DNA from: an uncultured Gammaproteobacteria bacterium
GTDB taxonomy: Bacteria > Patescibacteriota > Patescibacteriia > Magasanikbacterales > JBBTQS01
Length of the DNA: 46,532 bases
Assembly (NCBI GenBank): GCA_964554065.1
Contig: CAZKMQ010000001.1
Span: 1-46,532, forward strand
Direction of reading: 5' to 3'
In this document: in pieces, positions 1 through 46,532 of the stretch
Numbering within the stretch: position 1 is the first letter of the stretch
How the letters are laid out: each line of letters opens with the position of its first letter
Position numbers and translations under genes: made by a program
Notes under the pieces: generated by a model
Database searches by the model: none
Seen by the model: only the letters and a program-made list of their open reading frames with translations
Told to the model about the DNA's origin: nothing

Positions 1-29
1 CGTCAGGAACTATTCAATAATATTGGAGT

Positions 30-821
30 ATGGTTGTCGCGCCGTGGTTCATTGGAACTGTATTGTTTGTATTGGGGGTTAGTATTGGCAGCTTTTTGCA
101 TGTGGTTGTTTGGCGCACTCAGCATAATTTCTCTATTGTTTCATCGCGTTCTAGGTGTGATTCTTGTGGTCATACTCTTTCGTGGTACGAGCTGATTCCA
201 CTAGTTAGTTATTTTGTTTGTCGTCGCAAGTGCCGTCATTGCAAAAATAAATTATCATCTGCCTTTTTTTGGGTGGAGCTAGTCACTGGAGTGGCATTCG
301 TTCTTATTTATATTTATAACATCCAAGTACTTGGATGTAACGAGTTATCAAGTGCATGTGGTGCGGTGTTTGTCCGCCACATTGTTTTTTTCTGTATGTT
401 GCTGGTCTTGTTTCTTTCGGATTTATGGTACCAAACCTTGCCCGATATGTTTACAGTTCCGTTTATTTTAGTTCTGATCTTCGGTGTACTTGTGAGTCAT
501 TCATCAGAAATGGTCTCAGCGCTAATTGGTATGGTGGTTGGTGCCGGAATCTTCCTTTTACAATATCTTATTAGTCGCGGTAAATGGATTGGATCTGGGG
601 ATATATTTCTTGGAGCTATAATGGGATTGATGCTTGGATGGCCTGAGGTGATAGTTGCTATTGGCCTAGCGTATATTGCTGGTGCTGCAGTTGCAGTTGG
701 ATTACTTATGGGAAAAAAGAAAAAGCGTGATGATGCGATTGCATTTGGTACATTTTTGACAACAGCAACATTTGCCATGCTGTTCTATAGTGATCAAATA
801 ATGCATTGGTTTGGTTTGTAA
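30..821 (+). CDS. pilD: Prepilin (type IV pilin) leader peptidase, A24 family
   Basis: The 263-aa ORF is a polytopic membrane protein. Its N-terminal four-Cys motif 'CDSCGH...CRHCKNKL' with 'LSWYELIPLVSY' is typical of PilD/ComC-type peptidases. Confidence 0.85.
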   Translation: MVVAPWFIGTVLFVLGVSIGSFLHVVVWRTQHNFSIVSSRSRCDSCGHTLSWYELIPLVSYFVCRRKCRHCKNKLSSAFFWVELVTGVAFVLIYIYNIQVLGCNELSSACGAVFVRHIVFFCMLLVLFLSDLWYQTLPDMFTVPFILVLIFGVLVSHSSEMVSALIGMVVGAGIFLLQYLISRGKWIGSGDIFLGAIMGLMLGWPEVIVAIGLAYIAGAAVAVGLLMGKKKKRDDAIAFGTFLTTATFAMLFYSDQIMHWFGL

Positions 822-824
822 ATT

Positions 825-2822
825 ATGAATAAAGCAGCAGCAAAAAAACGCGCTACTAAATTGCAAGAAACTATTGATGATTTGCGTCATAGGTATCATG
901 TACTTGATGATCCAAAAGTTACTGATGAAGTTTATGATTCTCTTACTAAAGAATTGCGTGTTCTTGAGGAGAAATTTCCTGAATTAAAAACTGTCCATTC
1001 TCCAACGCAGAGGATTGGGGGAGCGGCACTTGATAAGTTTGAAAAAGTAAAACATGTAGTTGCTCAGTGGTCATTTAATGATGCCTTTACTGAGCAGGAA
1101 ATTCAGGATTGGGATGTGCGTGTTAAGAAAATGCTAAGTAAAAAACTTAATCGCGATGTTGCTGATGTAGAATATGTATGTGAGTTGAAAATCGATGGGT
1201 TGCATATTGTATTGACCTATGAAAATGGCATTCTTGTATCTGCTGCTACGCGCGGTGATGGGAAAGTGGGTGAGAATGTTACGCACAATATTAAAACCAT
1301 ACACAGCATTCCTCTTAAGCTCAAAAAACCAGTGGATGTTATTGTTGAAGGAGAGGTGTGGCTACCTGTTCATCAACTAGAGCGAATTAACAAAGAGCGT
1401 CAATCCGAGAATAAGTCATTATTTGCTAATCCTCGCAATGCTGCAGCTGGAGCTATCCGTCAACTTGATCCTAAGGTTGCTGCCGCGCGTAAGCTTGATG
1501 CATTTATTTATGATATTAGTGGGGGAGCACTGCAACCAGAAACACAGAATGCTGAGCTTGATTTGCTTGGTGAGCTTGGGTTCAAGGTAAATAGTGATCA
1601 TAAAGTTTTTGCAAAAATCAGCGACGTGATTGCGTTCTGGAAAAAGTGGGAACCAAAGCGTCAGTCCAAAGAATATTGGATTGATGGTGTTGTGGTTAAA
1701 GTAAATCAAGTTGAATATCAGAAGGAACTTGGTTTCACTGGCAAGGCGCCGCGATGGTCACTTGCTATAAAATTCGCAGCTGAGAAGGCAACAACAGTTC
1801 TTAAGCAAGTCCATTGGCAAGTTGGAAGAACCGGAGCGGTTACACCGGTTGCAACATTTGAGCCAGTGCAAGTAGCTGGTACAACGGTGACCCATGCTAC
1901 GTTACATAATTCAGACGAGATAAAGCGGCTCGGCGTGCGCATAGGTGATACAGTTGTGATTGAAAAGGCTGGAGATATTATTCCAAAGGTGATTGAAGTA
2001 ATAGCCAAGTTGCGCACAGGCAAAGAGAATAAGATTGTTGAGCCAAAGCAATGCCCAATGTGTAATTCAGCGCTCTCGCGCCGCGAAGGTGAAGTCGCTC
2101 TGTATTGCATAAACAAGAAGTGCTTTGCGCAAAACGCTGCACGACTTATTCATTTTGCTGGGAAAAAGGGTTATGACATAGAAGGATTGGGTGAGAAAAT
2201 TGTAATTCAGCTTATGGAGGAGGGGTTGGTGGCAGAGCCGGCGGACTTTTTTACATTAACTGTTGGTGATATTTTGCCACTTGAGAGGTTTGCACAAAAG
2301 TCTGCAGAGAATCTGATTGAGGCTATTGCTGCTAAGAAGCAGATTAGTTTTGCGCGATTTATTAATGCGCTCGGTATACGGTATGTTGGTGAGGAAACTG
2401 CGCATCTTCTAGCTGAGCGGTTTGATTCAGTTGAAGGTTTGCGCAATGTGACAGAGCAGCAGCTTATAACAATTGATGGTATTGGTGAAAAAGTTGCCGC
2501 CGGGCTTGTGGATTATTTTGCTAGTTATGATGCAGTGATCGATGGGCTATTGGCTGTTGGTATAATTCCTTTTAAGGAGAAGGTAAGATTAAGCAAGTTG
2601 ACAGGTAAAACCATTGTATTTACTGGATCACTACAGACAATGACGCGAGACGAAGCAAAAGAATTTGCTCGTTCGCGCGGTGCGCATATAGGTGATAGTG
2701 TGAGTAGCAACACAGATTACCTTGTGGCAGGAGACAAGGCTGGTTCTAAATTAAAAAAAGCACAGAAGTTGGGTGTGAAGGTTTATAATGAAGATGAGTT
2801 TTTGAAGATTATAAAAAATTAA
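825..2822 (+). CDS. ligA: NAD-dependent DNA ligase
   Basis: The 665-aa ORF carries the adenylation motif 'CELKIDGLHI'. It also has the Zn finger 'CPMCNSAL..(x)..YCINKKC' and a C-terminal BRCT-like 'FTGSL..MTRDEAK'. Confidence 0.95.
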   Translation: MNKAAAKKRATKLQETIDDLRHRYHVLDDPKVTDEVYDSLTKELRVLEEKFPELKTVHSPTQRIGGAALDKFEKVKHVVAQWSFNDAFTEQEIQDWDVRVKKMLSKKLNRDVADVEYVCELKIDGLHIVLTYENGILVSAATRGDGKVGENVTHNIKTIHSIPLKLKKPVDVIVEGEVWLPVHQLERINKERQSENKSLFANPRNAAAGAIRQLDPKVAAARKLDAFIYDISGGALQPETQNAELDLLGELGFKVNSDHKVFAKISDVIAFWKKWEPKRQSKEYWIDGVVVKVNQVEYQKELGFTGKAPRWSLAIKFAAEKATTVLKQVHWQVGRTGAVTPVATFEPVQVAGTTVTHATLHNSDEIKRLGVRIGDTVVIEKAGDIIPKVIEVIAKLRTGKENKIVEPKQCPMCNSALSRREGEVALYCINKKCFAQNAARLIHFAGKKGYDIEGLGEKIVIQLMEEGLVAEPADFFTLTVGDILPLERFAQKSAENLIEAIAAKKQISFARFINALGIRYVGEETAHLLAERFDSVEGLRNVTEQQLITIDGIGEKVAAGLVDYFASYDAVIDGLLAVGIIPFKEKVRLSKLTGKTIVFTGSLQTMTRDEAKEFARSRGAHIGDSVSSNTDYLVAGDKAGSKLKKAQKLGVKVYNEDEFLKIIKN

Positions 2823-2850
2823 AAACTTGCACCCAGTGAGAATACAAGTT

Positions 2851-3108
2851 TTAGCAGTGGATAAACGGCATTAGTTGTTTGCCGCGTGCCAGTACTGATG
2901 CAGCGATCAATGCTTGCTGTTCACTGTTACAGCGCACCTTGCACATTCCCTGATAGTTGACGCTCACCAACCACTTTCTGGTGAACGGAAGTTGTGGTGG
3001 AAAGACATATACAGAACGTGTTCGCTCTGCGTACCATCCAGGGCGTACTTTTGTCCGGTTATCAACCCAAACGAAGTAAACACCAAATACAGTTTTTGTT
3101 TTTGCCAT
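2851..3108 (-). CDS. Small hypothetical protein (85 aa), possible AP2-like DNA-binding fold
   Basis: An intact ORF with GGAGGGG just upstream of its ATG on the minus strand. GC looks higher than in the flanking genes. The pattern 'W-LVSVNYQG-MCKVRCNSEQQALIAASVLARG' resembles the strand-strand-helix layout of AP2/integrase-type DNA-binding domains. That resemblance is judged by eye only. Confidence 0.45.
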   Translation of the reverse strand: MAKTKTVFGVYFVWVDNRTKVRPGWYAERTRSVYVFPPQLPFTRKWLVSVNYQGMCKVRCNSEQQALIAASVLARGKQLMPFIHC

Positions 3109-3159
3109 AACCCCTCCATGTGGTATAGAATAGCGTATGTGGAGATTTTTTGCTACACT

Positions 3160-3459
3160 ATGGCTATGAAGTTGACCAAAGAAGATATTGCAAAAATTGC
3201 AAAATTAGCAAGATTGTCATTGACTGATGAAGAGGCTGCCAGATATCAGGAGCAGTTATCTTCTGTTTTGGAATATATGGATGTCTTAAATGAGGCAGAT
3301 ACGTCAAAAGTGGAGATTACATCACAGGTTACTGGTCTTGAAGATGTGTTTCGCGAGGATGTTGTTGATGCATGTAAAGAAGATGAGCGAGATTTGATTA
3401 TCGGACAATTTCCAGAAAGTAAGGACTTTGGCTTGAAGGTTCCTGCAGTGCTTGAGTAA
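3160..3459 (+). CDS. gatC: Asp/Glu-tRNA(Asn/Gln) amidotransferase subunit C
   Basis: The 99-aa product reads 'MAMKLTKEDIAKIAKLARLSLTDEE...' and lies directly upstream of gatA. I chose the internal ATG at 3160 because the upstream part of the 2914 ORF overlaps the antisense small gene and has no GatC similarity. Confidence 0.85.
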   Translation: MAMKLTKEDIAKIAKLARLSLTDEEAARYQEQLSSVLEYMDVLNEADTSKVEITSQVTGLEDVFREDVVDACKEDERDLIIGQFPESKDFGLKVPAVLE

Positions 3460-3460
3460 T

Positions 3461-4900
3461 ATGACCATCACAGAACTTTCAGCAAAATTAAAGAATAAGG
3501 AGCTCAGTAGTGTTGAGTTAACACAGCAGTATTTGGATGCTGCAAAAAAACATAATGAAACTATTAATGCATACATTACGATTTGCGAAGATGAAGCATT
3601 GGCAATGGCTAAGAGCGCGGATGAAATGCTGGCAAGTGGTAATGAGCACGCGCTTACAGGTATTCCACTCGGTGTAAAAGATGCAATCTGTACAAAAGGG
3701 ATTCGTAGTACTGGGGCAGCAAAGATTCTTGATCAGTATGTACCGCCATATGATGCAACAGTGATTAAAAAAATTAAAGAAAAGGGTGGTGTGATTATTG
3801 GAAAGCAGAATTGTGACGCTTTCGGTCATGGTGGTTCAAATGAAAACACACAATATGGTGTTGTGAAAAATCCATGGAACACTGAAAAAGTTCCTGGCGG
3901 AAGTAGTGGTGGATCTGCTGCATCTTTAGCAGCTGGTATGTGCGCATACTCAATTGGAGAAGATACCGGTGGTTCAATTCGTCAGCCTGCAGCTTTGTGT
4001 GGCGTGACTGGTTTGCGTCCAAGTTATGGTCGCAATTCACGTTATGGAATTATGCCAATGGCATCCTCGCTTGATACGGTTGGGCCAATGGCGAATTCAG
4101 TTGAAGATATTGCAACAATAATGGAAGTGATGGCAGGGCAAGATAAGATGGATGCAACGACTGTGGCAGATGCCGTGCCAAATTATATCAATGAGATAAA
4201 AAAACCTCTTGAGAAAATGACTATTGGTTTGCCAAAGGAGTATTTTACTGGTGAAACTGATGCTGATGTAAGTAAGGCAATAGATGTTGCAATTGAAGAG
4301 TATAAGAAACTAGGGTGTACATTTAAAGAAGTGAGCCTTCCACACACTAAATACGCTGTTGCTACGTATTATATTGTGGTTCCATCAGAAGACAGTAGTA
4401 ATCTTGCGCGACTGGATGGTATTAGATATGGATCTCGTGGTAAAGGAAAGGATTTGTTCGATGTATATGCTAATGCTCGAGCCGCAGGATTCCCAGATGA
4501 GTGTAAGCGTAGAATTATGATTGGAACATATGCACTGTCTGCTGGATATTACGATGCATATTATAAGAAAGCACAGAAAGTGCGTACATTAATCAAAAAA
4601 GACTTTGAAGATGCGCTAAAAGATGTTGATGCGCTTATTAAGCCGGTTTCACCAACCACAGCATGGGATATTGGTTCGTTAGTAAACGATCCACTGAAGA
4701 TGTACATGGCTGATGTGTTTGTTATACCCGGAGCTCTTGCTGGAGTGCCAGGATTAGCTGTGCCCTGTGGAATTGATAGTAGCGGATTGCCGATTGGTTT
4801 GCAGATTATTGGACCGCGCATGGCAGAATCGCGTATAATGCAGTTAGGCTATCATTACCAGCAGAATACTGACTGGCATACTAAAAAGCCTTCATTGTAA
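3461..4900 (+). CDS. gatA: Asp/Glu-tRNA(Asn/Gln) amidotransferase subunit A (amidase family)
   Basis: The amidase signature 'GGSSGGSAASLAAG' and 'GEDTGGSIRQPA' are present. The ATG at 3461 gives 'MTITELSAKL', and the TTG at 3452 is an alternative start. Confidence 0.93.
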   Translation: MTITELSAKLKNKELSSVELTQQYLDAAKKHNETINAYITICEDEALAMAKSADEMLASGNEHALTGIPLGVKDAICTKGIRSTGAAKILDQYVPPYDATVIKKIKEKGGVIIGKQNCDAFGHGGSNENTQYGVVKNPWNTEKVPGGSSGGSAASLAAGMCAYSIGEDTGGSIRQPAALCGVTGLRPSYGRNSRYGIMPMASSLDTVGPMANSVEDIATIMEVMAGQDKMDATTVADAVPNYINEIKKPLEKMTIGLPKEYFTGETDADVSKAIDVAIEEYKKLGCTFKEVSLPHTKYAVATYYIVVPSEDSSNLARLDGIRYGSRGKGKDLFDVYANARAAGFPDECKRRIMIGTYALSAGYYDAYYKKAQKVRTLIKKDFEDALKDVDALIKPVSPTTAWDIGSLVNDPLKMYMADVFVIPGALAGVPGLAVPCGIDSSGLPIGLQIIGPRMAESRIMQLGYHYQQNTDWHTKKPSL

Positions 4901-4903
4901 ATT

Positions 4904-6244
4904 ATGCCCAAGAAAAAAATTGACCCATCGTCAGCATATTCATTCACATACGAACATGCTCAGGCGAACTTTCGTGATACCTGGAGAATTTTTCGCATTA
5001 TGGCGGAGTTTGTTGATGGGTATCAGTTTTTGAATTCATTAAAAAAAGGGGTGACAGTGCTTGGTAGTGCGAGATTGAAGTCTAGTTCAAAGTGGTATAA
5101 AGAAGCAGAGAAGTTGGGGCGATTGCTTGCTAAGTCTGGGTATACAACGATTACTGGCGGAGGTCCATCAATAATGGAGGCGGCAAATAAGGGTGCAAGT
5201 GAGGCTGGTGGAGAATCTGCAGGTCTTAACATTCAGCTGCCATTTGAGCAGCGAGTGAATCCATATGTGAAAAAGTCAATTGCGTTTTATTACTTTTTTA
5301 CACGAAAGGTGATGCTTATTTCTCCAGCGCAGGCAACGGTATTTTTTCCTGGAGGGTATGGAACGCTTGATGAGTTCTTTGAAACTTTCGACAACATGGC
5401 ACTGGGCAAAATCACTGAGTCACCAATTGTATTGATTGGTCGGGATTTTTGGAAACCGATTGTTTCTTTTTTGCAAAAGAAAACACATAGTGAAATTGGC
5501 GCTGTATCTGCTGAAACACTTGATCATTTAATTATTGTTGATTCAGCTGAAGAAGCGATGAAATATATTAAAGCATCGCGCTCAAAGAAAAAGACATGCG
5601 CTATTGATCCGAACTCTTTTGAATGCAAAGACAGTAATGTGAACTGGAGAATCTTTCGTATCATGGCAGAGCTTGTGGAAGGGTTCGAGTTCCTTACAAA
5701 AGTTAAAGATGACGTGACTATTCTAGGCAGTCGCAGTGTGCAAAAAGATTCAAAGTATTATGATGCTGCACAAGAACTTGGGTACCAACTTGCTAAGAAG
5801 AAATTCACTGTAGTTAGTGGAGGTGCTGGCGGTATTATGGAAGCGGCAAGTAGTGGAGCACAAAAGGGCGGTGGCAAATCAATTGGCATTACGCACAAAT
5901 TCGATGATAAAGAAATGCTAAATAGTTATGTAAGCAGAAGTATTGGGTTTAATTTTCCATTTGTACGAAAGGTGATTCTAACTGCACCTTCAAAGTTGTT
6001 TGTGGTATTTCCTGGTGGGCTTGGCACACTGCATGAGTTATTTGAGATTTTGACATTAGAGCAAACTGATAAGATGGGGCCAGTGCCAATTGTGCTATTT
6101 GGTTCAGATTACTGGGGACCGCTCGTGGATACAATACGCACTAAGCTGGCACGGCAGTACAAGACTATAGCTCCTGCTGATGTTGATAGATTCCATGTAG
6201 TAGACAGTGTTGCTGATGTAATGAAGCTCGCAAAGAAGCGATGA
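4904..6244 (+). CDS. Fused tandem LOG / TIGR00730-family (lysine-decarboxylase-like) protein
   Basis: The 446-aa ORF contains two complete copies of the module. Copy 1 reads 'WRIFRIMAEFVDGYQFL...GGGPSIMEAANKGA...PGGYGTLDE'. Copy 2 reads 'WRIFRIMAELVEGFEFL...GGAGGIMEAASSGA...PGGLGTLHE'. Confidence 0.8.
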   Translation: MPKKKIDPSSAYSFTYEHAQANFRDTWRIFRIMAEFVDGYQFLNSLKKGVTVLGSARLKSSSKWYKEAEKLGRLLAKSGYTTITGGGPSIMEAANKGASEAGGESAGLNIQLPFEQRVNPYVKKSIAFYYFFTRKVMLISPAQATVFFPGGYGTLDEFFETFDNMALGKITESPIVLIGRDFWKPIVSFLQKKTHSEIGAVSAETLDHLIIVDSAEEAMKYIKASRSKKKTCAIDPNSFECKDSNVNWRIFRIMAELVEGFEFLTKVKDDVTILGSRSVQKDSKYYDAAQELGYQLAKKKFTVVSGGAGGIMEAASSGAQKGGGKSIGITHKFDDKEMLNSYVSRSIGFNFPFVRKVILTAPSKLFVVFPGGLGTLHELFEILTLEQTDKMGPVPIVLFGSDYWGPLVDTIRTKLARQYKTIAPADVDRFHVVDSVADVMKLAKKR

Positions 6245-7008
6245 TACCGAATTTTTCGTGGACAGTAATACAGCTTGGACCAATTCCCATTCAAGTATGG
6301 GGATTGTGTGTTGCTATTGGTGTGCTTGTTGGATTGTGGCTCGGTGCGCGTGAGGCAGTGAGGCGTGGTGTTAAAAAAGAATTATTTTGGGACAGTAGCT
6401 TGTGGATCGTTGTTGCTGGGTTTATTGGGGCACGGTTATCGCATGTGTTGTTTTACGAGCCGGCATTCTTTGTGAAAAACCCATTGGAGATTTTAATGGT
6501 GTGGCATGGGGGAATGAGCAGTCTTGGTGGTTTTTTGGGTGCAGCAATATTTGGTGTCTGGTATTTGCGGCGCAAAAAAATTAATATTTGGAAATATGCT
6601 GATGCAGCTGCATTTGGTTTGCCAATCGGATGGATGATAGGGCGCATTGGGTGTTTTTTGATTCATGATCATCCTGGAACATTAACAGACTTTGCTTTGG
6701 CAGTTCGCGAACCAGGTGTATTAGGTGAAGAAGGTTTTGGTCGTCATGATCTTGGGCTGTACGATGCTATTTTGGCAGGAATTATAGCGCTCGCGGTGCT
6801 CGCGCTTCGTAAAAAGAAAAAATTCGACGGGTATTTTATTTTGTTAATAGCCGGCCTGTATGCTGTACCGCGGTTTTTCCTAGATTATTTGCGTGCAAGT
6901 GACCTCAGTGGCAGTGACGCACGATATGCCGGGCTAACACCAGCGCAATATGCTTCAGTTATTGCATTGGTCTTTGTACTTTATATGTGGTATAAGAAAA
7001 GAAAGTAA
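6241..7008 (+). CDS. lgt: Prolipoprotein diacylglyceryl transferase
   Basis: A polytopic membrane protein containing 'GARLSHVLFYEP', 'WHGGMSSLGG' and 'GRIGCFLIHDHPG'. Its start overlaps the upstream stop as ATGA. Confidence 0.88.
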   Translation: MIPNFSWTVIQLGPIPIQVWGLCVAIGVLVGLWLGAREAVRRGVKKELFWDSSLWIVVAGFIGARLSHVLFYEPAFFVKNPLEILMVWHGGMSSLGGFLGAAIFGVWYLRRKKINIWKYADAAAFGLPIGWMIGRIGCFLIHDHPGTLTDFALAVREPGVLGEEGFGRHDLGLYDAILAGIIALAVLALRKKKKFDGYFILLIAGLYAVPRFFLDYLRASDLSGSDARYAGLTPAQYASVIALVFVLYMWYKKRK

Positions 7009-7021
7009 CAATTATAATTTT

Positions 7022-7720
7022 ATGAAAAAGAAAACATCAGAACCAAGAGAGAGGGTTGAGCCTGGCAAGGAGACAGTGGATAGTTCTGTTTTGGAACAGT
7101 ACGAGAAGATTATTAATGGGCATAGTGGGTACAAAGACCCTGGTTCTAAAGCGAGAAGTTTGGGGGATGCAGCTTCACTGATTGAGCGCGCTGCAAAAGG
7201 TGAATCTACGGTAGAATTCGAGAATTGGTACTATGAAACTTTCACAACTGAACAACTAAGCTCTTTAGTTCAGTTGTTGAAAAAAGAACAAGAAGTCTTA
7301 TTAAACCAGGCTGATGCTATTGAGGTTGCTGAAAATAAGAAAAAAAAGGAAAGAATAGAAAGTGAGTGGGAAGTTCATAAAGATGAGTATGATGATGAGC
7401 AGCAGTGGGAAGGACAGCCTCATACTGATTATTTTGGAGAGAGAAAATGGATTAAGACCTATGGATTTCAATATGGAGATACTGTTGTTCTTTCTTCTGA
7501 TCATGCTCCTGATAATGATGGCACATGGAAGATTGCTGGTTTTGGATATGGAGGCACAAGCACAACTGTACTTATGTTCCGTGAGGAGAAGTACTCAGAA
7601 TACATGGCTGCTAGTGATGCCTATCATGCTGACAAGACCAAAGAGAATCGTGACTTACTTTATAAGTTTGAAGCAAAGAAATTTCCAATGGAACTTCTTG
7701 AAGATGCAACTAAGAAGTAA
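7022..7720 (+). CDS. Hypothetical acidic cytosolic protein
   Basis: A 232-aa ORF starting at the ATG 'MKKKTSEP'. It has no TM segment and no motif I recognise. Coding is supported only by ORF length and position. Confidence 0.6.
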   Translation: MKKKTSEPRERVEPGKETVDSSVLEQYEKIINGHSGYKDPGSKARSLGDAASLIERAAKGESTVEFENWYYETFTTEQLSSLVQLLKKEQEVLLNQADAIEVAENKKKKERIESEWEVHKDEYDDEQQWEGQPHTDYFGERKWIKTYGFQYGDTVVLSSDHAPDNDGTWKIAGFGYGGTSTTVLMFREEKYSEYMAASDAYHADKTKENRDLLYKFEAKKFPMELLEDATKK

Positions 7721-7731
7721 TTAGTGTATCA

Positions 7732-7816
7732 GGAGAGGTGGCTGAGTGGTTTAAGGCGCCGCCTTGGAAAGGCGGTGGGGTTCACGCCCTCGCAGGTTCA
7801 AATCCTGTCCTCTCCG
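7732..7816 (+). tRNA. tRNA-Ser(GGA), class II with long variable arm
   Basis: The cloverleaf was folded by hand. Acceptor is GGAGAGG/CCTCTCC and the D stem is GCT/GGC. The anticodon stem CCGCC/GGCGG closes the loop TTGGAAA. There is a 16-nt variable arm, a T arm GCAGG-TTCAAAT-CCTGT and discriminator G. CCA is not encoded. Confidence 0.92.
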
Positions 7817-7826
7817 CTAAAAAAAA

Positions 7827-7864
7827 GAAGCCAGCACATTCGGTGGGTTGAGGATGTTGGCTTC
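7827..7864 (+). terminator. Hairpin downstream of tRNA-Ser (weak terminator candidate)
   Basis: GAAGCCAGCA (7827-7836) pairs with TGTTGGCTTC (7855-7864), giving 10 bp including one G.U, with an 18-nt loop. It is preceded by an A-run but has no clear 3' U-tract. Confidence 0.35.
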
Positions 7865-8189
7865 CTATTGGGGTTGGAGATTTGTAGGAGCTTGAGGTGA
7901 ACTTCACTACAATGTATCGCTTATTCTTGGGTATGCGACTTACGCACCGTCTTGAGGAGGGTCAAGCGCGGGCGCATTGCATGTCGATTCACCAAGATTC
8001 ACCTTTTTTCAAACAATTACATTCCTGCGAGCATTTCCCATATGCCTACTTTCACGTCGCAATGACGAACAGGATTTGATAGTGTTTTCTCTCCAAAAAA
8101 CACTATCTGCACTCTTAAGCGAACGAGTGCAAGGGACTGATTTGTGCGTATACTATATATACCGCGTAATAATTTGTCAACCTCTGGAG

Positions 8190-8954
8190 CTAGAAAAGTC
8201 CTTCTCCTGCGTTTTTGTAGTAAAATTCTAGTGGCAGACTATTTGTTTCAAAAAATCCTAATTCAAGACTTGTGGTAGGTCCGGCAACAACAATCCACTC
8301 GTTGGATTGTTTTTTTAGATACACTCGAGCAGGATCTGTGACTGTATCATCAGCGTGCACTGTGGTTTCTGCATAGGCAACTCCACTTTTGTCTTCAAAT
8401 TGTGAAGTTAGGTATACAAGTGGTTGCTTCACAGAAGAGTTTGCGATTACATGCTTACGAGTTATTGCGACAATAGCACCACTCTCATCCATGCCATCGC
8501 GCTGGAAAATTATTCGCTTTGGTATAGAATACAGTCCATCGTATGTTGTGTGTGTTGTTTCCATGAGTAGTGTGCCATCGTCTTGGTGAGTAAAAGTTGC
8601 ATTGCCGCTATCGTCGCGATCACCAACCCAATCAATTCTAAGGTTATTATTGTTAATTCTGACTGAGTTGTTTTCAGTTAGTTGCACCTCATCAATATAA
8701 AGTAGGTTGCCGTTTTTGATACGAACTGATGTGATTGATCCGGTTATTTTGTCTTTGTCATCATTTAAAAAATTGAGCGTTAGCGAGTCGATCTCAGTTC
8801 CGTCATTTAATGACAGTTCTGCTATCCATTTTCCAGAAAACACTTCTTCAGCTGTGGTAGGGCTTTTTGTTGGTATGGTTTCGTTTTGAGTTGGTGTGCA
8901 TCCAGCACCAAAAAGCAAAAGCAGTGCAGAAATTCCGAAGATGAATTTATTCAT
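8190..8954 (-). CDS. Hypothetical lipoprotein
   Basis: The 254-aa ORF has an N-terminal signal peptide with the lipobox 'LLLFGAGC'. The mature part has no recognisable domain. Confidence 0.7.
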   Translation of the reverse strand: MNKFIFGISALLLLFGAGCTPTQNETIPTKSPTTAEEVFSGKWIAELSLNDGTEIDSLTLNFLNDDKDKITGSITSVRIKNGNLLYIDEVQLTENNSVRINNNNLRIDWVGDRDDSGNATFTHQDDGTLLMETTHTTYDGLYSIPKRIIFQRDGMDESGAIVAITRKHVIANSSVKQPLVYLTSQFEDKSGVAYAETTVHADDTVTDPARVYLKKQSNEWIVVAGPTTSLELGFFETNSLPLEFYYKNAGEGLF

Positions 8955-9010
8955 ATAGTTTGATTAATCAATGATTCTATCGTATCATGGAGCTACATTA
9001 ACAATCAATT

Positions 9011-9655
9011 ATGAAACATTCACATAAACAAGCTATGCACTGGCTTTCTTTTCTTGCCGTGCTCGTTGTTATAGTTGGCGGCCTTATTTATTTGGGACAG
9101 CCAGCATCAGAAGAAGAAATTGCCTCTGAAGTATCCGCAGTTGTTGAGCAAGATAATGTAAAAGGAAGCAAAGATGCACCAATAACACTCATTGAATATA
9201 GTGATTTTCAGTGCCCAGCATGTGCTAGTGTTGCGCCGTTTTTGAGTCAGTTAAATGAGGAGATGCCAGACAAGGTTCAAATTGTGTATAGGCATTTTCC
9301 ATTGCGACAGATTCACCCGTTCGCACAGCTAGCTGCGCAGGCATCTGAGGCTGCAGCTGATCAGGATAAGTTCTGGGAGTATCATGATAAGCTTTTTGAA
9401 AATCAAAATCAGTGGGCAACTGCATCAGTTCCTGAAGAAGTGTTTACTAAGTATGCAGAAGAGCTTGAACTTGATATTGATAAATTCAAGGAAGATTTGA
9501 AAGGCAAGAGCGCAAAAAACAAAGTGAATGGAAATTATCTTGAAGCCGGTCGTATTGGGATAAATTCCACACCAACTTTATTTCTCAATGGTAAGAAAAT
9601 AAGTAATCCTGCAAATTATGCATCGCTTAAAGCGCTTGTGGAACTTGCCCAGTAA
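9011..9655 (+). CDS. DsbA-family thiol:disulfide oxidoreductase (membrane-anchored)
   Basis: It has an N-terminal TM helix and the thioredoxin-fold active site 'FQCPAC'. It also contains 'INSTPTLFLNG' (the cis-Pro loop region). Confidence 0.8.
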   Translation: MKHSHKQAMHWLSFLAVLVVIVGGLIYLGQPASEEEIASEVSAVVEQDNVKGSKDAPITLIEYSDFQCPACASVAPFLSQLNEEMPDKVQIVYRHFPLRQIHPFAQLAAQASEAAADQDKFWEYHDKLFENQNQWATASVPEEVFTKYAEELELDIDKFKEDLKGKSAKNKVNGNYLEAGRIGINSTPTLFLNGKKISNPANYASLKALVELAQ

Positions 9656-10088
9656 ACCACTGCCAAGATGGCTTGTCTGGTTAATTTTTGGTATCGCCCT
9701 TGTTGGTTTTATTGATGCAAGTTATTTAACAGTGCATCATTACCAAGGTGCTCAAGTGCTGTGTGCTGTAATTGAGGGGTGTAACAGTGTGCTTGGCAGT
9801 AAATGGGCGGAAATGATACCAGGCGTGCCAACTGCACTACTTGGTGCGTTATTCTATTTGGGTATGGTTCTTGCAGCATTCCAGTCTATAAGTAGTAAGA
9901 ATAATCAGTGGCTTATGAGATATAGCTGGATGACAATTGTTGGGCTGGTGTTCAGTGGATTTATGGTCTATTTGCAGCTCTATGTGATCCATGCTATTTG
10001 TCAGTACTGCATGTTGTCGGCACTTACCTCGACTATTTTGTTTATATTAGGTATGGTGGTGCTAAGTCTCACTCGAGAAAAGACCTAA
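9618..10088 (+). CDS. Vitamin K epoxide reductase (VKOR) family protein
   Basis: A multi-pass membrane protein with a loop Cys pair 'LCAVIEGC' and the active site 'CQYC' in the last helix region. The ATG at 9618 overlaps the dsbA-like gene by 38 nt. In-frame TTG codons at 9636 and 9645 are alternative starts. Confidence 0.75.
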   Translation: MHRLKRLWNLPSKPLPRWLVWLIFGIALVGFIDASYLTVHHYQGAQVLCAVIEGCNSVLGSKWAEMIPGVPTALLGALFYLGMVLAAFQSISSKNNQWLMRYSWMTIVGLVFSGFMVYLQLYVIHAICQYCMLSALTSTILFILGMVVLSLTREKT

Positions 10089-10091
10089 ATT

Positions 10092-10496
10092 ATGGATTAT
10101 ATTATCCCAGAACACATTCAAAAGAACGCCAAGGTTCTGATGCAGCGCTCAGGTTACCATGAGTTTATCGATCCAAACACTGGTAAGGTTAGTTATATTC
10201 GTCGGCTGGGTGCAGAGTTCTATCCTAGATTTCATGTCTATATAAAAGAAACTGAAGATGATCGTACTATTGCGCTTCATCTTGACCAAAAGCATGTTTC
10301 GTACGAAGGGCAGAAAATGCATGGCGGAGAGTATGATGGGCCAGTGGTTGAAGAGGAGATCGAGCGGCTTAAAGTTGCTATTGAAAAAGAGGTTCTTATT
10401 GGGCTTTCTGATAATACACCTGCGCGTAATAGTGACTCCGGCGGAATTTTGACACAAAGTGGACCGAAAAGCCTGCGTGATAAGTTAGGCATATAG
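10092..10496 (+). CDS. Hypothetical protein
   Basis: A 134-aa ORF tightly packed between its neighbours. It has no TM segment and no family I recognise. The His-rich segment 'YPRFHVYIKE...ALHLDQKHVSYEGQKMHGGEY' is its most distinctive part. Confidence 0.6.
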   Translation: MDYIIPEHIQKNAKVLMQRSGYHEFIDPNTGKVSYIRRLGAEFYPRFHVYIKETEDDRTIALHLDQKHVSYEGQKMHGGEYDGPVVEEEIERLKVAIEKEVLIGLSDNTPARNSDSGGILTQSGPKSLRDKLGI

Positions 10497-10497
10497 T

Positions 10498-11211
10498 ATG
10501 GAGTATTTTCTTGCACCTTTTAATGGGCTTGCGTTTTTAAAAAAGCATAAATCATTGTGGCGTTACGCAGCTTGGCCTTTGGGTATAACAGTTGTTGTGT
10601 ACTTACTGTCATTTCAATTTGTATTTGGTTGGGTTCGCGATGTGATTAATGGTTTTTTGGGAGCAGGAGGAATACTTGCGCTAATCCTGCTGCTTGTGGT
10701 TACTGTTGGATTAATTATTATTTCCTTCTATATCTTTGTTCTATTTTTAAATATTATAGCCGGACCATTTAATGAAGTATTGTCTGAACAGGTTGAGAAA
10801 ATTATTAAGCCTGATAAGAAGCATGAGGGCAAGTTCAATATCAAGAATGTTGTGAAAAGCTACATACGCACTGTTCCTTCTGAAATTGCGCGACTGGGGA
10901 TTTTTGGCTTGTTATCTGTAACGGTTTTTTTTGGAACGATATTTAGTGCTGGTTTATTGTTTTCATTGATTAGTGGAGCTTTGGCTATATTTTTCCTGGT
11001 GTATGAATTTGTAGATTATATTTTGGCGCGGTATGAATGGGGGTTTTTTACCAAAATTCAGTTTATCTTCCATAATCTAGTGCCGTTTGGATTGTATGGG
11101 CTTGGATTGTGGGTATTCTTAATGATTCCGGTTCTTAATTTGTTATTTATTCCTGTAGCAGTGGTAAGTGGTACGCAGGTGGCCTTGCAGTTATATAACA
11201 AAAAGAGGTAG
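10498..11211 (+). CDS. EI24/CysZ-like integral membrane protein
   Basis: The 237-aa ORF has several TM helices. The N-terminus 'FNGLAFLKKHKSLWRYAAWPL' and 'IAGPFNEVLSEQVE' resemble the CysZ/EI24 family pattern. This is judged by eye. Confidence 0.55.
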   Translation: MEYFLAPFNGLAFLKKHKSLWRYAAWPLGITVVVYLLSFQFVFGWVRDVINGFLGAGGILALILLLVVTVGLIIISFYIFVLFLNIIAGPFNEVLSEQVEKIIKPDKKHEGKFNIKNVVKSYIRTVPSEIARLGIFGLLSVTVFFGTIFSAGLLFSLISGALAIFFLVYEFVDYILARYEWGFFTKIQFIFHNLVPFGLYGLGLWVFLMIPVLNLLFIPVAVVSGTQVALQLYNKKR

Positions 11212-11220
11212 GGTGAACAC

Positions 11221-12966
11221 ATGAACGATACAAATGCAATAAAAGACCGCATTGATGTGGTTGATTTTTTAAGCGAATATATTCAGTTGAAGCAGGCTGG
11301 AGCTAATTGGAAGGCGCGATGTCCGTTTCACAATGAGAAATCTCCATCATTTATGGCCAGTCGCGAGAAGCAAATCTGGCATTGTTTTGGTTGTGGTGAG
11401 GGTGGGGATATCTTTTCTTTTTTGCAAAAAATTGAAGGGGTGGAGTTTGTTGAAGCTTTAACAATATTAGCTGAGCGCGCTGGTGTTGCGATTGAAGTCC
11501 GCGGCTCATCTGGACCGGATAAAGATACTAAGACCAGGCTGCGTGACATTTTAAAGACCAGCGCGAACTTTTTTCACGCAATTCTTGAAAGTTCTGAGGC
11601 TTCAGCGCAGGCGCGTGAGTATTTGGAGCGTCGCGGTGTAAATAAAGAAAGTATTGAAAAATGGATGATCGGTTTTATACCTGAGCAAAGTTGGAGTGCG
11701 CTGACCGATTTTTTAACAAAGAAAAAGGGTTATGGGGTGGAGGAGTGTGTAGCAGCAGGAGTTACGCGCCGAAGTGATAAAGGGCGGCACTTTGATGGAT
11801 TTCGCGGTCGGATTATGTTTCCTATTAGTGATGTGCATGGGAGCATTGTTGGTTTTACTGGACGATTGCTTGAGGAAAAGGAAGGGGTGGGGAAGTATGT
11901 GAACACGCCCGAGACTGTACTTTTTGATAAGGGGCGTCTTGTTTATGGATTACATTTGGCTAAGCAAGCTGCTAAGCAATCCGGATACTTTGTGGTTGCT
12001 GAAGGGCAGATGGATGTAATTGCAGCGCATCAAATTGGGATGAAAAATGTTGTCGCAGCATCAGGAACTGCGCTTACTACTGCTCAAATTCAGCTGCTGA
12101 AGCGATATACCCCACAAATACGCATGGCATTTGATAATGACGCAGCAGGAGAGCGCGCAGCTAAGCGTGGCATTGATCTAGCTGTTGAAGCTGGCTTAGA
12201 TGTGCGTGTAATTGTAATTCCAGATGGTGCAGGGGACGATCCAGATGATTGTATTCAAAAGAATCCAGAGGTTTGGGAAAAGTCTGTTGAAAGCGCTAAG
12301 CCAGTTTTTCAATATTATATTGATCGCTATGTAACTGGGGAGGTCCGCCGAGATCCACAAAAGCTAGGACAAGTAAGCACGCTTCTTGCGACTGAACTTG
12401 CGCGGGTAAGTGATCCGGTTGTGGCAGATTTTTGGGCACAAAAGATTAGTAGCAGCCTTGGAACCAGCATAGAAAGTGTGAAGAAAAAAGCCTCACAAAT
12501 GCGTGGAGGAAGGCGCCAACAACCAACACATGAGCAGCAACCAGTATCAGTACCTATTGTCCAGCCTGTGGACAGATTTACGCGCTTGTCTCAATATGCG
12601 CTGTGTATTTTTGCTACAAATGAGTCATTGCTTGCTAATCATCATGTAGATCCTTTAGTATTTGTCACTGATGCTGATCGTGCGCTTTACACATTTTTAC
12701 GGGAAAGGTATACTAATGCTGATGCTCCTGAGGAAACACAACACCGCGAGTATCTCGCAATAATTGAGCTTCTTGCTACAGAGAAGTTATTTGGTTTTAC
12801 AGATGATAAAATCGAACAAGAATTGCACACTGCGGTGACCGAGCTCAAAAAGCATCAATTGGGACAACAACAAAAGATTCTCATGCTCGAGATCGAGCGT
12901 GCCGAGTCTCGCGGGGACCATGCACTCGCCGCAGAGCTAACTCAAAAGTATCAAGATCTCAATTAG
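11221..12966 (+). CDS. dnaG: DNA primase
   Basis: It has the Zn-ribbon 'CPFHNEKSPSF...WHCFGCGEGGD' and the TOPRIM region 'VVAEGQMDVIA...AFDNDAAGERA'. It lies directly upstream of rpoD. Confidence 0.93.
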   Translation: MNDTNAIKDRIDVVDFLSEYIQLKQAGANWKARCPFHNEKSPSFMASREKQIWHCFGCGEGGDIFSFLQKIEGVEFVEALTILAERAGVAIEVRGSSGPDKDTKTRLRDILKTSANFFHAILESSEASAQAREYLERRGVNKESIEKWMIGFIPEQSWSALTDFLTKKKGYGVEECVAAGVTRRSDKGRHFDGFRGRIMFPISDVHGSIVGFTGRLLEEKEGVGKYVNTPETVLFDKGRLVYGLHLAKQAAKQSGYFVVAEGQMDVIAAHQIGMKNVVAASGTALTTAQIQLLKRYTPQIRMAFDNDAAGERAAKRGIDLAVEAGLDVRVIVIPDGAGDDPDDCIQKNPEVWEKSVESAKPVFQYYIDRYVTGEVRRDPQKLGQVSTLLATELARVSDPVVADFWAQKISSSLGTSIESVKKKASQMRGGRRQQPTHEQQPVSVPIVQPVDRFTRLSQYALCIFATNESLLANHHVDPLVFVTDADRALYTFLRERYTNADAPEETQHREYLAIIELLATEKLFGFTDDKIEQELHTAVTELKKHQLGQQQKILMLEIERAESRGDHALAAELTQKYQDLN

Positions 12967-12972
12967 TTTTTT

Positions 12973-14310
12973 ATGAGTACAAAGGCGTTGCCGAAGAAAA
13001 AGGCACCCAAGAAGAAAAAATCAGCTGCTTCTAAGAAAGCGGTGAAGAAAAAAAAGCCAGTAGCAAAGAAGGTTGCAAAGAAAAAACCTATTAAGAAGAA
13101 GGTTGCTACTAGGAAGGTTGTTAAAAAAACTAAAAAGGCGGTTAAAAAGACGGTCAAGCGCGCAGTCAAGGCCAAGAAGAAGCCAACAAAGCGTACACGC
13201 CGACCAGTTGTTCCGCCACCAGCAATTCATCATATTGATACCTTGTTTCGCAAGGCAACTACACGTGGGTTTATTACTGAAACCGAGGTGTTGTTTACAT
13301 TTGGTGAGATAGAGGAGTATGTTCAGTATTATGAAGGGTTTTTGAAGGAGATGGAGCGTCAGGGGTTGCGAATTGTGGAAATGAAGGAGGGGTTTCTTGG
13401 TTCAATTGATCATAAGGCAGAAGTGCGTGATGAGTTTCATATTGAGAAAATCACTGATTTGGCGAAAGGATTTAATTTCACAGACATTAGCGCGGATTCT
13501 ATTCAAATGTATTTGCGCGAGATCGGTAAAATCCCTTTGTTGACGGCCGAACAAGAGGTTGCTTTGTCCAAGCGCAAGGAAAAGAATGAGCGTTTAGCAG
13601 AGAAGGCGCTTATTGTGGCGAACTTGCGACTGGTTGTTTCTATTGCCAAGAAGTTTGTGGGAAAAAATCTTACATTGCTTGACTTAATTCAAGAAGGGAA
13701 TATTGGATTGTTCCGTGCGGTGAAAAAGTTCGAGTATCGTAAAGGATATAAGTTCTCAACCTATGCAACCTGGTGGATTCGTCAGGCAATTACACGTGCT
13801 TTGGCTGATCAATCGCGAACCATTCGTATTCCGGTACACATGGTAGAAACGATTAACAAGTTCATGCAGATCCAGCGTCGGTTGTTGCAAGATTTGGGAC
13901 GTGATCCAACGCCAGAGGAAATTGCCGCGGAAATGGGGCAAGATGTGAAAAAGATTCGTCATATTATTAAGATTTCCCAAGATACAGTTTCATTGGAAGT
14001 GTCTGTTGGTGAAGATGATGATGATTCAAGCTTGCAAGACTTTATTGAGGATGTGAAAAGCGTAAGTCCGGATCGTGCGGCAGCACTCGAGTTGTTAAGC
14101 GACTATGTGATTGAAGCGATCGTTGATTTGTCTCCGCGTGAACAAAAGATCTTGGAAATGCGATTTGGATTGAAAGATGGAATTTCTCATACTTTGGAAG
14201 AAGTTGGTCGTGAGTTTGATGTAACACGTGAGCGTATTCGTCAGATTGAGGCTAAGGCTCTTGAGAAGATTCAGGCAATGCCAATTATTGAGAAATTGAG
14301 GGATTATTAG
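12973..14310 (+). CDS. rpoD: Primary RNA polymerase sigma factor (sigma-70) with Lys-rich N-terminal tail
   Basis: Region 2 reads '[13 protein letters not shown]...[39 protein letters not shown]'. Region 4 reads '[23 protein letters not shown]'. The first ~80 aa are almost entirely K/A/V/P. Confidence 0.93.
12982..13206 (+). repeat. Purine-rich low-complexity coding tract (Lys-rich tail of sigma factor)
   Basis: Iterated aag/aaa/gcn/gtn codons encode '[37 protein letters not shown]...'. The tract also generates spurious Phe/Leu-rich antisense ORFs. Confidence 0.7.
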
Positions 14311-14325
14311 TTATAATAAGGAGGT

Positions 14326-14826
14326 ATGGGGTATATTCATGCAATTAAAGGAACAGTCATCGCACTTGTTGTTTTTGGTGTGCTCGCGTGGTTTGTTGGT
14401 GATTTGCAGCGAGAATCTGAAGGTATTGAGGTGATTCTAACAATTAGTACGTTCTTATTTGCGATATTGGCTGGGTTTTTCATTTCTCGGCTAAACGATC
14501 GATACAACAACATTAAATACTTATTTCCGCTAATTCTCTGCACTCTTATGCTGGGAGCTGGGTGCACAGAGGCTAGTAATGAAATAAAATATACAGATGC
14601 AGATGTTGTTCAGTATGGTGATCCTCGTGCTAAGGAATGTCATATAGAGCAATGTCATCCAAGTACTGGAGATGTGAGTTGTGGTTCAAAATCAGAAGGT
14701 AAATGTAAGTATGTGCTTACAAAAGGTGATGTTTGTGCAACTGATCACATCAAGTGCGTTGTTGTAGAAGGGGAATGCCACACAGTGGGTATTAGAGATT
14801 TTGAACAATGTGAATCTGGACAATAA
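14326..14826 (+). CDS. Composite hypothetical protein: 2-TM N-terminal segment fused to an internal lipobox and a Cys-rich domain
   Basis: The 166-aa ORF starts with residues 1-64, which form two TM helices ending 'FFISRLNDRYNNI'. These are followed by a signal-peptide-like segment 'LFPLILCTLMLGAGC' and then an 8-Cys soluble domain. Confidence 0.5.
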   Translation: MGYIHAIKGTVIALVVFGVLAWFVGDLQRESEGIEVILTISTFLFAILAGFFISRLNDRYNNIKYLFPLILCTLMLGAGCTEASNEIKYTDADVVQYGDPRAKECHIEQCHPSTGDVSCGSKSEGKCKYVLTKGDVCATDHIKCVVVEGECHTVGIRDFEQCESGQ

Positions 14827-14832
14827 TTCTGT

Positions 14833-14860
14833 TTGACAAATTTCAAAAAGAGCGTACAAT
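14833..14860 (+). promoter_or_regulatory. Sigma-70-type promoter candidate for the tRNA-Asn gene
   Basis: TTGACA (14833-14838), a 16-nt spacer and TACAAT (14855-14860) lie about 30 nt upstream of the tRNA 5' end. The element overlaps the terminator hairpin of the upstream gene. Confidence 0.4.
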
Positions 14861-14877
14861 AATGGTGCGTTCTTTTT
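14845..14877 (+). terminator. Rho-independent terminator candidate
   Basis: AAAAAGAGCGTAC (14845-14857) pairs with GTGCGTTCTTTTT (14865-14877). That gives 13 bp including two G.U pairs, a 7-nt loop and a 3' arm ending in a U-run. Confidence 0.5.
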
Positions 14878-14889
14878 GATACAAAAAAT

Positions 14890-15200
14890 TCCGAGGTAGC
14901 TCAGCGGTAGAGCAGTTGGCTGTGAATTAACGCAGCTTCCGTTAGAAATGACGGTCGAATAATGAGGTGAATTGCTGGAAGCCTAAATCTAGTATCGGAC
15001 TAGATATGGTAATCAGCAGCCAAGCCCAATGCAGGGAAGGTTCAGAGACTATCCTATATGGAGTACTGTTTCGATCTATATCGAGATGGGAAGCGCCTCA
15101 CATCCTAGCGCAAGCAGGATGATGATATAGTCCACGCCACATGGAAACATGAGGATTACGTGTAACCAATTGGCCGCCGGTTCGAATCCGGCCCTCGGAG
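14890..15200 (+). tRNA. tRNA-Asn(GUU) interrupted by a group I intron (exons 14890-14923 and 15163-15200)
   Basis: The joined exons give a 72-nt cloverleaf. Acceptor is TCCGAGG/CCTCGGA and the D arm is GCTC-AGCGGTA-GAGC. The anticodon stem GTTGG/CCAAT closes the loop CTGT|TAA. The variable loop is TGGCC, the T arm is GCCGG-TTCGAAT-CCGGC and the discriminator is G. U1-A72 plus G73 match bacterial tRNA-Asn. Confidence 0.85.
14924..15162 (+). ncRNA. Group I self-splicing intron, IC3-like, no ORF
   Basis: It carries sequence blocks I recall from tRNA IC3 introns. These are GCCTAAATCTAG (14981-14992), AGCCAAGCC (15018-15026) and GGTTCAGAGACTA (15039-15051), the last pairing with ATAGTCC (15127-15133). 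Exon GGCTGT pairs with intron GCAGCT (14932-14937), placing a U.G wobble at the 5' splice site. The terminal nucleotide is G (15162). A GCAA-capped hairpin lies at 15101-15121. Confidence 0.8.
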
Positions 15201-15205
15201 CATAC

Positions 15206-15240
15206 AAAAGAATAACCCCAATATGGGGTTATTCTTTTGT
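15206..15240 (+). terminator. Rho-independent terminator after tRNA-Asn
   Basis: AAAAGAATAACCCC (15206-15219) pairs perfectly with GGGGTTATTCTTTT (15225-15238). That is 14 bp with a 5-nt loop and a U-run. Confidence 0.8.
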
Positions 15241-15385
15241 TTAATTATGAAGACTGGATTAGAACCCAAGTCCAACGAAGCTGGACGCGGTTCGCATGCG
15301 AGCGAAGTACTTGAGATAAGTTGTGCAAAACATAGTAGTGTATTAAACTGATATCAGTATAGTAATTAAATTTTGATAAAATTAT

Positions 15386-15754
15386 ATGGCAGAAAAACCA
15401 TGTTTTTGTGGACGACCTCATGCGCGAGGTGCGTGTACACAAGATGAATTTACCGTGTTGGACACTCCAGACCTTGCAATTTCACTTACTTCGTCACATG
15501 GCGGAGAAAAAGAGCATGCACTTATTCTTGATTTTGAGGATACGGTTTCTTCAGAAGATGCAAATAGCGCAACAATTACACTTGAAGTTGACGGTAAGAC
15601 TCATGCAATGGATCGTGATGAAAGTATGCCCGGCTCATATGCAATTCCACTATCAGAATTTGGAGATGTGTCATCAGGTCAAGAAGCAAAAGTAAAAATA
15701 ACCTTACCAAACGGTGAAGTTACTGAACACACATTTAATATTGGTTTGAAGTAG
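15386..15754 (+). CDS. Hypothetical protein
   Basis: A 122-aa ORF with an N-terminal 'CFCGRPHARGAC' segment and then an acidic, beta-rich-looking sequence. I recognise no family. Confidence 0.5.
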   Translation: MAEKPCFCGRPHARGACTQDEFTVLDTPDLAISLTSSHGGEKEHALILDFEDTVSSEDANSATITLEVDGKTHAMDRDESMPGSYAIPLSEFGDVSSGQEAKVKITLPNGEVTEHTFNIGLK

Positions 15755-15755
15755 T

Positions 15756-16775
15756 TTACTTCTTCGTTTTCCTGCGCTTATTCTTATTTTTGTTTGAACG
15801 CTTAGCAACTGCGCGCAAGTCCGCATGACGATCAAACTCGTCCATTATTTCTAGTCCAATAATTTCCTCCAAAATATCCTCAATACTCACCACACCGGTG
15901 GTCACGCCAAATTCGTTTTGCACAATAAACAGGTGGTGATGTGTTTTAATAAAGAAATCAAGAGCCTTGTTCAGCGGCTCATTTTCATTCACAAAAAACA
16001 CAGTCTTATTTGTAAAATCTTTCACGCGCTTGCCAACTAATGTTTTACCTAGCAGTTCATGCAAAAATAGCATACCCATGATCGTGTTGTGATCTTCTTT
16101 GTATACTGGAAATCGTGAATGCGGCGAAGATTGCAACTGTTTGATGAGTTTTTTGGTAAATTTTTGATTATATTCCAGCATTTCCGTAACCGTGTGCGGT
16201 GTCATTACGTCCACGATTTTTTTCTGTGCAAACTGCAAAGCACCTTTCAAAATGCGCTCCTCATCAGTTCGCAGATCGCTGTGCTTAGAGTTTTCATGCT
16301 CCTCAATAACACTGATCAGCTCCTTGCGTGAGAACATGCTCGGCATCTCGTGTCCAAGTGTTTTGTCCAAAACCCATGCAATGGGCCAAATAATTGGGTA
16401 CAGTACAAAAATCAAAAGGCGCACAATCCAAGCGGTTTTAGCACCAAAGACCATCGCATGGCGCGAAATCACTGCCTGTGGAATGATCTCACCAAAAAGG
16501 AAGATCAGCGCTGTGGCAATCAGCCCGGCAATTACTCCTGATGCAATTGATCCTAGGAAAATAGAAAGAGCGGCATTGACTGCTACATTGCCAAGTAATA
16601 GCGCTGTGAGCAGTAAATTGCCGCGTTTGCGAATGGGGTAGATCTTTTTAGCGTATTTATCGCCGAGTTTTATTTTGCGTTTGAGAGCGTATACATCTAA
16701 GCTCATCAATCCAAGAGTAAGTCCGGAAAAAAGAGCAGATAGCGCTATTAGTGCAACAGTGATGATGTAGGTCAT
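15756..16775 (-). CDS. CNNM/HlyC-CorC-family transporter (DUF21 membrane domain + CBS pair)
   Basis: The 339-aa ORF has an N-terminal 4-TM DUF21-like region 'LFSGLTLGLMSLD...GEIIPQA'. This is followed by a CBS-pair region 'VDVMTPHT...GVVSIEDILEEIIG'. The C-terminal CorC_HlyC domain appears absent. Confidence 0.85.
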   Translation of the reverse strand: MTYIITVALIALSALFSGLTLGLMSLDVYALKRKIKLGDKYAKKIYPIRKRGNLLLTALLLGNVAVNAALSIFLGSIASGVIAGLIATALIFLFGEIIPQAVISRHAMVFGAKTAWIVRLLIFVLYPIIWPIAWVLDKTLGHEMPSMFSRKELISVIEEHENSKHSDLRTDEERILKGALQFAQKKIVDVMTPHTVTEMLEYNQKFTKKLIKQLQSSPHSRFPVYKEDHNTIMGMLFLHELLGKTLVGKRVKDFTNKTVFFVNENEPLNKALDFFIKTHHHLFIVQNEFGVTTGVVSIEDILEEIIGLEIMDEFDRHADLRAVAKRSNKNKNKRRKTKK

Positions 16776-16877
16776 ATAGACTATATTATAGCAAATTGTA
16801 GGTGTTGGAGAAAGTTAACAAATCAAGTTGCTGGGATTTTGAGTGTGGTATACTAATTTTACTAATTTTATTACTAT

Positions 16878-17759
16878 ATGAGTTTTTCCGAGAGGCGACC
16901 TGGCGATTTATCTGAGAGCGTAACTACGCCAGAGCATATAAAAAAATCTCCGCATGATATTAGAAGTTTGTGGGAAGTAGCAAACTGTTTAAATCTTGGG
17001 CTTTGGGACCACAGATCTATGTTAACTCATTTTGATTTCTTCCCTGAAAAAGATAAAAAAGCTATTGAAAAAGCGGCTGAGACAGGTGATTATGAATCGG
17101 TACGCATTTTATTTGCGAATGGTTTTAAAGGTTTGCGCAGTGATGTTAGTTTTAACTTTGAATTCACTGGTGAATCTGTAAAGGGAGAGGCGCAGTATGA
17201 GCGTCGATGTAGTGGGTTTGAGCGCATTATGAAAACTTATTTTGATAAGTATAAGGATGAGATCCCAGAAGATAAAGTTGGGTATTTCAATGGCAAAATC
17301 ATGCTTGCAAGAAAGTTGTTAAATGATAGTGATAAAGTGTCAACAGCAAATGGTACAGAAGCCATGAGAAAAGTTGTGCGGGAGGTGATGGATACGTATA
17401 TGCAAAGGAATTTTTTATTAAGAATTAAAAAAAACGTTGAAAAAATAGAAGAGCAGCTGCCGCATGTTATGAATGCTAGGGTGCAAGGCTATAAAAATGG
17501 GATTGAATCAGTTCAGCATGGGATTGACTTGTTAATTGGTGATGATTCTTTTGATGTGTCTTCATTTAGTCAATATAGATTGAATGAGTTGCAAAAAGCA
17601 GATAAAAAAATAAAGAATTTATTAAACAATATTAAGAGTGATTATAAGGATGCAACCGGTGAGGGGTGGTTGTCTTTACCTGATGCTGAGCCTGGCTCTG
17701 GTGCTTTGAGTTTAGATCAGCAAGGAGGAGCTCTTTCTGTGCCTGACACAAAGGAATAA
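16878..17759 (+). CDS. Hypothetical protein, tandem paralog A (293 aa)
   Basis: It shares with the next gene the motif 'PEHIKKSPHDIRSLWEV' and C-terminal repeats 'GWLSLPD..GALSLDQ..GALSVPD'. It has no TM segment and looks helical and charged. Confidence 0.7.
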   Translation: MSFSERRPGDLSESVTTPEHIKKSPHDIRSLWEVANCLNLGLWDHRSMLTHFDFFPEKDKKAIEKAAETGDYESVRILFANGFKGLRSDVSFNFEFTGESVKGEAQYERRCSGFERIMKTYFDKYKDEIPEDKVGYFNGKIMLARKLLNDSDKVSTANGTEAMRKVVREVMDTYMQRNFLLRIKKNVEKIEEQLPHVMNARVQGYKNGIESVQHGIDLLIGDDSFDVSSFSQYRLNELQKADKKIKNLLNNIKSDYKDATGEGWLSLPDAEPGSGALSLDQQGGALSVPDTKE

Positions 17760-17760
17760 T

Positions 17761-18642
17761 ATGATTAAATTCTTCGAAAGACTGAGACATGGTAATCCGG
17801 AAAAATCTCCTATGGAAGTGCCACCACGACCGGAACATATTAAAAAGGCACCGCATGATATTCAAAAGTTGTGGGAGGTTTTTATTGTTGAAAAACAATT
17901 GACTGGCAGTTTACCTAGTCGTGTTATGGACTGGAAAAAAAGAGAAGAATTGTTTGAGAGTTCAGTTAAGAATCAACGATACGATGCTTTGCGATTGCAG
18001 CTTGCAAATGATTTGTTTGGCAATTTTGCTCGCGTACTGCCTGCTGATGATGCAAACTGGATTGAGCGGTATAGGGGAAAGGATCCTGTACAAGTAAATA
18101 ATGAACGCTCGACTGAATTGGTTGAACTCTACTTGCAATTGTATGAAGATGAATTGCCACGTGATGCTTTTTCAAAGCAGTTAGAGCAGATAGAGTTGGT
18201 AAAAGATTTGCATAAGAAAAAGGAATTTAGTAAAGCATCAGTTGAAATGGGTAGAGCATTTCGTAGTGTTGTTGGTGGTTATATTAGTCGTAAATCTTTT
18301 GCAATGGTGCTGGAGCGTGCGGAGTTGTTACGGTCACGGATACAATTTGTTGAACCTGCGAAGAAGGTTAAGCACACAAAAAAGATTGAAGGTTTTGAGG
18401 AAAGAATCAAGGCAATTTGTGGAGAAGATGGTTTTGGTGATGATCGGCAAACTCCAGTATATGATTTTGAATCAATTGTTAAGTTGTTTAATGATATAAG
18501 TGAGTATACGAAGAAGATGAAAAATGATTTTGCGGAAACCGGTGATTTGGGTCATTTGGCCTTGGTTGATAGCGAAGAAGGCATGGGTAATTTGAGTTTA
18601 TCAGAAGACTCTGGTAATCTTTCATTACATAAATCTAAATAA
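17761..18642 (+). CDS. Hypothetical protein, tandem paralog B (293 aa)
   Basis: It starts 1 nt after paralog A's stop. It carries the motif '[17 protein letters not shown]' and C-terminal repeats 'GHLALVD..GNLSLSE..GNLSLHK'. Confidence 0.7.
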
Positions 18643-18644
18643 TT

Positions 18645-19205
18645 ATGTCTAAAAAAGTAATTCTCATATTAAGCATAGCTTTGCTTGGCTTTGGCTGCGG
18701 CACAGCACAATCACCTGAAAAATCTATGGAAAAAGCAATAATTAAAACCAGTCTTGGCGATATCACAGTCGCATTTCATCCAGAATCACCAAAAACTGTG
18801 GATAACTTTGTGAAATTAGCTGGTGAAGGTTTTTATGATGGAACGCGATTCCATCGCATTATCAAGGACTTCATGGTGCAAGGTGGAGATCCATTAAGTA
18901 AAGAGGAAGACAAAGCGGATTTTTGGGGAACTGGTGGTCCTGGATATAAGTTTGATGATGAATTTAATAGCCATAAGTTGGTAAAAGGTTCACTGGCTAT
19001 GGCAAATTCAGGACCAAACACAAACGGAAGTCAATTTTTTATCGTGACTGCAGAGGCAACACCTTGGCTTGATGGTATGCATACAAATTTTGGTTATGTA
19101 ACTGATGGTATGGATGTATTAGACGCCCTAAACGCAGTTCAAACTGCCGCGGCTGATCGTCCAGTTGAGGCTGTGACGATTACCGGAATTGATTTGGTGA
19201 AATAG
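18645..19205 (+). CDS. Cyclophilin-type peptidyl-prolyl cis-trans isomerase, lipoprotein
   Basis: It has the lipobox 'LLGFGCG'. Cyclophilin motifs '[15 protein letters not shown]' and '[17 protein letters not shown]' are present. Confidence 0.9.
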
Positions 19206-19245
19206 CGTTCTGAAAAAAGAACTAAAAAAAATCGCAGCCTCAGGT

Positions 19246-19779
19246 TTGGCTGGTTCATTCTCTGAAGAAGCTGCTTTGGTCTATGCACAGCGGATGAGTT
19301 TTGAGCCTGAAGTGTTATACAAAACAGATATGGCGGGTGTGCTTTCGTCTGTAGATTCTGGCGAGAGTTTGCTTGGTATTTTTCCTGTTGTGAATTCACG
19401 CGGTGGTTTAGTTCACAGCGCTTTTTCTGCAATGGGAAAATTTCAATTCAATATGATTGATGAGGTGTGGCTTGAGGTTTATCAGTGTCTTTTAGTGCTT
19501 CCTGGGACTAAGCGAGAATCAATTTCCAAAATCATAAGTCATCCACAGGCAATCGCGCAATGTGAACGCTATTTGCGTACAGAATTTGAGGGTGTGTCAC
19601 TTGGTGAGTGGGATGATACTGCAAAAGCTGCAGAAGATTTGGCAAAAGGAACATTCAGTGAAACAACTGCTGTAATTGCGCCGGCGCGCAGTGCTCAAAT
19701 GTATGGACTTGAACTACTTGAAAAAGGGATACATGATAATCATCCCAACCTTACGACCTTTATAGTTGTGACAAAATAA
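19246..19779 (+). CDS. Prephenate dehydratase catalytic (PDT) domain protein, no ACT domain, start uncertain
   Basis: PDT-like blocks 'GSFSEEAAL', 'GIFPVVNSRGGLV', 'ISHPQAIAQCERYL' and 'AVIAPARSAQMYGL' are present, and the protein ends at 'NLTTFIVV'. The in-frame upstream codons encode 'LKKELKKIAASGL', which looks like the missing first strand. That stretch contains no ATG, GTG or TTG. Confidence 0.65.
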   Translation: MAGSFSEEAALVYAQRMSFEPEVLYKTDMAGVLSSVDSGESLLGIFPVVNSRGGLVHSAFSAMGKFQFNMIDEVWLEVYQCLLVLPGTKRESISKIISHPQAIAQCERYLRTEFEGVSLGEWDDTAKAAEDLAKGTFSETTAVIAPARSAQMYGLELLEKGIHDNHPNLTTFIVVTK

Positions 19780-20512
19780 TTCCAGCGCTAATCGCTACAT
19801 TAAGTGAATCTGTATTGTTAGATCCGGGTATAGAAATTCGAAGGTCTGCTGCTTCGAGGAGTTTTTTTCTAAGGCCGTGGGACTCACTACCGAAAATATA
19901 TACACCATTATTAGGTAGTGAGGTTTCTTTTACTGATGTTCCTTGCATATCAAGTGCTATAACTTGATAATTTTTTTCTTTAAAATGTTCTACGTCAGCA
20001 ATTATGTCATCAGATTCAGCTACAGTCATGTTAAAAATAGAACCCATGCTTGATCGGACCACCTTAGGATTGTACAAGTCAACTGAGTTGTCTGTGAGAA
20101 CAACATTATAAATTCCAAACCAGTGTGCTGTGCGCAAAATAGTTCCAACATTTCCTGGATCAGAAACTGTATCGAGCACAACAATAGGGGAAGTATAATC
20201 AAATTTATGGATAGTGTGCTGTGGTTTTTTTACGATTGCCATGACGCCGGGGAATGTTTCTGTGGTTTTGATATCGTCGGCATCTTTATTGCCACACCAA
20301 ATAGTTGAAACTGTTTGGCTTTCAGCTAAAGCGAGTAGATCAGCGTATTTCTCGGTGGATTGCTCAAGTACAACAATCATAACCACATCGAGTTTGGATT
20401 GGAGCGCTGCCATAACGCCTTTTTCTCCTTCAACTAGAAATTCGCCGAATTCAGTTCGGTATTTTTTGCTGTGCAGTTTTCTTATTTTTTTGCGTTCTGA
20501 TGTTTTTAGCAT
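19760..20512 (-). CDS. TrmH/SpoU-family RNA 2'-O-methyltransferase
   Basis: It has 'FLVEGEKGV' (the N-terminal substrate-binding domain) and SpoU motifs 'DPGNVGTILRTAHWFG', 'IFGSESHGL' and 'IPG...DSLNVAISAGIIL'. Confidence 0.85.
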   Translation of the reverse strand: MLKTSERKKIRKLHSKKYRTEFGEFLVEGEKGVMAALQSKLDVVMIVVLEQSTEKYADLLALAESQTVSTIWCGNKDADDIKTTETFPGVMAIVKKPQHTIHKFDYTSPIVVLDTVSDPGNVGTILRTAHWFGIYNVVLTDNSVDLYNPKVVRSSMGSIFNMTVAESDDIIADVEHFKEKNYQVIALDMQGTSVKETSLPNNGVYIFGSESHGLRKKLLEAADLRISIPGSNNTDSLNVAISAGIILSQL

Positions 20513-20775
20513 AGCTGTACTTTAGCAGGTAAAGCAAAAGCCATCAAATCAGTAAGAAGTAATGGCTTTAGTGGTGGTTCGAACTCCGCATCGTATTCAA
20601 TGACTGTATATTCGGTCATGCACCATGCACAGAACGTGTGGAAATATGCCGGGCCATTGTTCTTTTTTCGTACCCTTATGAAGGATGTGGTGTCGTGACA
20701 GAGAGAATTAGGGCACTTAAAGTTCTTTTTTTTGTAATGGATCGGCAGGAACAGTGTTCTTACTTTTCTTGGCAT
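20506..20775 (-). CDS. Small hypothetical Cys-containing (zinc-ribbon-like) protein
   Basis: The 89-aa product starts at the ATG preceded by GGAGGG plus a 7-nt spacer. The Cys pairs 'CPNSLC' and 'CAWC' suggest a Zn ribbon. Its 3' end overlaps the trmH-like start by 7 nt. Confidence 0.55.
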   Translation of the reverse strand: MPRKVRTLFLPIHYKKKNFKCPNSLCHDTTSFIRVRKKNNGPAYFHTFCAWCMTEYTVIEYDAEFEPPLKPLLLTDLMAFALPAKVQLC

Positions 20776-20804
20776 GATAAATCCCTCCGTATGCAAGAAA
20801 TTGA

Positions 20805-20833
20805 ATCCTACCACATCTTACCTATTTTGTCAA
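20805..20833 (-). promoter_or_regulatory. Sigma-70-type promoter candidate (minus strand)
   Basis: On the minus strand there is TTGACA (20833-20828), a 17-nt spacer and TAGGAT (20810-20805) with an upstream TG. It lies about 30 nt upstream of the small Zn-ribbon gene. Confidence 0.4.
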
Positions 20834-20840
20834 TATTGAA

Positions 20841-20873
20841 AAAGACCGCGGCTGTGTTAAAAGCTGCGGTCTT
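20841..20873 (-). terminator. Rho-independent terminator (minus strand) of the 20896-21453 gene
   Basis: AAAGACCGCGGCT pairs with AGCTGCGGTCTT in 11 of 12 positions. On the minus strand the stem is followed by TTTTTC. Confidence 0.6.
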
Positions 20874-20895
20874 CTCTATGGTGCGCGTAACGCTG

Positions 20896-21453
20896 CTACC
20901 AAAGGCTTCCGAATGTGAAGCGTGCCACACCACCGTAAATCTTTACACCACGGTAATGCAGTCCACCCCCAGCCTTTTTCAAGTCATCGGCTGAGAATGT
21001 GATGATGGGGTTTTTGAAGAAGTGACTCGTCAGTACATTCTCGAATCCCTCAAGAAATGCTTTTCTGATTTTGTCATCAGCAACTCCAGTCCAGTGCTGG
21101 TCATCAAGCCATGCCTTGGAGAAGTAGATGCTGCCATTTTTGAAGGTTAGGTGGCCAACGTAGGTCAGCCTGATATTGAAGTGGTAGACAACGTCATTGT
21201 GTGTCTTTGACCCAGCTACCTCGAACCAGATCTTCACCCGGTTTTCGAAGTCGCCGAATTGAGAACCCTTAAACCGGATCCTGTATTTCGACTTTTCGTT
21301 CTTGGTATATGACTGCTTCCAGTTTCTGCTGATCGAGCTTTGGAACCTGTCCTGGGCGAACTTTATTTCCCCAGTATCCCATTGCGCGAAACAAAGGAAC
21401 ACGATTCCTGCGACGAGCAGTCCGCCAACTGTACCACCAACTACAAATTTCAT
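20896..21453 (-). CDS. Membrane-anchored hypothetical protein, YceB/DUF1439-like by eye
   Basis: The 185-aa product starts at the ATG 7 nt after GGGAGGG and has the N-terminal TM 'VGGTVGGLLVAGIVFLCF'. Its C-terminal pattern 'SHFFKNPIITFSADD...YRGVKIYGGVARFTF' resembles the end of E. coli YceB ('NYFNQQPAYVLRED...AKGIEVKPGEIVIPF'). GC is visibly above the window background. Confidence 0.6.
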   Translation of the reverse strand: MKFVVGGTVGGLLVAGIVFLCFAQWDTGEIKFAQDRFQSSISRNWKQSYTKNEKSKYRIRFKGSQFGDFENRVKIWFEVAGSKTHNDVVYHFNIRLTYVGHLTFKNGSIYFSKAWLDDQHWTGVADDKIRKAFLEGFENVLTSHFFKNPIITFSADDLKKAGGGLHYRGVKIYGGVARFTFGSLW

Positions 21454-21617
21454 TATCATTCCCTCCCAAGGGGATACATTTTGTGGGGCTTCTGCCCATT
21501 TCACAGTGCCAAGACATAATGTCAAGACCGCCTACTATAGCACATTTTTGCTGGTTTGTCAAGTGTAAAAAGAGTGTAATCAGCTTAATTTAGCGTAATA
21601 ACGTGTACTTGACTTAC

Positions 21618-21646
21618 TTGACAAAAAAGGTAAACTGTGCTATAGT
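21618..21646 (+). promoter_or_regulatory. Near-consensus sigma-70 promoter with extended -10
   Basis: TTGACA (21618-21623), a 17-nt spacer and TATAGT (21641-21646) preceded by TGc. It would give a ~200-nt leader before the ATG at 21855. Confidence 0.55.
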
Positions 21647-21854
21647 AATGTGTTATCCAGGAAGGGTAACTGTAACTTCAAAGGGAAAAACGACATAGGG
21701 CCTGAACGCACGTCGATCTACCCGTTAATCACCTCTGGTGATTGGCGTCTTAGGTCAAAGGAGCGTGCACTTGCGTGTTCTACTTCCTCGGAAGTACCTC
21801 AAATGAGGGGCCTGGTGGCAGCTGCCAAAGCTGTACCCAATCAGGAGGGTTGTT

Positions 21855-22436
21855 ATGTCGTTTTCTAATAAGGTGTTGGTGGTGGTGTTTCTGCTGGTCA
21901 GCTCCAGTGCTTCGGCGCTGGACAGTCTGGACTCTCGGGTCAGGCTGCTGGTTCACGGTGGGGTCAGCCTCACCGATGACGTGACGCTCATTGGTCACAT
22001 CATTCCTGCTGGCAATCTGTTGGGCGAGGTTTCGCCTCTCAGCTATATCGAGCTGAACTACTCTCTTGTTGAGCAGTTCAAGCCCAGCCTCACGCTTGCG
22101 TGGGCGTTCGGGCCTGATGAGCTCATTCTCTCCACCCAGTTCACGGGGGGCATTGGTCCCACGTGGTACTGGACCACTTTCGAGTGGCAGCCACAAAGCG
22201 GTGGCGTGTACTGGTTCGCCAGATACAACGTCGCGCTCACCGACTCGTTCGGAGTCGGGGCTGAAGAGGAGTCCTTTGGCACGTTTGCGGACGTGTCAGG
22301 GATCTCTCACGGTGGGGGACCGAACATTTACGTTCGGTTCGGGAAAGGAGTGCAGATCGATCTGTCAGTGCACTACCGCACGCTGGTGGAAAGTACTGGT
22401 CTGGAGTTCGTTCTCAGGTACCACATCTTCCTCTAG
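21855..22436 (+). CDS. Secreted beta-barrel outer-membrane-protein-like protein (GC-rich, foreign-looking)
   Basis: It has the signal peptide 'MSFSNKVLVVVFLLVSSSASA|LD'. About 10 amphipathic alternating-hydrophobic strands follow, for example 'RVRLLVHGGVSL', 'SLTLAWAFG', 'WYWTTFEWQ', 'VYWFARYNVAL' and 'VQIDLSVHY'. The C-terminus is aromatic-rich, 'VLRYHIFL'. AGGAGGG lies 6 nt upstream of the ATG. Third codon positions are strongly G/C. Confidence 0.7.
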   Translation: MSFSNKVLVVVFLLVSSSASALDSLDSRVRLLVHGGVSLTDDVTLIGHIIPAGNLLGEVSPLSYIELNYSLVEQFKPSLTLAWAFGPDELILSTQFTGGIGPTWYWTTFEWQPQSGGVYWFARYNVALTDSFGVGAEEESFGTFADVSGISHGGGPNIYVRFGKGVQIDLSVHYRTLVESTGLEFVLRYHIFL

Positions 22437-22453
22437 CGCCAACACTTCCTTTG

Positions 22454-22493
22454 AAAGGCCGTCTCAGTTTAACTGGGGCGGCCTTCTTCTTTT
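22454..22493 (+). terminator. Rho-independent terminator
   Basis: AAAGGCCG(T)C pairs with G(G)CGGCCTT across a ~16-nt loop and is followed by CTTCTTCTTTT. Confidence 0.6.
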
Positions 22494-22593
22494 AAAAAGC
22501 AATCTGTTGTAAAGGTTGGAGTATTTTTGCAATGGCTTTACCATATGTGGTAAGAATGTGCTAGTATGTTCGTAATGAATTAAAATATTCTTT

Positions 22594-24243
22594 ATGCCGA
22601 TAAAACATAGTACTTCAGCTTTAACGCAACAGCAGCATGCAAATCAGGATGCGCGATATGCTCAGAATCACGAGTATGACTACATATTTATTGGAACAGG
22701 TAACACATCGCTAACTGCTGCGTCACTCTTGGCAAAAGCAGGGAAGCGCGTGTGCATGCTCGAAGCTCACGATATTCCTGGAGGATATGCACAAACTTTT
22801 CGCATGGGAGACTATCGATTCTGTGCACAGATCCATTATGTCTGGGGTTGCAAGCCAGGCGGAATGATTTATGAGTTTTTGAAAAAAATTGGGCTTGAAA
22901 ACGAAGTGACTTGGGAGCAGTATGCTGCTGATGGATATGATCATATGGTAATGCCTGATGGCAAGCGTGTGAAAGTGCCGTATGGTTGGGATCAGCTGGT
23001 TGAAAATGTAGTGGATGCATATCCTCACGAGAAGATTGCAATGGAGAGATTTGTAGATGTAATGCGCAAACTGCGAACACAAATGCAAGCATATCCATCG
23101 CGAGACATGAAATGGTGGGAGTATATTACAAAAGGATGGAAAGTAATGGGATTGTTTTTTTATCGTAATAAAACATTGCAGGATGTGTTTGATGAGTGTG
23201 GATTAGGGAAGGAGGCACAAGCAGTACTTGCTGCAAATGCTGGGGATTTTATGTCTCCACCAAATGAGCTTTCAGTAATTATTTATGTATCATTATTTGG
23301 TGGGTATAATACAGGCGCATATTATCCAACTAAGGACTTTAGGCATTACATTGATAAAGTTGTTGAGGTTGTTGAAAGCCAGGGTGGCTCACATATATAT
23401 TACGAGATGCCAGTAGTTAAGATTGAATTTGAAGGTGACATAGCAACAAAGGTTGTTACAAAAGATGGTAAGGAGTTCACTGCTCCGCGAATTATTTGTG
23501 GAATGGATCCTCAAGCTGCAGCTAAAGAGTTAATTGGTATGGAGAATGTTCCTGAGTCTTATCAGAAAAAACTTAACTATACTTACTGTCCTTCTGGTCT
23601 AACAATGTACTTAGGGTTAAAGCCGGGCTTTGATTTGAAAAAATACGGATTTGGGAAATTTAACATTTGGCATTGCGAAGATTGGGACATGAATGAAATG
23701 TGGAAGCAGCAAGGGCTTGGTAATTTTGAAAAGCCATGGTTTTTTATGTCCACACCAACACTACACACTGATTACTCTGGGAATGTTCCTGAAGGTTCAC
23801 AAATAATGGAAATTGCCAGTTATTGTGAATTCGCGCCATACATGAAAGCGCAAGAAGAAGGCTATGCTGTGTATTTAAAGAAGAAAATGGCGTTTATGGA
23901 GCGATTGATTGATCTTGTACAAGAAAAGTATATTCCAGATTTACGTGAAAATATTGTTGTAAAAGTTGCAGGAACACCAGTAACGAACTTTGATTTTGTC
24001 AAAGCGCCATTTGGATCAGCATATGGAGCGACAATGTCTCCAAAACAAATAGGTCTGAATCGCCTGAAAGCAACAACACCTTGGAAGAATTTCTACTGGT
24101 CAAATCAATCTGCAGGATATGCAGGCATGTATGGAACAGTTGGTACCGGAGTAAAGCTATATCGCACACTCACTGGTGATGATGTTATGGCTAAGGCTCC
24201 ACAGGTTGCTGATGAGCAGCTTATTGCGCAGACTGAGAAATAA
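22594..24243 (+). CDS. FAD-dependent oxidoreductase, phytoene desaturase (CrtI)/retinol saturase-like family
   Basis: The 549-aa ORF has the N-terminal dinucleotide fold 'YDYIFIGTGNTSLTAASLLAKAGKRVCMLEAHDIPGGY'. Its length and overall pattern fit COG1233-type enzymes. Confidence 0.75.
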   Translation: MPIKHSTSALTQQQHANQDARYAQNHEYDYIFIGTGNTSLTAASLLAKAGKRVCMLEAHDIPGGYAQTFRMGDYRFCAQIHYVWGCKPGGMIYEFLKKIGLENEVTWEQYAADGYDHMVMPDGKRVKVPYGWDQLVENVVDAYPHEKIAMERFVDVMRKLRTQMQAYPSRDMKWWEYITKGWKVMGLFFYRNKTLQDVFDECGLGKEAQAVLAANAGDFMSPPNELSVIIYVSLFGGYNTGAYYPTKDFRHYIDKVVEVVESQGGSHIYYEMPVVKIEFEGDIATKVVTKDGKEFTAPRIICGMDPQAAAKELIGMENVPESYQKKLNYTYCPSGLTMYLGLKPGFDLKKYGFGKFNIWHCEDWDMNEMWKQQGLGNFEKPWFFMSTPTLHTDYSGNVPEGSQIMEIASYCEFAPYMKAQEEGYAVYLKKKMAFMERLIDLVQEKYIPDLRENIVVKVAGTPVTNFDFVKAPFGSAYGATMSPKQIGLNRLKATTPWKNFYWSNQSAGYAGMYGTVGTGVKLYRTLTGDDVMAKAPQVADEQLIAQTEK

Positions 24244-25507
24244 TTGCAGCTGCGACACGCTTACCATTTCCGAGCGCACCCTCAGTCCAGGGTGCGTTCA
24301 TATAATCACCGCATAGCCAGATATTGTTTTTGCCTTGTTCGCCAGATTCCAGAAATTCATGAACGCGTGTGAGGTGACCGTGCTCAAACTTAGGCATGGC
24401 CTCCCACCATCGCTCTAGATCGTGTGGTGTTAAGTCATTTTTAGTTACCCAAGGACAAATCTTAGGGAATTCTTCTAGTACAGCCTCCCAGATTTGCTCA
24501 TCTGTGCGCTCAAGCATGTGCCTGGCATAGCCGTCATGCATCCATGTGCAAAGAAGTTGCTCACCAGAATCATTGCGCAAGTCAGCGCCTTTCATTACTT
24601 CATTAGAAATGCCTGAGAATTTAGTGTTCTCAACATATGGAATCCAGGTTATTGAAGTTTTGGGAAGTGAATCAGCTTTCACACGAAAGGCAATACTTAC
24701 AGAGCTTGCATATTTGATTTCGTCCAAGAGTCGATGCTGTTTCATTGTGCCGCTCTCTAATATGTCATTTGCAACTGTAGCTGTTGTTGCTACTACAGCC
24801 GTATCAAATGTTTCTTCAGTACCTGCAGTCACTACCACTCCAGCATTAGTGTGTTCAATTTTGGTAACAGGTGTATTAGTCTTTACGTCAAGATTCTTGG
24901 ATAATGCCGCTGGCAGCGCACTCATACCTCCAACAATACGATGCAGATTCCATCCCTTAGGGTCTTCTTTTACAGATTGAATGATCGCTTTCAGTGTTGC
25001 AACACTTACCTCAGTAGCGCGGTGAAATTGATATGCTGCAGTAAAAGGATCAACAATATAATCTGCAATCTCTTGTCCGAAGTTCTTAACTGCAAAGTCA
25101 TAGGCGTTGTCTGTATCAAGGTCAACTGCGGTTTCCAAATCACGAAAGTCAGTTCCAGATACTGTTTGTGAATAAATTTTGGCAAGCATGGCTTTACCCT
25201 TTAGTGATAAAGTTTTCGCAGGAGACTGGATTTTACCATCACGTAAAATCCCGTAAGTACAAAAATCCATTGGCATCCACTCAAGTCCAAGCTCTTCAAC
25301 ATATTCACGAATGTTTGTGTAGTTGGGTATTAAGTGCGTTGCTCCAATATCAAAAATAAGACCGTCTTTCTCGCGTGATCGCATACGACCGCCGACATCA
25401 GGTTCAGATTCGTACAAAGTAACGGTGTGACCGGCACGGTTAAGTTCGTAAGCACAAGCAAGCCCTGCTATTCCTGCGCCAATTACGGCGATGTTCTTTT
25501 TATTCAT
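24221..25507 (-). CDS. FAD-dependent amine oxidase / protoporphyrinogen oxidase-like oxidoreductase
   Basis: The 428-aa ORF has the fold 'IAVIGAGIAGLACAYELNRAGHTVTLYESEPDVGGR' and the C-terminal 'WLCGDY' FAD-contact region. It converges on the previous gene and overlaps it by 23 nt. Confidence 0.75.
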   Translation of the reverse strand: MNKKNIAVIGAGIAGLACAYELNRAGHTVTLYESEPDVGGRMRSREKDGLIFDIGATHLIPNYTNIREYVEELGLEWMPMDFCTYGILRDGKIQSPAKTLSLKGKAMLAKIYSQTVSGTDFRDLETAVDLDTDNAYDFAVKNFGQEIADYIVDPFTAAYQFHRATEVSVATLKAIIQSVKEDPKGWNLHRIVGGMSALPAALSKNLDVKTNTPVTKIEHTNAGVVVTAGTEETFDTAVVATTATVANDILESGTMKQHRLLDEIKYASSVSIAFRVKADSLPKTSITWIPYVENTKFSGISNEVMKGADLRNDSGEQLLCTWMHDGYARHMLERTDEQIWEAVLEEFPKICPWVTKNDLTPHDLERWWEAMPKFEHGHLTRVHEFLESGEQGKNNIWLCGDYMNAPWTEGALGNGKRVAAAIISQSAQ

Positions 25508-25580
25508 AATTTGTATAGTTCATGAAGATGATAGCACGTTATATGGTATAATAAAAACATAATAATTCACATTTTGATTT

Positions 25581-25973
25581 ATGTTGGAATCAATGTTCCT
25601 TGTCCAATTATTTGGACTCATTCTGTTGATTGCAGGGGTAGGCCTACTGCATCGACAAAAAACTGTAATGGCAAGTGTTACTAAGCTTGCTAAAGATGAA
25701 TTGGCAATGTTCATGTGGGGTATGATTGCCCTTGCTGCTGGACTTTCAGTAGTCTTGCACATTAATGAGTGGAATGGTGAATGGTATGAGGTGCTTATAA
25801 CGCTTCTAGGTTGGATCATGGTAATTAAAGGTGCGCTTCTTGTGCTTCTTCCAGCAAGTAGTTGGAGTGGCATAATTAAGAAGTTTAATAATCCATCAGC
25901 ATACTGGCTAAAAGGTTTAATTATGGTTGTTTTGGGATTGTATCTTTGTGCTATAGGATTTGGTTGGTCGTAG
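25581..25973 (+). CDS. Hypothetical 4-TM membrane protein
   Basis: A 130-aa ORF with four hydrophobic helices. I prefer it over the antisense ORF at 25520-25873, which has implausible composition. Confidence 0.55.
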   Translation: MLESMFLVQLFGLILLIAGVGLLHRQKTVMASVTKLAKDELAMFMWGMIALAAGLSVVLHINEWNGEWYEVLITLLGWIMVIKGALLVLLPASSWSGIIKKFNNPSAYWLKGLIMVVLGLYLCAIGFGWS

Positions 25974-25991
25974 AGTTAAATTAGAAATAAT

Positions 25992-26021
25992 AAAAAAAGA
26001 GCCGCGAAGGGCTCTTTTTTT
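25992..26021. terminator. Bidirectional rho-independent terminator
   Basis: An A-run, the stem GAGCC/GGCTC with a 6-nt loop, and a T-run. It sits between convergent genes. Confidence 0.7.
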
Positions 26022-26853
26022 ATCGTCCTTGCCTAATTTCATAAGAAAATGTTTCCGGATCAGTATTTTTTTCAGCCAAAGTATTTATTTTGAAAAATTC
26101 TTTAGCTTGTTCAAACGGCAATTCAGTGTCAATTAATCCAATATCATAGGCAAGCTCGTCAGAATAACCTGGAAGAAGTACTTTGTAGCTGAAAGGAATG
26201 CGCTCTGGTGTGATTTCATTTACATGATCAACAATGTTTGTCGTGCACGTGCTAGTAATAGTGTTGTAAAATTCAGGATTATCTTTCAAAGAGTTCATGC
26301 GTGTGAGCATGCTAACAAAGAGTTGTTGCATTTTATCTTGAGTAGTTTTGATAGGATACAAGTACACGTCATCTTTTCGATAGTTTGATCGTAGCTTAAT
26401 CGCATCTTGTTCTGACGCAGCAACGTATTGTAGTTCGTATTGACGGAATAGTCCGTTAAGTGGTGAGAAAGATTCACCTATTTCCTTGCGCACCTCTACT
26501 GATATTACAATGTATCTTTTCTGGTTTGCTTCAGTAAGGAAGCCAAAGCTTAGAAGTGTATGCGCAGGTCCTTTGTATCCAGAAAATGGTTCAACCATGA
26601 AATCAACTGAGTTCAATTCGCTTAGTTTAAATACGTCGTCATAATAACCAACTTCATAATCATCAACAGTACGGTATGTGTTATTTCGGATGTTTCGAAC
26701 TGTTATTATGTCATCGTTAAACTCAGCAAAAGTTAGTACTTTCTGATCCTTGGACCAACTGCGTGTGTTGGATGGGTTCTTTGATGAGAACCAAACACCA
26801 AAAACAATAAACAAAATAAGTAAAAGGTATAGTATATTTTTCTTCATATGCAT
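26020..26853 (-). CDS. DUF4105 (Lnb N-terminal periplasmic domain)-like protein with N-terminal anchor
   Basis: It has the N-terminal TM 'ILYLLLILFIVFGVWF'. Blocks 'GPAHTLLSFGF', 'YIVISVEVRKE', 'QYELQYVAASEQDAIKLRSNYR' and 'YNTITSTCTTNIVDHVN' resemble DUF4105 as I remember it. The start may be the second Met (26847). Confidence 0.6.
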   Translation of the reverse strand: MHMKKNILYLLLILFIVFGVWFSSKNPSNTRSWSKDQKVLTFAEFNDDIITVRNIRNNTYRTVDDYEVGYYDDVFKLSELNSVDFMVEPFSGYKGPAHTLLSFGFLTEANQKRYIVISVEVRKEIGESFSPLNGLFRQYELQYVAASEQDAIKLRSNYRKDDVYLYPIKTTQDKMQQLFVSMLTRMNSLKDNPEFYNTITSTCTTNIVDHVNEITPERIPFSYKVLLPGYSDELAYDIGLIDTELPFEQAKEFFKINTLAEKNTDPETFSYEIRQGR

Positions 26854-26879
26854 GCAGTATACATGGTATAGTAACTTAT

Positions 26880-27146
26880 ATGAAGTCCAATAAATACTGG
26901 TTCAAACCTAAAGACTACGGCTATGGTGCGCAGCCATGTTCTTGGGAGGGGTGGTTGTTAACTCTAGTCTTTGCAGTTGGTGTTGTTGCGGCAGCTTTTT
27001 TATCCGGGCTTGATGATCCTAATATTGAGTCTAAGGATCTTTACAGATTCTTTTTTTATGAGGCGTTAGTTATAATCTTGTTTATTGTTATTGCAAAACG
27101 CAAAACTAAGGAGCGATGGGGTTGGCGATGGGGTAAGAAGAAATAA
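26880..27146 (+). CDS. Small hypothetical 2-TM membrane protein
   Basis: An 88-aa ORF with two hydrophobic helices and a basic C-terminus 'KRKTKERWGWRWGKKK'. A strong terminator follows it. Confidence 0.55.
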   Translation: MKSNKYWFKPKDYGYGAQPCSWEGWLLTLVFAVGVVAAAFLSGLDDPNIESKDLYRFFFYEALVIILFIVIAKRKTKERWGWRWGKKK

Positions 27147-27153
27147 TATAATG

Positions 27154-27185
27154 AAAAACACCTCGCGTTGCGCGGGGTGTTTTTT
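27154..27185. terminator. Bidirectional rho-independent terminator
   Basis: AAAAACACCTCGCG pairs with CGCGGGGTGTTTTT, a GC-rich stem with a 3-nt loop. It has an A-run 5' and a T-run 3' and sits between convergent genes. Confidence 0.75.
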
Positions 27186-27203
27186 GGTTTGCCTGGATGA
27201 TTT

Positions 27204-28091
27204 TCAGTCCAGTTGATCTAGGCCAAAGCCGGGGAGAATGGCCGCCTGAAGCTCTTCCATTGTCATTTGATTCATTTCAAGGGCAAACGATTGGCGTGCG
27301 AGTTTGGTACGCGCCTTATCTCGTTGTCTGCAAAGTAGTTCCACGTCGTCACTGTTTCGCAATGGTGTGTAACTTGGAACACCGTCTCCACTTGGTAGCA
27401 CCGAAGCTATGACGTGCTGATCAGTATACGTTCTGATCAAACGAACTATCGGACGGATCTCTTCGATGGTTTCAGGGTCGTATCCAAGGTCATCTCGCAG
27501 GCGATCAAGTGTTTCGCGTTGCACAGGGAGGGTTGCATCCATTCCACCAACAGCAAGTAGCGCTTGATTGTCCCAGATTGCAGCAGTGTTTTCAATCATT
27601 CCACCAAGGATGTTATCGCAATATTCGTTAATTGCTACTCCAACTACAAGTGCTCCCTTCATCAGTGCTCTTACCATCTCAGTAAGCGTCTCATTGGTGA
27701 TATAGCCACCAGCTTCAGAGGAGATAACCAATGTGTATCTCATGCCAGCTGCTAGTTGTTTTACAAGTCCAACGTTCAGTATGTGATCAAAGAGCCCTCC
27801 AACTTTGACCTCAGTTACTTTCTGCGTAATTAGATTGTGTATCCCGCGGCGCATTGCAGGATAGGTATCTCCACAATCGCTTTTTGGATCATCCGTATTC
27901 CATACCATTACGTCGTAACGAGAAAATGGAGTGAGATTGCACACTCTTACGAGCTCTAGTCTAGCTAGAAGTTTTTGCACAGATTGAACGCGTAGATCTA
28001 CGTCCTTTTTTGTTCTGGCAAAACACCTTGTGACAACTCCGATGGAATTTACACTAACCCAATCATACATCTCTCCTTTATCGCGGCTCAT
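27204..28091 (-). CDS. Hypothetical protein (orphan, higher GC); weak GT-A-glycosyltransferase-like pattern
   Basis: The 295-aa ORF has AGGAG 6 nt upstream of its ATG and no TM segment. The segments 'RYTLVISSEAGGYI' and 'TAAIWDNQALLAVGGMD' loosely recall GT-A-fold transferases. I cannot assign a family. Confidence 0.6.
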   Translation of the reverse strand: MSRDKGEMYDWVSVNSIGVVTRCFARTKKDVDLRVQSVQKLLARLELVRVCNLTPFSRYDVMVWNTDDPKSDCGDTYPAMRRGIHNLITQKVTEVKVGGLFDHILNVGLVKQLAAGMRYTLVISSEAGGYITNETLTEMVRALMKGALVVGVAINEYCDNILGGMIENTAAIWDNQALLAVGGMDATLPVQRETLDRLRDDLGYDPETIEEIRPIVRLIRTYTDQHVIASVLPSGDGVPSYTPLRNSDDVELLCRQRDKARTKLARQSFALEMNQMTMEELQAAILPGFGLDQLD

Positions 28092-28210
28092 ATGAATCTC
28101 CTAGTGCTTGATGGTTTTTCCGAGAGAGGGGATTAGATTATCACTGCTATTGAAGATTGTCAATAGAATCAACTCTGTGGTACAGTTTCTCTAGATAAAA
28201 TGAAAAATAT

Positions 28211-29179
28211 ATGATGAAAGATGCTATTGAAGCTTTTGCTTCGCAGTTTAGTTTTGAACCAAAAATTGTTAATGTATTCTCATTTGAACCAAAGAAGCGG
28301 TTTATAGTTTGTGGTATGGGCGGTTCGCATTGGGCTGCAGACATTTTGTTGAGTTGGGATCCGTCACTGCCACTTATTATTCATAATGATTACGGTTTGC
28401 CAGCGCTGTCTGACGAGGAGTTGAAGGATAGCTTAATTATTTGCAGCACATACTCTGGAAATACAGAGGAAGTGCTTGATGCATACGACATTGCTCGGGA
28501 GAAAGGATTGGCAGTAGCTGCAATAAGTACAGGCGCATTGTTAATTGAAAAAGCTGAGGCTGATAAAGTGCCTTATATTGAGATTCCTACAACTGGTATT
28601 CAGCCACGAGCTGCACTTGGATACAGCATGCGTGCAATGCTCAAGTTCATGGGTAAGGATGGTGCGCTGTCTGAGATGGAAAAGTTAGCGGAAAGTTTTG
28701 ATCCAAAAAAGTTCGAGATACAAGGAAAAGAATTGGCAGATACACTCAAGGATAAGGTGCCAGTAATTTATTGCTCAAAGCGTAATTACGGTTATGGCGC
28801 AAACTGGAAAATTAAATTCAATGAGACTGGAAAAATTCCTGCGTATTACAATATTGTTCCTGAGCTAAATCATAATGAAGCAAATGGATTTGATGCTGTG
28901 GATTCTAATCGACATTTGATTAATCCATTTCACTTTATTTTTTTGAAGGACGCGGATGATCATCCTCGTAATCAAAAGCGAATGGAAGTGCTGCAAAAAT
29001 TGTATGAGGATAGGGGATTACCAGTCACAGCTATTGCACTCTCGGGTGGTAATGCATACGAAAAAATGTTCAACAATTTGATTTTGGCGGACTGGGCAGC
29101 AGTTCATACCGCAGACATTTATGGATTGGATTCTGAAAACGTGCCACTTGTTGAGGAATTTAAGAAATTGATTGCCTAA
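28211..29179 (+). CDS. Bifunctional phosphoglucose/phosphomannose isomerase (SIS domain)
   Basis: The SIS motif 'VCGMGGSHWAADIL' and 'ICSTYSGNTEE' are present. The C-terminal 'ELNHNEANGF' is typical of PGI/PMI-type isomerases. Confidence 0.82.
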   Translation: MMKDAIEAFASQFSFEPKIVNVFSFEPKKRFIVCGMGGSHWAADILLSWDPSLPLIIHNDYGLPALSDEELKDSLIICSTYSGNTEEVLDAYDIAREKGLAVAAISTGALLIEKAEADKVPYIEIPTTGIQPRAALGYSMRAMLKFMGKDGALSEMEKLAESFDPKKFEIQGKELADTLKDKVPVIYCSKRNYGYGANWKIKFNETGKIPAYYNIVPELNHNEANGFDAVDSNRHLINPFHFIFLKDADDHPRNQKRMEVLQKLYEDRGLPVTAIALSGGNAYEKMFNNLILADWAAVHTADIYGLDSENVPLVEEFKKLIA

Positions 29180-29181
29180 TC

Positions 29182-29703
29182 ATGAAGCTAAGCGCAAGAA
29201 AACAAAATTACTTGCGTCTTTTCGCGACTGCTGTTCTCTTGGTACAGTTGATTGTTTTTGTTGGGGTATTTTTGCGCGGTGCGCGTGATGTGTTCATGGT
29301 TTTAGGTGTTGCGGATTGGATTTGGGTTGCGATTTTTCTTGCCTTGGGCGGAGTATTGAGTGCGATCACTGCTAAAACACTTTATCTTGTATTTAGGACA
29401 GAGTGGGACGATAAGTTTTTAAAAAAATGGAACAAATATAAAAAACAGTACATCGTGACAACACTAGTCGTTGCGTTAATGTACTTGGTGCATGTGGAAC
29501 TTGGCTCAGTTTTATTATATGCAGGTGCGTCAATAGGTTCGTTTTTGGCAACAACCGCGCGAAACGCATATCTTGTGACTTTTGGATTCGTGTTGTCAAA
29601 AGAGTTGTTGGTATTTTTTGCCTGGATTTTCCAGTGGTATTTTGTGAATTGGATTGTGGGGTTGGTGTTGCGTTTGCATAAAAAGATCTGGAAAAATAGC
29701 TAG
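29182..29703 (+). CDS. Hypothetical multi-pass membrane protein
   Basis: A 173-aa ORF with 4-5 hydrophobic helices and no recognisable motif. Confidence 0.55.
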   Translation: MKLSARKQNYLRLFATAVLLVQLIVFVGVFLRGARDVFMVLGVADWIWVAIFLALGGVLSAITAKTLYLVFRTEWDDKFLKKWNKYKKQYIVTTLVVALMYLVHVELGSVLLYAGASIGSFLATTARNAYLVTFGFVLSKELLVFFAWIFQWYFVNWIVGLVLRLHKKIWKNS

Positions 29704-30398
29704 GACTTTTTCAAAAGTTTCAGCTCTTTCTTCGTAAGCTCGCGTGACTGCCCAACAGGCAAGCGACCAAGTTCTAGCTTTCCAATGCGCACTCGTTGCA
29801 ATGTATCAACGTCTAGTTTTATTGCACTGCACATGCGACGGATCTGGCGTTTTTTTCCTTGAGTCAAAACAATATGTATTTCGCGATCATCAGATTGCGT
29901 TATTTTTTTTGCTTTAACAATTCCATCCCCATCACCAATGTCTACGCCTTTTTTTAGTTTTTCGATGTGGTCTTTGGTAATGTCCTGTTTTGTGCGAACT
30001 AAATATTCTTTTTCGTGTTCATAGCGTGGATGGGTGAGTTTTTCTGTAAGATCGCCGTCATTTGTCAAGACCATCAGACCTGAAGAATTCTTGTCTAGGC
30101 GGCCAATGGTAAATAAGCGCTCCTTAATTTTTACTAAAGAATACACATTTTTCTCGCCTTTAAATCTTGCATTGGTTGAAACATATCCAACCGGTTTGTT
30201 TATCATGTAATATATGTTGTTTTGGATAAGTTCAATTGCCTTACCATCAACAGTAACTACATCTCCAGTTTCAACTCGATCAGTAACAGCGGCAACATTG
30301 CGATTAATGCGAACACGACCCTTGCGTATAAGGGTTTCTGCGCGGCGTCTAGAGCATATGCCGGAACTTGCAATATATTTTTGTAGGTTTTCAGCCAT
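29700..30398 (-). CDS. Pseudouridine synthase, RsuA/RluB family
   Basis: It has the N-terminal S4 domain 'LQKYIASSGICSRRRAETLIRKGRVRIN'. The catalytic motif 'GRLDKNSSGLMVLTNDG' and 'KRQIRRM' are also present. Confidence 0.88.
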   Translation of the reverse strand: MAENLQKYIASSGICSRRRAETLIRKGRVRINRNVAAVTDRVETGDVVTVDGKAIELIQNNIYYMINKPVGYVSTNARFKGEKNVYSLVKIKERLFTIGRLDKNSSGLMVLTNDGDLTEKLTHPRYEHEKEYLVRTKQDITKDHIEKLKKGVDIGDGDGIVKAKKITQSDDREIHIVLTQGKKRQIRRMCSAIKLDVDTLQRVRIGKLELGRLPVGQSRELTKKELKLLKKS

Positions 30399-30443
30399 GG
30401 TGAACTTATGGTATCATAACTGTGTAAGTTTTTATATATTAGT

Positions 30444-30701
30444 ATGAAAAAATTTGACGTTAAGGCGCTTGGCCTGTCGCTAGGTATTGTGTGGGGTTTG
30501 TCTACGCTAGTAATTGGATTAGGTGCAACATGGTTCGGTACATATGTCGACGTTGTTGAATTCATGGGTCGCGGGTACAAGGGGTTTGACGCTACAGTTG
30601 GCGGGTCGATCATTGGTGGCGCTTGGGGATTTGTAGACGCAGCAATTGGCGGATTGCTAGTTGCGTGGCTATACAATAAGTTCGCTCATAAGAAAAAATA
30701 A
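30444..30701 (+). CDS. Small Gly-rich 2-TM membrane protein
   Basis: An 85-aa ORF with two Gly/Ala-rich helices and a terminal 'KKK'. I prefer it over the Pro/Thr-rich antisense ORF at 30257-30676. Confidence 0.55.
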   Translation: MKKFDVKALGLSLGIVWGLSTLVIGLGATWFGTYVDVVEFMGRGYKGFDATVGGSIIGGAWGFVDAAIGGLLVAWLYNKFAHKKK

Positions 30702-30707
30702 AATACA

Positions 30708-30745
30708 AACCTACTGCAGCGCAATTCGCGGGCAGTAGGTTTTGG
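30708..30745. terminator. Bidirectional terminator hairpin
   Basis: AACCTACTGC (30708-30717) pairs perfectly with GCAGTAGGTT (30732-30741) and is followed by TTTGG. It sits between convergent genes. Confidence 0.65.
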
Positions 30746-31099
30746 TTATAGGTTAAGCAATCCAGCGATGGTGTCGGTGAGTTCAGTTGACTCCTGCAGT
30801 CGTTGGATTGTTTTTTTTCGTCGCAGACGTGCTTGGCTCATCATGATAAATCGTTTTATGGCAAAACTGTATGGGGTAATTACACCACGGCCAAGATTCA
30901 CCTCAAGAACTGATTGCAGCCAAGTGGTTAGTGCTGTTTCAACTTCATCACTTAGATAGATATAAGCGTATTGATCAACAAAAGGGCTGCACTTGAATAA
31001 GCGATATAAAGTCTTTTTAGATCCACGAACACTCATAAGTACCATCAGGCTGTCGCCATCGTGTTGTGGGGGTAGTAATCCAAAGCAAAACGCAGACAT
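30746..31099 (-). CDS. Hypothetical protein
   Basis: The 117-aa product starts at the ATG preceded by AAGGAG plus a 7-nt spacer ('MSAFCFGLLPP...'). I recognise no family. Confidence 0.5.
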   Translation of the reverse strand: MSAFCFGLLPPQHDGDSLMVLMSVRGSKKTLYRLFKCSPFVDQYAYIYLSDEVETALTTWLQSVLEVNLGRGVITPYSFAIKRFIMMSQARLRRKKTIQRLQESTELTDTIAGLLNL

Positions 31100-31198
31100 T
31101 TCTTCGCTCCTTGATAAAAATATCAGATTATAGTATTGTATAGCCAAATAAAGTCTAGGTCAATATAAAATTGTTAATACTAACTGCATACATTGTGT

Positions 31199-32101
31199 AT
31201 GAAATCCATTGCCATAATAGGGGCAGGTGAGTTCGGGCAAGCGCTCGGCTATCTACTAGAAAAAGCTGGGCAGAAAATTCAATATTGGGACGTTGATCCA
31301 TCAAAGTTAGATCATGCGCTTTCGTGCGAGCAAGTTGCTGCACAGGCGGATGTTATTTTTTTTGCGGTGCCATCTTGGTGTTTGCGAGATTGTATGCAAG
31401 ATGCGCTTTTGTCTGTGTCTCCGCATACGGTTTTGGTTTCAGTTGCCAAAGGTGTTGAGCGAGAAACAAATGCAACAACTGAACAAATTTTTGAACAGGT
31501 CGCTGGAAAAATGGAGCGAGTTGTTTTTTTGAGTGGTCCAATGCTTGCTGAGGAGATTGTTGAAGATAAGCCAACAAGCTGCACCTTAGCAAGTGTGAGT
31601 AGTGATTCAACACAAGTAGTCGCTGATTTATTTGAAGGTAGTGGGCTGCGTGTTGAACAAACCGATGATGTGCGCGGTGTGGTTCTTTGTGGAGTGATTA
31701 AGAATATCTACACAATTTGTATTGGTATGGCAGCAGGACTTGAGTTAGGAGATAATGCTCGCGGACAACTTATTGTACATGCCATGCATGAGATGGCACA
31801 TATGGTAAAGCACCTTGGCGGAAAGTATACTACAGTACTTGGTCCAGCTGGTCTTGGTGACCTTGTTGCAACAAGTTCTGGAATGTTCTCGCGCAACTTT
31901 AGCTATGGTCATGCACTAGTTACCAATCCAGAAAATGTTGGAAGCGCAGAAGGTGCAGCATCGTACGAACAAGTAGTTGAATTACTTGGTTATCACGCTA
32001 GACAGTACCCGTTATTTTCTGCTATAGTTCCGGTACTCAAAGGGTTAGTTCCTCCAGAGGAATTTTTCAAAGATTACTTTACTAATGGAAAAAATATATG
32101 A
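31199..32101 (+). CDS. gpsA: NAD(P)H-dependent glycerol-3-phosphate dehydrogenase
   Basis: It has the Rossmann motif 'IAIIGAGEFGQALG' and 'GVIKNIYTICIGMAAGLELGDNA'. I chose the ATG at 31199 ('MKSIAIIG'). Confidence 0.82.
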   Translation: MKSIAIIGAGEFGQALGYLLEKAGQKIQYWDVDPSKLDHALSCEQVAAQADVIFFAVPSWCLRDCMQDALLSVSPHTVLVSVAKGVERETNATTEQIFEQVAGKMERVVFLSGPMLAEEIVEDKPTSCTLASVSSDSTQVVADLFEGSGLRVEQTDDVRGVVLCGVIKNIYTICIGMAAGLELGDNARGQLIVHAMHEMAHMVKHLGGKYTTVLGPAGLGDLVATSSGMFSRNFSYGHALVTNPENVGSAEGAASYEQVVELLGYHARQYPLFSAIVPVLKGLVPPEEFFKDYFTNGKNI

Positions 32102-32334
32102 GTGTAACAGTTTATTCAACACCAACATGTCCATACTGCAAAATGGCAAAAGAGTACTTTGATGAGAAAAATGTGAAGTATAAAGACATTGATGTTTCTG
32201 AAGATCAAAAAGCCGCAGAAGTTATGGTAAAAAAATCAGGACAAATGGGTGTGCCAGTCATTGAAATTGGGAAAGAAGTGTTGGTTGGGTTTGATCAAGC
32301 GGCGATTGACGAGGCACTTGCAAAGTTGAAATAA
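32098..32334 (+). CDS. Glutaredoxin-like protein (NrdH/YruB type)
   Basis: The 78-aa ORF has the active site 'TPTCPYCKMAK' and 'GVPVIEIG'. Its start overlaps the gpsA stop as ATGA. Confidence 0.85.
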   Translation: MSVTVYSTPTCPYCKMAKEYFDEKNVKYKDIDVSEDQKAAEVMVKKSGQMGVPVIEIGKEVLVGFDQAAIDEALAKLK

Positions 32335-32335
32335 T

Positions 32336-32947
32336 ATGCCATTTGAACCAAAACCGTATAATCCAAAAAAAGCACCAAAGGGCCTGTCCCAAGACGCAAT
32401 CAATATTCATCATGACACGCTGTATGCTGGATATGTTAAGAAATCCAATGAAATAGGGGAGAAGTTGGGTGAGTTTGCTAAGGGTGAAAAGCCATTAGAT
32501 TCTGCCAACCAAACCTATTCTGAGTTGCGCGGATTAAAAGAAGGGGAGACATTTGCAAGAAATGGCATGTACCTGCATGAATGGTATTTTGACGTGCTTG
32601 GTGGTGAGGGAATCCCAGAAGGGTCGCTAGCCGACGCACTAGCTGCACAGTATGGTAGCACGGAAGGTTTTCTAAAATATTTCAAAGCAAATGGAATGGT
32701 TGCACGTGGGTGGACCGTTCTGTGTTGGGATATAAAATCTAAGGCATTGCAAATTTACATTGGTGATGCGCACAATCAAGGTGGTGTGTGGGGTGCGATT
32801 CCAATTATTGTGATGGATGTTTATGAGCATGCGTATTTTATGGATTATGGTTCTAAGCGCGGTGCATACATTGATGATTACTTGGTAAGCCTTGATTGGG
32901 AAAAGGCAAATGAATTATACGAAAAAGCAAAACAAATAACAGATTAA
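32336..32947 (+). CDS. Fe/Mn superoxide dismutase family protein (divergent)
   Basis: It contains 'INIHHDTLYAGYV', 'LHEWYFDVL' and 'DVYEHAYFMDY'. These match the positions of the His/His/Asp/His metal ligands. The motifs deviate from the canonical 'HHxKHH' and 'DxWEHAYY'. Confidence 0.82.
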   Translation: MPFEPKPYNPKKAPKGLSQDAINIHHDTLYAGYVKKSNEIGEKLGEFAKGEKPLDSANQTYSELRGLKEGETFARNGMYLHEWYFDVLGGEGIPEGSLADALAAQYGSTEGFLKYFKANGMVARGWTVLCWDIKSKALQIYIGDAHNQGGVWGAIPIIVMDVYEHAYFMDYGSKRGAYIDDYLVSLDWEKANELYEKAKQITD

Positions 32948-32951
32948 TCTT

Positions 32952-33500
32952 ATGGGATGTTGTAAAGATCTACGTGGTGGGCCAAAAGTTGGTCAACTTG
33001 CGCCAATGTTTGAAGCCAATTCATATGTGGCAGGTGAGTTTAAGAAAGTTTCTTTAAAGGACTACGCTGGTAAGTGGATAGTTTTGTTTTTTTACCCACT
33101 GGACTTTACGTTCGTATGTCCAACAGAGATTCGTGGGTTTGCAAATTCTATGGAGAGTTTTGAGCAAAAGAATGCGGTTGTGATTGGTTGTTCAACAGAT
33201 AGTGAACATTCACACAAAGCTTGGTTTGAAAAAGACTTGCCTGAAGTGAAGTTTCCAGTGTTAGCTGATGTTGCTCATCATATTAGTAGTGACTATGGAG
33301 TGTTAATTGAAGATCAGGGAATAGCACTTCGCGGAACATTTATTATCGATCCTGAGGGTGTGCTTAGGTATGTTGTTGTTTCAGATTTGAATGTTGGCCG
33401 ATCAGTAACTGAGACTTTGCGTGTACTTGAAGCGCTTCAAACTGGTGAGCTTTGTCCTGTGGAGTGGGACAAGAGTAAACAAACGCTAGGTAAGGCGTAA
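32952..33500 (+). CDS. 2-Cys peroxiredoxin (AhpC/Prx1 type)
   Basis: The peroxidatic site 'FYPLDFTFVCPTE' and the resolving-Cys region 'GELCPVEW' are present. Confidence 0.92.
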   Translation: MGCCKDLRGGPKVGQLAPMFEANSYVAGEFKKVSLKDYAGKWIVLFFYPLDFTFVCPTEIRGFANSMESFEQKNAVVIGCSTDSEHSHKAWFEKDLPEVKFPVLADVAHHISSDYGVLIEDQGIALRGTFIIDPEGVLRYVVVSDLNVGRSVTETLRVLEALQTGELCPVEWDKSKQTLGKA

Positions 33501-33512
33501 CTCCATAATTAC

Positions 33513-34106
33513 ATGAGCAAAGAGGTTGTTCTTGATATTGAGACACAAAATATTTTTTCTGAGGTGGGGAATGATTTGAAAAAATTGAAAGTAAGTGTTG
33601 TGGTTGCGTACATGTACGAGACGGATGAGTTTCGTGCGTTTCGTGAAGAAGAACTTAAGGATTTGTGGCCAATTCTTGAAACAGCAGACAGAATTATTGG
33701 GTATAATTCTGCATATTTTGATCTGCCTGTACTCAACACATATTATCCGGGTGATCTTACTCAATTTCCTCAGCTTGACATGCTAATTGAAATTAAGGCA
33801 AAGCTGGGTAATCGTTTACGTCTTAATGATGTTGCCAAGGCTACTTTGAAAGTTGAAAAAAGCGGTGATGGGCTTGAGGCTGTGAAATGGTTTCGTGAAG
33901 GAAATTGGGATGATTTGATTCGGTATTGTAAAGATGATGTGAAAGTTACACGTGATTTGTATGAGTTCGGCAAAAAAAATAAGCAACTTTTCTATAACGA
34001 TATTATGACCGGTGAACTGCGACCTTTTCCTGTAGACTTCAGTGCTCCATCTCCGGAGGAAATTGCTGAGACAGCCAAGGGGGTAAACTTGTCATTGCCA
34101 TTTTAA
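33513..34106 (+). CDS. RNase H-like / DEDD 3'-5' exonuclease domain protein
   Basis: It contains 'VVLDIETQ' (Exo I), 'IGYNSAYFDLPVL' (Exo II) and 'YCKDDVKVTRDLYEF' (Exo III-like). Confidence 0.65.
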   Translation: MSKEVVLDIETQNIFSEVGNDLKKLKVSVVVAYMYETDEFRAFREEELKDLWPILETADRIIGYNSAYFDLPVLNTYYPGDLTQFPQLDMLIEIKAKLGNRLRLNDVAKATLKVEKSGDGLEAVKWFREGNWDDLIRYCKDDVKVTRDLYEFGKKNKQLFYNDIMTGELRPFPVDFSAPSPEEIAETAKGVNLSLPF

Positions 34107-34107
34107 T

Positions 34108-34704
34108 ATGAAATTATTTCTTGTTCGTCACGGACAGAGTGAAAAAAATGTTACTAATACATTGCAAGGTGTTGGGATTGAAGATCCACTAACCAAACTT
34201 GGGACTGAACAGGCAGCTAAGGTTGCAAAACGATTGGCAAATATTAATTTTGATTATGCGTTTAGTAGTGATGTAACGCGTGCACGTAAAACTGCTGAGA
34301 CAATCGTTGAAATGCAAGAAAAGCTCGAACTAGTTTTTGATGAGAGGTTGCGTGAAGTGCAGGTTGGTATTTATTCAGGTAAGCCAATCGCAGAAATACA
34401 AAGAGTTCGAGAAACAGTAAATTTGCCATATGGAGACTTTAAACCTGAAGGAGGTGAGTCATTTAATGATGCAAGGTTGCGGTCGACAATTTTTTTTAAT
34501 GAGTTGTCCAGGAATTATTTTGAAAAAACCTTGCTTGCAGTTAGCCATGGAGCAACCATTGGATGTTGGTTAAGTTATATTATGGGAGATGCAATTGAAA
34601 ACTGGAAAAAATATAGCCCTTACAATGCAAGCGTAACTTTGCTGTCTTGTTCTGAGCCTGGACAGTTTGTTATTGATGAATTTAATTCAACAATTCATTT
34701 GTAA
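34108..34704 (+). CDS. Histidine phosphatase (phosphoglycerate mutase) family protein
   Basis: The catalytic 'LVRHGQSEKN' motif and the downstream 'VSHGATIG' are present. Confidence 0.85.
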   Translation: MKLFLVRHGQSEKNVTNTLQGVGIEDPLTKLGTEQAAKVAKRLANINFDYAFSSDVTRARKTAETIVEMQEKLELVFDERLREVQVGIYSGKPIAEIQRVRETVNLPYGDFKPEGGESFNDARLRSTIFFNELSRNYFEKTLLAVSHGATIGCWLSYIMGDAIENWKKYSPYNASVTLLSCSEPGQFVIDEFNSTIHL

Positions 34705-34736
34705 CAATAAAGACCCTCACGTGATGCGAAAAGTCT

Positions 34737-35027
34737 TTAGAACTTTATCCTCTGGCTATAGCGATTGAGGATGTTTTGAATTGTTTCGTCTTGTTGATTT
34801 TCCAGCCATTCAATAAGATTGCAAAAACTGTCTTGCACATCTTGCTTGAGTTGAGATTTAAGATCGATAATACCATTTTCTCTTGGTTGGTGTTGTTCCA
34901 TTGTAGCTATGACTGCACCAGCCTGTGATGGTAGTTCACGATAATAACGACTGCTTGTGTTGGTCTGAAGGTGCGGACAAAGCCATATAATTGTAAGCAG
35001 GTCGACAACGTCATTTACTGTGTTCAT
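34737..35027 (-). CDS. Hypothetical protein
   Basis: The 96-aa product starts at the ATG preceded by AAGGAGG ('MNTVNDVVDLL...'). I recognise no family. Confidence 0.5.
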   Translation of the reverse strand: MNTVNDVVDLLTIIWLCPHLQTNTSSRYYRELPSQAGAVIATMEQHQPRENGIIDLKSQLKQDVQDSFCNLIEWLENQQDETIQNILNRYSQRIKF

Positions 35028-35077
35028 CTTTTCCTCCTTGGTGGCACTGTAGTGCAAAGGTGAGTATTGGTCAAGTT

Positions 35078-35770
35078 TTATGTAAAAATTTCAAAAAACA
35101 CTTGGCTTGCAGGCACACCACCATCAACTAGAACTTTTCGCGTTGCCAAAACCATTTTAGGGCTCCCACACAAATAATAATGCGCAGATTTGTCCAGATC
35201 TCGCTCTCCAAGAATTGCAGTTACGCGACCTTTTGATCCAGTCCAAGATTCTGTTGGTTGTGATAGAGTGTACTCGTAGGTGAGTTGCGGATTATCAATT
35301 TGTAGCGCCTTAAGCTTCTCTTCCCAAAAAATATCTTTTTCAGAGCGCACACCAAAAAGCAAGTGAGCTTTACGATCTTTGCAATTTGTGAGCATAGACA
35401 AGATTGGTGTTACACCGGTTCCAGTCACAACCATATATAGTGGTGCGTCTGATTCACGACAAACAAAGTGACCTCGCGGCCCTGTGAATGTAATTTCATC
35501 ACCTGCGCTAAGTGATTCTAAATAATTTGTGGCTACTCCCTCGTCAAGAAGTTTGTAGCAAAGTGTAATTTCTTTTTTTGAGCTGGCTGGTGACGCAATA
35601 GAGTATGATCTGTCAGTTGGCTTATCCTGTCCCGGGATATTGATGTTAATAAATTGTCCAGGTTGAAATTCAATTTCAGCAGGCTCGATTAATTCAAAAA
35701 TAATTTCGCGAATTGGTTCCACAAGGTTCTTCTTTTCCTTTACTTTGGCTTTAAACTCAGTTATGTCCAT
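35078..35770 (-). CDS. Ferredoxin-NADP reductase-like FAD/NAD(P)-binding oxidoreductase
   Basis: It has the FAD motif 'RSYSIAS' and the NAD motif 'MVVTGTGVTPILSM'. The C-terminal 'YLCGSPKMV' is also present. The gene is divergent from the Rrf2/NifS/NifU operon. Confidence 0.8.
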   Translation of the reverse strand: MDITEFKAKVKEKKNLVEPIREIIFELIEPAEIEFQPGQFININIPGQDKPTDRSYSIASPASSKKEITLCYKLLDEGVATNYLESLSAGDEITFTGPRGHFVCRESDAPLYMVVTGTGVTPILSMLTNCKDRKAHLLFGVRSEKDIFWEEKLKALQIDNPQLTYEYTLSQPTESWTGSKGRVTAILGERDLDKSAHYYLCGSPKMVLATRKVLVDGGVPASQVFFEIFT

Positions 35771-35774
35771 GTTG

Positions 35775-35803
35775 TTGACAGGATTAAATAGATACTATAG
35801 AAT
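35775..35803 (+). promoter_or_regulatory. Sigma-70-type promoter candidate of the Fe-S operon
   Basis: TTGACA (35775-35780), a 17-nt spacer and TAGAAT (35798-35803). Confidence 0.5.
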
Positions 35804-35810
35804 GCGCATA

Positions 35811-35829
35811 TCATACTAAATTAGTATGA
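35811..35829. promoter_or_regulatory. 19-bp perfect palindrome, candidate Rrf2 operator
   Basis: TCATACTAA-A-TTAGTATGA lies immediately downstream of the -10 hexamer and 10 nt upstream of the Rrf2 start codon. Confidence 0.55.
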
Positions 35830-35839
35830 ATTAGGCAAT

Positions 35840-36235
35840 ATGCTAACTTTGAACCGACAAACAGACTATGCTTTGCAATTTATTGCAGCACTAACTCGCC
35901 TGGAAGCTGGTGAGATGTTGTCATTGCGTCAATTCGCTACTAACTCTAGCATTTCATTTGCCTTCATGCAACGAATCGTGCGTAGTTTGAAGGCTTCAAA
36001 AATTGTACGTTCAACCCAGGGAAGTGGTGGAGGTTATGCACTTGCCAAAAATGCGGACAAAATTACTGTCCAAGATATTGTTGAATCAATTGAGGGACCG
36101 GTTGCGGTGACAATGTGTATTAGCGATCCTGGTGCTTGTGTTTTTGAAACAAAGTGCACTAGCAAAAAGACCATTAGCAAAATTAATTTTCAAATTTCAG
36201 AACTTTTGCGAGAAGTAAAAGTTTCTGAACTGTAA
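35840..36235 (+). CDS. Rrf2-family transcriptional regulator (IscR-like, Cys-containing)
   Basis: It has 'LNRQTDYALQFIAAL' and a wHTH segment. The C-terminal 'CISDPGACVFETKC' is positioned like the Fe-S cluster ligands of IscR-type regulators. Confidence 0.88.
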   Translation: MLTLNRQTDYALQFIAALTRLEAGEMLSLRQFATNSSISFAFMQRIVRSLKASKIVRSTQGSGGGYALAKNADKITVQDIVESIEGPVAVTMCISDPGACVFETKCTSKKTISKINFQISELLREVKVSEL

Positions 36236-36236
36236 T

Positions 36237-37535
36237 ATGAAGGAAATTTTTCCAAAAGCAAAACGTCGCGCAGTATATCTTGATCATGCTGCAGCAACGC
36301 CGGTTGATCCTCAAGTGCTTGAGGTGATGTTGCCGTTTTTAAAAAATGAATTTGGAAATCCAGGTGGGCTTTATGCAAAGGGTCGCACTGCAGCACAGGC
36401 AATTGCAAACGCGCGCAAATCAATTTCAGATGTGCTGGGTTGTCCGGCAAATAGCATTGTGTTCACTGGTTCTGGAACTGAGAGCGATAACCTGGCCATA
36501 ATGGGAATTGCAAAAGGTTATTTTGAAAAAGGTAAGCACGTTGTTTCTAATAAAATTGAACATGATGCGGTTTTGCATCCACTTGATGAGCTTAAGAAAC
36601 AGGATTTTGAAATAACATATGTTGATGTAACTGAGCATGGGCAAGTAACTCCAAAGTCCATTGTTGATGCATTGCGTGAAGACACAATTCTTGTAAGTGT
36701 AATCTATGCAAACAATGAAATTGGAACGATTAATCCAATTGCAGATATTGGTCGTGCGATTTTGAAATGGAAAAAAGAAAATGGCCGCGGACCACTTGAT
36801 GCACCGTTTTTTCACACAGATGCATGCCAGGCTGCAGGTGCTTTAGAGCTTAATGTTGAAAAGTTGCATGTTGATCTAATGACAATTAATGGTTCTAAGA
36901 TCTATGGTCCGAAAGGTTCAGGATTTTTGTATATGCGTCGTGGATTGAAAGTAAAGCCAATTGTCTTTGGTGGAGCTCAAGAATTTCGTAAACGTCCTGG
37001 AACAGAGAACGTTGCAAACATTGTTGGACTTGCTAAAGCACTTGAGCTGGCGCAGGCTGAAAAGGAAGTTGAAAATAAACGTTTGATCGAGCTTCGTGAT
37101 TGGTTTATTGACCAGTTTCAAAAACGTATTTCTAAGGTTGTGCTTAATGGTCATCCGCAAGATCGGTTGCCCAATAATGTGAACCTTTCAGTTCTAGATA
37201 TTGAAGGGGAGGCTTTGATCTTGTATCTAGATGAATATGGGATTGCTATCTCGACCGGAAGTGCGTGTACTTCAATTACACTTGATCCTTCTCACGTGAT
37301 TACGGGAATTGGAAAGCCGTATGAATATGCACACTCAAGCATGCGTTTTACTCTTGGGAAATCTACAACTAAGGAAGATCTAGAATATGTGCTAAAAATT
37401 ATGGAGCCAGTTGTTAAATTTTTGCGCCAAATTTCTCCTGTGAATTTGCAAATCGGAGAGGCGAAGTCTGTGAGTATGGCATCAGCATTTGTAGATGGGG
37501 GAGTGCCGCATTTTGTGAAAAAAAATCAATCATAA
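36237..37535 (+). CDS. Cysteine desulfurase (class I, NifS/IscS-like)
   Basis: It has 'YLDHAATTP'-like 'YLDHAAATPV' and the PLP-Lys region 'MTINGSKIYGPKGSG'. The catalytic loop 'STGSACTS' is also present. Confidence 0.92.
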   Translation: MKEIFPKAKRRAVYLDHAAATPVDPQVLEVMLPFLKNEFGNPGGLYAKGRTAAQAIANARKSISDVLGCPANSIVFTGSGTESDNLAIMGIAKGYFEKGKHVVSNKIEHDAVLHPLDELKKQDFEITYVDVTEHGQVTPKSIVDALREDTILVSVIYANNEIGTINPIADIGRAILKWKKENGRGPLDAPFFHTDACQAAGALELNVEKLHVDLMTINGSKIYGPKGSGFLYMRRGLKVKPIVFGGAQEFRKRPGTENVANIVGLAKALELAQAEKEVENKRLIELRDWFIDQFQKRISKVVLNGHPQDRLPNNVNLSVLDIEGEALILYLDEYGIAISTGSACTSITLDPSHVITGIGKPYEYAHSSMRFTLGKSTTKEDLEYVLKIMEPVVKFLRQISPVNLQIGEAKSVSMASAFVDGGVPHFVKKNQS

Positions 37536-37536
37536 C

Positions 37537-38217
37537 ATGACTAATAAAAAACCAATAAAATCAAAAGGTAAGGACGTTGTTAATCAGCACACAGGACAGT
37601 CTTGGGTGTATTCACCTACAGTGAAAGACCACTTTTTTCATCCGCGAAATTTGTTGCTTGATGAGCCGACCCCAGAGGTTGAAGCACAGTTTGATGCTCG
37701 CGGAACTGTTGGTTCACCAGCGTGTGGTGATGTGATGGATATTTGGATTAAAGTGGACCGTGATACAGAGGAGATTTCAGATTTGAAGTGGAAAACTTTC
37801 GGTTGTGGATCAGCTATTGCAGCAACTTCAATGTATTCTGTAATGCTTACTGAAAATAATGGAATGAAGCTTGATGATGCTCTTAAGGTGAAGCCACAAG
37901 ATATAATGGAGAGGCTTGGTGGTTTGCCAAATCGTAAAATCCACTGCAGTGTCTTAGCTGACAAAGCATTTCGTAAAGCAGTGAACAATTATTTTCGTAA
38001 CACTGAGCAAACCGATCGAATTATTGTAGAAGGAAAGCGAGTAATTGATCCAACAACAAATACTACTGACAAAGACATTGAAGAAGCTGTACTTGAGGGT
38101 GCACAAACAATAGAGGATGTACAAAAGAAGTTGAAAGTAGCAGTTGGTGCAAGTGATGACGTGAAGCTTGCGGTTGAGGAACTCATTCGTTTTTATTGTG
38201 AAAAATACTATGGGTAA
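37537..38217 (+). CDS. NifU/IscU-type Fe-S scaffold with C-terminal Cys-less BFD-like extension
   Basis: The scaffold cysteines lie in 'GSPACGDVMDIW', 'FGCGSAIAATS' and 'KIHCSVLA'. The ~70-aa C-terminal extension is described in the findings. Confidence 0.88.
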   Translation: MTNKKPIKSKGKDVVNQHTGQSWVYSPTVKDHFFHPRNLLLDEPTPEVEAQFDARGTVGSPACGDVMDIWIKVDRDTEEISDLKWKTFGCGSAIAATSMYSVMLTENNGMKLDDALKVKPQDIMERLGGLPNRKIHCSVLADKAFRKAVNNYFRNTEQTDRIIVEGKRVIDPTTNTTDKDIEEAVLEGAQTIEDVQKKLKVAVGASDDVKLAVEELIRFYCEKYYG

Positions 38218-38503
38218 TGTTAACGTTTGTAATGGAAGTAAGTGCACTCCGCGCGGGGCAAGTGATGTAATGAGCTCACTTGAGAAATGCTGCAAAAATG
38301 ATCCAAATGTGCGACTTGATTTTCGTAGCTGTACAGGGTATTGTGAACTTGGACCAAATGTGGAGGTTAACGGAAATATAGTGAATCATTGCACAGAGCT
38401 TAATGTTTGTGAAAAAGTTAAACAAGCAATGAGTTTGCCTGAAGGTGATGGAGCAATTGGCAACATTGATATAGAAGAGATTTTAGAAAATGATATTTTG
38501 TAA
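38210..38503 (+). CDS. Thioredoxin-like [2Fe-2S] ferredoxin
   Basis: The 97-aa product starts at the ATG at 38210, which overlaps the nifU-like stop by 8 nt. The Cys pattern 'CNGSKC ... CTGYCELGPNV' is typical of the Trx-like 2Fe-2S family. Confidence 0.65.
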   Translation: MGNVNVCNGSKCTPRGASDVMSSLEKCCKNDPNVRLDFRSCTGYCELGPNVEVNGNIVNHCTELNVCEKVKQAMSLPEGDGAIGNIDIEEILENDIL

Positions 38504-38505
38504 AT

Positions 38506-38757
38506 ATGGAAGACTCAAAAGAGCGAACTACAGGAAATTTAAAAAAAATTGTCGTGGACCAAGATGCTTGTATTGGTGCTGCAAGCTGTGTAGTGATTAC
38601 GCCGGGTGTTTTTCAATTAGATGACGATGACAAGGCATACATTGTAGATCCAGATGTTGTAGATGACGATACGCTCTTACTTTCAGCGCAGAGCTGTCCC
38701 GTACTTGCAATTCATCTATACGATTCTGAGGGTAATAAAGTTTTTCCAGAAAATTAA
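38506..38757 (+). CDS. Small single-cluster ferredoxin (3Fe-4S/4Fe-4S type)
   Basis: The 83-aa ORF contains 'VDQDACIGAASCVVITPGVF...AQSCPVLAI'. Confidence 0.75.
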   Translation: MEDSKERTTGNLKKIVVDQDACIGAASCVVITPGVFQLDDDDKAYIVDPDVVDDDTLLLSAQSCPVLAIHLYDSEGNKVFPEN

Positions 38758-38759
38758 AT

Positions 38760-39425
38760 ATGTCCGGCACGTTGTACATTGTTGGAACGCCAATTGGAAA
38801 TCTTAAAGATATTTCCCAAAGAGCGCTTGAGACCCTCAAGCGTGTTTTGTATATTGCATGCGAAGATACTCGTGTGACCAAAAAGCTTCTGAGCCATTAT
38901 GAAATAAAAACAAAAACAAAACGCGTAGATATGCATAGCGGCGCGAAGACGTTTCGCGCAGTGCTTAGCGATTTGCAAAATGGGGTCGATGTCGCTGTTG
39001 TCACTGATGCAGGCATGCCAGTAATTGCAGATCCAGGGAATATGCTTGTTGCATATATTGCGCGACATGATCCAGAGATTTCAATTGTAACTATTCCTGG
39101 GCCAACCGCGCTTGGCGCAGCACTGTCTGTTAGTGGTTTTCCTGCAGATCGATTTGTGTTTTATGGTTTTGCTCCTGCAAAAAAGTCTAGGGGAAAGTTT
39201 TTTCAAGAAGTTGCCAATACAAAACACACCGTAGTACTTTATGAATCAAAACATCGCATTGCAAAAACCCTAACACAATTGGGCGATCTTATAGGAGATA
39301 GAGAAGTGGTGGTGGCGCGAGAATTGACGAAACAGTTTGAGACAGTGTATCGTGGATCTATATCGCAGATAATGCAGCAGCTTAATGAAAAAGGCGAGTT
39401 TGTTATAGTAATTTCTCCAAAATAA
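38760..39425 (+). CDS. rsmI: 16S rRNA (cytidine1402-2'-O)-methyltransferase
   Basis: It has 'GTLYIVGTPIGNLKDIS.RALETL', 'ACEDTRVT' and 'VTDAGMPVIADPG'. Confidence 0.9.
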   Translation: MSGTLYIVGTPIGNLKDISQRALETLKRVLYIACEDTRVTKKLLSHYEIKTKTKRVDMHSGAKTFRAVLSDLQNGVDVAVVTDAGMPVIADPGNMLVAYIARHDPEISIVTIPGPTALGAALSVSGFPADRFVFYGFAPAKKSRGKFFQEVANTKHTVVLYESKHRIAKTLTQLGDLIGDREVVVARELTKQFETVYRGSISQIMQQLNEKGEFVIVISPK

Positions 39426-39428
39426 AAA

Positions 39429-39611
39429 GTGGACTCCCTGTGAACCACTTTGTGCATGGCAGCTACTCTTGGGGGAGCATGGAGACATGACGATGTGCGA
39501 TTGTGTCGCGTGGTACGCAGGGAGTCCAAACAGTTGCACAGTGGAAACTAATCCTAGGAGGGGGTACTCTCTCCTATGCAACCATCAATGCGCCCAAAGT
39601 ATACGAATTAA
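39429..39611 (+). promoter_or_regulatory. Structured 5' leader of metG (candidate cis-regulatory RNA, class unresolved)
   Basis: An 11-bp helix pairs 39430-39440 with 39519-39529. A second 10-bp helix (39445-39456 with 39535-39544) crosses the first. There are internal hairpins and a GTGGTAC element at 39510-39516. The SD-like AGGAGGGGG sits inside a hairpin at 39556-39575. An 11-codon uORF runs 39576-39611. Confidence 0.4.
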
Positions 39612-39619
39612 TTTTGTTT

Positions 39620-41128
39620 ATGTCAAGTGAAAAAACCTACTACGTTACTACGCCGATCTACTACATTAATGATCGTCCGCACATTGGTCATGCATACACT
39701 ACGATAGTGGCAGATATTATGGCACGGTGGAATCGCATGCAAGGAAAGGATGTGTTTTTTGCAGTAGGAACAGATGAAAATTCACAAAAAAGCGTTGAAG
39801 CAGCAAGTGCTGCAAATGTTGAAGCAGTGCAAACTTATGTTAACGAAATGTCAGCTGTTTGGAAGCAAACATGGGATGCACTAGATATGACTAATACTGA
39901 TTTTATTCGCACTACTGAGCCACGCCACTTGGCTGCAGTAGTTGAGTTCTACAATCGATCGTTTGCAAAGGGTGACATTTATAAGAGTAAGTATGTTGGA
40001 CTTTATTGCGTAGGTTGTGAAGCTTATAAGAAGCCTTCAGATCTTGATGATAGTGGCAAATGTCCTGATCATGCACGTAAGCCTAAGGAGCTTAAAGAGG
40101 AAAATTATTTTTTTAAGCTTACCAAGTATCGTGAACCATTATTAAAATATATCGAGGACAATCCAGAATTTATTCAGCCGAAGTCACGCCGAAACGAGAT
40201 TGTGAATTATGTGAAAGATAATATGGAGGATATAAGCATCTCCCGCAAGTCGCAGGATTGGGGAATCCCAGTCCCTAATGATGATTCACAAGTGTTGTAT
40301 GTATGGTTTGATGCACTGATTAACTATATCTCAATTATTGGCTTTGCAACCGATGACGAATTGTTTGCAAAATATTGGCCAGCTGATTTACATATTGTTG
40401 GTAAGGACATAACGAAGTTCCATTGCGCGTTATGGCCGGCAATGTTAATGAGCGCAGATATTGAATTGCCTAACCAAGTGTACGCGCATGGATTCTTTAC
40501 TATTGATGGACAGAAGATGAGTAAGACATTAGGTAATGTGATTGATCCAGCTGATGTTGGCACAGTATTTGGACTTGATGCATTAAGATATTTTCTTATT
40601 CGTGAAATTAAGTTTGGAGAGGATGGAGACTTTTCGCTTGAGCGGCTAAAAAATAGATATCATGAGGATCTAGCCAATGAGCTAGGCAATCTTGCATCTC
40701 GCATATTGAAAATGATAGAACAATTTGCTGAGGGAAAAATCCCAGAAGGGAAAGGATTTGCAACTAAGCCGTCATGGGATGAGCACATTGCAAAGATGGA
40801 AACCAAAGACTTTTTCGGTGCTATTGAACATATTTGGAGTATTATTCGTGATACAAATAAGTCGATCACTGAGAATAAGCCGTGGGAACTAGCAAAATCC
40901 AAAGACAAAGAGTTAGATTCTGTGCTATACTATTTAGCAGATACGCTGTATCATCTTGCATGGCTTTTGCATCCAATTACACCTGATACATCTGCAGCAA
41001 TCCTTACACAATTGGGATGTGATATGGCAAAAGAACATAATCAGTTGTTTTCTGATTTGCAAACCGCGCATGTGTCTTCTGGACAGCAGATTGGTGAGAT
41101 AACTATACTTTTTCCAAAAGTTGAATAG
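39620..41128 (+). CDS. metG: Methionine--tRNA ligase
   Basis: It has 'TTPIYYINDRPHIGHAYT' (the HIGH motif), the Zn knuckle 'CVGCEAYKK...CPDH' and 'KMSKTLGN' (the KMSKS motif). I chose the ATG at 39620 ('MSSEKTYYV'). The ORF-track GTG at 39503 would add a non-homologous extension across the structured leader. Confidence 0.93.
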   Translation: MSSEKTYYVTTPIYYINDRPHIGHAYTTIVADIMARWNRMQGKDVFFAVGTDENSQKSVEAASAANVEAVQTYVNEMSAVWKQTWDALDMTNTDFIRTTEPRHLAAVVEFYNRSFAKGDIYKSKYVGLYCVGCEAYKKPSDLDDSGKCPDHARKPKELKEENYFFKLTKYREPLLKYIEDNPEFIQPKSRRNEIVNYVKDNMEDISISRKSQDWGIPVPNDDSQVLYVWFDALINYISIIGFATDDELFAKYWPADLHIVGKDITKFHCALWPAMLMSADIELPNQVYAHGFFTIDGQKMSKTLGNVIDPADVGTVFGLDALRYFLIREIKFGEDGDFSLERLKNRYHEDLANELGNLASRILKMIEQFAEGKIPEGKGFATKPSWDEHIAKMETKDFFGAIEHIWSIIRDTNKSITENKPWELAKSKDKELDSVLYYLADTLYHLAWLLHPITPDTSAAILTQLGCDMAKEHNQLFSDLQTAHVSSGQQIGEITILFPKVE

Positions 41129-41133
41129 GAATT

Positions 41134-41742
41134 ATGTGGCATCATTTATTTAATCCAGACGTCTTGCTGTACGTGATTCTTTTTGGTTTTGCGCTTTTTG
41201 GATGGTGGATGGGTGTAATACATGCAATTGGGTCGCTCGTAGGAGTTGTTGCCGGTGCGTTTGCTGCAAGTCATTACAATCAACAAGCTACTGATTGGTT
41301 CCTGTCACATGTAAATTTCCCAGAAGGGGTAGCGCATGTGATTGTTTTTTTCCTTACGTTCTTTCTGGTCAATCGTGCGGTTGGATTTGTATTCTGGATT
41401 ATAGATAAGTCACTTGATTTCGCGCGGTTTGTTCCTTTTATAAAATCAGTGAACCGAATGTTGGGTGCAATTTTCGGATTTGTTGAAGGGGTGCTTGTAC
41501 TTGGGCTCGGAATCGCGTATCTTAGCGCATTTCCTTTTGGTGCAGGAGTTGCTGAGTTCTTTGCCGATTCAACAGTGGCGCCATGGCTTGTTGATTCAGC
41601 ACGGTTGTTGTATCCTTTGTTCCCAGAAGCGTGGGATAAAGTGCAGGGCTTGTTTGAGGATCCAATCGCAGCACCTACTGTTCCAACTGAGCTTCCGGAC
41701 ATTAATATAAATATTCCAATTGAACTTCCGGTTCCAGAATAA
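41134..41742 (+). CDS. CvpA-family membrane protein
   Basis: The 202-aa ORF has 4 TM helices, and its Gly-rich N-terminal helices 'GVIHAIGSLVGVVAGAFAA' resemble CvpA. The C-terminal tail is Pro/Ile-rich. Confidence 0.65.
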   Translation: MWHHLFNPDVLLYVILFGFALFGWWMGVIHAIGSLVGVVAGAFAASHYNQQATDWFLSHVNFPEGVAHVIVFFLTFFLVNRAVGFVFWIIDKSLDFARFVPFIKSVNRMLGAIFGFVEGVLVLGLGIAYLSAFPFGAGVAEFFADSTVAPWLVDSARLLYPLFPEAWDKVQGLFEDPIAAPTVPTELPDININIPIELPVPE

Positions 41743-41743
41743 T

Positions 41744-42595
41744 ATGAAACTCGTTGACACACACTGTCACGTACATTTCAACGCATATAAGACGGACATG
41801 CACGACGTGGTCCGTCGTTCTTTAGATAAAGAAACACTAATGATTACAGTTGGAACGCAAAAGGACACAAGCAAGTCTGGAATTGAACTAGCGCAGCAGT
41901 ATGATGGTCTTTATGCAAGTGTTGCGTTGCATCCGAATCACTTGTTTCCTGTGTTTATAGATGAGGATGAGGTTCCGTTCAAGACGCGCGAAGAAGATTT
42001 TGATTATGAATATTATAAAAAATTAGCCGAGCACCCAAAAGTAGTTGCAATAGGTGAGTGTGGATTAGATTGGTATCGCATTCCGGATAATCGCGATATC
42101 GAGGAAGTTAAGGAAAAACAGTTTAGAGTATTTCGCCAGCATTTGGATTTGTGTGAGGAAGTGGGTCTGCCGGTGATTGTACATTGTCGTGATGCACATG
42201 ATGAGTGTGCGGATATTTTGAAAGAATATTTGGACGCTGGTAAATTATCTCGGCGTGGAGTAATTCATTGCTTTACCGGAACTTTAGAAGAAGCACAGCG
42301 CTATCATGATATGGGATTTATTACTTCATTCACAGGTATAATTACATTTCCACCAAAAAAATCCTCAGGTGAAGCCTTGAGTGATTTACAAAGAGTTGTT
42401 AAAGAAACACCACTTGAATATATGATGCTTGAAACTGATGCGCCGTATTTAACGCCAATACCGTATCGTGGAAAGCGCAATGAGCCTTGGTATGTAAGAT
42501 ATGTGGCGGAAAAAGTCGCTGAGCTAAAAGGCATCTCAGTAGAGGAGGTTGCAACTAAAACCACTGCAACAGCAAAGCGGATATTCAATATATAA
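41744..42595 (+). CDS. tatD: TatD-family metal-dependent hydrolase
   Basis: It has 'LVDTHCHVHF', 'AIGECGLDWY', 'PVIVHCRDA' and 'METDAPYLTP'. I chose the ATG at 41744. Confidence 0.92.
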   Translation: MKLVDTHCHVHFNAYKTDMHDVVRRSLDKETLMITVGTQKDTSKSGIELAQQYDGLYASVALHPNHLFPVFIDEDEVPFKTREEDFDYEYYKKLAEHPKVVAIGECGLDWYRIPDNRDIEEVKEKQFRVFRQHLDLCEEVGLPVIVHCRDAHDECADILKEYLDAGKLSRRGVIHCFTGTLEEAQRYHDMGFITSFTGIITFPPKKSSGEALSDLQRVVKETPLEYMMLETDAPYLTPIPYRGKRNEPWYVRYVAEKVAELKGISVEEVATKTTATAKRIFNI

Positions 42596-42607
42596 GATAA
42601 AAAAGAA

Positions 42608-42639
42608 CATGACCAGCAGAACGACGAATCTGCTGGTCA
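42608..42639. terminator. Hairpin between convergent genes (terminator candidate)
   Basis: ATGACCAGCAG pairs perfectly with CTGCTGGTCAT (11 bp) across a 10-nt loop. The 3' U-tract (TGTTGTGTT) is only weak. Confidence 0.45.
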
Positions 42640-42655
42640 TTGTTGTGTTGATGGG

Positions 42656-43009
42656 TCAGATACCACCAAGCGGAGTGTTGCTGATATCACGTGTCTCCTT
42701 GTAGACAGTAAGTCCACGTTCAGTGATGATGAGTTTGCCAAATGGATTAATTACTATCCATCCTTCATGTGCGAGAAAGGTGACAGCACCGCTCACCTGG
42801 TCAGTGTTGTACCTACCACCTTCTAGATGGGCAACGAGCAAGGCAATTGTAGCCTTGTCAATCCCGATGCGCCATCGATGTGGCTCGCGTATTGCTTTGA
42901 GAATTCTCCTCTGAAAACGGGTTATCGGGTGTGTTAAACTCAATTGACCTCTTAGGGCTTTGGAAAATCCACCCAGGTTAAGTATTCTAGTTTTTTTGTT
43001 TGTTGTCAA
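42656..43009 (-). CDS. Hypothetical protein, winged-helix-like
   Basis: In this 117-aa ORF, 'FQRRILKAI...GIDKATIALLVAH...VSGAVTFLAHEGWIV..GKLIITERG' has the helix-turn-helix-wing spacing of MarR/PadR-like wHTH proteins. That is judged by eye. GC is higher than in its neighbours. Confidence 0.5.
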   Translation of the reverse strand: MTTNKKTRILNLGGFSKALRGQLSLTHPITRFQRRILKAIREPHRWRIGIDKATIALLVAHLEGGRYNTDQVSGAVTFLAHEGWIVINPFGKLIITERGLTVYKETRDISNTPLGGI

Positions 43010-43040
43010 GTGAATGGCGCAGTTTTAATTTAAATATTCC

Positions 43041-43069
43041 TTGACATATACCCTAGATTTAGGTACAAT
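43041..43069 (+). promoter_or_regulatory. Consensus sigma-70 promoter of the ATP synthase operon
   Basis: TTGACA (43041-43046), exactly a 17-nt spacer and TACAAT (43064-43069). It lies about 30 nt upstream of atpZ. Confidence 0.6.
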
Positions 43070-43097
43070 ACCCGCGTTCTAATTCTCATTACATCCT

Positions 43098-43352
43098 GTG
43101 AAAAACAACGATCAGCGCTATTATTGGTTCGCAATGCGAATATTTGGTGAGTTCACCACAATAATTGCGATTCCAGTTGTGGTTTTTGCCCTAATTGGGT
43201 CAAAACTTGGTAAAATCTATGGTCATGAGCCATGGTTTGTCTTAGCAGGATTTGTGATTGCTGGTCTGATTTCAGGCACAATCATACACAAAAAGGCGCA
43301 TCGCCTGGGTAAGGAGTTTGATAAGATAGATAAGAAAACTGGGGATAAGTAA
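43098..43352 (+). CDS. AtpZ/AtpI-like small membrane protein of the F-ATPase operon
   Basis: An 84-aa ORF with a GTG start, two TM helices and 'YYWFAMRIFGEF'. It is the first gene of the atp operon. Confidence 0.65.
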   Translation: MKNNDQRYYWFAMRIFGEFTTIIAIPVVVFALIGSKLGKIYGHEPWFVLAGFVIAGLISGTIIHKKAHRLGKEFDKIDKKTGDK

Positions 43353-43355
43353 GAT

Positions 43356-44162
43356 ATGCAGATACCGTTGGCCGCTGAGCCGATCGCACATATTGGAAGC
43401 TTTCCAATAACCAACTCAATGATAAACGCGTGGATCGCCATTGCATTATTTTTGATTGTTGGCTTTATTGTAAAGCGTCGCAAATCACTGGTTCCGCGCG
43501 GGTTTATCAACTTTATTGAGGCAATTGTTGAGTTTATGGTTGATTTTATCGAAGGGTTGCTTGGTGATCGTCAAAAGGCATTGCAATTTTTCCCAATTGT
43601 TGGTTCATTGTTCCTATTTATTCTAATTTCAAACTGGATGGGGCTGTTACCAGGAACCGGAAGCATTGGTATTTGGGAAATGCATCATGGTGAAATTGTG
43701 TTAGTGCCGTTTTTGCGGCCAATTGGTTCAGATTTGAACATGACATTGGCAATGGCAGTATTCTCAGTAATTGGCGCGAACTTATTTGGCATTATGACCA
43801 TTGGATTTTTCAAGCACATTGGAAAATTTATTCAACTCGGTGTGCTTTGGAAAAGTTTGCGCAAAGGTCCACTAGCGATTTTTGTGGCGATCATTGAAAT
43901 GTTTGTTGGATTAATTGAGATTATTGGTGAGATTGCAAAAATGGTTTCATTGTCTTTGCGTTTGTTTGGTAATATTTTTGCCGGAGAAATCTTGCTAACA
44001 GTTATGATCAGCTTAGTTGCATATCTGGTACCAATTCCATTTATGTTCCTTGAAGTGATTGTTGGATTTGTACAGGCACTGGTATTTGCCGGCTTAACAT
44101 TGGTATACTTGATGACCGCAACTTCACTGCCGCATGGTGATGAAGAGGCAGGAGCGCATTAA
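43356..44162 (+). CDS. atpB: F0F1 ATP synthase subunit a
   Basis: It carries the motif 'LSLRLFGNIFAGE', which contains the essential Arg, and has multiple TM helices. Confidence 0.92.
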   Translation: MQIPLAAEPIAHIGSFPITNSMINAWIAIALFLIVGFIVKRRKSLVPRGFINFIEAIVEFMVDFIEGLLGDRQKALQFFPIVGSLFLFILISNWMGLLPGTGSIGIWEMHHGEIVLVPFLRPIGSDLNMTLAMAVFSVIGANLFGIMTIGFFKHIGKFIQLGVLWKSLRKGPLAIFVAIIEMFVGLIEIIGEIAKMVSLSLRLFGNIFAGEILLTVMISLVAYLVPIPFMFLEVIVGFVQALVFAGLTLVYLMTATSLPHGDEEAGAH

Positions 44163-44205
44163 TGAGTTGAATGGATATCGTGATAAAGTCGCGGTATGCA
44201 CGTAA

Positions 44206-44487
<282 letters not shown>

Positions 44488-44542
44488 ATCAAAATGTTTC
44501 TGTGGTGCTGGAATTGCGGCGCCACAACTAACCTTTTGATAT

Positions 44543-45097
44543 ATGATAGATATTGCATATGCAGCAGAGGTAGCGCATGAAGCCGCAAAAGTGGCAGAAA
44601 CCGCGTCACCACTAGGACAATTCGGAGTTAATGGCAAGATGTTTATTGCACAGCTTGTTAACTTTGTAATTGTGCTTTTGATTTTGTGGAAATGGGTTTT
44701 CACGCCGACATTGAAGACCTTGAAAGAACGCACAGACAAGATTGAAAAATCATTAGACGAGGCCGCGGCTATTGAAAAAGAGCGCCGCTCACTTGAGGCG
44801 GAAAAAGTAGAAGAACTATACAAAGCGCGTGAGCAAGGTAAAGAAGTAATCGCCTTAGCTAAATCAAAGTCAGACAAGATAGCTGATGTTATGCGCATTA
44901 AGGCAAAACAAGAAGTAGCAGAAGTGGTTGCTGGCGCAAAAGCGCAAATTGCGCAAGAGCGTGAGCAAATGAAAGCAGAATTGCGTGAGGAAACCATGGT
45001 GCTTGCGGTAGCTGTTGCAGAGAAAGTTTTGGCAAAAAAACTGGATAAAAATGCAGATGCAGAATTGATTAAGCAAGCACTCAAGGAAGTGAAATAA
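44543..45097 (+). CDS. atpF: F0F1 ATP synthase subunit b
   Basis: It has a single N-terminal TM 'FIAQLVNFVIVLLILWKWVF' followed by a long charged Ala/Glu/Lys helix. Confidence 0.85.
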   Translation: MIDIAYAAEVAHEAAKVAETASPLGQFGVNGKMFIAQLVNFVIVLLILWKWVFTPTLKTLKERTDKIEKSLDEAAAIEKERRSLEAEKVEELYKAREQGKEVIALAKSKSDKIADVMRIKAKQEVAEVVAGAKAQIAQEREQMKAELREETMVLAVAVAEKVLAKKLDKNADAELIKQALKEVK

Positions 45098-45098
45098 T

Positions 45099-45482
45099 AT
45101 GCGGAGTACACCAGCACAACTTGGTAAAGGGTTGTATGCGCTAACGCTTGGGCTTTCTCGCAATGAGCAAGAAGGAGTAGTTGCGCAATTTGCCACATTG
45201 CTCAAGCGTTCAGGAAAACTGCATTGGGCAAAGCGCATAATTAAATCATTTGTACAGTATAGTGAAGAACAAGAAAAGCGCGGGCAGGCAGAGGTAGTTG
45301 TTGCGCACGCACTAGCAGATCATGAACAAAAAGAGTTGAAACAGCAGTTGACCAAAGCATTGGGTGCAGAAGATGTTATTATTCGTGTAGATGAATCATT
45401 GTTAGGAGGGGCTAAAATAACTAAAGGGTTTACCATTATTGACGCAAGCGCTAAAGGACAGCTTGAACGCATGCATAACTAA
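45099..45482 (+). CDS. atpH: F0F1 ATP synthase subunit delta (short form)
   Basis: The call rests on its position between atpF and atpA and on the C-terminal 'LLGGAKITKGFTIIDASAKGQLERM'. It is only 127 aa. Confidence 0.7.
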   Translation: MRSTPAQLGKGLYALTLGLSRNEQEGVVAQFATLLKRSGKLHWAKRIIKSFVQYSEEQEKRGQAEVVVAHALADHEQKELKQQLTKALGAEDVIIRVDESLLGGAKITKGFTIIDASAKGQLERMHN

Positions 45483-45488
45483 ACTAAT

Positions 45489-46532
45489 ATGAGTACGAAA
45501 CAAATTGTAGAATCATTACAAAAACAAATCGCAGCTTTTGACAAAAAAGCTGATGTTCAAGAAGTTGGAACAGTCATTGAAGTTGGTGATGGTGTTGCAC
45601 GCATGAGCGGTTTGGACACCTGCACATCAATGGAAATGCTTGAGTTTAGCTCAGGTGCTGCTGGCGTTGCTCTGAACCTGGAGGAAGAAACTGTTGGTGC
45701 GATTGTTTTGGGAGATACCACTACTATTAAAGAAGGAGATACAGTTAAGCGAACAAAGAAGATTTTGTCTGTGCCAGTTGGAGAAGGATTGCTCGGGCGT
45801 GTTGTTAATCCACTTGGTGAACCAAAAGATGGTAAAGGTGCTATTGATTTGAAGGAAACCTATCCAATTGAGAAAATCGCTCCAGGTGTGATGAAACGTG
45901 AGCCTGTTGATACACCTGTACAAACCGGTGTAAAAGCAATTGATTCAATGATTCCAATTGGCCGTGGTCAGCGTGAGCTTATTATTGGTGATCGTCAGAC
46001 CGGAAAAACTGCAATTGCTGTGGATACAATCATTAATCAGCGTGATTCAGATATGGTTTGTATTTATGTGGCAATTGGGCAAAAAGAATCTAAGGTTGCG
46101 CGTATTGTTGCCAAGCTTGAAGAAGCCGGTGCAATGAAAAATACAATCGTGGTTGTGGCCGGAGCATCAGATCCTGCCTCACTTTCATTTATCGCACCAT
46201 ATTCCGGTTGTGCAATGGGTGAGTATTTCATGGACAAAGGACAAGATGTACTGGTTGTGTATGATGATTTGACTAAGCAAGCCTGGGCATATCGTGAAGT
46301 ATCACTTCTGCTTCGTCGTCCACCAGGACGTGAGGCATATCCTGGAGATGTTTTCTATCTGCATTCACGATTGCTTGAGCGCGCTGCGAAAATGAGTAAG
46401 GAAAATGGCGGAGGATCACTAACTGCTTTGCCAATTATTGAAACACAGTCAGGTGATGTATCTGCATATATTCCAACAAACGTAATTTCAATTACTGATG
46501 GACAGATTTATTTGGAATCAGACTTGTTCTAT
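45489..46532 (+). CDS. atpA: F0F1 ATP synthase subunit alpha (partial, runs off window end)
   Basis: The ATG at 45489 gives '[14 protein letters not shown]...[16 protein letters not shown]'. The Walker A motif '[11 protein letters not shown]' and '[20 protein letters not shown]' are present. The frame stays open to position 46532. Confidence 0.95.

Follow-up and report, generated by a model that had tools for sequence, protein, structure and literature searches.

An apparently functional IA2-like group I intron inside the anticodon of a tRNA-Asn(GUU) gene

The window analysed here is a stretch of 46,532 nt, and the question raised by its positions 14890-15200 (forward strand) is whether two tRNA-like halves separated by 239 nt form one working gene, which amino acid the tRNA carries and what kind of intron interrupts it. 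The answer that we hold with high confidence is that the whole is a single unit, a precursor of tRNA-Asn(GUU) in which a 239-nt ORF-less ribozyme of IA2-like structure lies between U35 and U36.

Identity of the split tRNA gene

The 5' exon (14890-14923, + strand) supplies the 5' strand of the acceptor stem, the D arm, the 5' strand of the anticodon stem and the loop nucleotides C32, U33, G34 and U35. The 3' exon (15163-15200, + strand) supplies U36, A37 and A38, the 3' strand of the anticodon stem, the variable loop, the T arm, the 3' strand of the acceptor stem and G73; the CCA end is absent from the encoded sequence. When the exons were joined in silico, ARAGORN assigned a 72-nt cloverleaf of tRNA-Asn(GTT), which has the GUU anticodon, the U1-A72 pair and the discriminator G73 of bacterial tRNA-Asn, and the predicted ligated-exon junction is GGCUGU/UAACCAAU. 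The first-pass annotation had proposed these exons as a canonical tRNA with the same signature, and ARAGORN on the spliced sequence agrees; its placement of the insertion between anticodon nucleotides 35 and 36 (loop CUGU/UAA) also corresponds exactly to the sequence and coordinates. At 66 of 72 positions the spliced product matches natural tRNA-Asn genes that have no intron and lie at the rpoD-adjacent locus of relatives, and pairs of the anticodon stem covary between the exons, across the intron (columns 2-4 with 336-338 of the RNAalifold alignment).

A scan of species-representative genomes gave at least 98 tRNA-Asn genes in other species, mostly Patescibacteria, split as CTGT, intron and TAA (98 of the 121 pattern matches listed), and CTGT ends the 5' exon in all of these homologous genes (at least 98). 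The U1-A72 pair is present in 97 of the 98 listed split genes, the remaining one having U-G, and G73 is present in all.

On the unspliced sequence, ARAGORN with introns allowed (option -i) places a 239-nt intron at 32-33, shifting the splice sites by 2 nt, and names the gene tRNA-Thr(tgt); it calls many of the relatives likewise. A tRNA-Thr(UGU) gene interrupted after U33 (GGCU/GUGAA...UUACG/UGUAACC) would have an intron that, too, follows U and ends in G. However, U33 would then pair with A in the P1 helix, whereas U35 is the nucleotide that takes part in the U.G wobble, a pair without exception in 32 of 32 introns, and under the Asn assignment the base that directly precedes the internal guide is complementary to intron nucleotide 1. 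The U1-A72 and G73 signature, kept in 97 of the 98 split genes, also recurs in the rpoD-adjacent intronless genes, whose loop is an uninterrupted CUGUUAA, and Williams' isotype-scoring pipeline maps the class as Asn.4Ug too. On these four points the Thr splice-site call was rejected, and we consider a tRNA-Thr gene highly improbable.

The tRNA-Asn gene is flanked by two sites that were recognised as consensus matches. The candidate Sigma-70-like promoter TTGACA-16 nt-TACAAT (14833-14860, + strand; 11 of 12 matches in a consensus scan) sits 30 nt ahead of the first tRNA nucleotide and may function in its transcription, and an intrinsic-terminator-like hairpin of 17 pairs (15204-15240, + strand) lies directly 3' of the tRNA. 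A region of 501 nt reads the same, letter for letter, in three independent metagenome assemblies. We found no second tRNA-Asn gene within the 46.5-kb window, and no exon-identical intronless copy among the at least 120 metagenome matches listed.

The intron as a group I ribozyme

The intervening 239 nt (14924-15162, + strand) had been proposed to be a group I intron, and the Rfam search suggested for checking this gave a full-length match to RF00028 (Intron_gpI) at 14846-15154 (+) with 93.4 bits and E 7.1e-23, the gathering score being 50; it is the sole intron match in the window. Posterior probabilities are high for the alignment of the core, P3 to P9. The P1 that Rfam places on an upstream hairpin (14850-14873) was rejected, as P1 is in fact built with the anticodon loop and that upstream sequence overlaps the promoter-like site. 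Folded as a whole, the precursor reaches -113.4 kcal/mol, more stable than its shuffled versions (z = -4.78), and among the helices in this fold are the acceptor and D stems, P1, P2, P3, P4-P5, P7.2 and P8. The intron has a P3-P8 core, a P3/P7 pseudoknot, a bulged nucleotide in P7 and a terminal (omega) G at 15162, its last nucleotide, followed by UAA. Together, the Rfam match, structure and covariation support a group I intron without an ORF, and what was claimed earlier about the U.G wobble of P1, the G at the intron end and the P7 pairing holds equally.

From the 5' side, P1 (14918-14937) is formed by exon GGCUGU plus intron G1 (14918-14924) and the guide CGCAGCU (14931-14937). The wobble U14923.G14932 marks the 5' splice site, and CUGU/GCAG, including this wobble, shows no change among the 32 introns aligned (32 of 32). 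Intron nucleotide 1 varies across the at least 98 split genes (G 59, C 21, A 17, U 1), and the base before the guide complements it in the alignments (in alignment A2, GC 13, AU 5, GU 2). The loop L1 has 6 nt, and P10 is weak, since it is limited to three pairs between UAA in the 3' exon and UUA in L1, with a 2-nt gap to P1. P2 (14939-14954; CCGUUA-GAAA-UGACGG) shows compensatory changes at 6 of 6 pairs with 94.8% of cells paired, and its loop L2 is a GNRA tetraloop here and a GNRA loop in most relatives. The two strands of P3, UGAGGUG (14963-14969) and CGCCUCA (15094-15100), are paired in 98.2% of cells with four pairs changed on both sides, and RNAalifold predicts this helix too.

All three conserved blocks listed by the first-pass annotation are present, and each can be assigned to helices: GCCUAAAUCUAG corresponds to P5, with a motif like a tetraloop receptor, AGCCAAGCC to P4'/P6, and GGUUCAGAGACUA, paired with UAGUCC, to P6'/J6-7/P7. 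The P4-P5-P5a domain (14973-15018) contains P4 (UGCUGG/UCAGCA) and P5 (GCC/GGU), which are 94.4% paired with five pairs changed on both sides. The P5 motif CCUAAA...UAUGG resembles the 11-nt GAAA-tetraloop receptor, and its association with an L9 GAAA loop among the introns, with a modest Fisher p = 0.013 under a relaxed definition of the motif and only 8 cases under the strict 11-nt definition, is suggestive. GNRA loops and receptor motifs clamp the fold in other small bacterial group I introns, and by analogy the L2 and L9 GNRA loops together with the P5 receptor-like motif probably do so here. P6/P6a (15019-15041), in which GCC...GGU encloses CCC-AAUGCA-GGG, is supported by covariation and RNAalifold, P6 being 100% paired and P6a showing compensatory changes at 3 of 3 pairs.

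P7 is the guanosine-binding helix of group I introns. Its 5' strand G(A)GACUA (15045-15051, with A15046 bulged) pairs with UAGUCC at 15128-15133, and this strand, which is absent from the search pattern, is invariant in 56 of 56 aligned introns. Since J8/7, the P7 3' strand and the terminal G were all imposed on the relatives by the search pattern, their invariance there is uninformative. P7 is followed by P7.1 (15052-15062; UCC-UAUAU-GGA), whose stem covaries (CCC/GGG, CUC/GAG, CCU/AGG), a GUA linker (15063-15065) that joins it to P7.2, and P7.2 itself (15066-15089), a 10-bp hairpin CUGUUUCGAU-CUAU-AUCGAGAUGG. A 4-nt joiner GAAG connects P7.2 to P3', the module and joiner together covering 15052-15093. 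The P8 hairpin (15101-15121; CAUCCU(A)GC-GCAA-GCAGGAUG), which is the GCAA-capped hairpin mentioned earlier for this intron, is supported by covariation and RNAalifold, and its five proximal pairs are kept with compensatory changes. J8/7 (AUGAUA) and then the P7 3' strand occupy 15122-15133 in the Rfam alignment. P9.0 (ACG at 15134-15136 with CGU at 15159-15161) has changes on both sides at 3 of 3 pairs and is recovered by RNAalifold, and P9 (15137-15154; CCACAUG-GAAA-CAUGAGG) has them at 6 of 7 pairs. All core helices are intact in the window copy, the sole mismatch being one A.A in P9.

The covariation was evaluated on introns of type A, defined by a regular expression requiring the P7.1 hairpin and the AGUA junction (67 introns); individual introns were dissected by stepwise anchors. 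For 32 type-A introns, the hand-drawn structure had 83.2% of cells paired against 70.6% in shuffles and a covariation score of 0.346 against 0.141, a value reached by 0 of 500 shuffles, and 49 of its 79 pairs changed on both sides; these alignments are MAFFT-based, and the tested structure, having been drawn on the window sequence, is favoured in the slide control. RNAalifold independently recovers P1, P2, P3, P4, P5, P6, P6a, P7.1, P7.2, P8, P9.0 and the anticodon stem, with 39 of 55 predicted pairs compensated. The MAFFT columns are misaligned at P5a and P7.2 (57% and 44% paired), too much for pair counts, and P7.2 was therefore assessed by folding each sequence and by RNAalifold: the 64 parsed introns contain 64 different P7.2 sequences, each forming one hairpin, with a median z of -3.5.

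With these results, we regard the intron in tRNA-Asn(GUU) as genuine and apparently functional, and self-splicing can be inferred from its sequence. According to the general group I mechanism, the transcript would fold so that P1 presents the U35.G pair, and exogenous guanosine bound in P7 would attack the 5' splice site. G15162, positioned by P9.0, would then take the place of this guanosine in the same site, and the 3'-OH of U35 would attack the bond after G15162, ligating the exons into the 72-nt tRNA, which would be trimmed by RNase P and receive its CCA end.

Two other views accept the group I intron and question what it does in the cell. The copy might be a decaying pseudogene whose intron no longer splices, with an intact tRNA-Asn gene elsewhere supplying the cell. 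The 46.5 kb visible leaves room for a second gene, the endonuclease ORF of the relatives has been lost from this intron, and P10 is weak. Against decay stand the intact core helices and conserved joining segments, exons that give a perfect cloverleaf, the promoter-like and terminator-like sites on both sides, the identical sequence in three assemblies, the same split gene at a conserved rpoD-adjacent position in at least 37 species-level genomes and the finding of no other tRNA-Asn in the window; moreover, in circular CPR genomes the tRNA sets became complete for Lui et al. only once tRNAs with introns were counted (PMC8172020). Such a pseudogene is therefore quite unlikely in our judgement.

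The intron might also be functional without being autonomous, either needing a host protein or giving mainly circular or hydrolysed products, so that the supply of tRNA-Asn would be regulated. There are group I introns that need proteins as cofactors (PMC3984707), and the weak P10 would fit such dependence; a chaperone or an aminoacyl-tRNA-synthetase-like cofactor would be the candidate proteins. The intron nevertheless has the full stabilising set of P2, P7.1/P7.2, P9.0 and GNRA loops with a receptor-like motif, as in small self-splicing bacterial and phage introns, and no candidate maturase is encoded in it or next to it. This alternative we consider improbable.

Subgroup and comparison with known introns

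The first-pass annotation had called the intron IC3-like, and on this point our analysis differs. In Williams' alignment, P7 and P3' of the IC3 seeds are separated by about 3 nt, whereas the window intron has there the 38-nt P7.1-GUA-P7.2 module (15052-15089), two hairpins followed by GAAG, instead of an almost direct joining. P7.1 and P7.2 joined by G-U-A is the criterion for subgroup IA2 (PMC3428280), and "IA2-like" is used here as a structural call. In global alignments, the intron scored 166-190 with the non-classical Lys.2Ug, Asn.4Ug and Leu.1Ug seeds and 111-128 with four IC3 seeds, and thus IC3 is not the closest. BLAST matched the core to introns of phage DNA-polymerase and RNR genes (73-80% identical over P3-P7). 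The core-only pattern GGTTCAGAGACTA..GATATAGTC is abundant in viral contigs among the matches listed; not being specific to tRNA introns, it was rejected as a marker of them. Judged from its predicted structure, the architecture is phage-like IA2.

Similarity to the classical IC3 tRNA introns is still considerable. Both are small ribozymes in a tRNA anticodon loop with P1 made from loop and stem and carrying a U.G wobble, and they share the P2 GNRA loop, the L9 GAAA loop, the P5 CCUAA...UAUGG-type motif and the core blocks GCCAAG and GAGACUA...AUAGUCC. They differ in the tRNA, in the loop position (35/36 here) and in the joining segments, J3/4 AAU and J8/7 AUGAUA of the window intron standing against AAGGxA in IC3. 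Phage IA2 introns, for example that of the cyanophage Pf-WMP3 DNA-polymerase gene (PMC3428280), share the G-U-A-linked hairpins and the P3-P7 core, and relatives of the window intron carry HNH homing endonucleases as they do. In contrast, the phage introns sit in phage protein-coding genes and not in a cellular tRNA gene, the window intron has P2 unlike them, and the ORF, absent from the window copy, lies in the P1 loop in its relatives and in P6a in phage IA2.

The first-pass annotation was also aware of no such intron in tRNA-Asn or in tRNAs of small genomes of this type. Against this stand the at least 98 species found here and two earlier reports. The 2020 survey of Williams (bioRxiv 10.1101/2020.01.27.920355) lists the class Asn.4Ug (seed Pam37.Asn.4Ug), and Lui et al. 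(2021) noted that tRNA genes in circularised CPR genomes contain group I introns, their supplements containing nothing on which tRNAs carry them (PMC8172020). The window intron, which follows the fourth anticodon-loop nucleotide of tRNA-Asn, is one more example of the class listed in the preprint: it shares with Asn.4Ug the tRNA-Asn(GUU) host gene, the CUGU/UAA insertion point, U at -1, the terminal omega G, the kind of extra structure between P7 and P3' and the P3' (AGCGCC) and J8/7 (AUGAxAUAGUCC) motifs. The identity to the seed is 73% over aligned positions covering 66% of the query. The module of the seed is a single long hairpin, like that of a minor "other" group among our introns, and differs from P7.1-GUA-P7.2; the architecture and endonuclease-bearing forms of Asn.4Ug are not described in that survey (10.1101/2020.01.27.920355).

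Distribution, origin and meaning for Patescibacteria

The dnaG-rpoD-tRNA-Asn locus was found with the intron at no fewer than 37 loci, whose RpoD is 48-73% identical to that of the window, and without it at no fewer than 13 loci. The host was assigned on the basis of a Parcubacteria MAG sharing 73% RpoD identity and gene order with the window; by these sequence comparisons it belongs to the Patescibacteria (CPR), where introns of this class are common. Introns of 16S and 23S rRNA genes in CPR/Patescibacteria (Brown et al. 2015 and Tsurumaki et al. 2024, both as cited in PMC11809585) are comparable in the host lineage and in placing self-splicing introns, often with homing endonucleases, in structural-RNA genes of tiny genomes; they differ in their rRNA targets, mostly LAGLIDADG endonucleases and much greater length.

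At least two ribozyme architectures occur among the listed same-site introns. Extra sequence is present in 26 of the listed 98 split genes (intron length 511-630 nt), and 23 of these 26 long relatives encode an HNH protein of about 100 aa (phrog_2255, E 4e-30), its ORF lying after the 5' splice site and before the internal guide in 16 of 17 long type-A introns checked. The window copy encodes no homing endonuclease. The intron is probably a selfish element, and homing would have brought it into the tRNA-Asn gene, the same-site relatives still holding the HNH endonuclease gene in the P1 loop; in the ORF-less window copy the ribozyme is intact, so the host tRNA would remain functional.

As a tentative interpretation, to which we give somewhat less than even weight, the 35/36 site as a whole would be a hot spot, repeatedly colonised by introns sharing one HNH family, in what would be the sole tRNA-Asn gene. 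If so, it would be a long-standing site in Patescibacteria, occupied by at least two architectures, the IA2-like one and a compact one without the module, both sharing the HNH family, with the C-terminus of the protein encoded by the internal guide of the intron. Such minimal genomes would have no tRNA-Asn gene other than the split one, and so the decoding of every Asn codon would depend on the ribozyme. This picture as a whole was not found in the peer-reviewed literature.

The case has practical consequences for annotation. Standard tRNA finders miss the split gene: default ARAGORN reported only a tRNA-Ser in the window, and once introns are permitted it wrongly calls the gene tRNA-Thr. Therefore such genomes look as if they had no tRNA-Asn, and this apparent absence distorts estimates of completeness and coding capacity. 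As a single case, the window teaches little beyond the 2020 survey and the roughly 100 relatives collected here. It does show that bacterial tRNA introns are not all IC3, and it adds to the evidence that self-splicing introns are tolerated within essential RNA genes even by CPR bacteria with tiny genomes.

Detection and anatomy of the split gene

The Rfam model Intron_gpI (RF00028) matched positions 14846-15154 of the forward strand (E 7.1e-23); the score, 93.4 bits, exceeds the gathering score of 50, and this was its single match within the whole window. In the raw window ARAGORN found tRNA-Ser(GGA) at 7732-7817 as the sole tRNA, and the exons 14890-14923 and 15163-15200, when spliced, gave a canonical tRNA-Asn(GTT) cloverleaf with U1-A72 and G73. 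The first-pass annotation, which had seen in the sequence at 14890-15200 a tRNA-Asn(GUU) gene split by a group I intron, is confirmed by both results. The fold energy of the precursor was -113.4 kcal/mol (z = -4.78 versus shuffles), and the acceptor, D stem, P1, P2, P3, P4-P5, P7.2 and P8 were recovered in this fold.

All elements lie on the forward strand: P1 (14918-14924 with 14931-14937), P2 (14939-14954, GAAA loop), P3 (14963-14969 with 15094-15100), P4-P5-P5a (14973-15018), which carries the tetraloop-receptor-like motif CCUAAA...UAUGG, and P6/P6a (15019-15041). P7 pairs G(A)GACUA (15045-15051) with UAGUCC (15128-15133), and is followed by P7.1 (15052-15062), a GUA linker (15063-15065), P7.2 (15066-15089), P8 (15101-15121, GCAA loop), P9.0 (ACG 15134-15136 with CGU 15159-15161), P9 (15137-15154, GAAA loop) and omega G (15162). 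One A.A in P9 is the sole non-canonical pair. The standard group I mechanism is a two-step guanosine-initiated pathway, and splicing would proceed by this pathway as mapped onto the elements listed. Background on the mechanism and the general subgroup scheme are found in PMC3984707.

Rfam's P1 was placed at the hairpin GAGCGUAC...GUGCGUUC plus UUUUU (14846-14878), which we rejected for the anticodon-loop P1 at 14918-14937. This hairpin overlaps the -10 element of a promoter-like site and could be the terminator of an upstream 166-aa ORF. The tRNA gene, in which the CCA end is not encoded, is probably its own transcription unit, framed on the forward strand by that promoter-like site (TTGACA-16-TACAAT, 14833-14860) and a terminator-like 17-bp hairpin (15204-15240), both of which are consensus matches only. 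The flanking ORFs (14326-14826, 166 aa; 15386-15754, 122 aa) gave no Pfam or NCBIfam match.

Insertion site and structural conservation

With long introns allowed, ARAGORN reads tRNA-Thr(UGU), each splice site being displaced by 2 nt. The boundaries are alike in the two readings, the intron being preceded by U and ending in G, and we rejected the Thr reading on P1, covariation, the tRNA signature and intronless genes. In P1, GGCUGU(G)/(C)GCAGCU, the wobble U.G falls at U35 and the partner of U33 is A; all aligned relatives (32/32) keep CUGU/GCAG unchanged. Intron nucleotide 1 of the Asn reading varies across the relatives listed (G 59, C 21, A 17, U 1), and in the alignments it is complemented by the base immediately 5' of the guide, the internal guide strand of P1 (tabulated GC 13, AU 5, GU 2). 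U1-A72 and G73 occur in 97 of the 98 split relatives listed, and the same signature, with the loop CUGUUAA, is present in intronless genes at the rpoD-adjacent locus of related contigs, the best of which is identical to the spliced window tRNA at 66/72 positions. The intron is therefore inserted between anticodon nucleotides 35 and 36, where the first-pass annotation had placed it.

Covariation was examined in 32 introns of the window's type (type A, with P7.1-GUA-P7.2 between P7 and P3'), aligned with MAFFT and compared with a hand-drawn structure derived from the window sequence. Standard pairs filled 83.2% of cells versus 70.6% after shuffling, and the covariation score was 0.346 versus 0.141, the observed value being reached in 0/500 shuffles; the structure was also clearly above slid controls. 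Pairs changed on both sides were found in P2 (6/6), P3 (4/7), P4/P5 (5/9), P6a (3/3), P8 (6/7), P9 (6/7) and P9.0 (3/3). Without a supplied structure, RNAalifold recovered P1, P2, P3, P4, P5, P6, P6a, P7.1, P7.2, P8 and P9.0, with 39/55 pairs compensated, and found the tRNA anticodon stem, whose two strands belong to different exons on either side of the intron (pair types UA/CG, GC/CG and GC/CG/AU). P7.2 had 64 different sequences in 64 parsed introns, each forming one hairpin (median z = -3.5). The CYUAA motif in P5 accompanied an L9 GAAA loop in 20/38 introns versus 4/22 with GUAA, GCAA or GGAA loops (p = 0.013), a weak association in the expected direction. Because the search pattern itself required the P7 3' strand and omega G, their invariance in the relatives is uninformative.

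Subgroup and known relatives

The initial label "IC3-like" was not upheld: 38 nt, comprising two hairpins joined by GUA, and then a 4-nt GAAG joiner separate P7 from P3', whereas about 3 nt join them in the IC3 seeds of Williams' alignment. P7.1 and P7.2 linked by G-U-A are the criterion given for subgroup IA2 (PMC3428280), and on this structural ground we call the intron IA2-like. Global alignment scores were higher with non-classical seeds (Leu.1Ug 190, Asn.4Ug 179, Lys.2Ug 166) than with four IC3 seeds (111-128). Phage DNA-polymerase and RNR introns show 73-80% identity to its core, and, among the matches listed, many viral contigs carry the core motif.

Patescibacteria tRNA genes with group I introns are reportedly the subject of a preprint by Nakagawa et al. 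(2025). Earlier, Williams 2020 (bioRxiv 10.1101/2020.01.27.920355) recognised 21 classes of tRNA group I intron where there had been 4, and includes a seed, Pam37.Asn.4Ug, in the same gene and at the same site, whereas the first-pass annotation was aware of no tRNA-Asn case. That annotation was likewise aware of no tRNA introns in this type of small genome, and Lui et al. 2021 (PMC8172020) noted group I introns in some tRNAs of circularised CPR genomes; the window intron therefore belongs to an already known, thinly documented class. The tRNAscan-SE 2.0 paper mentions fMet and Ile2 cases only. The Tyr.4Ug and Asp.4Ug seeds in Williams 2020 share the CUGU 5' context of Asn.4Ug, and all three hosts are G34 (queuosine-family) tRNAs; with this common context, one guide sequence could serve several tRNA targets.

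Hosts, distribution and mobility

The window is cellular and not viral; it encodes LigA, GatA, DnaG, RpoD, MetG and other housekeeping proteins, and an identical 501-nt region occurs in three metagenome assemblies. U1-A72 of tRNA-Asn is an identity element for GatCAB, and with gatA present (3452-4900; TIGR00132, 569 bits), Asn-tRNA may be made by the indirect pathway in this host.

Species-representative genomes were scanned with a pattern that combined the 3' strand of P7 with G|TAA and a T arm, giving at least 121 matches; 98 of the 121, the window's own copy included, are tRNA-Asn split as CTGT|intron|TAA. Their hosts are mostly Patescibacteria MAGs (Parcubacteria/Paceibacterota, Saccharibacteria, Microgenomates, Peregrinibacteria and others), with a few labelled Omnitrophota, Elusimicrobia, Planctomycetes or "Gammaproteobacteria". 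The "uncultured Gammaproteobacteria" titles, carried by binchicken assemblies (loci L131, L158, L181, L182, L192, L199, L208, L218, L229), look wrong; where these loci include RpoD, it shares 62-71% identity with that of the window. Introns of 218-544 nt also divide tRNA-Asn-like genes at CTGT|TAA in viral contigs (L365, the 543-kb L366, L368, L370, L380), and one such contig (L374) has a tRNA-Lys(UUU) split CTTT|TAA; some may be mis-binned CPR DNA.

Among the 98 listed, intron lengths are bimodal (180-345 nt, n=72; 511-630 nt, n=26), and three architectures occupy one site: type A (67), compact type B (19) and others (12). The window's nearest intron relative among the matches listed is about 77% identical. 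Type B reads GGGAUAACGGUGAA...CCGUAGAGACUAGAUACC, without P7.1/P7.2 (loci L131, L138, L144, L157, L160, L162, L164, L176, L203, L205, L211, L222, L226, L231, L235), and resembles the Tyr.4Ug and Thr.2Ug seeds of Williams' alignment. It is sometimes at the same rpoD-adjacent locus, and two architectures at the exact same site point to independent invasions or replacement.

In 23/26 long introns listed, of types A and B both, a protein of about 100 aa with CxxC...HH...CANCH motifs is encoded, which matches the HNH endonuclease phrog_2255 (E 4e-30); its Pfam HNH match, 18 bits, is below the family cut-off. In 16/17 long type-A introns checked, the inserted sequence separates the 5' splice site from the guide and so occupies L1, and the P1 loop holds the ORF in both ribozyme types (loci L127, L132, L154, L199, L200, L202 and others). 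The guide ACGCAGCTTCC itself codes for the conserved TQLP at the C-terminus of the protein, and these bases are thus under constraint from protein and ribozyme alike. The window copy, with a 6-nt L1, has no ORF. The order dnaG-rpoD-tRNA-Asn is common to 37 listed intron-containing loci (RpoD 48-73% identical to the window's; best among those listed, Parcubacteria bacterium ARS125) and to at least 13 intronless metagenome loci (59-77%). Presence of the intron is thus polymorphic at one orthologous site, the pattern that gains and losses of a homing element would be expected to leave.

Follow-up and report, generated by a model that had tools for sequence, protein, structure and literature searches.

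The window (the whole 46,532-nt stretch of DNA that was analysed) holds two adjacent genes, A and B, whose products share a short N-terminal box (N box) and a C-terminal tail with three copies of a short motif. The features of the locus are listed in order of position.

16828..16854, + strand: putative promoter of the pair (TTGCTG, 15-nt spacer, extended -10 TGgTATACT), read directly from the sequence
16878..17759, + strand: gene A, an ORF of 293 aa; predicted soluble all-helical orphan protein, pI 5.8
16929..16979, + strand: N box of A, residues 18-34, PEHIKKSPHDIRSLWEV, from the A/B alignment and also aligned to the G173 proteins (see below)
17238..17273, + strand: core island of A, residues 121-132, YFDKYKDEIPED, from the A/B alignment
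17664..17747, + strand: tail of A, with GWLSLPD (263), GALSLDQ (275) and GALSVPD (284)
17751..17755, + strand: Shine-Dalgarno-like AAGGA of B inside the end of A, read from the sequence
17761..18642, + strand: gene B, an ORF of 293 aa; paralog of A, 26% identity, pI 6.4
17830..17880, + strand: N box of B, residues 24-40, from the A/B alignment
18130..18165, + strand: core island of B, residues 124-135, from the A/B alignment
18550..18633, + strand: tail of B, with GHLALVD (264), GNLSLSE (276) and GNLSLHK (285)
18645..19205, + strand: cyclophilin-type PPIase with a signal peptide and Cys (Pfam PF00160, E 5e-49), starting 2 nt past the stop of B

One base separates the two genes (TAA-T-ATG, with the TAA of A at 17757-17759 and the ATG of B at 17761). 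The single-nucleotide gap and common architecture described in an earlier sequence-only reading are borne out. BLASTP aligns their products with an E-value of 2e-19 and 26% identity across 279 residues; judged by this alignment, A and B are true paralogs. The equal length reported there holds in the NCBI and JGI gene calls (293 aa for both) but not in the ENA and Logan calls, which start B at M18 and shorten it to 276 aa; A is 293 aa in the NCBI, JGI and ENA calls. We consider 293 aa the better call for B because AAGGA lies 5 nt upstream of 17761 and because the first residues of B resemble those of A (F-x-E-R-x-R-x-G in both). The position of AAGGA within the end of A, together with the 1-nt gap, points to translational coupling of B. 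The putative promoter, which is missing from a consensus-scan list because its spacer is 15 nt, would leave A a leader of ~17 nt, in which no Shine-Dalgarno sequence precedes the ATG. In-frame synonymous-codon scores are 0.09 for A and 0.16 for B (reference set mean 0.11 ± 0.07) and out-of-frame scores are negative; on the evidence of this native codon usage and of the codon differences inside the N box (see below), A and B are real coding genes under protein-level selection. They were found in one sample only: a second assembly (L008) differs only by N gaps and L009 not at all, so neither offers population variation for a dN/dS estimate.

The pair is probably co-transcribed, and the cyclophilin gene probably belongs to the same transcript. 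Both flanks agree with the earlier reading: 102 nt of intergenic sequence lie upstream of A, between it and a divergent CNNM/CBS gene, and the PPIase directly after B has a signal peptide and Cys. A functional link between A/B and the cyclophilin is unsupported, since cyclophilin orthologs in two other genomes (G002, G004) have other upstream genes. No counterparts of A/B lie beside the CNNM and cyclophilin orthologs of these two genomes, where unrelated genes are found. The A/B locus sits between rpoD and a SpoU gene; in a genome of the same genus (G001) other genes occupy this interval, one encoding a membrane protein and one a presumably patatin-like protein.

Conservation between A and B is concentrated at the ends. 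The N box, said to be nearly identical, matches at 14 of 17 positions (A residues 18-34, B residues 24-40), compared with 41 of 219 (19%) in the core. Six of the 14 identical residues are encoded by different codons, and these synonymous differences rule out gene conversion as the source of the identity. The 19% figure agrees with a middle that has diverged almost beyond recognition, as had been claimed, but a few short stretches are still shared, such as Y-x3-Y-x-D-E-[IL]-P-x-D and G-[DE]-D-[SG]-F. All six tail motifs were found where three per protein had been reported, spaced 12 and then 9 residues apart in both. The tails are acidic, with a net charge of -6 in A (last 36 residues) and -5 in B. 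Six-frame scans of the whole 837-kb genome gave no other ORF with the N box and none with three such tail motifs.

AlphaFold2 predicts both proteins to be multi-helix bundles with a longest helix of 44 residues. The model of A (pLDDT 64, pTM 0.60) has nine helices and a disordered tail (pLDDT < 50); that of B (pLDDT 68, pTM 0.69) has the same helix order, with tail motifs 2 and 3 modelled as a low-confidence β hairpin. In both models the N box ranks high in confidence (block pLDDT 81-85) and may for that reason belong to the fold instead of being a free docking peptide. Neither protein has a signal peptide or a TM segment, the latter in line with the earlier reading (maximum Kyte-Doolittle 19-residue window 0.4 in A and 0.77 in B).

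No known family was recognised for either protein. The best Pfam matches reach 14-15 bits against cut-offs of 27, NCBIfam gave no match, PHROGs and PADLOC gave E-values of 0.009 or worse, and a profile (sequence) search of the PDB gave 0.97 or worse. The ends (N box, tail) searched alone against curated families gave zero matches. The best Foldseek E-values are 0.26 (A vs PDB), 0.47 (B vs PDB) and 0.08 (A vs BFVD), with query-normalised TM scores ≤ 0.29; this lack of a fold match is weak evidence because the models are only moderate (pLDDT 64-68). Whole proteins or an A+B profile searched against 5.8 billion proteins and 1.84 billion representatives returned the window's own proteins and one spurious match, a repeat protein (P0003, 3,048 aa, 8 stretches). 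A profile with the core masked, run against the 5.8 billion proteins, found only A, B and a 441-aa ORF that is a piece of a 487-aa protein from a distant genome (G173; same order, different family).

In G173 two adjacent helical orphans of 487 aa (P0011) and 559 aa lie between genes recognised by sequence signature as GAPDH and PGK. They are much longer than A and B (a middle of 400-480 residues compared with ~230) and cannot otherwise be aligned with them, but carry similar end modules. The 487-aa protein begins ...NELILAADSDIQEVIARI and ends ...GRLSVVG-5-GALSVPE-2-GGLDLVR; the 559-aa protein begins ...KLELIDGSPADIRDSIFA and ends ...GRLTLAD-3-GGLSLAE-1-GGLSLVD. Their N-box-like starts are divergent, leaving four positions invariant across the four proteins (E19, I21, D27 and I28, A numbering). 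A metal site of HD type (H...HD) in the box is ruled out, as both His are absent from the G173 proteins. A 796-aa protein encoded upstream of the G173 pair is not a third member, since its tail fails the matrix. If the family is defined by an N-terminal E-x-I-x5-D-I and a C-terminal run of three G-x-L-(S/T/A/D)-(L/V) motifs at intervals of 10-12 and 8-9 residues, A, B and both G173 proteins (4/4) are soluble, helical, encoded in tandem and equipped with box and triple tail. This combination occurs in two of the ~1,040 sampled genomes of Patescibacteria.

Scored with an HMM of the A and B tails, the G173 tails reach 8.8 and 7.2 bits (hhalign E 0.06). The profile alone is not significant, so homology of the tails rests on the motif and its spacing together with the position at the C-terminus, the adjacency of the genes and the N box. 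We therefore have to consider that A and B arose by an ordinary lineage-specific duplication of an orphan, their N box being structural, their tails low-complexity remnants and the likeness to other proteins convergence or chance, with no dedicated docking. The confident modelling of the N box also fits this explanation. Against it, both adjacent G173 genes have an N-box-like start and a triple tail, and a motif set from A and B alone (two G.L[SA][LV] copies, spaced 8-12, in the last 50 residues) is confined to A, B and the G173 pair and absent from ~2,400 background ORFs (2.07 Mb). By analytic estimate, the chance of an adjacent tail pair in 240 genomes is ~1e-5. The tails are, moreover, always acidic and inside the last ~50 residues; net charges of such disordered tails (pLDDT < 50 in the A and B models) run from -3 to -7. 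Altogether we consider a plain orphan duplication unlikely, though it is the strongest competitor of the reading we prefer. By the pattern of sequence conservation, A and B are old tandem paralogs from a very rare, fast-diverging soluble all-α family in Patescibacteria, which is defined by its two end modules and not by its core. Two expectations of the earlier reading are borne out here: the pair falls in no characterised family, and its motifs are kept in the sole relatives, which again stand in tandem.

Viral contigs gave zero matches to the tail pattern. Three weak matches to the tail profile are noise: L133, where the frame is one that we take to be a dehydrogenase and no tail-bearing ORF is present; L134, a frame that we take to be HrcA-like; and L103, a lone internal motif.

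A strict DNA-pattern scan of metagenomes located the tail, without the N box, on proteins of GC-rich, unrelated bacteria that match HEAT_2 (E 2e-10 and 3e-13). One ends ...GGLALVD-5-GGLSLAD-2-GQLTLAD and the other ...GQLSLLD-5-GALSLAT-2-GGLSLAS. Scored with the position matrix of the Patescibacteria tails they give 19.2/13.4 and 14.7/11.4 bits, against a background maximum of 13.5 in 227,237 windows. The scan pattern forces most motif positions and also returned junk matches, so the HEAT tails may have arisen by convergence, as the orphan duplication would have it; however, positions that the pattern leaves free agree as well (GRLTLAD and GQLTLAD, GHLALVD and GGLALVD). Since HEAT proteins of unrelated phyla carry the tail without the N box, the tail partner would be external and widely conserved, and would not be the N box. 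On contig L142 the gene for a HEAT protein with the tail follows, at a distance of 31 nt, a lidless Hsp70-family gene (PF00012, 562 aa); this single gene neighbourhood hints at an Hsp70-type chaperone as partner. Against this, canonical DnaK disfavours acidic flanks (Rudiger-type binding motifs), and dnaK adjoins neither the window nor the G173 locus.

A close design precedent is found among Hsp70 nucleotide exchange factors (NEFs) with a pseudo-substrate 'release domain', in which a flexible hydrophobic peptide on a helical scaffold has been proposed to occupy the client groove of the chaperone (PMC9346034). Among these NEFs, Fes1 is built of armadillo repeats (PMC6615629). Fes1/HspBP1 and also the BAG proteins share with our proteins the helical scaffold and flexible peptide, and the bacterial gene for HEAT repeats plus tail directly follows an Hsp70-like gene. 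However, A/B show no sequence similarity to these factors and do not lie beside dnaK, and their tail is a trivalent, acidic one at the C-terminus; Pfam detects no HEAT/ARM repeats in A, B or the G173 proteins.

Other known systems resemble the pair in part. Encapsulin cargo-loading peptides (C-terminal targeting peptides of G-S-L type) likewise place short Gly/Ser/Leu motifs in a disordered C-terminal tail and dock into a partner, but encapsulin targeting peptides have basic flanks, whereas A/B have acidic flanks and three copies at fixed spacing. An encapsulin cargo is ruled out, as the shell gene (PF04454) has no match at E ≤ 1 in the genome of A/B (G000) and control genomes matched. A mimic of the GroES mobile loop is likewise out: with the tail matrix the genome's own loop, ASGIIIPDT, ranks 6,239th of 227,807 windows, and the likeness of 'SVPDTKE' to 'IIPDTANKE' of the GroES loop is no better than background, with the register off. 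Type VII pairs (EsxA/EsxB, PE/PPE) are also tandem, weakly similar, all-helical partners with a flexible C-terminal motif, but they are ~100-aa hairpins with WXG and YxxxD/E, compared with 293 aa and nine helices here; inspection showed neither motif in A/B. Type VII substrates are excluded, as G000 has a single FtsK_SpoIIIE domain (in an 810-aa frame) and, this being the sole match, no multi-FtsK ATPase of EssC/EccC type. Tripartite α-pore-forming toxins (AhlB/SmhB, ClyA family) are adjacent, weakly similar helical paralogs of ~300-350 aa and are among the top Foldseek matches. They are rejected on an E-value of 0.3 or worse, TM scores of 0.12-0.16 and the lack of a hydrophobic head or tongue (hydropathy 0.4-0.8).

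Could A and B be effectors that an episymbiont secretes or injects into its host, with N box and acidic tail as non-Sec export or chaperone-binding signals (type IV-like or other)? Their fast divergence, patchy distribution and insertion in variable or housekeeping contexts (rpoD-SpoU gene; GAPDH-PGK in G173) would suit such a role. Type IV secretion signals are typically acidic, disordered C-termini, and those of A/B fit this general pattern. We nevertheless judge the idea improbable. A/B lack signal peptides and TM segments, no secretion genes adjoin either locus, the lone single-domain FtsK speaks against an EssC/EccC-type ATPase, and HEAT proteins that look cytoplasmic, one of them encoded beside an Hsp70 gene, bear the same tail. 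VirB4 (PF03135) gave no match in G000, G173 or seven relatives, although this is one model, which divergent Patescibacteria VirB4/VirD4 may escape.

Very doubtful, in our view, is a self-assembling scaffold or cytoskeletal heteropolymer in which, by analogy with the ends of intermediate-filament rods, the N box would bind the tail of the next subunit head to tail. All four Patescibacteria proteins keep the two ends together around cores of varying length, and the genes come in tandem heterotypic pairs; yet HEAT proteins bear the tail without the box, and the models are bundles, their 44-residue longest helix being no long rod. PopZ, the FliK/YscP rulers and intermediate-filament rod ends do combine conserved termini with a middle that varies in sequence and length, but the likeness is a design analogy only: A/B are not homologous to them and lack a flagellar or injectisome context, and the A/B middle is predicted to fold as a helical bundle. 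Scarcely credible is a tail serving as degradation or adaptor tag for an AAA+ protease (ClpXP, ClpCP, Lon), with A/B as short-lived regulated proteins or cargo adaptors: the tail is suitably C-terminal, disordered and multivalent, but known C-terminal degrons (ssrA-type tags) are conserved at the extreme C-terminus, which here is not (...PDTKE, ...LHKSK, ...KEDEV and ...VDQNQ in A, B and the G173 proteins), and no protease gene is nearby.

We favour, at a little under an even chance, a structural model where A and B are soluble helical scaffolds; their trivalent acidic tail would dock to a conserved partner, for which Hsp70 is a weak candidate. The N-terminal module would be an amphipathic helix with the pattern E-x-I-x5-D-I-x2-h-h-x-h (h, hydrophobic). 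The C-terminal module would be the acidic disordered tail with three G-x-L-(S/T/A)-(L/V) copies set at fixed distances; the next residues are often V/P/A and then D/E. Between them the helical core would act as scaffold or spacer, its sequence and length free to drift. We infer that A and B probably act jointly, as a hetero-oligomer, and that the tail is a portable trivalent array of short linear motifs, bound in an extended, β-strand-like manner by a conserved and probably oligomeric partner. For an Hsp70 substrate-binding domain it could be a tethered pseudo-substrate or a recruiting peptide. The proposal of the sequence-only reading that the termini serve docking or recognition thus gains from the recurrence of the modular ends in G173 and on HEAT proteins, although none of the partners it had envisaged (partner protein, protease, secretion machine) was identified. 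A bolder form of our preferred model, which we regard as quite unlikely, would make the acidic G-x-L-S-L-x-D triple tail an undescribed cross-phylum Hsp70 signal, and A/B and their G173 relatives Patescibacteria-specific helical co-chaperones or adaptors with a second activity via the N box.

The novelty of the pair rests on missing relatives rather than on a demonstrated mechanism, and if the tail is non-specific, A/B are a lineage-specific orphan pair. Eukaryotic short linear docking motifs are well mapped; to our knowledge, bacterial ones are barely catalogued. If the portable trivalent C-terminal array is true, it would be a new, testable signal common to orphan helical proteins of ultra-small Patescibacteria and to HEAT proteins beside an atypical Hsp70 in other phyla, and would open a route into two sets of 'dark matter' genes. 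Some apparent ORFans would then be members of families visible only by their ends.

Genes A and B adjoin on the forward strand of the window, and a putative promoter, plausible from its sequence, precedes A:

16846-16854: putative extended -10 promoter of A (TGgTATACT), 23 nt before the ATG of A
16878..17759, + strand: gene A, ORF of 293 codons
17761..18642, + strand: gene B, ORF of 293 codons

The products align end to end by BLASTP (26% identity, E 2e-19), which bears out the sequence-only reading of adjacent, equal-length paralogs with a conserved N-terminal box, a diverged middle and a triple C-terminal motif. The N box of A (PEHIKKSPHDIRSLWEV) and its 17-residue counterpart in B are almost identical in this alignment. 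In the N box, A and B use different codons for six of the 14 shared residues, and the nucleotide identity of the core is 40% (41 of 219 aligned residues of the middle are identical); thus, the N box is maintained by selection at the protein level and not by recent gene conversion. Each tail carries three G-x-L-(S/A)-(L/V) motifs, whose spacings, 12 and 9 residues, are the same for A and B. Neither the N box nor the three tail motifs occur in any other frame of the 837-kb genome.

A and B are real genes: their in-frame synonymous-codon scores (0.09 and 0.16 respectively) fall within the spread seen in the genome's long ORFs (n = 292; 0.11 ± 0.07), and shifted frames score negative. ENA and Logan place the start of B at M18 (276 aa), NCBI and JGI at 17761 (293 aa). 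We favour the 293-aa form, since AAGGA lies 5 nt upstream of 17761, inside the end of A, and the first residues of B then resemble those of A (F-x-E-R-x-R-x-G). The leader of A (16855-16877) is apparently very short (∼17 nt) and lacks a Shine-Dalgarno sequence, as does the cyclophilin gene downstream. The gap between A and B is a single T and that between B and the cyclophilin gene 2 nt, so all three are likely to share one transcript. Both proteins are mildly acidic, very hydrophilic and devoid of hydrophobic segments (maximum 19-residue hydropathy 0.4 and 0.77).

The source genome (837 kb in 82 contigs, ∼95% complete) encodes an RpoD nearest to those of Uhrbacteria-, Falkowbacteria- and Kerfeldbacteria-type Patescibacteria; the RpoD homolog has a Lys/Ala/Pro-rich basic N-terminal tail of ∼80 residues (window 12973-13215). 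Housekeeping genes surround A and B: dnaG, rpoD, a tRNA-Asn gene and, on the opposite strand, a CNNM/CBS transporter, then A and B themselves, followed by a cyclophilin (which has a signal peptide), a prephenate dehydratase (PDT) domain and a SpoU methylase. The interval from rpoD to SpoU is variable: unrelated genes occupy it in the same-genus genome G001, and the CNNM and cyclophilin orthologs of two relatives (G002, G004) have neighbours that differ from those in the window. When window positions 14326-19779 are compared with the G001 locus (L017, G001:C3), the segment is wholly different between these same-genus species: tRNA-Asn, CNNM, A, B, cyclophilin and PDT domain in the window; in G001, a gene that we take from its sequence to be patatin-like, together with one for a multi-TM protein. 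It is a local gene-turnover hotspot with no visible integrase.

That A and B belong to no known family, as first supposed, agrees with every search. Pfam, NCBIfam, PHROGs and PADLOC gave no match near threshold. Among 5.8 billion proteins, a word-seeded search found the window's own proteins only; among 1.84 billion representatives, a full HMMER profile search added one spurious repeat protein to these. N-box-seeded scans of genome, metagenome and viral contigs gave no match. AlphaFold2 models built on just a two-sequence alignment (A: pLDDT 64, pTM 0.60; B: pLDDT 68, pTM 0.69) concur in nine identically ordered helices, a confident N-box helix and a disordered tail; in B, motifs 2 and 3 form a low-confidence hairpin. 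Foldseek of the models against PDB and BFVD gave no significant match (best E 0.08, query-normalised TM ≤ 0.29). ClyA-type toxins were rejected on these insignificant matches and the absence of a hydrophobic head.

Searched against 240 genomes of the same order, a profile of A and B produced E-values at noise level only; one weak match, in a genome from a different family (G173), corresponded to the tail of an orphan helical protein. Its locus holds two adjoining genes (487 and 559 aa), flanked by what we take from their signatures to be GAPDH and PGK. NCBI's record shows the 487-aa gene broken into ORFs of 405 and 441 aa by a 1,152-bp direct duplication, 99.8% identical (L114 7385-9674, G173:C1); an independent Logan assembly of the same organism has it intact (P0011), so the duplication is probably an assembly artefact. 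The 487-aa protein starts ...NELILAADSDIQEVIARI and ends ...GRLSVVGVEKMSGALSVPEAVGGLDLVRKEDEV; the 559-aa protein starts ...KLELIDGSPADIRDSIFA and ends ...GRLTLADTSTGGLSLAENGGLSLVDEENEVDQNQ. Four N-box positions (E19, I21, D27 and I28) are invariant across all four proteins, and 'FDFFPEKDKK' of A is echoed by 'DDFSFPEKEK' in the 559-aa protein. The N-box His residues are not kept in G173, which excludes an HD-type metal site. Both G173 proteins are orphans with no Pfam match, and their cores align neither with A or B nor with each other. Profile links are weak: an HMM from the A and B tails alone scores the G173 tails at 7-9 bits, and hhalign gives E 0.06. A motif defined on A and B only (two G.L[SA][LV], spaced 8-12 residues and confined to the last 50) is found in A, B and the two G173 proteins and in none of ∼2,400 background ORFs (2.07 Mb of genome and locus sequence together), and the chance of an adjacent pair in 240 genomes is ∼1e-5 by analytic estimate. 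On this sequence evidence we accept that the G173 pair is related to A and B or, at the least, genuinely analogous to them. The tail profile A3 found no further member in genomes of the order (240), class (401) or phylum (401), other matches being noise; the family with N box and tail is very rare and patchy, and sits among housekeeping genes in both genomes. Directly upstream of the G173 pair (L114 4930-7320, G173:C1) lies a very charged 796-aa orphan with no Pfam match and a long Pro/Lys-rich stretch (PKPEIPKPEPPKPEP..., KRKPKLPKPRIGKPKPPRLGK); it was ruled out as a third member, its tail being off the motif matrix.

A strict in-frame DNA pattern for the tail, scanned over the metagenome collection, gave seven stretches. 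Three were junk; the other four represent two distinct proteins, in which the tail ends HEAT-repeat proteins (Pfam HEAT_2, E 2e-10 and 3e-13) of bacteria of 57-61% G+C:

L142, 6676-9826 (ena:ERZ27257527:k141_1330202): HEAT-repeat protein with tail; same tail also in L136, L137, L138 and L139

The two tail sequences are ...AGGLALVDRQSQEGGLSLADDGGQLTLADGASRRESR and ...AGQLSLLDPVVSMGALSLATEQGGLSLASSEQDRGSLHVVDQVRAKS. Although G, L, S/A and L are fixed by the pattern, the tails match those of the Patescibacteria at its free positions too (V/A and then D behind the motif, acidic context, last 36-46 residues). With a matrix from 12 Patescibacteria motifs the HEAT tails score 19.2/13.4 and 14.7/11.4 bits (background maximum 13.5 in 227,237 windows). 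Viral contigs gave no match to the pattern. An unrelated ORF on L140 (Ga0316189_10124860), with ∼20-residue tandem repeats ('...AGKLTL(T/M/I)VG(Y/Q)(R/G)AFSLAD(R/S)(F/L)PQ...'), matches by chance. The HEAT proteins lack the N box, which argues that the tail is an independent module and that the N box is unlikely to be its partner. On the longer contig L142, a single neighbourhood, the HEAT gene begins 31 nt after a gene for a 562-aa lidless Hsp70-family protein; the next genes encode a 388-aa protein, apparently membrane-anchored (N-terminal hydrophobic stretch, by eye), and a 432-aa protein. This arrangement recalls the armadillo-repeat exchange factors of Hsp70, in which a flexible 'release domain' is proposed to serve as pseudo-substrate (PMC9346034, PMC6615629).

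The ends of A and B are selectively conserved, the end modules recur on otherwise unrelated cores, and the tail is found without the N box. The earlier suggestion that the ends of a drifting core are docking or recognition peptides finds partial support: end modularity stands at independent loci, and the N box may be a structural element. The best-supported reading, still tentative, takes A and B for soluble helical scaffolds that probably act together and would make their functional contacts through the two end modules. Their tail, acidic and trivalent, would dock in extended form onto a conserved partner and the core would be a change-tolerant spacer; both tail docking and an A:B heterodimer are what we infer. 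Hsp70 is a weak candidate for the tail partner; against it, canonical DnaK disfavours acidic flanks, and neither the window locus nor that of G173 is near dnaK.

A plain orphan duplication, with ends kept for structure and convergent tails, seems rather unlikely. Non-Sec effectors with export signals at their termini are improbable; no match to the VirB4 model PF03135, no EssC-type ATPase and no secretion context were found, which weakens this reading. Head-to-tail self-assembly is quite improbable, given HEAT proteins that carry the tail without the N box. We consider a protease tag or adaptor role of the tail very improbable. Encapsulin cargo peptides were rejected (the shell gene is absent from the genome), as was mimicry of the GroES mobile loop (that of the organism itself comes only 6,239th among 227,807 windows).

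Judged by sequence, A and B represent a new family with a new motif. Their tail, portable across phyla and perhaps linked to a chaperone, offers a specific lead that can be tested.
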